Assembly (NCBI RefSeq): GCF_000299365.1
Contig: NC_018655.1
Coordinates: 720,001-752,000 of the forward strand
Direction: 5' to 3'
DNA length: 32,000 nt
From: Candidatus Nitrosopumilus koreensis AR1
GTDB lineage: Archaea > Thermoproteota > Nitrososphaeria > Nitrososphaerales > Nitrosopumilaceae
Position numbers and translations under genes: made by a program
Part shown: piece by piece, positions 1-32,000 of the stretch
Layout: each line of letters starts with the position of its first letter
Position numbering within the stretch: position 1 is the stretch's first letter
Notes under the pieces: generated by a model
Told to the model about the DNA's origin: nothing
The model's input: only the letters and a program-made list of their open reading frames with translations
Database searches by the model: none

Positions 1-261
1 GGCGAGGTAATTGCAGAAAGTGACGATACTGTGGTGGTAGAAGGAAATCATTACTTTCCAATTGATTCTATCAAAAAGGAATATTTTGAGAAAACTGACA
101 TGACCAGTTTTTGTGGATGGAAAGGAATGGCAAATTATTATTCTGTTACAGTTAATGGGAAAACGAACAAAGATTGTGCATGGTATTATGCAGAACCAAA
201 TGATGCTGCCATGAAAATTAAAGGAATGGTTGCATTTTGGAATGGCGTTGAAGTAAAATAA
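1..261 (+). CDS. DUF427 domain protein (5' end outside window)
   Basis: Frame 1 is open from base 1 (GEVIAESDDTVVVEGNHYFP...), so the listed ORF 31..261 is only the GTG-onward part. The NHYFP...CxWKGxAxYY...AWYYxxP...FW pattern is typical of DUF427. Confidence 0.75.
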   Translation, partial: GEVIAESDDTVVVEGNHYFPIDSIKKEYFEKTDMTSFCGWKGMANYYSVTVNGKTNKDCAWYYAEPNDAAMKIKGMVAFWNGVEVK

Positions 262-296
262 TCCTACTTAATTATTAGAAAAACTATAGGGATTTT

Positions 297-684
297 GTGA
301 AACAGTATACTGCACTTCTTGGTATTGGTGTAGGTGTGATTGTAATTATTGGTGTAATTTTTGGTGCAGATTTTTTCAAGTTTTCTGTATCTACACAAGA
401 CTATGAAATCTTTGTTGATCCACTTTTAGATGAACAAGGGATGTTTACCATGGGACGCGTCACAATCCAAAATATTGGTGCCAAGCCAATAACAAATGTC
501 CACATCAATTTTGGTGATGGGGATACGCTAGACATTCAAACTCTAGCTGTTGGGCAAAAAAATTCTTGTCTCTCCTCCTCCTGAAAACTCGATGGAATTT
601 GTGATGATCAGTGCTGATAATGAGATATTTGTAAACAAGGCCTACCGTGAAATGCCAAAAATGGTGGGTATGATGGGTTCTTGA
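297..684 (+). pseudogene. Small N-terminally membrane-anchored hypothetical protein; reading frame broken at an A7 run (556-562)
   Basis: ORF 297..584 (GTG start, TM helix LLGIGVGVIVIIGVIFG) stops at 582-584. The +1 frame continues sensibly from the A-run to a TGA at 682-684 (ILVSPPPENSMEFVMISADNEIFVNKAYREMPKMVGMMGS). Removing one A joins the two parts. Confidence 0.4.
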
Positions 685-727
685 TCTTTGCTAGCAGTTA
701 AATTCTGTAATAATTCAGTATTTTTGC

Positions 728-1552
728 TTGAAATTTCTTACCAGTGGGAAGGTAAAGGATCTTTATGATGTTGATGAAACCACTTTACTCTTCAAGTTCT
801 CTGACCGGGTTTCAGCATATGATGTGAAATTCAAACAAGACATTCCTAGAAAAGGGGAGGTTTTGTGCAAATTTGCTGAATTTTGGTTCAATGAGTTACC
901 TGTCCCAAATCATTTCATAAAGCGTGAGTCTGATACTGAGATACTTGTAAAGAAGATGAAGATGCTTCCAATCGAGTGTGTTGTTCGTGGTTATTTTTAT
1001 GGCAGTCTTGTAAGTAGATGGAAAAAAGGCACCGTCAAAGTACCTGAAGGAACTGATACAACTCTTGCTGCAAAACTTCTTGAGCCTATGTTTGATCCTA
1101 CCACAAAATCAGAACACGATATTCCAATTGATAAAACAAAAGCAATTGAAATGAAACTAGTCACTGAGGAACAGTATCACTGGTTGGAAAAAACTTCGAT
1201 TGAAATTTACAAAAAGATGGCAAAGATTGCAGATGATGTTGGTTTTATCTTGGCTGATTTGAAATTAGAGTTTGGAATTTTAGATGGCCAAATTACTTTG
1301 GGTGATTCTATAGGTCCTGATGAGTATCGCTTGTGGCCAAAGGACTCCTTCGAGGTGGGTAAAATCCAAGAAGCATATGACAAACAACTTTTGCGTGACT
1401 GGTTAACTGCAAACGGATATCAAAAACAATTTGATGATGCACGTGATGCTGGCCAAGAACCAGTGGCACCTGAAATTCCCTCTGAGATTATTTCAAAAAT
1501 GACAGAACGTTATGTTACTGCATATGAAAAACTCTCTGGCAAGCAACTGTGA
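728..1552 (+). CDS. purC: Phosphoribosylaminoimidazole-succinocarboxamide (SAICAR) synthase
   Basis: 274 aa. N-terminal GKVKDLY...FSDRVSAYD and LADLKLEFG motifs are characteristic of PurC. Apparent TTG start. Confidence 0.9.
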
Positions 1553-1900
1553 TTGTTGTTTTGTGTTTAATGTTGACTAGTAGCTAACTTTCAACTCGAA
1601 TTGTATTTTTGAAAATATGCAAATTTGTGTCATGATGACGTATTTTCGGACATCTCTCTCCTGGATCCTCCTTTTTTGTTATTTTACAAAAAATTTCAAA
1701 CCGTTACAATAATTCTTTATCCAATACAATATTCATTGTAGTGGTATCGTTTTTACTAGTTGCACTATGATAATTATTATAGTAATGATGATTGGATTGA
1801 TAGCGGTATAATCTTTTTGAAAATGGAAAAAAATTGATGCGATTAGACAAAAAAATATGATACAAGGATCTTTTAGATCAAAAATAAAGGTAATTTCAGC

Positions 1901-2404
1901 ATGTCTACATTATTAGAAAAACCAATCAAAGTAAATCGTATTGTTACGACAAGTATTGAACACGCACGAGCAATTGAAGACCCTGCACGCGCAAAAATTG
2001 TTGAGATTTTGTATCATCAAGCTATGTCAGCTGACCAGATCACAACTGCATTAAAAAAATCTGGATTCAAAAAAGCACTAACTACAATTCGTCATCATTT
2101 AGAAATTCTAAAAGAATCTGGGTTAATACAAATTGTAAAGATTGAAGAATCTCGTGGTGCCATAACAAAATTTTACAGCACTTCTACAAAACTACTTGAT
2201 TTTCAAACCCCTGAAGATTTTGAATCAAAGTATTCCAAAATAATCGACAACACATCCACAAAAATTGAAAAAATCCTCAAAGGGTTAACTCCTAAAACTG
2301 GAAAGTCAAAAGGGAAAAAATCTGAAGAGTATTCTCAGTATTTGGTCATGGAAATCATGAATCGTGCCATGACAAACGTGCTTGAGAACTCTGGCAAAAA
2401 ATAA
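1901..2404 (+). CDS. ArsR-family winged-helix transcriptional regulator with C-terminal extension
   Basis: 167 aa. DPARAKIVEIL...SADQIT...TIRHHLEILKESGLI is a typical ArsR/SmtB HTH. Confidence 0.75.
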   Translation: MSTLLEKPIKVNRIVTTSIEHARAIEDPARAKIVEILYHQAMSADQITTALKKSGFKKALTTIRHHLEILKESGLIQIVKIEESRGAITKFYSTSTKLLDFQTPEDFESKYSKIIDNTSTKIEKILKGLTPKTGKSKGKKSEEYSQYLVMEIMNRAMTNVLENSGKK

Positions 2405-2441
2405 TCGCTACACCTAAGTATTTCGTGCAAGAAATTCTTGC

Positions 2442-2762
2442 ATGGTACGAGTGTTTTACAGCCAAAAAACAGAAGATCTAATTGAAAAGATGACTCTTAC
2501 TAATTGGCGCAAACAAGTTCAGCAAGAACTTGGTAAAGAACACCAAGATATGTCTGATAATTGGAAAATGTGTGCAATTGGTGAGCGAATAAAGATTGAA
2601 GGAAAAGATCTTGAATCAATAAAAGATCTTTCTCCTGAGGCGATCAAACTTGGATATGAATTTTCAGTTGCAATGCAAGAAAAAGACAACCAAAAAGCAC
2701 TTGAAATCATTACAAAAATCGAACAACTGCCAACAATATGGAGAAGTGAAATTAATGGATGA
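2442..2762 (+). CDS. Hypothetical protein
   Basis: 106-aa ORF with no recognisable motif. Its stop (2760-2762) overlaps the ATG (2755) of the next gene, ATGGATGA, which suggests co-translation. Confidence 0.5.
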   Translation: MVRVFYSQKTEDLIEKMTLTNWRKQVQQELGKEHQDMSDNWKMCAIGERIKIEGKDLESIKDLSPEAIKLGYEFSVAMQEKDNQKALEIITKIEQLPTIWRSEING

Positions 2763-3159
2763 AAAAGTAAAAAAATTATTTTCTGAAAAAAATCTTGTAT
2801 TCATTGCAACTGTTATGAAAGATGGTTCGCCACAAATTTCACCTGTTTGGGGCAATTATGAAGATGGTTATGTGATGGTAAACACTGCTGAGGGCAGAAT
2901 AAAACACAAAAATGTTTTACGTGATCCTCGTGTTGCAGTTTCTGTTGTTTCAAAGGACAACCCTCTTGATATGACAACAATTCGTGGAGTTGTTGAAGAA
3001 CTAATTCCAGATTATAATTACAAACATGCAGATAAATTAACACAACAATACATGGGGCGCGAACACTATCCCTTCAAACGTGATGGTGAAAAAAGAGTTA
3101 TTCTAAAAATAAAACCTATCAAGGTTTTTGTTTTGCCTGAATTAAAGATGTCCGAGTAA
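2755..3159 (+). CDS. Pyridoxamine 5'-phosphate oxidase-family (PPOX/F420-dependent class) protein
   Basis: MDEKVKKLFSEKNLVFIATVMKDGSPQISPVW...DPRVAVSV is a typical PPOX-fold N-terminus. The part of the listed ORF upstream of 2755 is the overlap with the previous gene. Confidence 0.75.
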   Translation: MDEKVKKLFSEKNLVFIATVMKDGSPQISPVWGNYEDGYVMVNTAEGRIKHKNVLRDPRVAVSVVSKDNPLDMTTIRGVVEELIPDYNYKHADKLTQQYMGREHYPFKRDGEKRVILKIKPIKVFVLPELKMSE

Positions 3160-3170
3160 CAATTCTCAAT

Positions 3171-3194
3171 GTTTCTAAACTCGAATTTAGAAAC
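3171..3194. repeat. Palindromic repeat copy 1 (GTTTCTAAACTCGAATTTAGAAAC), nested in an outer 9-bp inverted repeat (3162-3170 / 3202-3210)
   Basis: Read directly. It lies between the convergent stops at 3159 (+) and 3241 (-). Same family as the copies at 6764, 7387 and 7460. Confidence 0.85.
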
Positions 3195-3240
3195 ATAATA
3201 AATTGAGAATGTTAATTATAAAAAAGTTAGCATAGACAGC

Positions 3241-3612
3241 TTAACGTCGACGTTTAGCTGCCTTTCTCTTTGGAGCGGCTTTGCGTTTTGCTGCTGCCTT
3301 TCTCTTTGGAGCTGCTTTTCTTTTAGCTGCAGTTTTTCTCTTTGGAGCGGCTTTGCGTTTTGCTGCTGCCTTTCTCTTTGGAGCTGCTTTTCTTTTAGCT
3401 GCAGTTTTTCTCTTTGGAGCTGCTCTACGTTTAGCTGCGGTTCTCCTTTTTGGAGCTGCTGCTTTAGTAGCTGCACTTCTTCTACGTGCTGCTTTTCTCT
3501 TACGAGATGCTGCTGCTTTTACTGCCTCTGCTGCTTTCTTAGCTGCATTTCTCTTTCGAGTTCGTGCTGCTTTTTTAGCTGCTTCGGCCCTTTTGGCTTT
3601 AGATATTGCCAT
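3241..3612 (-). CDS. Extremely basic Lys/Arg/Ala/Pro repeat protein, histone H1 C-terminal-tail-like (putative nucleic-acid-binding)
   Basis: 123 aa from ATG 3612 (the listed ORF starts at an upstream TTG, 3624). Reiterated AAKRKAAPKRK(T/A) units. By hand count 57/123 residues are K/R and 2 are acidic. TATAA lies about 29 nt upstream of the ATG. The ORFs in the other frames of this repeat are shadows. Confidence 0.7.
   Translation of the reverse strand: MAISKAKRAEAAKKAARTRKRNAAKKAAEAVKAAASRKRKAARRRSAATKAAAPKRRTAAKRRAAPKRKTAAKRKAAPKRKAAAKRKAAPKRKTAAKRKAAPKRKAAAKRKAAPKRKAAKRRR
3263..3420. repeat. Perfect tandem duplication, 72-bp period (36-bp sub-period), inside the basic-protein gene
   Basis: 3263-3348 is identical to 3335-3420 base for base. 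A third, diverged unit follows. Confidence 0.9.
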
Positions 3613-3714
3613 GATTTTTTTCAAAAATCATGTGTGTTATATGGTAAAAGTCACACAATACTACGCAAGCTATAGAAAAATTTGACACTTTTTTTTGATT
3701 TTAAAAATTACCGA

Positions 3715-4200
3715 TCAACAATTTGTTATACAAACAACAGCTGTATCTGTTGTTGATTGTTCTTTTTGTGGCCTGATGATTATTTTGTATGATTTTTCTT
3801 CATCAAATGGAATATCAAACTGTGTTGTTTTTTCTACTGGTTTGTTTGGCTCTAACCATTCTAAAAGTAGGTCTTTAGATGAAAATTCACCATAAACTGC
3901 TTCGTGTTTTTGCTCTTTTTCATCAACTATGTAAAATTGTCCTCCTGAAAGCAATGTTTTATCATCTCCTGTGTATTTTGCGGTAATTCCGATCATCACA
4001 AAGGTGTTTTCTGGTTTTACTTCTTTGCTTCCCTCATGTGTTCCTTCAAATGTGATGACATATTCGACTGGCCCCACAGAAACTGTCTCTCCTGTAACTG
4101 TTTCGATGTAGTTTGTTTGGTATTCTGTATACATGTACATTGCAATTGCCATTGAGGCAACTATTGCTCCAATTACTACCATTATTCCTAGACCTGCCAC
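3715..4200 (-). CDS. Membrane-anchored protein with DUF4352-like beta-sandwich ectodomain
   Basis: TM helix (GLGIMVVIGAIVASMAIAMYMY) followed by a VGPVEYVITFEG...FVMIGITAKYTG...QFDIPFD pattern. The ORF is open up to ATG 4329. GTG 4200, with TATATAT 28 nt upstream, gives a leaderless-type start and leaves the GC-rich palindrome at 4258-4289 intergenic. Confidence 0.6.
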   Translation of the reverse strand: MAGLGIMVVIGAIVASMAIAMYMYTEYQTNYIETVTGETVSVGPVEYVITFEGTHEGSKEVKPENTFVMIGITAKYTGDDKTLLSGGQFYIVDEKEQKHEAVYGEFSSKDLLLEWLEPNKPVEKTTQFDIPFDEEKSYKIIIRPQKEQSTTDTAVVCITNC

Positions 4201-4424
4201 AAAAAAATCATGGTTTTTTTGATATATAGTTGCATAGTTTGGGAAAAAAGCGTCTAGACCCCGTGCAAAATTGCACAAGTGAGAGGGGTGGGGCCTAAAC
4301 TCTGATAGTATTACGCTTAATTGTAACATAAGATCCGCGGAAAATTATGGCGATCAGGAGTTCCATTATGGTATTTTTACCCTTTTTTACACAATTATTG
4401 AATTTGGTATTGTATTCTGTATGA

Positions 4425-5090
4425 TTGTATGAAAATCTTTTTTTCCTATCATGGTTGACAAAATTTGTGGAACTTGTCAGTGCCGAGGCAATTATAGCCA
4501 TAATTTCTGTAGGTGCTATTATTGTCACATTATTCTTGAATATCAAGGCCCAAAACTCTGTTTCTCGTGGCCAATTTGCAACTCTTTTGAATAGTTTGTC
4601 TCAAGAACATTCAAAACTTCTTGAACAAGAAGATAACCTAAAATCTATTGAATCTTGCTTTAATTACTCGTTTGCCTATATTGATCTTCTCAACAGAATT
4701 GCATATTTGTGTAGTGACCGAAAAATACCTTCAGAGATTGGTAATTATTTTGAAAGATTTTTTGAATATGTTCAATTAATGATGATTTGGTATGATGATA
4801 CAGTTTCTTGGGATCAGAAAACTCCTGCAAAAAAACGTTGGAATTACATTGTGGAATGGTGTGAAGGTCGTATTCCTGCAGATGGTGATAGAGGTGATTT
4901 ACCTAAAATAATGCACAAAATTTGGGACCAATATGAGGAATTAAATCTTAAAGCTACTTTTCCACGATTTTTTGAAATTAAAAAAATTGAGTTTGGGGAT
5001 AGAACAAAAGAAGAACAAAATGAATTTGAAAAACTGCAAATAAAAATTAGAGAAAAAGAACGAGAAATTGATAAAATTAATGGGGTTTAG
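4425..5090 (+). CDS. Hypothetical protein, N-terminal TM helix and K/E-rich coiled-coil tail
   Basis: 221-aa ORF with a non-ATG start (TTG 4425 or downstream GTG). No family recognised. Confidence 0.5.
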   Translation: MYENLFFLSWLTKFVELVSAEAIIAIISVGAIIVTLFLNIKAQNSVSRGQFATLLNSLSQEHSKLLEQEDNLKSIESCFNYSFAYIDLLNRIAYLCSDRKIPSEIGNYFERFFEYVQLMMIWYDDTVSWDQKTPAKKRWNYIVEWCEGRIPADGDRGDLPKIMHKIWDQYEELNLKATFPRFFEIKKIEFGDRTKEEQNEFEKLQIKIREKEREIDKINGV

Positions 5091-5279
5091 CTTTTAGGCA
5101 CGACTCTAAAAGATCATACATGTTTAGCTGGGACATCAAGGTGGTTTGAGGATTGCATTTCATATCTAGGCACAAGTGTTCAACCCCCCACCAAAACACC
5201 TGATTTTGAAAAAATGGTATTGTGCCTAATTGCAGTAAAATTAGAGGGGGGTTTAACGCCTAGGCATAAATTGTTTATT

Positions 5280-6193
5280 TTAGAAAATTTTGTGTAATCT
5301 CTCCAATCCACTCGGAAACTTGAACAAATATCTCTGATGAAAAAATTCTAAAGCTATCAAAGAGGTTGTTGGTTGTTTCAAATGACTCGTTTACTGAATT
5401 CTCATCAATCTGTAATGAGTTAATCTCCATATTTTTTCATCAAAATCTTGTGATTTTACCTTCTGCTTGTCCATCTGAACATACATTTTCTGTCAAAATA
5501 GGGGGGTTTTTTGGCAATATTTTATCAAAAACACTAACTTAGCAGAACTGATGACATTAATTTCTCAACTAATGCCAGAGTACTATCCATCATTTTGTCT
5601 GCAAGTTCTGTTGCAGGGCCAATGATTAATTCCATGTTCAATATTGAATCTAATTCCATGCAAATTCTGTGGATTTTTTTATATTAATCACTTGTATGTT
5701 AAATGAAAATACACTCATTTCTTGAACTTTTTATGTAAAATTCTCATTAAAAAGAATTGTTTGGGTTTTCGGCATTTACACATTCAATGTTTCAGTTCTT
5801 TTTGAACTGTTTTAACAATGAAATGAATTGCTAATGCAAGCCCCATGACTTTGAAGAAATTATTCATGGGCCGAAACCTCCTGTTTTTCATAGGAATTCA
5901 GAATCTCATCTATTATTTTGATGATGTTCACTTCTGAACCAACTCCCCTTTTATCGTGTTTTCCAATTGGATTCTGTTAACATTGATGCTAACATTAATC
6001 TCAAAGTTTTTTGTTGCATGTCTGAACAATATGTTAAATTTGTTCATTTTACAAACACCATTAAAGTTGCAATCATGGTCAAAACAAAAACTTTGTTTTT
6101 TGAAGCCTTAAATCTGAGAATTTGACTTTCTATGAAACCTGTTTTTGATTTGCACCTTGTTTGTTTTTTTGTTGAAATTATTGTTGTTTTCAT
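5280..6193 (-). pseudogene. Possible decayed gene (chain of abutting or overlapping short ORFs in shifting frames)
   Basis: Minus strand: ATG 6193 opens a 49-aa ORF ending at 6044. Its TGA overlaps the next ATG (ATGA), that ORF's TGA overlaps a GTG (GTGA), and so on down to a TAA at 5280-5282. No frame exceeds 60 aa. Confidence 0.3.
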
Positions 6194-6250
6194 ACTATGT
6201 TTTGATAAATTTATGATAAAAAACTCGCGTAGAACTGATAAATCATCTAT

Positions 6251-6700
6251 TTAGAATGTCTTCATTAGAAATCTTGAGGTCTTTTCATGCATTTCTGAGA
6301 CTCTGTCAATTGCATCAAACAATCCTTGCTGGTTGATGTTTTCTTCCTTGTCTAGTACCACATAAACTCCGATTTTGCGTTTTCCGTCTTCTGTGGTATT
6401 TTTGTTAATTGCCTGTATTGTGTAGCAATAATCTGCTACTTTTTTCTCAAATTTCTCTTTCTCTTCTTCATTGAATCTCAAATATCTTGCAATCTGGTTG
6501 TTTTTCATGACGACTTTGGAGCCAATAACTAAAATTCCTTGTTGTGCCTTTGGCTCAAAAATTTCTACAGGAACTCCTGCGGGACCTGCATGCTTTACTA
6601 GAATTTGAAACACATTTTCAGGATCTTTTACATCTTCAAATGACAATCCTTCGTGAGTTAGCCATCTTTCCACATTGTCTCTCATTCTTGATGCAGCCAT
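6251..6700 (-). CDS. Conserved archaeal hypothetical protein (DUF2299/YbjN-like, assigned from memory)
   Basis: 149-aa ORF with an ATG start and globular composition. The family assignment is tentative. Confidence 0.6.
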   Translation of the reverse strand: MAASRMRDNVERWLTHEGLSFEDVKDPENVFQILVKHAGPAGVPVEIFEPKAQQGILVIGSKVVMKNNQIARYLRFNEEEKEKFEKKVADYCYTIQAINKNTTEDGKRKIGVYVVLDKEENINQQGLFDAIDRVSEMHEKTSRFLMKTF

Positions 6701-6763
6701 CGTAAATTATTGCAATGCAGTTCTATATGATTCTAAATCAATTGATCACACTGCTAAATTTAT

Positions 6764-6793
6764 AATATTTCTAAACTCGAATTTAGAAATATT
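6764..6793. repeat. Palindromic repeat copy 2 (AATATTTCTAAACTCGAATTTAGAAATATT)
   Basis: 30-bp palindrome with one central mismatch. It lies 64-93 nt upstream of start 6700 and 23 nt downstream of stop 6816. Confidence 0.85.
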
Positions 6794-6815
6794 GTTAATC
6801 TCTACTAGTAAAACA

Positions 6816-7043
6816 CTAGACGTTTACATCAAAGCCTGAATCTAATCCTGGGATGGATGCTGCAAGTGTGATGTTCAAAACAATTCCAATTGCCATCATT
6901 ATTAGCCCTAAATACAAACAATATCTTGCCTTGCGAGGATCATCTTTTCGCAAAATAAAAAATGCAATTATTCCTCCAATCAGACCTACAAAAATTGGCA
7001 ACAAAAACCACGCATTGCTTCTTTGTTTTTCTGGATAGGACAT
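6816..7043 (-). CDS. Small two-TM membrane protein
   Basis: MSYPEKQRSNAWFLLPIFVGLIGGIIAFFILRKDDPRKARYCLYLGLIMMAIG. ATG 7043 is chosen because the upstream extension would overlap the preceding gene. Confidence 0.55.
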   Translation of the reverse strand: MSYPEKQRSNAWFLLPIFVGLIGGIIAFFILRKDDPRKARYCLYLGLIMMAIGIVLNITLAASIPGLDSGFDVNV

Positions 7044-7050
7044 CGTAAAA

Positions 7051-7299
7051 TTATTTTGCAGTAGCTGCTTTTTTCTGTAACTGTGTGATTTCAATTTCTA
7101 CAGTCTCTAGTGGATCTTCTACTTGATTTCGTTTAATTGAAAACATTTTTGGTTTTTCAAAGTCATCAGTGCAATCAGGGCATGCATAAACCAGTACTCT
7201 GTGTTCGTTTGGTGCTTTTGGGTTTGATAATCTAGGGTAATACACTAGTCTTGCGCCACAATCAACACAATATCTGTTGGTCCTTCTAGTTCTGACCAA
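7051..7299 (-). CDS. Zinc-ribbon protein (CxxC...CxxC)
   Basis: 82 aa with CVDCG...CPDC. TTG start preceded by GGAGGT 5 nt upstream. Confidence 0.6.
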   Translation of the reverse strand: MVRTRRTNRYCVDCGARLVYYPRLSNPKAPNEHRVLVYACPDCTDDFEKPKMFSIKRNQVEDPLETVEIEITQLQKKAATAK

Positions 7300-7386
7300 T
7301 GTAAACCTCCTGCATTATTCTAGATATGCGATCATCTATTAGATCTATGTTGTCTAATAGTGTAAACCAATTGCTGTCAACCGATC

Positions 7387-7416
7387 AATATTTCTAAATT
7401 CGAATTTAGAAATATT
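7387..7416. repeat. Palindromic repeat copy 3 (AATATTTCTAAATTCGAATTTAGAAATATT), perfect 30-bp palindrome
   Basis: Read directly. It lies 88-117 nt upstream of start 7299. Confidence 0.9.
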
Positions 7417-7459
7417 ATTTTTCTATAATCTGGGTCATGTCTCTAGTATCAAAATAAAA

Positions 7460-7485
7460 TGTTTCAAAACTCGAGTTTAGAAATA
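7460..7485. repeat. Palindromic repeat copy 4 (TGTTTCAAAACTCGAGTTTAGAAATA)
   Basis: Imperfect palindrome centred on CTCGAG, starting 3 nt after the 3' end of tRNA-Asn. Confidence 0.8.
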
Positions 7486-7487
7486 AA

Positions 7488-7564
7488 TGGCGCCGCCCAT
7501 CAGACTTGAACTGACGACCGTCCGATTAACAGTCGGATGCTCTACCACGCTGAGCTAGGGCGGC
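7488..7564 (-). tRNA. tRNA-Asn (anticodon GUU), CCA encoded
   Basis: Hand-folded cloverleaf. Acceptor GCCGCCC/GGGCGGC, D stem GCTC/GAGC, anticodon stem TCCGA/TCGGA with loop CTGTTAA, 5-nt variable loop, T arm GTCAG-TTCAAGT-CTGAT, then G-CCA. 77 nt. Confidence 0.95.
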
Positions 7565-7636
7565 AACATGTTTGTACCTCGATAAAAGTGATTTAATCCT
7601 TGCGACTATACAATTTAGACCAAAGTTGTCTGTAGT

Positions 7637-7924
7637 TTAGTTAAATTTGGCAAAAAATTCTTTGATTTCTTTTGAATGGCTTTCAACCAATTCGATTATC
7701 TCCAAGTGTTCATCAGCTGTTGGTTCTCTTTGATGCACAACTTGAAATGCACTTAATGCAGAACCAACCATCTCTCCGACAAAAAACCCACACAAAAAGT
7801 CTCCAATCTTTTCACAGTTCCATATCTCTCCTACTCTGGGAGAAGCTCCTGATTTTTTGTATAAATCTAAAGTCTGCTGAATCAAGTCCGTTGTCTGTTT
7901 AGCAAACTCTGGGTCTAGGGTCAT
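7637..7924 (-). CDS. Hypothetical protein, last gene of the r-protein transcription unit
   Basis: 95-aa ORF starting 16 nt after the rpl6 stop. No r-protein motif recognised. Confidence 0.55.
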   Translation of the reverse strand: MTLDPEFAKQTTDLIQQTLDLYKKSGASPRVGEIWNCEKIGDFLCGFFVGEMVGSALSAFQVVHQREPTADEHLEIIELVESHSKEIKEFFAKFN

Positions 7925-7940
7925 CAGAAAAACTGAAATT

Positions 7941-8498
7941 TTATTTCTCTAAACCTTTTTTCTTTTCATAGACGTAGATGCCATCTAAGAAAACTCTATG
8001 ATCTTTGTTCTTTACTTTGGTTTTTAATTCAATGTTTGCTGCAGTTTGTGTAACGTCTGTCCAAACCTCTCCAGTAATAATGACATCTTCGCCTTTTGGT
8101 GTTACTTTGGTATTTCCCATGATGTGTGTGATTCTTGGTGCCCTTTCACCTTGATAGTTTTCGATTAGAACTTTTTTTCCTTCGACTTTGACTGTAATTG
8201 GAAAGTGTGCAAAGACTACCTTCATCTTTATTGTGTATCCCTCTACTAGACCTTCGCAGATGTTTCGAATTATTGATCTTGCGGTATGCAAAATTGCATA
8301 ATCTTTTTTTCTTTCACCAATTGTTTTCAAGTTTATTTTGTCTTCTGCAATGTCGATATTTACTGGAATATTTCTAAAACTTTTGTGTGTTTTTCCAAGT
8401 GGGCCTTCAAACATTAGCATGTGTTTGTTTTGTGTGACCTTGACTCCTTCAGGAATTGTTACCTGGTCTTGCATTTTTTCGAGTTGACTAGTAGACAT
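7941..8498 (-). CDS. rpl6: 50S ribosomal protein uL6
   Basis: 185 aa with the two-repeat L6 pattern. Position after rps8. Confidence 0.9.
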   Translation of the reverse strand: MSTSQLEKMQDQVTIPEGVKVTQNKHMLMFEGPLGKTHKSFRNIPVNIDIAEDKINLKTIGERKKDYAILHTARSIIRNICEGLVEGYTIKMKVVFAHFPITVKVEGKKVLIENYQGERAPRITHIMGNTKVTPKGEDVIITGEVWTDVTQTAANIELKTKVKNKDHRVFLDGIYVYEKKKGLEK

Positions 8499-8880
8499 AT
8501 CCTATCAAAAATCCTCCAATCTCTTTTTCTATTGCATCATGATGAGACATTACTCCCTGGTTTGTTGTAACTAGAAGCATTCCTCTGTCATATGCTGGCA
8601 AGTATTGCTGTTCCCAATTGTTAAATTCATCAGTTTTTACTTTGAATCTTGGTGAAATTGCACCACATTTTGTGATCTTTGCCAATAATTTGATTTTGAA
8701 TTTTCCTCCCCTTTTATCATCGATGTGTTCAAACTCTCCAATGTATCCATCTTTTTGAAGTGTTTTTAGAACTTCGATTCCTAATTTTGAAGTTGGAAGA
8801 ATTGTACATTCACTCTTTCTTCTTGTTTCATTATTGTATAATGTGACAAATAGATTTGCTAAAATATTAGTTGCTGGCAT
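8488..8880 (-). CDS. rps8: 30S ribosomal protein uS8
   Basis: 130 aa with the ...LANLFVTLYNNE... N-terminus. Operon position. Confidence 0.9.
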   Translation of the reverse strand: MPATNILANLFVTLYNNETRRKSECTILPTSKLGIEVLKTLQKDGYIGEFEHIDDKRGGKFKIKLLAKITKCGAISPRFKVKTDEFNNWEQQYLPAYDRGMLLVTTNQGVMSHHDAIEKEIGGFLIGYVY

Positions 8881-8884
8881 GATA

Positions 8885-9064
8885 TCACCTATTTTTCCTA
8901 AATCCTAGAGATGTTGCTACCTCTCTGAAGCATCGTCTGCATAACATCAAATCGTATTTTTGAATAACAGCTGTATAATCTCCACATCTTTTACACCATC
9001 TTGAACCTCTTCCAAAGTCATGTTTCTTTCTTCCTGTAAATTCGTATGATCTATCTTTTGCCAT
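8885..9064 (-). CDS. rps14: 30S ribosomal protein uS14 (zinc-binding type Z)
   Basis: Not in the ORF track (59 aa). Hand translation: MAKDRSYEFTGRKKHDFGRGSRWCKRCGDYTAVIQKYDLMLCRRCFREVATSLGFRKNR. The ATG overlaps the rpl5 stop (TAATG). Confidence 0.9.
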   Translation of the reverse strand: MAKDRSYEFTGRKKHDFGRGSRWCKRCGDYTAVIQKYDLMLCRRCFREVATSLGFRKNR

Positions 9065-9585
9065 TATGCTATCGTCACTCCAAACTCTTTTACTAGATAA
9101 TCCTTTGCTTCTTGATTTGTAATGATATGTGATTTTCCAACACTTGCTTTGTGTTTACTTCTTTTTCTAATTCCATAACCTGGCCTAGTTAGTGTAACTG
9201 AAATTCCAAGACCTAAAATTCCAATTGATGGTTCATACTTTACACCTGGAATGTCTATGTGTTCTTTAATTCCAAATGAATAATTTCCAAAATTATCAAA
9301 TGCTCTGCCATTAATGGTGTTTCCCTTTGCTTCAAGTAATCTTTTCAATAATTCTTTGGCATCATCTCCTCTGATTGTAACTGCAACACCTATTGGTTCT
9401 CCTTTTCTTACTCCCCAATCTCTTTGTGTCTCTTTTGCATTTCGTGCTGATGGTTTTTTACCTGAAATTTGCTCTAATGCTCTTCTTGCAATGTCAATTA
9501 CATCGCCTGATTTACCAACTCCCATATTCAGTACTACTTTCTCTAGTGAGATTTTTTTCATTGGGGATTCTGTTGTTTGAGACAT
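9064..9585 (-). CDS. rpl5: 50S ribosomal protein uL5
   Basis: 173 aa. Operon position between rps4e and rps14. Confidence 0.9.
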   Translation of the reverse strand: MSQTTESPMKKISLEKVVLNMGVGKSGDVIDIARRALEQISGKKPSARNAKETQRDWGVRKGEPIGVAVTIRGDDAKELLKRLLEAKGNTINGRAFDNFGNYSFGIKEHIDIPGVKYEPSIGILGLGISVTLTRPGYGIRKRSKHKASVGKSHIITNQEAKDYLVKEFGVTIA

Positions 9586-9589
9586 ATGA

Positions 9590-10306
9590 TCACTTTAATT
9601 GAATTATTGGCTCCTCTTTTCCTATTGGCATAATAATGTCTGCTGGAATTTCGATTTTTCTGTCTCCTAAAGATAGGATGACTCTTTTTGGAAGAATGAA
9701 TGTTCCTTCCTCGATGTTTTCGATTTTTCCAATTTGTCCTGCATTGACTCCTCGTGTAACTAGTCCGTTGTTTCCTGGTTCCAGCTTTACAACTTCAAGA
9801 ATTTTTTGATCTGGAACTTGAATTAGACATACATCGCCAACATTTACTTTGGTATCTGAAATTGTTGAACGACCATCATGAAATCCGATTTGTGTTTTTC
9901 CTTTGTTGATTGTAGTTTTAGTGGTAACTCTAACAAGTTTCTTTGTTTTTTCTGAATCATTAATTTTAATTGGTTTTAGTAATTTTCCTTCTGTTGGTAC
10001 CATACGATAAACATCTGAAACATTTTCTAGCTCTACAACATCCATCAATCCAATTGCATGGTGTAGTGATTTTCTAACAACACCATCAATCTTTACTTTT
10101 CCTGAATAGATTGCAGTTTTTGCTTCTCTGAGGCTTGATACAATCTTTAGCATGTCCCTAAGGAATACTGCTGTTGGAACTGAATGGGTCTTTTTGTGAG
10201 GACCTGGTCTTACTGTAATTACGAACCTCTTGTCTTTTCTGGCAATTCCCCAGAACTGAGGTGCCATTTGACGCTTGAGTTTTTTACTACCTGAAATACT
10301 TACCAT
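9590..10306 (-). CDS. rps4e: 30S ribosomal protein eS4
   Basis: 238 aa. Archaeal/eukaryotic-specific S4e (KKLKRQMAPQFWGI...). Confidence 0.9.
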   Translation of the reverse strand: MVSISGSKKLKRQMAPQFWGIARKDKRFVITVRPGPHKKTHSVPTAVFLRDMLKIVSSLREAKTAIYSGKVKIDGVVRKSLHHAIGLMDVVELENVSDVYRMVPTEGKLLKPIKINDSEKTKKLVRVTTKTTINKGKTQIGFHDGRSTISDTKVNVGDVCLIQVPDQKILEVVKLEPGNNGLVTRGVNAGQIGKIENIEEGTFILPKRVILSLGDRKIEIPADIIMPIGKEEPIIQLK

Positions 10307-10761
10307 TAACTTTCATCCTCTTTCTTTTCGACCTTTTCGACCACTTTTGTTTCTTTAGGCTCTTCTTTGACTGATTCTTCTTTCTTTGGTGTCTCTTTTG
10401 GTTGCTTTCTTGGATCTTTGCCTTCTAATTTTGCTATTCTCCACTTGTCATCTGTGTTTAGTGATGTGGCTACCAAGTTTGAAGTGTGAATATAAACATC
10501 AAATTTGTCTCCTTTAGTTTTCTCTTTTTTTACTCCTTCAATTGCAACACTGTTTTTTTCTGTAGATATTTCTGAAACTTTACCGTCTACTCCTTTGAAT
10601 TCTCCTCTTAGGATAGTTACATTGTCTCCTTCAACTACTCTGACACTTCTTTTTCCATACTTTTTCTGCAAGTCTTTTGATAATGCACTGCCAAGCTGTT
10701 TGCTTCTTGTTTTGTATGTTGCCTGGTAAATCATCTTGTTGCGCATTTTAGTTGGCTTCAT
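10306..10761 (-). CDS. rpl24: 50S ribosomal protein uL24 with K/E-rich C-terminal tail
   Basis: 151 aa with a KOW motif ([21 protein letters not shown]). Confidence 0.9.
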
Positions 10762-10765
10762 TTTC

Positions 10766-11188
10766 TTATACCACCATTGATGCCAAGTTAGCTACTCTTG
10801 GCCATTTCTCTGAAGCTTCTGCTGCGACTGGTCCTTTGATGTCTGTTCCTTTTGTTTCTCCTTCTGGAGTGATTAACACTGCTGCGTTGTCTTCAAAACA
10901 AACTCTTACACCGTTTAATCTACGAATTGCATATTTTTGTCTAATTATAACTGCACCATACACTTGTTTTCTTAATTCGGCTGGACCTTTCTTTACAACA
11001 ACATTACAAAAGTCCCCAACTGATGCTGATGGGAGTCTTGATGCTCTTGTCTTGTGTCTTGGAACGTTGATTATTTCTAAAATTTTTGCGCCAGAATTAT
11101 CTGCACAAACAATGTTTGCACCAACTGGAATTACTTTGGTTACATATGGGCGGAATTCTTCTACTCCTTTACCTGCTTGCTTTGCCAT
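10766..11188 (-). CDS. rpl14: 50S ribosomal protein uL14
   Basis: 140 aa. ...ADNSGAK...VVKKG... pattern. Confidence 0.92.
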
Positions 11189-11511
11189 TATGATCTAACC
11201 TCCACAACAACATAGGATACTGATTTTGATATTGGTCTGCATTCTGCAGTCAATACACTGTCTCCTGATTCAACATCAATACATCCAGGAACGTGTGCAT
11301 GAATACTGCTTTTTCCTCTTGCATATCTCTTGAATTTGTTAAAGTAAATTGGGGTATCTTTTTGTAGTGTGATGGTTTGTCTTGCTTTGCTTCCTGTCAC
11401 TTTACCATCAAAAAGTTTTCCTCTAATTGCTAATTCGCCATGGAATGGACAATGCTTGTCTGTGCATTCTCTTTTTGGTTCTTTTACGTTTAATCCGATG
11501 TTTCTAGTCAT
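11188..11511 (-). CDS. rps17: 30S ribosomal protein uS17
   Basis: 107 aa. CxDxxCPFHG archaeal S17 N-terminus. Confidence 0.9.
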   Translation of the reverse strand: MTRNIGLNVKEPKRECTDKHCPFHGELAIRGKLFDGKVTGSKARQTITLQKDTPIYFNKFKRYARGKSSIHAHVPGCIDVESGDSVLTAECRPISKSVSYVVVEVRS

Positions 11512-11774
11512 GCCTTTGCTCCTATTCTATCAAATGGTCTTTTTGTAATTTTGGAACCTTCTACTATAACATCACTATTCTCAATTGAGAATCTCCAATT
11601 GCTTGTAGATTTGGCAATTCTTTTCATTCCATTTTCTGTGTTAATTGTAAACATTGATTTTGTTTCATCTTCGATTCTTCCATTTAATCCTATTACTTGA
11701 GGGTTAGTTGATCTGACTATCTCTGTGTGTAATCCAATGAATTCATGTGATGTGATGTTGTCTGCTGTAATCAT
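11508..11774 (-). CDS. rnp1: RNase P protein component 1 (Rpp29/Pop4)
   Basis: 88 aa. EFIGLHTEIVRSTNPQVIGLNGRIEDETKSMF motif. Canonical archaeal slot between rpl29 and rps17. Confidence 0.85.
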   Translation of the reverse strand: MITADNITSHEFIGLHTEIVRSTNPQVIGLNGRIEDETKSMFTINTENGMKRIAKSTSNWRFSIENSDVIVEGSKITKRPFDRIGAKA

Positions 11775-11977
11775 TTCTCGTTCCTCATCTCGTTTAGTCT
11801 AGTTAGCATTCTTGCAATATCGTGTCGTATTGGTTTTAGTTTCCCACTCTCTTTTCTCAGTGTGCCTTTTGCTGCATCTACTCTGAGTTTTGCAAGCTCA
11901 CTTCTTGATTCTTGAATCTTGCTTTTCAGATCTTTTTCGTTTAACTGTTTAATTGTCTTCATACTAATTCTGGTCAT
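11771..11977 (-). CDS. rpl29: 50S ribosomal protein uL29
   Basis: 68 aa, helical. Operon position. Confidence 0.88.
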
Positions 11978-12729
11978 TTGAGACTGGCCTCCTCTTCTTC
12001 TAGTGTTTCAAGCTCTTTCATCTTTTCTTCTTCCATTGCAATTTGTTCTGATTCTGTTCTTGCTTTCTTTTCTGCTGCTGTCTCATCTCTCATCTTTCCT
12101 GTTTGTGCATCTTTGACTTGTTTTGCTTTCTTTGGTTTTTCTGTCTTCATCTCAAATTCTGGAACAAATTTTTCTTTTCTTGCAATTCTAATTCTAATTC
12201 CAATTAATCCCATTGCTGTGTTGACATGTGCAATGTCCTCGGCAACAATTACCTCTGCATGATGACCTGCTCTTGGCAATATTCCTGCAGTGTGCTTTTC
12301 AAATGCAGAACGGTCACCTCTTAGTTTACCTGAAATTGTAATTTGAACACCCATGGCACCATTTTCCATGATTTGTTTTAGAGTCCACATTGTTGCTCTT
12401 CTAAATGCAGTACCTCTTTCAAGATGTGATGCCATTCTGTTACACATCACACTTGGTGATAGTTCTGGTTTCTCAATTTCTACTACTGAAATTTGTGGAT
12501 TTTTTAATCCAAAATCTGTTGCCAGTTTATCAGTAAGGTCTCTAATTCCTGAACCTTTTCTTCCAATAACTATACCTGGTCTTGTGACATGTAATGCAAC
12601 TCTTGTACCTGTTGGTGTCTTTGAAATCTCAGCATGTGAAAATCCTGCTTCTTTAATTGCCTCTCTGAGATAATCTTTGAGAAGCATCATGTTGTAGTTA
12701 TCTTTGATTACGTTTTTGACTGATGACAT
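11974..12729 (-). CDS. rps3: 30S ribosomal protein uS3 with acidic/K-rich C-terminal extension
   Basis: 251 aa. KH domain ([13 protein letters not shown]). Confidence 0.92.
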
Positions 12730-12731
12730 TT

Positions 12732-13190
12732 CTAAATCTCCTGGGCCACCAATTCTACATGAGTCAATACGTTGTTCTTTGGAGTTGCTCTTCCCATTGC
12801 TCTTGGGATGAATCTTTTTACCATTACTCCTTTGTGAACAGTTGCGTTTACAATCCTTAATCTATCTAAATCCATTCCTTTGTATTCTGCATTTGATTCT
12901 AAATTATCTAAAACTTTGATGAACTCTTTTGCTGTTTTTTGAGGATAACGTCCTGCCATCATTCCTGGGTCTCCTTTATGTCCTACTTGATTCTTGTATC
13001 TTCTAAATGCGATTGCACGGTCTTTATGTACTACTGCTTGTAGGTAGTCTCTTGCCTTTTCAATTGATAGTCCTTTGATTGCAACTGCAACTTCCCTCGC
13101 ATGTTTGTGTGAGATGTCTTTTTCTCTTAGTGAAGAGCGTACATGTCTTGTTGCATCATAATTTTGGAAAGCGTAACTGAATCTACCCAT
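12732..13190 (-). CDS. rpl22: 50S ribosomal protein uL22
   Basis: MGRFSYAF... The ORF is open to GTG 13199, but ATG 13190 is more plausible. Confidence 0.9.
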
Positions 13191-13195
13191 AATAA

Positions 13196-13591
13196 TCACT
13201 TCAATGGTACGTATAGGCTGGATCTTGATGCGCCAACACCTGGTGCACCGTGTGAAACCTTCTTGTTTGTTATTACATATTCTCCCAAGTAATGCCCAAT
13301 CATTTCTGTTCTGATTGTGACTGGTCTGAATTCTTTTCCTGAGAAAACATTTACTGTAACATCTACCATGTATGGTAGGATAATCAAATCTCTAACGTGA
13401 GTTTTAATTGGATTTTTTAATTTGCCTGCTTTTGCGGCTTTGATCTCTTCAATTAGTTTTCTTTTACCATCGTTAATTCCTCTGGTAAGAGATCTTCTTT
13501 GTCTTGCATTGAATAACTGGAATAATTTTTCTAATGACATATTTTCAAGTTCCTCTTTTGGAATTCCTCTGTATGCAAATTCTTTAACCAT
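13196..13591 (-). CDS. rps19: 30S ribosomal protein uS19
   Basis: 131 aa. ...GKEFRPVTIRTEMIGHYLGEY... motif. Confidence 0.92.
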   Translation of the reverse strand: MVKEFAYRGIPKEELENMSLEKLFQLFNARQRRSLTRGINDGKRKLIEEIKAAKAGKLKNPIKTHVRDLIILPYMVDVTVNVFSGKEFRPVTIRTEMIGHYLGEYVITNKKVSHGAPGVGASRSSLYVPLK

Positions 13592-13618
13592 TTTTGTTCT
13601 TCACCTTCTAACTCCCTA

Positions 13619-13885
13619 TTATAGCATTCCTATCTTTGTGGCGAGGTCTCTTGCTTTTTCTGTATTTTCAAACTGAACGAATGCTTTCTTGCCATAAATT
13701 GTTCTAGCTGTGTTTACGTTGGTAACTTTTTCTTTGTATAGTGTGTTAACTGCATCAGCAATTTCTGGTTTGCTTGCTGATCTATCTACGATAAAACAAA
13801 TTTTACTTTCGTTTTCTACCATAGCAAATGTCTTTTCAGTAATGTATGGTTTGATTATGATTTTGCTTGCTTGATCTACGTTCAT
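13619..13885 (-). CDS. rpl23: 50S ribosomal protein uL23
   Basis: 88 aa. Slot after rpl4. Confidence 0.88.
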   Translation of the reverse strand: MNVDQASKIIIKPYITEKTFAMVENESKICFIVDRSASKPEIADAVNTLYKEKVTNVNTARTIYGKKAFVQFENTEKARDLATKIGML

Positions 13886-14697
13886 TGTACTTTCGCCATT
13901 ACCTCTAGATGTGTTGATTTTATTTTTCCAATCTCCTCAATTGCAGATTTGGAATAAACGGTTAATCTAATTGGATCTGAACCCGGAGCTAAATCTAATA
14001 CGCTCAAATCTTTGACACTTTTTGCTTCTACACCCGGAAGTGCTCCTATTGCTTTTGAAATATTTGATGCATCTTTAGTTACAAACAATACACTCTTTCC
14101 GATTTTCTTACTTCTGCCTCTAAGTCTTGATTGACCAGAACGTGGTTTTCTTGCTTCTAGTCTTTGCAAATCTTGTGTTAGTTTTAATGAGTCTAGTATT
14201 TTGGATATTTCGCTTGTTTTAGAAACTGATTCTATGTCATCTGAAACTATGATTGGGAATGATTCGATTCCTTCTACTTTATGGCCTCTAGCTTCAACTC
14301 TATCCTTTGATGCAGTTGCAGCAATTGCTGAACATAATGCTAGCTTTCTTTCTTTTTTGTTTAGTTTCTTGTAGATGACTTTCTCGACAATAGGTGGATG
14401 TGCTTGTCTTCCTCCTCTAGTTGATGCAACCTCTGCACCTTGGCCCTGTCTCCCTCCGCCACCGCCTCGTGCTCTTGCAACACGGGATACCCCTTGTCCT
14501 GTTGGAGGATCATTAGAATCTGCAACCACATCTTGGCCTGCAGTTGGATGTCTTCCTTGTGGCTGGAATTTGTGTGATGTAAGATTAGTGAATGCTTTGT
14601 GAATCAATTCTCTCCTAAATGGTGTGGAGAAAACTGCTGGCAATTCTACTTCTCCGTCTTTGGTTCCAGTGGTGGTATATACTGCTGTCTTGGTCAT
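13882..14697 (-). CDS. rpl4: 50S ribosomal protein uL4
   Basis: 271 aa. Gly/Arg-rich loop (RARGGGGGRQGQGA). Confidence 0.9.
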   Translation of the reverse strand: MTKTAVYTTTGTKDGEVELPAVFSTPFRRELIHKAFTNLTSHKFQPQGRHPTAGQDVVADSNDPPTGQGVSRVARARGGGGGRQGQGAEVASTRGGRQAHPPIVEKVIYKKLNKKERKLALCSAIAATASKDRVEARGHKVEGIESFPIIVSDDIESVSKTSEISKILDSLKLTQDLQRLEARKPRSGQSRLRGRSKKIGKSVLFVTKDASNISKAIGALPGVEAKSVKDLSVLDLAPGSDPIRLTVYSKSAIEEIGKIKSTHLEVMAKVQ

Positions 14698-15689
14698 ATT
14701 ACTACCTCCAAGATATTTGGTTTGTTAACTTTGGCTGGAACATTTCTGATTTGACTTCTTAGTTTAATCAATCTCCTATATGTTCCAGGAACTGAACCTT
14801 TTAGAATAATGAAATCTCCTTTAACTAAACCAAAATGTTTGTAACCTCCATCTGGATTTATTTTTAATTTATCCTCTTCAGTATTGCCCATAATCATAAT
14901 TCGTTTATCATATTCTATTCTTTGATGGAATCCAAATTGTCCCGCTCTTGGAACTGTATACATGACACTCTGTGGAGATATTGGACCTAGTGAACCAACT
15001 TCTCTAACAGTCTTTCTTGATTTGTGTTGCTTTTTCTTTACGTTCCATCTTTTCAAAACGCCTTGCCAACCTTTACCTTTTGTAATTGCTGCAACGTCAA
15101 CACTTGCACCAGTTTCAAAAATTTGATCAATTTTAATTTCTTTTCCGAGTAATTCTTTGACATGTGCAAATTGTTTTGGTATGTCTCCTCCGCTAACTGA
15201 AGCCTCAAAGACATATGGTTTCTTTTGCTCTAGTCCTGCAGCACTTGGAGAAACTGCAACAATTGCAAAAATCTCTTTAATTTTTTTCAAACTTTTTTCT
15301 GCATTATCTAATGCGTTTTCTTGTTTGTTTTTTAGTGAAATCTCTTTGGCAATATTTTTTGGAATGTCTTCTGCATAAACATCAAACTCGGCATGTAATC
15401 CGTCATGATCTTTTGAATATCCTCTGATTCCTAAAATCAGAACTGGGGGTGTAACTAAAACTGTTCCAAGACTTACTAGTTGTTTTCCTGCATTAGGTAC
15501 TTTTTCACGATCATCAATGCTGACAATCTGAACACAACCTGCTTTGAAACCACAATGAGCTAAAATTTTTGGCTCTTCTGAATCTAATTTTGGCCATGCT
15601 CGGATTCTAGCCTCCATGCTTTTGGCACGTACTCTAGGTGAATACGCAAGGCTTCCTCTACGTGGTGAATGTCTTTTTCTAGCACCCAT
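14694..15689 (-). CDS. rpl3: 50S ribosomal protein uL3
   Basis: 331 aa. MGARKRHSPRRGSLAY... archaeal L3 N-terminus. First gene of the operon. Confidence 0.93.
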   Translation of the reverse strand: MGARKRHSPRRGSLAYSPRVRAKSMEARIRAWPKLDSEEPKILAHCGFKAGCVQIVSIDDREKVPNAGKQLVSLGTVLVTPPVLILGIRGYSKDHDGLHAEFDVYAEDIPKNIAKEISLKNKQENALDNAEKSLKKIKEIFAIVAVSPSAAGLEQKKPYVFEASVSGGDIPKQFAHVKELLGKEIKIDQIFETGASVDVAAITKGKGWQGVLKRWNVKKKQHKSRKTVREVGSLGPISPQSVMYTVPRAGQFGFHQRIEYDKRIMIMGNTEEDKLKINPDGGYKHFGLVKGDFIILKGSVPGTYRRLIKLRSQIRNVPAKVNKPNILEVVI

Positions 15690-15737
15690 GACTAAAACGC
15701 ATCATCGATTGCCCTCTATTAAACCATGTGAGATGTC

Positions 15738-15766
15738 GTTAACCACTAAAAAAATACTGGTTAACC
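15738..15766. promoter_or_regulatory. Inverted repeat GTTAACC-N14-GGTTAACC (site C), 49-77 nt upstream of the rpl3 start
   Basis: Read directly: tcGTTAACCactaaaaaaatactGGTTAACCaatt. Same arms as the sites at 23461 and 28245. Confidence 0.6.
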
Positions 15767-15781
15767 AATTATGCCTGAAAA

Positions 15782-15892
15782 TTAAGGATTTAGAATTTCA
15801 TTTGCCATGTTCCAAATTGTTATTCCACCAATAATTATTCCAACAACTCCTACTCCGATTGCTAATAGCAAAAAATTTTTCCTTTCTGTCAT
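15782..15892 (-). CDS. Possible 36-aa single-TM micro-protein
   Basis: Hand translation: MTERKNFLLLAIGVGVVGIIIGGITIWNMANEILNP. The ATG lies 2 nt after the stop of the upstream gene (TAGTCATG). Confidence 0.35.
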   Translation of the reverse strand: MTERKNFLLLAIGVGVVGIIIGGITIWNMANEILNP

Positions 15893-15894
15893 GA

Positions 15895-16707
15895 CTATGA
15901 TGTGCTTTGTGCATTGATTATTGATAATGTTCCAAGTAATGCTTCTTCTAGACGTACTGTTTGCGTAGCTTGGTTTGGGAAAAAGTTCAAAGACTTTGCA
16001 TTTTGAACATTTTTCATTTTTCCTCCTAGTATTTCATGAACTCCTTTTTCAGGAGATCCAAACACTACTAGTGTTGGCTGATCTGATTTTGTGTATTTTG
16101 CAATCTGCTCTTTTGTTGCAGTCTTTCCTTTTCTTGATGTGATGATGATGTTTCCTTTCCATTCAGATAATAATGAAAACAAGTTTGCCCTTTCTTTTAC
16201 TGCATAACCCCAATATTCTGGGGCCTCGTTTCGAGTTATCTCTTTGATTGAAAACTTTGGATATCCTTCTTTGAATTGTATTGTCACTCTTTTTCCTATA
16301 GGAGTCTTTCCAAAAAATGGAATCAGTTGGTTTATTCCTACATCCACAAATCGTTTTCCTTTTACACTTACTACTATTCCTTCTCTAACGTCCCCCCTGG
16401 TTATTTTTTTTGGGTTTGCAGGTGTAACGTGGCTTGGAATTCTTAATGGTTGTAAGACTCCTGCAAACTTCAAGTCATTCATCTTTGGGAATAATCTTCT
16501 TCTCAAAAATTGAGGTGTCTCTAAATATTTTAAAATCATGACCATCAGATTTCCATCTTGTTTGTTGTTTCCTTCTTGGTAGACATAGATTGTTTCAATT
16601 TTAAAAATAGCACATGCTCTTGCTAAAACAGAAATTTTTCTAGTCTTGTCTATCTTTAATGATTCATCAGATAGTGACGATTCGGGAATTGCAACAGATA
16701 ATTTCAA
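15895..16707 (-). CDS. Putative SPOUT-superfamily RNA methyltransferase (DUF171/COG2106-like)
   Basis: 270 aa. MKLSVAIPESSLSDE...LETPQFLRRRLFP... pattern as remembered for DUF171. Confidence 0.65.
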   Translation of the reverse strand: MKLSVAIPESSLSDESLKIDKTRKISVLARACAIFKIETIYVYQEGNNKQDGNLMVMILKYLETPQFLRRRLFPKMNDLKFAGVLQPLRIPSHVTPANPKKITRGDVREGIVVSVKGKRFVDVGINQLIPFFGKTPIGKRVTIQFKEGYPKFSIKEITRNEAPEYWGYAVKERANLFSLLSEWKGNIIITSRKGKTATKEQIAKYTKSDQPTLVVFGSPEKGVHEILGGKMKNVQNAKSLNFFPNQATQTVRLEEALLGTLSIINAQSTS

Positions 16708-16738
16708 TATAATCGAGTCTCACAAACAGATAACACAA

Positions 16739-17476
16739 TTAATTTTTGTCGTGTGGATATTTTTCTTTAGCAGTTTTTGCATAGTTTGCAATCTGCTCTT
16801 CTGAAACTATTTCATACAAACCTGAATCTGTTTTGATATGTGCCATTCTGATATGACTGGTTCCTTCTTTGTCTTCACTTGATAGATAAATTCCTGCACA
16901 AGCTAATGTTGATGCATCATCTAATGAAAGATCATTTTTGTATGTTTTCTCTAAAAAGTCAGTTACTTGATCAGAACCTGAACCAATTGCAATTGCATCA
17001 TAAGAGATGTATGTTCCACTAGGATCAGTCATGTACAATTGTGGTTTGTTGTTAACGACTCCTCCAAGAATTAATGCAACACCAAATGGTCTTACCCCTG
17101 CATATTGTGTATATTGTTGAGATTGATCAGCTAAGTGTTTAGCGATTGTTTCAACTTCTACTGGTTCATCATAAATCATCTTATTACTTTGAGAAAAGTA
17201 TCTTGCATTGTCTACTTGGCTTCTTGCATCTGGTATGTATCCTGCTGCAGCAACACCTACATGATCATCAATTTGGAAAATCTTTTGAGCATTTTTAGAA
17301 ATTTGTAATTTTCTTGGCTTTTCTTCTACTGCTATTACGATGCCGTCTTTGCATTTGACACCAATTGCAATTGTTCCTCTTCTTACTGTCTCAATTGCAT
17401 ATTCGACTTGGTATAATCTGCCGTCTGGTGAGAATACTGTAATAGCTCTATCGTAACCTTGTTGTGCAGGAAGCAT
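16739..17476 (-). CDS. psmA: Proteasome subunit alpha
   Basis: 245 aa. YDRAITVFSPDGRLYQVEYA signature. Confidence 0.93.
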   Translation of the reverse strand: MLPAQQGYDRAITVFSPDGRLYQVEYAIETVRRGTIAIGVKCKDGIVIAVEEKPRKLQISKNAQKIFQIDDHVGVAAAGYIPDARSQVDNARYFSQSNKMIYDEPVEVETIAKHLADQSQQYTQYAGVRPFGVALILGGVVNNKPQLYMTDPSGTYISYDAIAIGSGSDQVTDFLEKTYKNDLSLDDASTLACAGIYLSSEDKEGTSHIRMAHIKTDSGLYEIVSEEQIANYAKTAKEKYPHDKN

Positions 17477-17528
17477 TTGATTCCAGTGCTCTGAAAGTTT
17501 AATTTAAGTCTAGCCTATCAAATTTGCC

Positions 17529-17945
17529 GTGAGATTCGAAATCAAATTTTCTGGACATGAAAATATTAGATCAAACCATCAAAAAACTATAGAAATTACA
17601 AAAGAATCTCATTTGACTCCTCAAGGTGATTGCATAATTGGCGTTGGTGCAAATTATGCGTGTGCTGATTTGCCTCAAGACCTAAAAGACAAACTAAAGC
17701 AATCTGATTCTAACATTACATTTTCTATTGATGTTGGAAAATACAGTTTCACTGTACACGGAAAAGGCCATCCTGATCTAACACTTACTCACACTGAAGA
17801 CATTGTGATTAGAAAAAGTGATTTTGTGTGTCCTAGAACTTTGTCTGTAAAGTGTGATAAGGCATCTGATTTGTTACCTAGAGAGATGGTTTCATTATTA
17901 CAAGATCCCAAAACAAAAGGCACCTTTACTATCACTGTTGATTAA
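17529..17945 (+). CDS. DUF371 domain protein
   Basis: 138 aa. GHENIRSNHQKTIEITKE..LTPQGDCIIGV pattern typical of DUF371. Confidence 0.7.
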   Translation: MRFEIKFSGHENIRSNHQKTIEITKESHLTPQGDCIIGVGANYACADLPQDLKDKLKQSDSNITFSIDVGKYSFTVHGKGHPDLTLTHTEDIVIRKSDFVCPRTLSVKCDKASDLLPREMVSLLQDPKTKGTFTITVD

Positions 17946-17984
17946 CACTGTGACAATTTTATAGTCATTAATCTTGTTTTGATT

Positions 17985-18104
17985 ATGGGTCTGAAAACCA
18001 ATCTGTTTATTTTAGTACCTTTGGCAGTGTTTGCAGCAATAATACTTGGTGCGGGAATGTACATGACATTGTGTAAAAACACTCTTGTTGCTCTACCATG
18101 TTGA
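17985..18104 (+). CDS. Possible 39-aa single-TM micro-protein
   Basis: Hand translation: MGLKTNLFILVPLAVFAAIILGAGMYMTLCKNTLVALPC. Confidence 0.3.
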   Translation: MGLKTNLFILVPLAVFAAIILGAGMYMTLCKNTLVALPC

Positions 18105-18174
18105 CTCTAATTTCCATCTTTAGTTAATTCTGATTTATCATGATTTTCTTAAGATATGGTTTATCTGATGTTTT

Positions 18175-18516
18175 ATGGCAAAACCTACTGTAGAGTTACC
18201 TATTTCAAAAAAACCTACAGATGCTGAGCTAAAAAAACTCAAAGACTATTTCAAAGAAATGCCTGTTGATGAAATTCTTACTGGACTCAAATTTGCTAAA
18301 AACAGATGGTCTGCAAAAGACGCAGGTACACTCAAAGTTGGAAGAAAAAGTATCATCCAAAAAGAAGTTCACTCTGTTACAACTGAGCAAGCTCAATGGA
18401 GATTAAAAAATTGGAAGATGATGATTGCAAATTATAGAAGACGTGGATACAGCTATCCTACAATTTCTAGAATAAAGAAAATCTTAATTCAAAAAAGCAA
18501 AAAGAAATCTAAATGA
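18175..18516 (+). CDS. Hypothetical basic protein
   Basis: 113-aa ORF with an ATG start. Its 3' end overlaps the convergent gene by 8 nt. Confidence 0.5.
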   Translation: MAKPTVELPISKKPTDAELKKLKDYFKEMPVDEILTGLKFAKNRWSAKDAGTLKVGRKSIIQKEVHSVTTEQAQWRLKNWKMMIANYRRRGYSYPTISRIKKILIQKSKKKSK

Positions 18517-19159
18517 ATATGTCTGATTTTTTCTCAACAATTTGTTGTTTGAGAGAATCTGGAACATCTGGAATTGAGGCCTTTGTCTGACCTGCAATAA
18601 TTCCTTGTGCTTCTTCTAATATTGCTAATGTGTCTGCATTAGTTGCTGTACCGACATTCATAGTGTCTCCCAACTCTACTGATGAGCCGGACATTACATC
18701 GCCAAGTATTGATGACAAGTCTTGCATTGATGCATTTGCCTCTGGCATGATTCCATTAAGTGATGGAGCTAATCCTTTGATTATTGACATACATGGGCTG
18801 AGTGTAACTACTACATCTCCCAACTCTGATACTGTATCTAGTCTAAGTTTTACTTGTTCCATTGAAAGTTTGGCACCGCTAACCATGTTTTTCATCTTTC
18901 TTACCTGTGCCAATTCTCCAGCATATGCTTGTGCATAGGCGTTTTTGTTATTTTTTTGAGCATTAACTATTTTTTCAAAAATTTGATCATGTTTTGCCTT
19001 TAGTTTTTCATTTATTCCTTCTAGTTTTGAAATCTGAAATTGTAATTTTTTCTGCGCATAATCAATCTTGTTTTTTAGTGGTTCGTCAGGTCTTACCTTT
19101 CCCATTACTTTTTGAGAGATACTTTCTCCCTGTGTTTTGTTCCAAGAGTTGCTTAGCAT
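18509..19159 (-). CDS. ESCRT-III/Snf7-family protein (CdvB-like paralogue)
   Basis: 216 aa. Basic helical N-terminal hairpin, a central ...MEQVKLRLDTVSELGDVVVTL... segment as in crenarchaeal/thaumarchaeal CdvB, and an acidic C-terminus. Confidence 0.7.
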   Translation of the reverse strand: MLSNSWNKTQGESISQKVMGKVRPDEPLKNKIDYAQKKLQFQISKLEGINEKLKAKHDQIFEKIVNAQKNNKNAYAQAYAGELAQVRKMKNMVSGAKLSMEQVKLRLDTVSELGDVVVTLSPCMSIIKGLAPSLNGIMPEANASMQDLSSILGDVMSGSSVELGDTMNVGTATNADTLAILEEAQGIIAGQTKASIPDVPDSLKQQIVEKKSDIFI

Positions 19160-19203
19160 ATATGATTCTCGATATTGATCAAAATTTTTGTTTTAAAGTG
19201 ATT

Positions 19204-19234
19204 TGTCACCGTAGCTAGTGTAACTAGAGTGACA
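19204..19234. terminator. Nested hairpin (TGTCAC...CTAGT-gta-ACTAG...GTGACA) 17 nt downstream of the stop at 19251
   Basis: Inverted repeats read directly. Function is inferred from position only. Confidence 0.3.
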
Positions 19235-19250
19235 GATAGTTACAGTTACA

Positions 19251-20351
19251 CTATCCAAAGGTGAATGTAAATATTTGAAAGCCTGCACCCTTGACTTTAA
19301 TCTCCAAGACATGTGATGTACTCTCTTTGCTGTTGATAATGTTGTATAGTCCTGGTTCTGAAACCCTTAGGGTATTTCCTGAGGTAATGTCTTTTCCTAA
19401 ATATTGTTCAGGTAGTGGGTCTCCATCAAGATAAATTTCAAGTTCTGCATTGTTTGCAGTAACAATGTTTACCTCTTTTGCATTGTATAGCAGCTTTATC
19501 TCTCCAGTATCTGAAACTAACTCCATGCTGTCTTCTTGATTCATCCACATTCCTATTGGGTAGAATTTGTGCAGGTCTATCTTTTCAGTATCTTGATATG
19601 TTACTGTTTTTCCTGGTTGGAATCCTTCTTCACTGCCTAGCTGATTTCTGTTTTGTGCAAAATGATATCCAAAGTACAACTCTGGTGTTCTAAACAATGT
19701 ATGTTCAAACTCTTCAATGTCAACTAGTGCAGAGTCTGCTCCCATTTGAATTCCTAATGCATCTGATCTTTCTTGTAGTAATTGCTGAATAATTTTTTCA
19801 GTCTCTTGGTATCCTCCTTCTCCAATATGATCATATCTTATGTATCCTTCATGGTCTGCAATGTATTTTCTTGGCCAGTATCTGTTTTCAAATGCTTTCC
19901 AAGTCTCCATGTCGTTATCCATTACAACTGGATAGTTGATTCCATGTTTGTCAATTGCCATTTTCACATTTTCAGGATCTTTTTCAAATTCAAATTCTGG
20001 AGAATGAATTCCAATTACCAATAATCCTTGTTCTGAATACTTGTCATCCCAAGCTGTAATGTATGGAAGTGTCCTGATACAGTTGATGCAGCTATATGTC
20101 CAAATGTCATATAGTATCACTTTCCCTTCCATCTCTTTGGCTAGTTCTTCTGGAGTTGTGTTAAGATAATGAGCAATTCCCACCAAGTCAGGAGCCATTT
20201 TGAATCCAGATTTGTCTATCTGAGTAGAATCATTTGGAGAAATATTTGACACACTTGCCTGATCAAGTGATGAAAATGACACATTAATTGCTGCAATTCC
20301 TACGCCTATTGCTACTGCCAAAATGATTGCTGTTTTAATTTCTGATTTCAT
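19251..20351 (-). CDS. Membrane-anchored thioredoxin-like protein with DipZ-type C-terminal beta domain
   Basis: 366 aa. N-terminal anchor, redox motif WTYSCINC, YWPRKY..., and a C-terminal ...FTFTFG ending typical of the DipZ C-terminal region. Confidence 0.8.
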   Translation of the reverse strand: MKSEIKTAIILAVAIGVGIAAINVSFSSLDQASVSNISPNDSTQIDKSGFKMAPDLVGIAHYLNTTPEELAKEMEGKVILYDIWTYSCINCIRTLPYITAWDDKYSEQGLLVIGIHSPEFEFEKDPENVKMAIDKHGINYPVVMDNDMETWKAFENRYWPRKYIADHEGYIRYDHIGEGGYQETEKIIQQLLQERSDALGIQMGADSALVDIEEFEHTLFRTPELYFGYHFAQNRNQLGSEEGFQPGKTVTYQDTEKIDLHKFYPIGMWMNQEDSMELVSDTGEIKLLYNAKEVNIVTANNAELEIYLDGDPLPEQYLGKDITSGNTLRVSEPGLYNIINSKESTSHVLEIKVKGAGFQIFTFTFG

Positions 20352-20355
20352 TTTT

Positions 20356-21090
20356 TCATCCTAAAAATAATAATTCATTGAGAAGTGGAAAGTTGGCAAT
20401 ATATGCCAGTTGATTTGTGTAAACTAGAATTCCCAAAATCACAATAAATCCTCCCAAGACAATGTTGTAATATTTTAGATGTCTACTCATTGAACGAATT
20501 ATTTTGTTTGCTCTGGAATAAAACACTCCAATCAAAATGAATGGAATTCCTAGTCCCAATGAATACACTAAGAGCAGATTAAATGCAACTGATGGAGTTG
20601 TTGCTGCAAGTGTAAGTATTGTACCCAAAATTGGACCTACACATGGTGTCCATCCTGCTGCAAATGCCAATCCAAAAACAAATGACATTGGATAACTTGC
20701 TTTTGATCTTTTTGGGAAAAATTTCTTTTCGAGATTCAATCTGTTAATCTTCATTGAAAGAAGTAAAAATATTCCAAATCCTACAATAATTATTCCCCCA
20801 ATCTGGTTTAGTCCGCTTAGCAGTTCTCCAGAAGCTGATGAAAGCGTACTGTTGATTATTACTCCCAATGTTGAAAATACTACAGAAAAACCAAGTACAA
20901 AAAATACTGAATTTAAAACAATGTTTGCTCTGTTAATTGAAACTGTTTTTGTCCCATCTTTTTGGTTCAGTTCTGAAAGTGTGGTGCCTGAAATGTATGC
21001 AAGAAACGCTGGAATCATTGGCAAGATACATGGAGCTACAAATGAGCTTAATCCTGCTAATGCTGCAACTGCCAGAGTTATTTCTGTCAC
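20356..21090 (-). CDS. ccdA: CcdA/DsbD-family thiol:disulfide electron-transfer membrane protein
   Basis: 244 aa, polytopic. Conserved APCILPMIP and TPCVGPILG Cys motifs. Confidence 0.85.
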   Translation of the reverse strand: MTEITLAVAALAGLSSFVAPCILPMIPAFLAYISGTTLSELNQKDGTKTVSINRANIVLNSVFFVLGFSVVFSTLGVIINSTLSSASGELLSGLNQIGGIIIVGFGIFLLLSMKINRLNLEKKFFPKRSKASYPMSFVFGLAFAAGWTPCVGPILGTILTLAATTPSVAFNLLLVYSLGLGIPFILIGVFYSRANKIIRSMSRHLKYYNIVLGGFIVILGILVYTNQLAYIANFPLLNELLFLG

Positions 21091-21186
21091 ACATCATAAT
21101 CGTAATTTTTCCTTTAAAGCATTCTTCCAAATTTGACCCAAATTCTCATACAATCCGTTTTTAACTGGGTTGTACCTAATTTTGAT

Positions 21187-21291
21187 ATGAACAAGCGATT
21201 CATTATTGTGGGTATTTTATTAGGAATAGTCGTAGCAGCTGCAGTTCTAATTGGTTCTCCAATGTTTGGCGGCTTTGATGCTATGAGATAA
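21187..21291 (+). CDS. Possible 34-aa single-TM micro-protein
   Basis: Hand translation: MNKRFIIVGILLGIVVAAAVLIGSPMFGGFDAMR. Its stop abuts the bioF stop (convergent). Confidence 0.3.
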   Translation: MNKRFIIVGILLGIVVAAAVLIGSPMFGGFDAMR

Positions 21292-22431
21292 TTAGCAAAA
21301 TTTCACGTATGCCTTCTTGAATATTTCAAGTGCTTTTTCGATATCATTGTCTTTTAGCCATGCTGTAACTGAGATTCTCAGCCTGGCCTGATTTTTTGGT
21401 ACTGTTGGATATCTGATTGGCTGGGCAAACACTCCATTCTCAAGTAAGAATTTTCCAAAGTCCATTGCTGATTTTTCATTTCCTATGATGATTGGGATTA
21501 TCTGGGATTTTGAATTTATATCAAAACCAATCTCTCTGAGTCCATTTGATAATTTTTTTGTATTTTCTTCTAGCTTCTTTTTTTGTTTTTCTCTATCTGA
21601 TTCTAATCTTTTTAATGAATGTTCTACAAGAAATGCAGGAAGTGCTGACGTATAGATAAATGATTTTGATTTGTTTATGCACAAATCAACGACATTGTTT
21701 TTTGCTGCAACGTATCCTCCAAAGGATCCTAATCCTTTGCTTAGACTACTGATGTACAAATCAATTTTTTTTCCAACTTTGAAATGATTTGGTGTCCCTT
21801 TGCCATCTTTACCAACTACAAAATCTCCATGTGCATCATCTACAATTGTTATTGCATTGGTTTTTTCCGCAATTTCAGTAATTTGTTTAAGATTAGACAT
21901 GTCTCCATCCATACTAAATATTCCTTCAGTTATCACAAACTTGTTTTTTCCTTTTTGTTTTAGTTTGGTTTGCAAATCTTTCATATCATTATGCTTGTAA
22001 ATTGAAATTTTGGCATCAGTTAGTTTACATGACTCAATTATACTTGCATGATTTAATTCATCACTGAGAATCAAGTCTCCTTTTTTTGCTATTGCAGAAA
22101 TTGACCCTAGGTTTGCCATGTATCCTGTGGGATATATCAAACTGTTTTGTTGTGATTTGTGTTTTGCAAGTACTTTTTCTAATTTTCTGTACGATTCATC
22201 ATTTCCTGAAACTAGCCTGGAGCTTGATTGGAGCTGATTGATTTTGATCCTTGTTGTTGGAATTCCTAGATAGTCATTTGAGCATAAATTGAGAAGTTTT
22301 TTTCCATTAATTGTAATGTGTGCACCGTGTACTTTTCCGTAATTCAGTTTTCGATAAAGGTTATTTTGTTTTATTGCATGTAACTCTGTATCTACAAAGT
22401 CAAGTTTATGCCTGGAGGCCAATTTTTTCAA
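21292..22431 (-). CDS. bioF: 8-amino-7-oxononanoate synthase
   Basis: 379 aa. PLP-dependent alpha-oxoamine synthase pattern (DDAHG..., SLSKGLGSFGGY). Confidence 0.85.
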   Translation of the reverse strand: MKKLASRHKLDFVDTELHAIKQNNLYRKLNYGKVHGAHITINGKKLLNLCSNDYLGIPTTRIKINQLQSSSRLVSGNDESYRKLEKVLAKHKSQQNSLIYPTGYMANLGSISAIAKKGDLILSDELNHASIIESCKLTDAKISIYKHNDMKDLQTKLKQKGKNKFVITEGIFSMDGDMSNLKQITEIAEKTNAITIVDDAHGDFVVGKDGKGTPNHFKVGKKIDLYISSLSKGLGSFGGYVAAKNNVVDLCINKSKSFIYTSALPAFLVEHSLKRLESDREKQKKKLEENTKKLSNGLREIGFDINSKSQIIPIIIGNEKSAMDFGKFLLENGVFAQPIRYPTVPKNQARLRISVTAWLKDNDIEKALEIFKKAYVKFC

Positions 22432-23383
22432 TCATTTTACGGTCTTTTTCAGCCTCGTTTCCATCCATTGTGAGATAACCTGCAGTAATGATTCCATTTG
22501 CACCACTTTGAAGTAATTCTTCGCCAGAATCATCAAGATTTGTCTCTCTTCCTCCAGAAATTTTGATTACTGATTCAGGTAATAGGAATCTGATCACAGA
22601 AAACATTCTGACAATTTCAGAATTTGGTAAATTTGTTTGTAGTTCTAATGGAGTTCCTGGAACTGGAACTAGTATGTTAATTGTAACTTCTTCTGGAAAC
22701 AGTCTTGCAATCTCTAGTGTTAACTCCAACCTCTGCTCTCTTGTTTCACCTAATCCAATAATTCCACCAGTGCACAACTCTAAGCCTGCATCTCTTGCAA
22801 TATCCAATGTCTTTAACCTGTCTTCATATGTGTGGGTAGTGCAAATTTCTGGAAATTTTGATTTTGCAGTTTCTAAATTGTGATTATATCTTTTTACTTT
22901 GAGTTCTTTTAGTTTTACAGCTTGTTCTGGTGTGAGAAATCCCAAACTACACTCTACACTAATCCCAACTTTGTCATTAATCTCTGTAATTATCTTGCAA
23001 ACTTTTTCAAAATCTGTCTTTGATGGTTCACGCCATGCTGCAACAAGACAATATGATTCTGCACCTTCTTCTTTTGCTTTTTTAGCTTTGGATACCACTT
23101 CTTCGGGTGATGGTAATTGGTATGTTTCTATTCCTGTGTCAAAAAATGCAGATTGTCCACAAAATGTACAGTCTTCACTGCATGCGTTTTTTTTAATATT
23201 GTTTAATTGTTCGACGTCTACTTTTTCACCATTAAAGTCCCTGGTAATTTCATTTGCACATCTTGCCAGATCTTTTAGATTCTCTTCTGGAATGTTTAGT
23301 AGTTTTTCAGCATCTTCTGCAGTAATGTGATTTCCAGAAAACACCTTCTCTTGGCATTCTTTTATGAAATTTAGGGTATCCAT
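22406..23383 (-). CDS. bioB: Biotin synthase (radical SAM)
   Basis: 325 aa. CSEDCTFCGQS CxxxCxxC cluster motif and YNHNLET. Confidence 0.9.
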   Translation of the reverse strand: MDTLNFIKECQEKVFSGNHITAEDAEKLLNIPEENLKDLARCANEITRDFNGEKVDVEQLNNIKKNACSEDCTFCGQSAFFDTGIETYQLPSPEEVVSKAKKAKEEGAESYCLVAAWREPSKTDFEKVCKIITEINDKVGISVECSLGFLTPEQAVKLKELKVKRYNHNLETAKSKFPEICTTHTYEDRLKTLDIARDAGLELCTGGIIGLGETREQRLELTLEIARLFPEEVTINILVPVPGTPLELQTNLPNSEIVRMFSVIRFLLPESVIKISGGRETNLDDSGEELLQSGANGIITAGYLTMDGNEAEKDRKMIEKIGLQA

Positions 23384-23460
23384 GATTTGATGTGAAATTT
23401 TCCATTTATAACAATGAAGCTAGTGAATTTCTTCCCTTTATTGCTATAATTTTGAAAATA

Positions 23461-23490
23461 GGTTAACCTCCATACCATAGGGGGGTTAAC
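23461..23490. promoter_or_regulatory. BirA-operator-like inverted repeat GGTTAACC-N15-GGTTAAC (site A), 78-107 nt upstream of bioB
   Basis: Read directly: GGTTAACCtccataccataggggGGTTAACagt. Confidence 0.65.
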
Positions 23491-23587
23491 AGTGGTTTTA
23501 AAAATATTATTGGAAGTTCAATACCACGTGGATTCAACCACCGTTTTGGGTATGAAAATGGGCGCATTTAGGCACACATACCAAATT

Positions 23588-25147
23588 CTATTTAGCGAGT
23601 ATTATTTTTGAGTTATTGATTTTTTTGTTAATCAAGTTCTCTGCAACATCAATCATATGATTAAATTCATCTTCATTTTCTTGATGTTTGGCAAATTCAA
23701 CTAAACTTGACAATTTGAAACAATTCTTTATTTCGTCCATAGGAATTTTAGTATTATCAAGATAAGACAAAAGTTCTTCATGGGTAATTTCTTTGTTCAA
23801 GTTTAATTCATAGCTCAAAAATATCCTAAGTGCCCTACTAACTTTACTATATGCATCTTTGAATTGTTTTTCTTTGAAATTATTTCTTGCTTCTTTTATT
23901 AAATTAGTGGATTCTAAAACATGATCAAATTTTGTAGATGTTATTTTGACAATTGGTTTTGGCAATATTTTCTTGGTAGTTTTTAATTTTTTATACAAAA
24001 CATATGCAACAACTACAATTGGAATGAATACTAAAAGAGAATAAAGATATGAATAATCTTCAGAAGGTTTTTCCAGATGAATTTTTTCTAGATTATCATT
24101 TTCAAAATCTGCAGTAATTGTTGCAGTTTGGATTTCTTGATCTTGATAATTCAGTGAGATCGTAGTCCTGTTTTTATCAGAAAGAAATTCCATATCCTGT
24201 TCTACAAATCCATTTTGGGTTAATTGATTTTCATATTCTTGAAAAGTAGGATTGTCTCGCAGTATAGACAGTAATTGTTCTCTTTCTTCTTGGGTTTGTT
24301 TTTGTATTTCAGTCATGGTTCCATTTACCATATTTCCCTTCACCTTAGCCCATTTTCCCTGTCCATTTTCATAGTTGACTTCAAAACTCCCTGTAGAAGC
24401 AGAACTAGGATCTAGGCTCCCAGTAGTCACATTATACCCTTGTTGCAGGAGTTGTTGATGGGTTTTCTGAAAATCTTCATTTGAAGCAAGTTGGCTTTCA
24501 AATTCTTTTTTTAGTTGGGTTTCTTCTTGTAACTGTTCTTGAATTTCCTGTTTTAATGCACTGCTGTCTTGAGCCATCTGATTATTTTGTAGTCTTTGTT
24601 GAGGATCTTGCATCAGAGGAGATTGATTCATCAATTCATCTAATTTTTGTTGCAGAGATTGTTGTGATTGAGATTGTGTGTTCTGATTAGATGAGTCTTG
24701 TTGTGAAGATCTTTGCATTTTATTTTGTATATTATTTTTTTGAGACTCATCGGATACAAAATGAATAATTATTGGTTCAAAAGATACATGCATGTCGTTT
24801 CCATCGTTGTAGTTAAAGTTGAGAGTTACAGTCAAAGTAGTAGGTGAATCACTAGTTCCAAAATTCAACGAACCGTTTTGGTGTCCATCATCAATTATGA
24901 ATGTAGATGATTGTGTGTTTGAGCTTGAAAATTGCATGTTTCCTTGTAGTATTTGCTGTGAAATTGTATATTGTAGCATGCCAGATATTTGATGTCCATA
25001 GTCATTTTGAATCTCCAAAGGGATTACTGCATTCTCTCCAACTAAAAAATAATATTCAGATTGATCAACAGACATTACAAGTTCTTCAGCAAATGTTAAT
25101 GGAAGCGAACCCAGTAGCAGTACAACAAAAAAGATTTGTTTTTTCAT
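23588..25147 (-). CDS. BatD-like membrane protein: signal peptide, beta-rich ectodomain, Q/N-rich linker, one TM helix, helical cytoplasmic tail
   Basis: 519 aa. Signal peptide MKKQIFFVVLLLGSLPLTFA, TM LLVFIPIVVVAYVLY. The C-terminal tail resembles the BatD / MoxR-operon accessory-protein tail. 4-nt ATGA overlap with the VWA gene. Confidence 0.6.
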   Translation of the reverse strand: MKKQIFFVVLLLGSLPLTFAEELVMSVDQSEYYFLVGENAVIPLEIQNDYGHQISGMLQYTISQQILQGNMQFSSSNTQSSTFIIDDGHQNGSLNFGTSDSPTTLTVTLNFNYNDGNDMHVSFEPIIIHFVSDESQKNNIQNKMQRSSQQDSSNQNTQSQSQQSLQQKLDELMNQSPLMQDPQQRLQNNQMAQDSSALKQEIQEQLQEETQLKKEFESQLASNEDFQKTHQQLLQQGYNVTTGSLDPSSASTGSFEVNYENGQGKWAKVKGNMVNGTMTEIQKQTQEEREQLLSILRDNPTFQEYENQLTQNGFVEQDMEFLSDKNRTTISLNYQDQEIQTATITADFENDNLEKIHLEKPSEDYSYLYSLLVFIPIVVVAYVLYKKLKTTKKILPKPIVKITSTKFDHVLESTNLIKEARNNFKEKQFKDAYSKVSRALRIFLSYELNLNKEITHEELLSYLDNTKIPMDEIKNCFKLSSLVEFAKHQENEDEFNHMIDVAENLINKKINNSKIILAK

Positions 25148-26094
25148 TGAATGATCCTCCCTTTTCCATATCTTATGTAAATTTGAGCAAAGAATAATCC
25201 AAGTGATGCTACAAAGAACCAGTCTTTTATGCTAGTGTCTTCTTTTTCTCGTTTGATGTCTTTGCTAATATTTTTGTAAATATTTTCTAGAGTCTGAGAA
25301 TCAATTGATTTAAAATATTTGCCACCAGTATTTTCTGCAATTGCCTTTAGTGTAGCCTCATCTAGTTCTGCATATTGAGCCCTACCAAAGAAATCATATC
25401 CCAGAACCACCTTCTCTTCTGAGCCTAATCCAATCGTATAGACCTGGATATCATTTGATTTGGCAAAAGCGATTGCCTCCATAGGGGTAATCACGCCTGC
25501 GTTGTTGACACCATCACTAAGAAGGATTACCACTTTTTGTTTATTTGGAACAGATGTTGCCATATCGATACCAAGACTAAGCCCATCGCCGATTGCAGTC
25601 TTGCCCTCTCGTGGTAAGATGTCTTGAAGTTTTTCTATGACTTTGTCTTTGTATGGACTAAGATAAGCTGCAGTAGTAGCTCCAGTTTCAAAGGTTACAA
25701 TACCTGCATTATCTTTTGGTTGAAGGGATTGTAATAAAATCTCAGCAGAACTTTTTGCCGACTCTAATCTGTTTGGAGGATAATCGTTTGCCTGCATACT
25801 TCCAGAAACATCAATTACCAAAACAACATTGACTCCTTCTTTTGTTTGCTCTAATGGTACATGAGGATCAGCAAATCCAATTATCATCAATGCGATAACT
25901 GCAATGGATATGTAAAATAATAGAGAATCACGTTTAGTTTTTTTCTTGTTACCTATAGCAGATTTGATGTATGATAAATTACTAAATTGTATTGCAGCTT
26001 TTTTCTTTTTTGTTAGAATTTTATTGTATAAATAAAATAATCCAGGAATTACTAAAAGAAAAATTAGAATGTAAGAATTGTCAAATCCTGCCAT
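25144..26094 (-). CDS. VWA-domain membrane protein (BatA-like)
   Basis: 316 aa. Two N-terminal TM helices and one C-terminal TM helix. MIDAS motif VIDVSGSM. Confidence 0.85.
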   Translation of the reverse strand: MAGFDNSYILIFLLVIPGLFYLYNKILTKKKKAAIQFSNLSYIKSAIGNKKKTKRDSLLFYISIAVIALMIIGFADPHVPLEQTKEGVNVVLVIDVSGSMQANDYPPNRLESAKSSAEILLQSLQPKDNAGIVTFETGATTAAYLSPYKDKVIEKLQDILPREGKTAIGDGLSLGIDMATSVPNKQKVVILLSDGVNNAGVITPMEAIAFAKSNDIQVYTIGLGSEEKVVLGYDFFGRAQYAELDEATLKAIAENTGGKYFKSIDSQTLENIYKNISKDIKREKEDTSIKDWFFVASLGLFFAQIYIRYGKGRIIQ

Positions 26095-26968
26095 TTTTTC
26101 TTACCTTCTTTTGAAGAATTTTTTTTAGAGGGATTGAATAGTTTTGATCAGTTAATAGTGAAATTGTATCAACTTTGTTTTTCATCATATTTGTTAGAAA
26201 TCTTGAATCATTTTCAGCAACCAACCTACTGTACGAGTTTCTAAAATCTTCATCAGAAGTATCAACTAAGAGTTGTTCTCCTGATTCCTCATCTTCTAAT
26301 TCTATCAGCCCAACGTCTGGAATTTCTTTCTCTCTGGGATCAATAATTCTCAAGGCTATTACATCATGACGTTTACGCAATATTTTGAGAGGTTTTAGAT
26401 AGTCACTGTTATCAATAAAATCAGAAATTACAAAAACAATACTTTTTCGTTTTATTGTCTGAGATACTCGCTCTAGGGGGGTTTTTAGGCTAGTTTTTGC
26501 CGAATTAGGCGTAAAATTGGAGATAACATCCAATAATTTCAGGACATGTTTTCTACCCTTTCTTACAGGAATGAATTTCTCAACATTATCTGTAACTAAA
26601 AAAACACCTACACCGTCGTTATTTCTTAATGCTGCAAACATCAGACTGGCAATAATCTCAAGAGATTTTTCCTTCTTGGAGATGTTTGTTCCAAAACTGC
26701 CAGAACCAGACACATCTATAACAAAATAGACTTGAAGATCCCTTTCTTCAATAAACTCTTTGATGTAAGGGTGATTAAATCTTGCAGTTACTTTCCAATC
26801 AATTGCTCGTATGTCATCTCCTGCTCTGTAATCTCTAATTTCAGAAAATTCAATTCCTTGTCCTTTAAAAACAGAATTGTAGTTACCTGTGATTATTCCA
26901 TCAACTAGTTGTTTTGTTTTAATATCTAACTTTTTGATTTTTTTTAAGATTGTTTTTGTTTGAGACAT
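26081..26968 (-). CDS. DUF58 protein (MoxR-associated, VWA-like fold)
   Basis: 295 aa. GxGIEFSEIRDYRAGDDIRAIDWKVTAR signature of DUF58. Confidence 0.85.
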   Translation of the reverse strand: MSQTKTILKKIKKLDIKTKQLVDGIITGNYNSVFKGQGIEFSEIRDYRAGDDIRAIDWKVTARFNHPYIKEFIEERDLQVYFVIDVSGSGSFGTNISKKEKSLEIIASLMFAALRNNDGVGVFLVTDNVEKFIPVRKGRKHVLKLLDVISNFTPNSAKTSLKTPLERVSQTIKRKSIVFVISDFIDNSDYLKPLKILRKRHDVIALRIIDPREKEIPDVGLIELEDEESGEQLLVDTSDEDFRNSYSRLVAENDSRFLTNMMKNKVDTISLLTDQNYSIPLKKILQKKVRKNGRI

Positions 26969-26989
26969 GTTATCACCAAACTTACGTTG

Positions 26990-27988
26990 TTAAGGAATCT
27001 TGATTTTTTCTAGTATTTTTTGTATCACGTTATCAGATGTTATTTCTTCAGATTCTGCCTCATAGGTCAAAATTATTCTGTGTCGTAAAACATCATATGT
27101 AACATCTTGAACATCTTCAGGAATTACATATCCTCGTCCATGTAACAAGGCATTTGCTTTTGCAGAAATTGTTAACCAGATTGAGGCTCTAGGAGAAGCT
27201 CCATATTCTATTTGATCAGTTAAAGGAAGATCATACTTTTCAGGAAATCTTGTAGCATCAACAATTTGTGAAATATATTTTCGAATTTTCTCATCAGCAT
27301 AAATTTTTGGTACAAATTGCTGCATTTGCAATAATTCTTCGGCAGACATAATTTTTGCAGCATTATATGAAATTCCTTCAGTAAATCTTTGGATTATTTC
27401 AGATTCTTGTTCTATGTTTGGATATGTGATTAAAAGCTTGAACATGAAACGGTCCACTTGTGCCTCAGGTAATTTGTAAGTGCCTTCGGATTCTACTGGA
27501 TTTTGTGTAGCCATTACAAAAAAAGGCTGTTCTAATGGATATGTTTCGCCTTGAATGCTAACTTGATGTTCTTGCATTGCTTCAAGTAATGCCGATTGTA
27601 CCTTTGGAGGGGCACGATTTATCTCATCTGCAAGTATAAAATTTGAGAATATTGGTCCCTTTATTGTCTTAAAAGATGTGGATTCATGATCATAAATTTT
27701 AGTTCCTGTAATGTCTGCAGGTAAAAGATCTGGGGTGAATTGCAATCTAACGAATTTAGAATCAATGCAGTCAGACAAAGTTTGGACAAGTAATGTTTTG
27801 GCCAAACCAGGAACCCCCTCAAGCAAAACATGACCTTTTGATAGTAATGCAATCACTAGTTTTCTAATAATTTGATCTTGACCTACAATTATTTTTGAGA
27901 TTTCCTTTTGGAGGTTTTTAAGAGGTATGGAGAAATCTTCAGCTTGATTAGTTAATGTGTTAATTTCTTGACTCATGGTTTCCACCAA
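26990..27988 (-). CDS. MoxR-family AAA+ ATPase
   Basis: 332 aa. Walker A GVPGLAKT, Walker B ILADEINRAPPKVQSALLEAMQE, ...ATQNPVE... Confidence 0.92.
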   Translation of the reverse strand: MVETMSQEINTLTNQAEDFSIPLKNLQKEISKIIVGQDQIIRKLVIALLSKGHVLLEGVPGLAKTLLVQTLSDCIDSKFVRLQFTPDLLPADITGTKIYDHESTSFKTIKGPIFSNFILADEINRAPPKVQSALLEAMQEHQVSIQGETYPLEQPFFVMATQNPVESEGTYKLPEAQVDRFMFKLLITYPNIEQESEIIQRFTEGISYNAAKIMSAEELLQMQQFVPKIYADEKIRKYISQIVDATRFPEKYDLPLTDQIEYGASPRASIWLTISAKANALLHGRGYVIPEDVQDVTYDVLRHRIILTYEAESEEITSDNVIQKILEKIKIP

Positions 27989-28244
27989 ATATGCTAGTTT
28001 TCAGGAAAAATATTTAAAAATTACTGAACAAAATTAAAAAATTTTAAAAATAGTTATTCACAAATCAATAGTCATTTTACAAACAAAGACTCAAGAAAGA
28101 TCATGATATTTAGATTCATGACTCTTGGTTCACAGACCAATAGTCGCTTTACGGGTATTGGCTTAATGTTGGCTGTTTTATGTTAAATTAAAACTATGTA
28201 AGATTAAGGGAATGTTTCAACATGAATCATAACAATAATGGAAA

Positions 28245-28274
28245 GGTTAACCCTGATTGGTAATGGGGGTTAAC
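28245..28274. promoter_or_regulatory. BirA-operator-like inverted repeat GGTTAACC-N15-GGTTAAC (site B), ending 2 nt before the bioA stop codon
   Basis: Read directly: GGTTAACCctgattggtaatgggGGTTAACagt. Confidence 0.6.
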
Positions 28275-28276
28275 AG

Positions 28277-29590
28277 TCAGATTACCTGTGATTTTGCGCC
28301 TTGTATTGTCTTAATGGTGCGTTTTAGGAGCATGTCTAGTTCTTTTTCAGATATTGCCAAAGGTGGAACAAGCATGACTATGTTACCTAAAGTACGAAGA
28401 TAGATTCCATTCTTTTTACCCTCTTCGTAGAATATCTTATTGATTGATTTTTTAGGATGAATTGGAGTTTTCTTCTTTCTATCTGTGACCAGTTCTATTC
28501 CCATTAACATTCCTTTATGTCTGATATCTCCCACAATATCAATTTCTGAAATCTCATTGTAGTACTTTTCAAATATTTTGGATGTCTTTTGAATTTTTTT
28601 GATCAGATTATTTTTTTGATACATTTTGATATTCTCATTTGCAACTGCTGCTGCAAGAGGGTTTCCAGTGTAGGTGTGTCCGTGAAAGAGATGTTTCCAA
28701 TCATTAAATTCTCCTGAAAATGAATCATATACTTTTTTGTTTGCAAGAGTTGCAGCCATTGTAAGATAACCCCCTGTTAACATTTTTCCATATGCCACAA
28801 TGTCGGGGATAGATTTTTGTTCTTCATATTGTGTCATCGATCCCAATCTTCCAAAACCAGTTGCAATTTCATCTAAGACAAACAACACATCATATTTTTT
28901 ACATAGTTGGCTAATTTTATTTTGAAAGCCTTTTGGATATATAATGACTCCTCCCGCTACTTGTGCACCGCTTTCCATTACAAATGCTGCAATGTTTTTA
29001 TTTTTTGAAAATTTATTTTCAATTTTTTCAAGACATTGATTTTGATAATCAGAAATTGTAACTCCTTTTGGTAATTTGTATTTTTTTGGAACTTGGAATT
29101 GTATTGTTTTGAATAGTTGTTTTTTGAATTTGCCAAAAAATTCTGGTACATATCCTACAGCCATTGCACCAAATGTATCTCCATGATATCCGTTTTCTAC
29201 TGTAGCAATCTCTGTTTTTTCAATTCCTTTATTTTTCCAATATTGTAGCGCAATTTTGATTGCAATTTCCATTGCTGAAGATCCATTGTCTGAAAAAAAT
29301 ACCTTGTGCATCCCAGGCGACATTTTTACAAGACTGTCTGCTAGTTTCTCTGCAGGCTCATTTGTGATGTTAAACATTGAAGAATGTTGTAGTTTTTTAC
29401 TCTGATTTGTGATTGCTTTGACTAGTTGAGGATTAGAATGGCCCCACACATTACACCACATCGAGGCTACAGCATCTATCATTTTATGGCCTTTTGAGTC
29501 AATTAACCACACTCCTTTGGCATTGGTAATTTTATCAAAAGTGCTCCATTCTTTCATCTGAGTGTTTGGGTGCCAAACAGAACTTTTCAA
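28277..29590 (-). CDS. bioA: Adenosylmethionine-8-amino-7-oxononanoate aminotransferase
   Basis: 437 aa. VWHPNTQ N-terminal motif, class-III aminotransferase pattern (DEIATGFGRLG). TTG start implied because the WHP motif precedes the first ATG. Confidence 0.88.
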   Translation of the reverse strand: MKSSVWHPNTQMKEWSTFDKITNAKGVWLIDSKGHKMIDAVASMWCNVWGHSNPQLVKAITNQSKKLQHSSMFNITNEPAEKLADSLVKMSPGMHKVFFSDNGSSAMEIAIKIALQYWKNKGIEKTEIATVENGYHGDTFGAMAVGYVPEFFGKFKKQLFKTIQFQVPKKYKLPKGVTISDYQNQCLEKIENKFSKNKNIAAFVMESGAQVAGGVIIYPKGFQNKISQLCKKYDVLFVLDEIATGFGRLGSMTQYEEQKSIPDIVAYGKMLTGGYLTMAATLANKKVYDSFSGEFNDWKHLFHGHTYTGNPLAAAVANENIKMYQKNNLIKKIQKTSKIFEKYYNEISEIDIVGDIRHKGMLMGIELVTDRKKKTPIHPKKSINKIFYEEGKKNGIYLRTLGNIVMLVPPLAISEKELDMLLKRTIKTIQGAKSQVI

Positions 29591-29660
29591 CAGATTTCAT
29601 ATAATTTCAGATCTTAATAATTAACCGATGAGTTAATCAATAGATTCTTCTAAAAATTAT

Positions 29661-30347
29661 TTGTTGAAATCCCTCTTTATTGCAGGAACTGATACTGATG
29701 TTGGAAAAACCTACATTACTGCAGGTCTTGCAGTTGCACTTCGTAAAATGAATGTGGATGTTGGTGTAATGAAACCTTTTGCAGCTGGCACTGCACAGAA
29801 AAAAGGCTACAAGTCTGAAGATGTTGAAATCTTATCTAATGCTGCTCAAACTTTTGATTCTGAAAATTTGGTAAACCCTCAATTCTTTCCAATCCCTGCA
29901 TCTCCATACACTGCTTGGAAAAATCTAAAAATAAAACCCAAAATTTCTACGGTATTATCTAGTTTCAAAAAACTATCAAAATTACATGACTTGATTCTTG
30001 TTGAGGGTATGGGGGGAATAATGACGCCCATTCTCAAAAACTATTACATCACAAATCTGATTAAAGAAATGAGTATTCCAACTGTAATTGTAACTAGAAG
30101 TAAAATTGGAACTGTAAACCACACTGTAATGACAACAGAGATGTGTAAAAAATATAAAATTCCAATCAAAGGAATAATAATTAATGATTTTGATACTGGC
30201 TATCCTGTTAAAGAGTTGACAAGAGACTTGCAAAATCTTACAGGAGTTAAAGTATTAGGTTCGATTCCTTTCATTAAAGACATGGGCGATAGTTCACTGA
30301 ATAATATTTTCAAAAAGAATATTGATTTGAAATCATTAGTAAAATGA
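29661..30347 (+). CDS. bioD: Dethiobiotin synthase
   Basis: 228 aa. P-loop GTDTDVGKT and LVEGMGG. TTG start. Confidence 0.88.
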   Translation: MLKSLFIAGTDTDVGKTYITAGLAVALRKMNVDVGVMKPFAAGTAQKKGYKSEDVEILSNAAQTFDSENLVNPQFFPIPASPYTAWKNLKIKPKISTVLSSFKKLSKLHDLILVEGMGGIMTPILKNYYITNLIKEMSIPTVIVTRSKIGTVNHTVMTTEMCKKYKIPIKGIIINDFDTGYPVKELTRDLQNLTGVKVLGSIPFIKDMGDSSLNNIFKKNIDLKSLVK

Positions 30348-30749
30348 TTATGAATAATATTCTTTGAATCCCTTATCTGTGGAATACAGTTCAATTTTTG
30401 GGCCAAACATTCCTTGTTTTTCTATTACTTTGATGAGACCTTTATTCTCTAATTCTTGCAAAATCAAATCAAGTTCTTTGTTTTCCATTTTTACTGATCT
30501 TTGAATTTTCTCAAATGTGTTTGCCCCTTGATGCATTATCCCTAAAACTTGCATATCTTTTGTTTGTGGCTTTAGTGGTTCTTGTTTAGTGTTGAATTCT
30601 GTTTTTTGTGTCTCTTGATAAGGCATATCTTGTGTTCTGTAATTGTCATTGCTTTGACTTCTTTTTCGAATCAGTCTTGGAATTATTCTTGATAGTGGAA
30701 TTGCTAAGAAAATAAGTAGATAAATCCAAGAAAAATTTGGGTCTGCCAT
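30348..30749 (-). CDS. Membrane-tethered winged-helix protein
   Basis: 133 aa. N-terminal TM (WIYLLIFLAIPL), polar linker, and a C-terminal wHTH-like segment (LGIMHQGANTFEKIQRSVKMENKELDLILQELENKGLIKV). Confidence 0.6.
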   Translation of the reverse strand: MADPNFSWIYLLIFLAIPLSRIIPRLIRKRSQSNDNYRTQDMPYQETQKTEFNTKQEPLKPQTKDMQVLGIMHQGANTFEKIQRSVKMENKELDLILQELENKGLIKVIEKQGMFGPKIELYSTDKGFKEYYS

Positions 30750-30841
30750 AAATTATCTGAGTGTTCTTGAGATAAATTTGTTCATTTTATGACAATGTTG
30801 ATGTCTGACACTACCGATGGTATAATAGTAGTAATCGCATA

Positions 30842-31714
30842 GTGGAATGGATGTCCAAGTATCAATCACCAAAAATGTCAGTTAACATTAATGCTGCCAA
30901 AGGTGTTGTGATTGGAATTATTATTTTGATCATCATAGGTGTTGTAGCTACAGCATCCGTCAAGATTGTAGAGGCAGGACACAGAGGGGTATTGTTACAC
31001 TGGAATGCAGTTGATTTAACCCAACCTCCGCTTGAAGAAGGTCTGCATTTTGTAGTTCCATTTCAAGACGAAGTAGTCAATATTGAAGTTCGTACGCTGA
31101 AATATGCAAATGATGCAAGAAGTGCATCCAGAGATCTGCAAACCGTAGAAACAACTGTTACAGTAAACTATCATCCTGATAAAGAATCAGTACACACACT
31201 ATACAAAAATCTTGGATTGGATTATGAAGATAGAGTGATTCAACCTGCAATTGAAGAAACTGTGAAACAAGTAACTGCACGATATAATGCTGAAGAGTTA
31301 ATCACAAAAAGACCTCTAGTTAAAGACGATATTGAATCTTCTATTCGTGACAGATTAAATCAATTCAATGTGGTGACAGAAGTTATTTCCATTACTGACT
31401 TTGAATTCTCACCATTATTTGCTCAAGCTATTGAATCAAAAGTAGAAGCAGAGCAAAATGCACTCAAGGCAGAAAATGATTTGAGACGAATTGAGGTGGA
31501 GGCAAGACAACGTGAGGCAAACGCCATTGGTCTTGCCAATGCAAATATTGCAGAAGCCAAAGGTGAGGCCGAAGCTATCGCAATTATTAACAAAGCACTT
31601 TCTGAGAATCCAAACTATCTGGAATGGCTAAAAACACAAGCCTGGGATGGAAAGTTGCCCCTGGTAGTCGGTGAAGGTGGAACTCCATTTATTCAGATAC
31701 CTGTGAATCCCTAG
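30842..31714 (+). CDS. SPFH/band-7 (prohibitin-like) membrane protein
   Basis: 290 aa. TM anchor, then KIVEAGHRGVLL...GLHFVVPF... and a C-terminal coiled coil. The start could instead be ATG 30851 or 30875. Confidence 0.88.
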   Translation: MEWMSKYQSPKMSVNINAAKGVVIGIIILIIIGVVATASVKIVEAGHRGVLLHWNAVDLTQPPLEEGLHFVVPFQDEVVNIEVRTLKYANDARSASRDLQTVETTVTVNYHPDKESVHTLYKNLGLDYEDRVIQPAIEETVKQVTARYNAEELITKRPLVKDDIESSIRDRLNQFNVVTEVISITDFEFSPLFAQAIESKVEAEQNALKAENDLRRIEVEARQREANAIGLANANIAEAKGEAEAIAIINKALSENPNYLEWLKTQAWDGKLPLVVGEGGTPFIQIPVNP

Positions 31715-31724
31715 TCTTTGAAAA

Positions 31725-32000
31725 TCAATTGTTTTGTTTTTCTCTAAGTATATCAAACATTGCTAGGAACTGATCTGGTTCATTTTGCCTGTAATGTTTT
31801 TCTAAATTCTGAATCTCTTTATGTGATTTTTTTTCATTTTTTTGTTCATAATACTCTTTGATGATTTGTGATGGTGTTTTTGTTATGTTGTATTTTTGTA
31901 GTGTTTGGTTTACTGATCTTTTACAAAGATAATCATACAGAGCATATTTGTACACTATATACCCTGTTAACCCTACTATTGCAACAATAATTATCGGTAT
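31725..32000 (-). CDS. Hypothetical membrane-anchored protein (5' end outside window)
   Basis: The frame stays open upstream of the listed GTG to the window edge and encodes a TM helix (IPIIIVAIVGLTGYIVYKY). Confidence 0.5.
   Translation of the reverse strand: MPIIIVAIVGLTGYIVYKYALYDYLCKRSVNQTLQKYNITKTPSQIIKEYYEQKNEKKSHKEIQNLEKHYRQNEPDQFLAMFDILREKQNN

Follow-up and report, generated by a model that had tools for sequence, protein, structure and literature searches.

Why should the same inverted repeat occur twice in the biotin locus of Candidatus Nitrosopumilus koreensis AR1, once upstream of bioB and once just behind bioA, with a block of four non-biotin genes between the copies? The locus (Table 1) lies within the 32,000-nt stretch of DNA analysed here (the window), whose BioB is 100% identical to that of N. 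koreensis AR1. An earlier sequence-only reading had described the two copies, here sites A and B, and its coordinates, arms, spacing and spacer comparison are all reproduced. On the forward strand, site A reads GGTTAACC tccataccatagggg GGTTAAC and site B reads GGTTAACC ctgattggtaatggg GGTTAAC, each followed by AGT; on the minus (coding) strand, both read acTGTTAACC-N15-GGTTAACC. The arms are identical and both spacers are 15 nt long, with agreement at 6 of the 15 spacer positions. The distances given from site A to bioB and from site B to the bioA stop codon also hold, as does a distance of 257 nt from site B to the MoxR gene if this begins at TTG 27988 (269 nt if it begins at the likelier ATG 27976), and Pfam identifies the intervening four-gene block as a MoxR-DUF58-BatA-BatD cassette. 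The repeat is commoner than chance allows, as had been supposed: there are three copies of GGTTAACC in the window against an expectation of 0.21, a number reached in none of 100 shuffles, and a window scan for the full pattern, allowing up to three mismatches, finds only sites A and B. Since GTTAAC is its own reverse complement, the two arms form an inverted repeat and equally a direct one.

Table 1. Features of the biotin locus and the rpl3 promoter region (window coordinates).
Feature	Position	Strand	Remarks
Site C	15737-15766	-	GGTTAACC-N14 (A/T-rich)-GGTTAACg; 49-77 nt upstream of rpl3
rpl3 TATA box TTTAATAG	15716-15723	-	14 nt beyond the promoter-proximal arm end of site C
bioF-like (BioF/Kbl family)	21292-22431	-	overlaps bioB end; TIGR00858 353 bits, under the cut-off of 426
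bioB, biotin synthase	22406-23383	-	Radical_SAM + BATS; TIGR00433 395 bits, cut-off 225
bioB proximal TATA box TTATAAAT	23404-23411	-	20 nt before ATG; kept in nearly all loci
Direct repeat, right 8-bp copy ATTGTTAT	23408-23415	-	overlaps the active TATA box
Long-module spacer, 49 nt	23412-23460	-	homologous to spacers of N. piranensis, L002, L011, L013, L027, L042, L079
Degenerate second TATA-like box AATAAAGG	23435-23442	-	putative; within the 49-nt spacer
Site A	23461-23491	-	TGTTAACC-N15-GGTTAACC; 78-108 nt 5′ of the bioB ATG at 23383
Inserted segment, 4813 nt	23416-28228	-	between the 8-bp repeat copies; absent from 63/80 related loci
MoxR-DUF58-BatA(VWA)-BatD-like four-gene cassette	23605-28035	-	own promoter TTTTTAAATA ~35 nt before ATG
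Direct repeat, left 8-bp copy ATTGTTAT	28229-28236	-	read directly
Ancestral bioB promoter stub tttccattattgTTAT	28229-28244	-	12-nt linker + first half of the old TATA box TTATAAAT
Site B	28245-28275	-	TGTTAACC-N15-GGTTAACC; 1-2 nt past the bioA stop codon (28277-28279)
bioA	28277-29590	-	TIGR00508 455 bits, cut-off 405
bioD	29661-30347	+	divergent from bioA

Relatives in which the two biotin genes adjoin indicate where site B comes from. Of 80 metagenome loci from relatives, 63 have bioB directly 3′ of bioA, and N. maritimus SCM1 and N. sediminis AR2 share this order. The adjacent-gene junction has the form stop-c-TGTTAACC-N14/15-GGTTAACC-12 nt-TTATAAAT-21 nt-ATG(bioB), and the ancestral operator opens 1 nt past the bioA stop codon, with 12-13 nt between its far end and the TATA box of bioB. 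Site B matches the 63 adjacent-gene loci, SCM1, and AR2 in position and flanks, and its spacer agrees at 11 of 15 positions with that of one short-form locus (L004). Judged by these correspondences, site B is the operator of the ancestral bioA-bioB junction, which the insert now separates from bioB; of three explanations offered earlier for its odd location, this was the third, and the relatives' junctions support it.

The window is homologous to its relatives only as far as position 28229, within the former TATA box (TTAT), exactly where 21 of 24 BLAST matches end, and the left junction, TTAT followed by GAT, is common to the window, one metagenome locus (L013), and N. sp. SW. The operator is present twice because an unrelated gene block was inserted into the old promoter, stranding the original site; as such, the doubling is ordinary. 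With the 4.8-kb segment placed inside the old TATA box, its left end retains site B and half a TATA box with no gene to control, while its right end carries a second operator, site A, in a longer promoter module now serving bioB. Because the border repeat overlaps the promoter, bioB needed a new one, either carried in by the insert or regenerated. Orthologues of site A, with related spacers, stand at -107 in N. piranensis D3C and in six contigs with a urease island, and by this relationship site A is the functional-position operator of a long bioB promoter module shared with N. piranensis. It stands off the ancestral position: 49 nt part it from the proximal TATA box, a gap that would not allow simple occlusion if the regulated promoter is other than the degenerate distal TATA-like box. 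The proximal box is so close to the bioB ATG that the mRNA is probably leaderless or nearly so.

Conservation of the operator can be followed in the 78 loci with enough sequence upstream of bioB: 67 have a perfect GTTAAC-N16/17-GTTAAC, four have it with one mismatch, and seven lack it. It is kept in orthologous intergenic regions over a range of BioB identities from 85 to 100%, including five named species. In the perfect sites, the gap between the 7-mer arms is 14 nt in 53 loci and 15 nt in 14, N14 thus being the commoner spacing in relatives and N15 that of sites A and B; their consensus is aCTGTTAACC...GGTTAAC(C/A). Both hexamers are invariant (100%) across 51 distinct orthologous sequences (41 + 10), while identity to the spacer consensus is just 0.63-0.73, against 0.68-0.81 for the 3′ coding region of bioA. 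In approximately 0.86 Mb plus 0.19 Mb of DNA from relatives, the only perfect sites besides relic B are those at bioB and rpl3. This pattern supports a selected, putative protein-binding site of 30 bp in the Nitrosopumilus bioB-bioF promoter, in keeping with the original suggestion that fixed arms around a free spacer mark such a site.

A BirA-type repressor/ligase is the most likely candidate for the dimeric protein that would bind here. The published BirA consensus is TTGTAAACC-N14/15-GGTTTACAA, with a Geobacter variant TTGTtAACC (PMC545781); the consensus quoted there comes from Rodionov, Mironov & Gelfand (2002), who also predicted BirA sites in some archaea. The Nitrosopumilus half-site agrees with TTGTAAACC at 7 of 9 positions and with the Geobacter variant at 8 of 9, the whole forming an inverted repeat of the TTGTAAACC/TGTTAACC type, and the gap of 14 or 15 bp, equal whether taken between 9-mer half-sites or between the 7-mer arms, has the lengths published for BirA. 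The operator-like architecture first noticed from the sequence alone is thus consistent with the consensus in both respects. In B. subtilis, BirA binding requires both half-sites, biotin, and ATP (PMC4016012). Taken with the relatives' junctions, these resemblances lead us to assign a probability of roughly 0.6 to the reading that the repeat is a cis-regulatory site for a dimeric protein, most likely of the BirA type, and that site B is a relic left by the insertion.

Under the BirA model, the protein would bind upon accumulation of biotinyl-5′-AMP, and bioB-bioF would be turned down. Bound at the ancestral position, it would abut the BRE/TATA region of the internal bioB promoter, and might also block the path of read-through from bioA. 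Regulation could be of either sign, as a spot just upstream of BRE/TATA would suit an activator too. Like bacterial bioO and the predicted archaeal BirA sites, the repeat is an imperfect palindrome with the half-site TGT(T/A)AACC and a gap of 14 or 15 bp, and it shares with them the location in a biotin-gene promoter, the conserved arms, and the free spacer. There are differences: bacterial bioO lies over the -35/-10 boxes and the Nitrosopumilus site upstream of an archaeal BRE/TATA; only bioB-bioF carries the site here, not bioA or bioD; an equivalent site precedes a ribosomal-protein operon; and the DNA-binding domain of the candidate regulator is putative. Neither the window with its 10-kb flanks nor a set of approximately 300 loci yielded a birA gene, and the literature searched yielded no published description of such an operator in Thaumarchaeota. 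At bioB-bioF, 71 of the 78 loci carry the site (perfect or with one mismatch), and bioA/bioD lack it; the 70-nt intergenic region with the divergent bioA and bioD promoters has no operator in the window. Divergent bioA/bioD promoters free of the site are unusual for a BirA regulon.

One argument against a simple biotin regulon is site C, ahead of the main ribosomal-protein operon. Its minus strand reads cGTTAACC-N14-GGTTAACC, with 7-mer arms identical to those of the bioB site, and it begins approximately 17 nt past the stop codon of a small upstream ORF. It is kept in every relative covering the rpl3 region. Site C was absent from the sequence-only reading, as were the prevalence of N14 in relatives and the displacement of site A. 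With a biotin repressor, one would not expect rpl3 to have a site of identical arms and N14 spacing in the same promoter-proximal position, and its conservation there does not fit such a regulon.

The same cis element might instead be bound by a factor other than BirA, for example a growth-linked activator just upstream of BRE/TATA, that co-regulates bioB-bioF and the large ribosomal-protein operon. The arms, N14 gap, post-stop placing, and TATA distance of site C repeat the bioB layout, the bioA and bioD promoters are without the site, and archaeal activators usually bind at such a place, 12-14 nt short of the TATA box on its upstream side. The half-site and the dual N14/N15 spacing are however traits of BirA operators, 67 of the 78 loci have the perfect site at a biotin gene, and no other candidate regulator is conserved beside the locus, leaving a non-BirA factor possible but unlikely. 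The 133-aa protein encoded beside bioD has no counterpart in the 80 metagenome loci or in N. sediminis AR2, though one of similar size occupies that place in SCM1, N. piranensis, and N. sp. SW. That one factor binding GTTAACC-N14/15-GGTTAAC, whether BirA or another, controls both bioB-bioF and the rpl3-led operon from the same promoter-proximal position is doubtful. If the same protein did bind the rpl3 site, cofactor supply would be tied to ribosome production, and in autotrophs that depend on a biotin carboxylase to fix carbon, ribosome synthesis would be linked to the status of biotin or of the carboxylase; we know of no description of a link of this kind through such an element. Marine ammonia-oxidizing archaea are major B-vitamin producers, and to our knowledge almost no transcription-factor sites are known in them; the repeat offers a concrete, testable candidate cis element for their vitamin regulation.

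Site B might also still have a function, as a roadblock ending bioA transcripts, as a decoy titrating the regulator, or in upstream control of the MoxR cassette. Together with its 16-nt stub it has remained at consensus, with 0 changes over approximately 30 constrained positions, although third-codon identity in the adjacent bioA is 0.54-0.63 against all relatives; the stranded copy is therefore either young or still constrained. L013 retains its copy with one arm mismatch, and there is no T-run terminator 3′ of bioA. Against this, the copy after bioA has decayed or been lost in five other insert-bearing genomes (L011, L027, L047, N. piranensis, and N. sp. SW), the adjoining half TATA box is destroyed, and the place just past the bioA stop codon is simply the ancestral one. 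Control of the MoxR operon, also proposed earlier, is disfavoured in particular: the cassette promoter lies approximately 200 nt downstream, and other Nitrosopumilus genomes carry the cassette in three further contexts with its own TATA box and no operator motif, making it cargo with its own promoter. A continuing function for site B is on balance improbable, and it is most likely a stranded relic, an example of how insertion at the bioA-bioB junction can break up a promoter while its operator stays behind, intact yet ownerless.

The genomes compared show this junction to be a hot spot of insertion and recombination with strain-specific cargo. N. piranensis has a 15.6-kb urease island within it, the first gene of which is ParB-like; a urease island and the long module are also found at the junction in the six contigs with the two closest BioB clusters (95%); other inserts in relatives are 0.3-1.2 kb; and that of N. 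sp. SW is flanked by a direct repeat of the whole operator-plus-stub (approximately 46 bp). In having differing cargo per strain at one junction and short direct repeats at the borders, it resembles the flexible genomic islands and hot spots between core genes of marine prokaryotes and the integrated elements of Thaumarchaeota (PMC6563490); here, the border repeat overlaps a promoter and the insert has no integrase or transposase.

That the repeats are attachment (att) or recombination sites of an integrative element, instead of or besides an operator, is very improbable. The direct repeats around the inserts (8 bp, ATTGTTAT, in the window), the junction position common to three genomes, the changing cargo with its ParB-like gene, and the use of intergenic targets by thaumarchaeal integrated elements (PMC6563490) would all suit it. 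However, the window's insert encodes no integrase or other recombinase; the motif is conserved in 63 loci without any insert and recurs at rpl3 without one; its spacers, differing at 9 of 15 positions and N14 or N15 in length, do not suit a crossover core; and the main text of the survey of those elements mentions neither biotin, urease, nor MoxR (PMC6563490). An RNA hairpin, acting as terminator or 3′-end stabiliser of the upstream gene, is scarcely credible: sites lie close behind stop codons and a 7-8-bp stem could form, but it would be weak (-9 kcal/mol, z-scores -0.5 and -1.75, loops of 13-15 nt), no T-run follows, no Rfam family matches, site A is 97 nt past the upstream stop codon, and covariation is uninformative because the invariant part is a self-complementary hexamer.

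Compared with known Bat/MoxR-VWA operons, the cargo in the window has the same order of genes, a MoxR AAA+ ATPase (AAA_3/AAA_lid_2) adjoining DUF58 and VWA proteins, the latter with a BatA N-terminal domain, followed by a membrane protein named BatD by UniRef. The window version is a set of four genes unrelated to biotin, with NCBIfam scores far below the family cut-offs. Its DNA is 86-87% identical to that in two of the other Nitrosopumilus contexts and 78% identical to that in the third.

Sites A and B, the two copies of the repeat in the biotin locus, were re-read in the window and match exactly what the sequence-only reading had described; on the coding (minus) strand both are acTGTTAACC-N15-GGTTAACC. 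In the direction of transcription, the order is bioA, site B, MoxR, DUF58, a VWA/BatA protein, a 519-aa protein, site A, bioB and a bioF-like gene; all relevant genes are on the minus strand except bioD, which is divergent from bioA. The arm had been estimated to occur less than once per 32 kb by chance, which holds: the window has 3 occurrences of GGTTAACC where 0.21 would be expected, a count reached in 0 of 100 shuffles. The third occurrence is part of a further site (site C), upstream of rpl3; a window search with the full two-arm pattern, allowing up to 3 mismatches, matches only A and B. The window BioB is 100% identical to that of N. koreensis AR1. Assembly GCA_000328925.1 is mixed, with two different bio loci (contigs AJVJ01000025 and AJVJ01000056; L001, L289), one identical to that of N. 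koreensis AR1 and the other to that of N. sediminis AR2.

Coordinates of features in the window and in related loci (L numbers are fetched contigs)
Feature	Position	Strand	Remarks
Site A	window 23461-23490	minus	upstream of bioB
Site B	window 28245-28274	minus	directly after the bioA stop codon
Site C	window 15737-15766		GGTTAACC-N14(A/T-rich)-GGTTAACg; 49-77 nt upstream of rpl3
Site C in relatives	L284 20896; L286 17622; L288 19040; L291 19752; L296 19526		
36-codon ORF	window 15782-15892	minus	about 17 nt between its end and site C
Four-gene MoxR cassette	window 23605-28035	minus	
End of homology to adjacent-gene loci	window 28229		within old TATA box
ATTGTTAT, copy at end of homology	window 28229-28236		8 bp
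ATTGTTAT, right copy	window 23408-23415		overlaps TATA box now used by bioB
CTGCnTCC-ATTTT..CCCAAAA block	window 23491-23565; L013 1474-1507; also L079, L042, L286		
bioD-bioA divergent region	window 29591-29660; also L003, L005, L008, others		70 nt, conserved core TTGATTAACtcatcGGTTAATTATTAAG
N. piranensis island	CP010868.1:1120816-1136428; L290 11315-21314, L286 1-10000; also L296-L301		ParB-like gene at bioA end
L027 insert	L027 9240-9790		between bioA and bioB

Synteny and site conservation were compared across 80 metagenome loci with BioB 85-94% identical to that of the window. bioB directly follows bioA in 63 of the 80, with a junction consisting of the stop codon, c, TGTTAACC, 14 or 15 variable bases, GGTTAACC, tttccattattg, TTATAAATGG, about 21 bases, and the bioB ATG; N. 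maritimus SCM1 and N. sediminis AR2 are arranged likewise here. Over the 78 loci with sufficient upstream sequence, both GTTAAC hexamers upstream of bioB are perfect in 67 (arm spacing 14 nt in 53 and 15 nt in 14), one mismatch is found in 4, and the site is absent from 7. Operator-less loci include L030, L032, L047, and L057, of one lineage, with a small CheY-like receiver gene between bioA and bioB, about 110-540 nt upstream of bioB, as well as L012, L050, and L074. The hexamers are invariant across 51 distinct adjacent-gene sequences, with consensus identity of 0.63-0.73 in the spacer and 0.68-0.81 in the bioA coding 3′ end. Fixed hexamers around a free spacer are the signature of a protein-binding site, suggesting that the type of element had been correctly proposed from the two window copies. 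An RNA hairpin or terminator can be set aside: the repeat folds weakly as RNA, has no T-run behind it, and has no RNA family match, and no tRNA fragment or Rfam family was found at or near the sites.

The BirA signal has been described as TTGTAAACC-[N14/15]-GGTTTACAA, and TTGTtAACC is among its natural variants (PMC545781); in B. subtilis, such sites are bound by BirA only when a dimer covers both half-sites and both biotin and ATP are present (PMC4016012). The Nitrosopumilus half-site TGTTAACC and both spacings are a close fit. By its sequence, the junction site is a conserved bioB operator of the BirA type, BirA itself being the putative regulator. No birA was found in the fetched loci (by motif regular expression, and by tblastn with approximate E. 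coli and P. horikoshii ligase queries) or in the 10-kb flanks of the window, and a literature search found no published thaumarchaeal BirA operator. A 133-aa protein beside bioD, without a Pfam or NCBIfam match, was considered as regulator and rejected, as neither the 80 metagenome loci nor N. sediminis AR2 carry it; a protein of like size is beside bioD in SCM1, N. piranensis, and N. sp. SW. The generic motif was also tried on viral contigs, where unrelated phage palindromes were among the matches listed (at least 120). In some large, G+C-rich IMG/VR viral contigs unrelated to Nitrosopumilus (L111, L113, L121, L180, L182, and L196; 0.3 Mb, 61-67% G+C), a longer palindrome that fits the generic pattern, GTTAACCTTAAnnnnnnnTTAAGGTTAAC, is repeated several times.

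The doubling of the site is explained by insertion into the ancestral bioB promoter. Window homology to the adjacent-gene loci spans site B and a 12-nt linker and ends after TTAT, at a copy of ATTGTTAT that is repeated downstream; this stop and the flanking copies mark the 4813 nt in between as an insert. The same evidence favors the third of the explanations offered initially, that site B is the ancestral junction operator left behind by the insertion. Its spacer is near those of adjacent-gene relatives (agreeing with L004 at 11 of 15 positions), while the site A spacer and the next 49 nt match a longer form of bioB promoter module that also occurs in N. piranensis D3C, L002, L011, L013, L027, L042, and L079. 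All genomes having this long form carry a CTGCnTCC-ATTTT..CCCAAAA block 0-60 nt upstream of its operator; AR1 and L013, and no others, have a GGTGGyTGAATCCmCGTGG stretch in addition. The conserved block upstream of site A has no tRNA or Rfam match, and was rejected as an element terminus, being common only to L013 by BLAST.

It seems unlikely that site B retains a residual function. Five other insert-bearing genomes (L011, L027, L047, N. piranensis, and N. sp. SW) have a degraded copy after bioA or none, so the copy is dispensable; that of L013 has one arm mismatch. One argument for such a function is that site B and its 16-nt stub are perfect in the window despite a third-codon identity in the adjacent bioA of just 0.54-0.63 to every relative: either the window junction is young, or site B is still constrained.

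That site B controls the MoxR operon, another of the initial suggestions, is disfavored. In each of three other Nitrosopumilus contexts, the cassette comes with a TATA box of its own and lacks a copy of the repeat, which argues against evolved control by site B. The window cassette is 86-87% identical in DNA to those in two of these contexts and 78% to that in the third; the three are mutually unrelated, and all lie away from biotin genes. The four genes also occur together in a Methanosarcinales genome. A MoxR genome scan (at least 600 matches) had suggested that hardly any Nitrosopumilaceae carry the cassette; this was dropped, as a protein search gave 407 homologues, many of them thaumarchaeal.

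Inserts at the bioA-bioB junction differ among strains, making it a hot spot for strain-specific cargo. In N. piranensis the two genes are 15.6 kb apart, with a ParB-like gene, transporter genes, and a urease cluster between them; urease genes are also at this junction in six contigs whose BioB falls in the two clusters nearest to that of AR1 (95% identity). The insert is 820 nt in N. sp. SW, and 0.3-1.2 kb in four metagenome loci. The N. piranensis urease island occupies exactly the junction at which AR1 has its MoxR cassette. The insert in L027 seemingly encodes a small protein, helix-turn-helix-like by eye (IINRLKRLEEMNYLE).

There is no operator in the divergent bioD-bioA region, only a conserved pair of TATA-like boxes. 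Its strongly conserved core holds ATTAAC and GTTAAT about 12 bp apart; these are probably two back-to-back TATA boxes and resemble the operator hexamer. Operator-less bioA and bioD promoters are a misfit with a biotin regulon.

So is site C. It has the same 7-mer arms as A and B, with N14 spacing. A small ORF lies upstream of it, and 14 nt separate the end of its proximal arm from the TATA box (TTTAATAG) of rpl3, the gene with which the large ribosomal-protein operon begins; the layout is like that at bioB. Site C is present in every relative covering the region, including four named species; its spacer is a run of T in some strains and of A in others. Across about 1 Mb of related DNA, the only perfect sites are those at bioB and rpl3 and the relic site B. 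A ribosomal-protein operon is not where a biotin repressor would be expected, which leaves an unusual biotin regulon or a factor other than BirA. In archaeal promoters, the position just upstream of BRE/TATA would also fit an activator. The rpl3 site, unexplained by a biotin repressor, is the part most worth following up. The 36-codon ORF upstream of it encodes a small hydrophobic protein and is apparently conserved in relatives.
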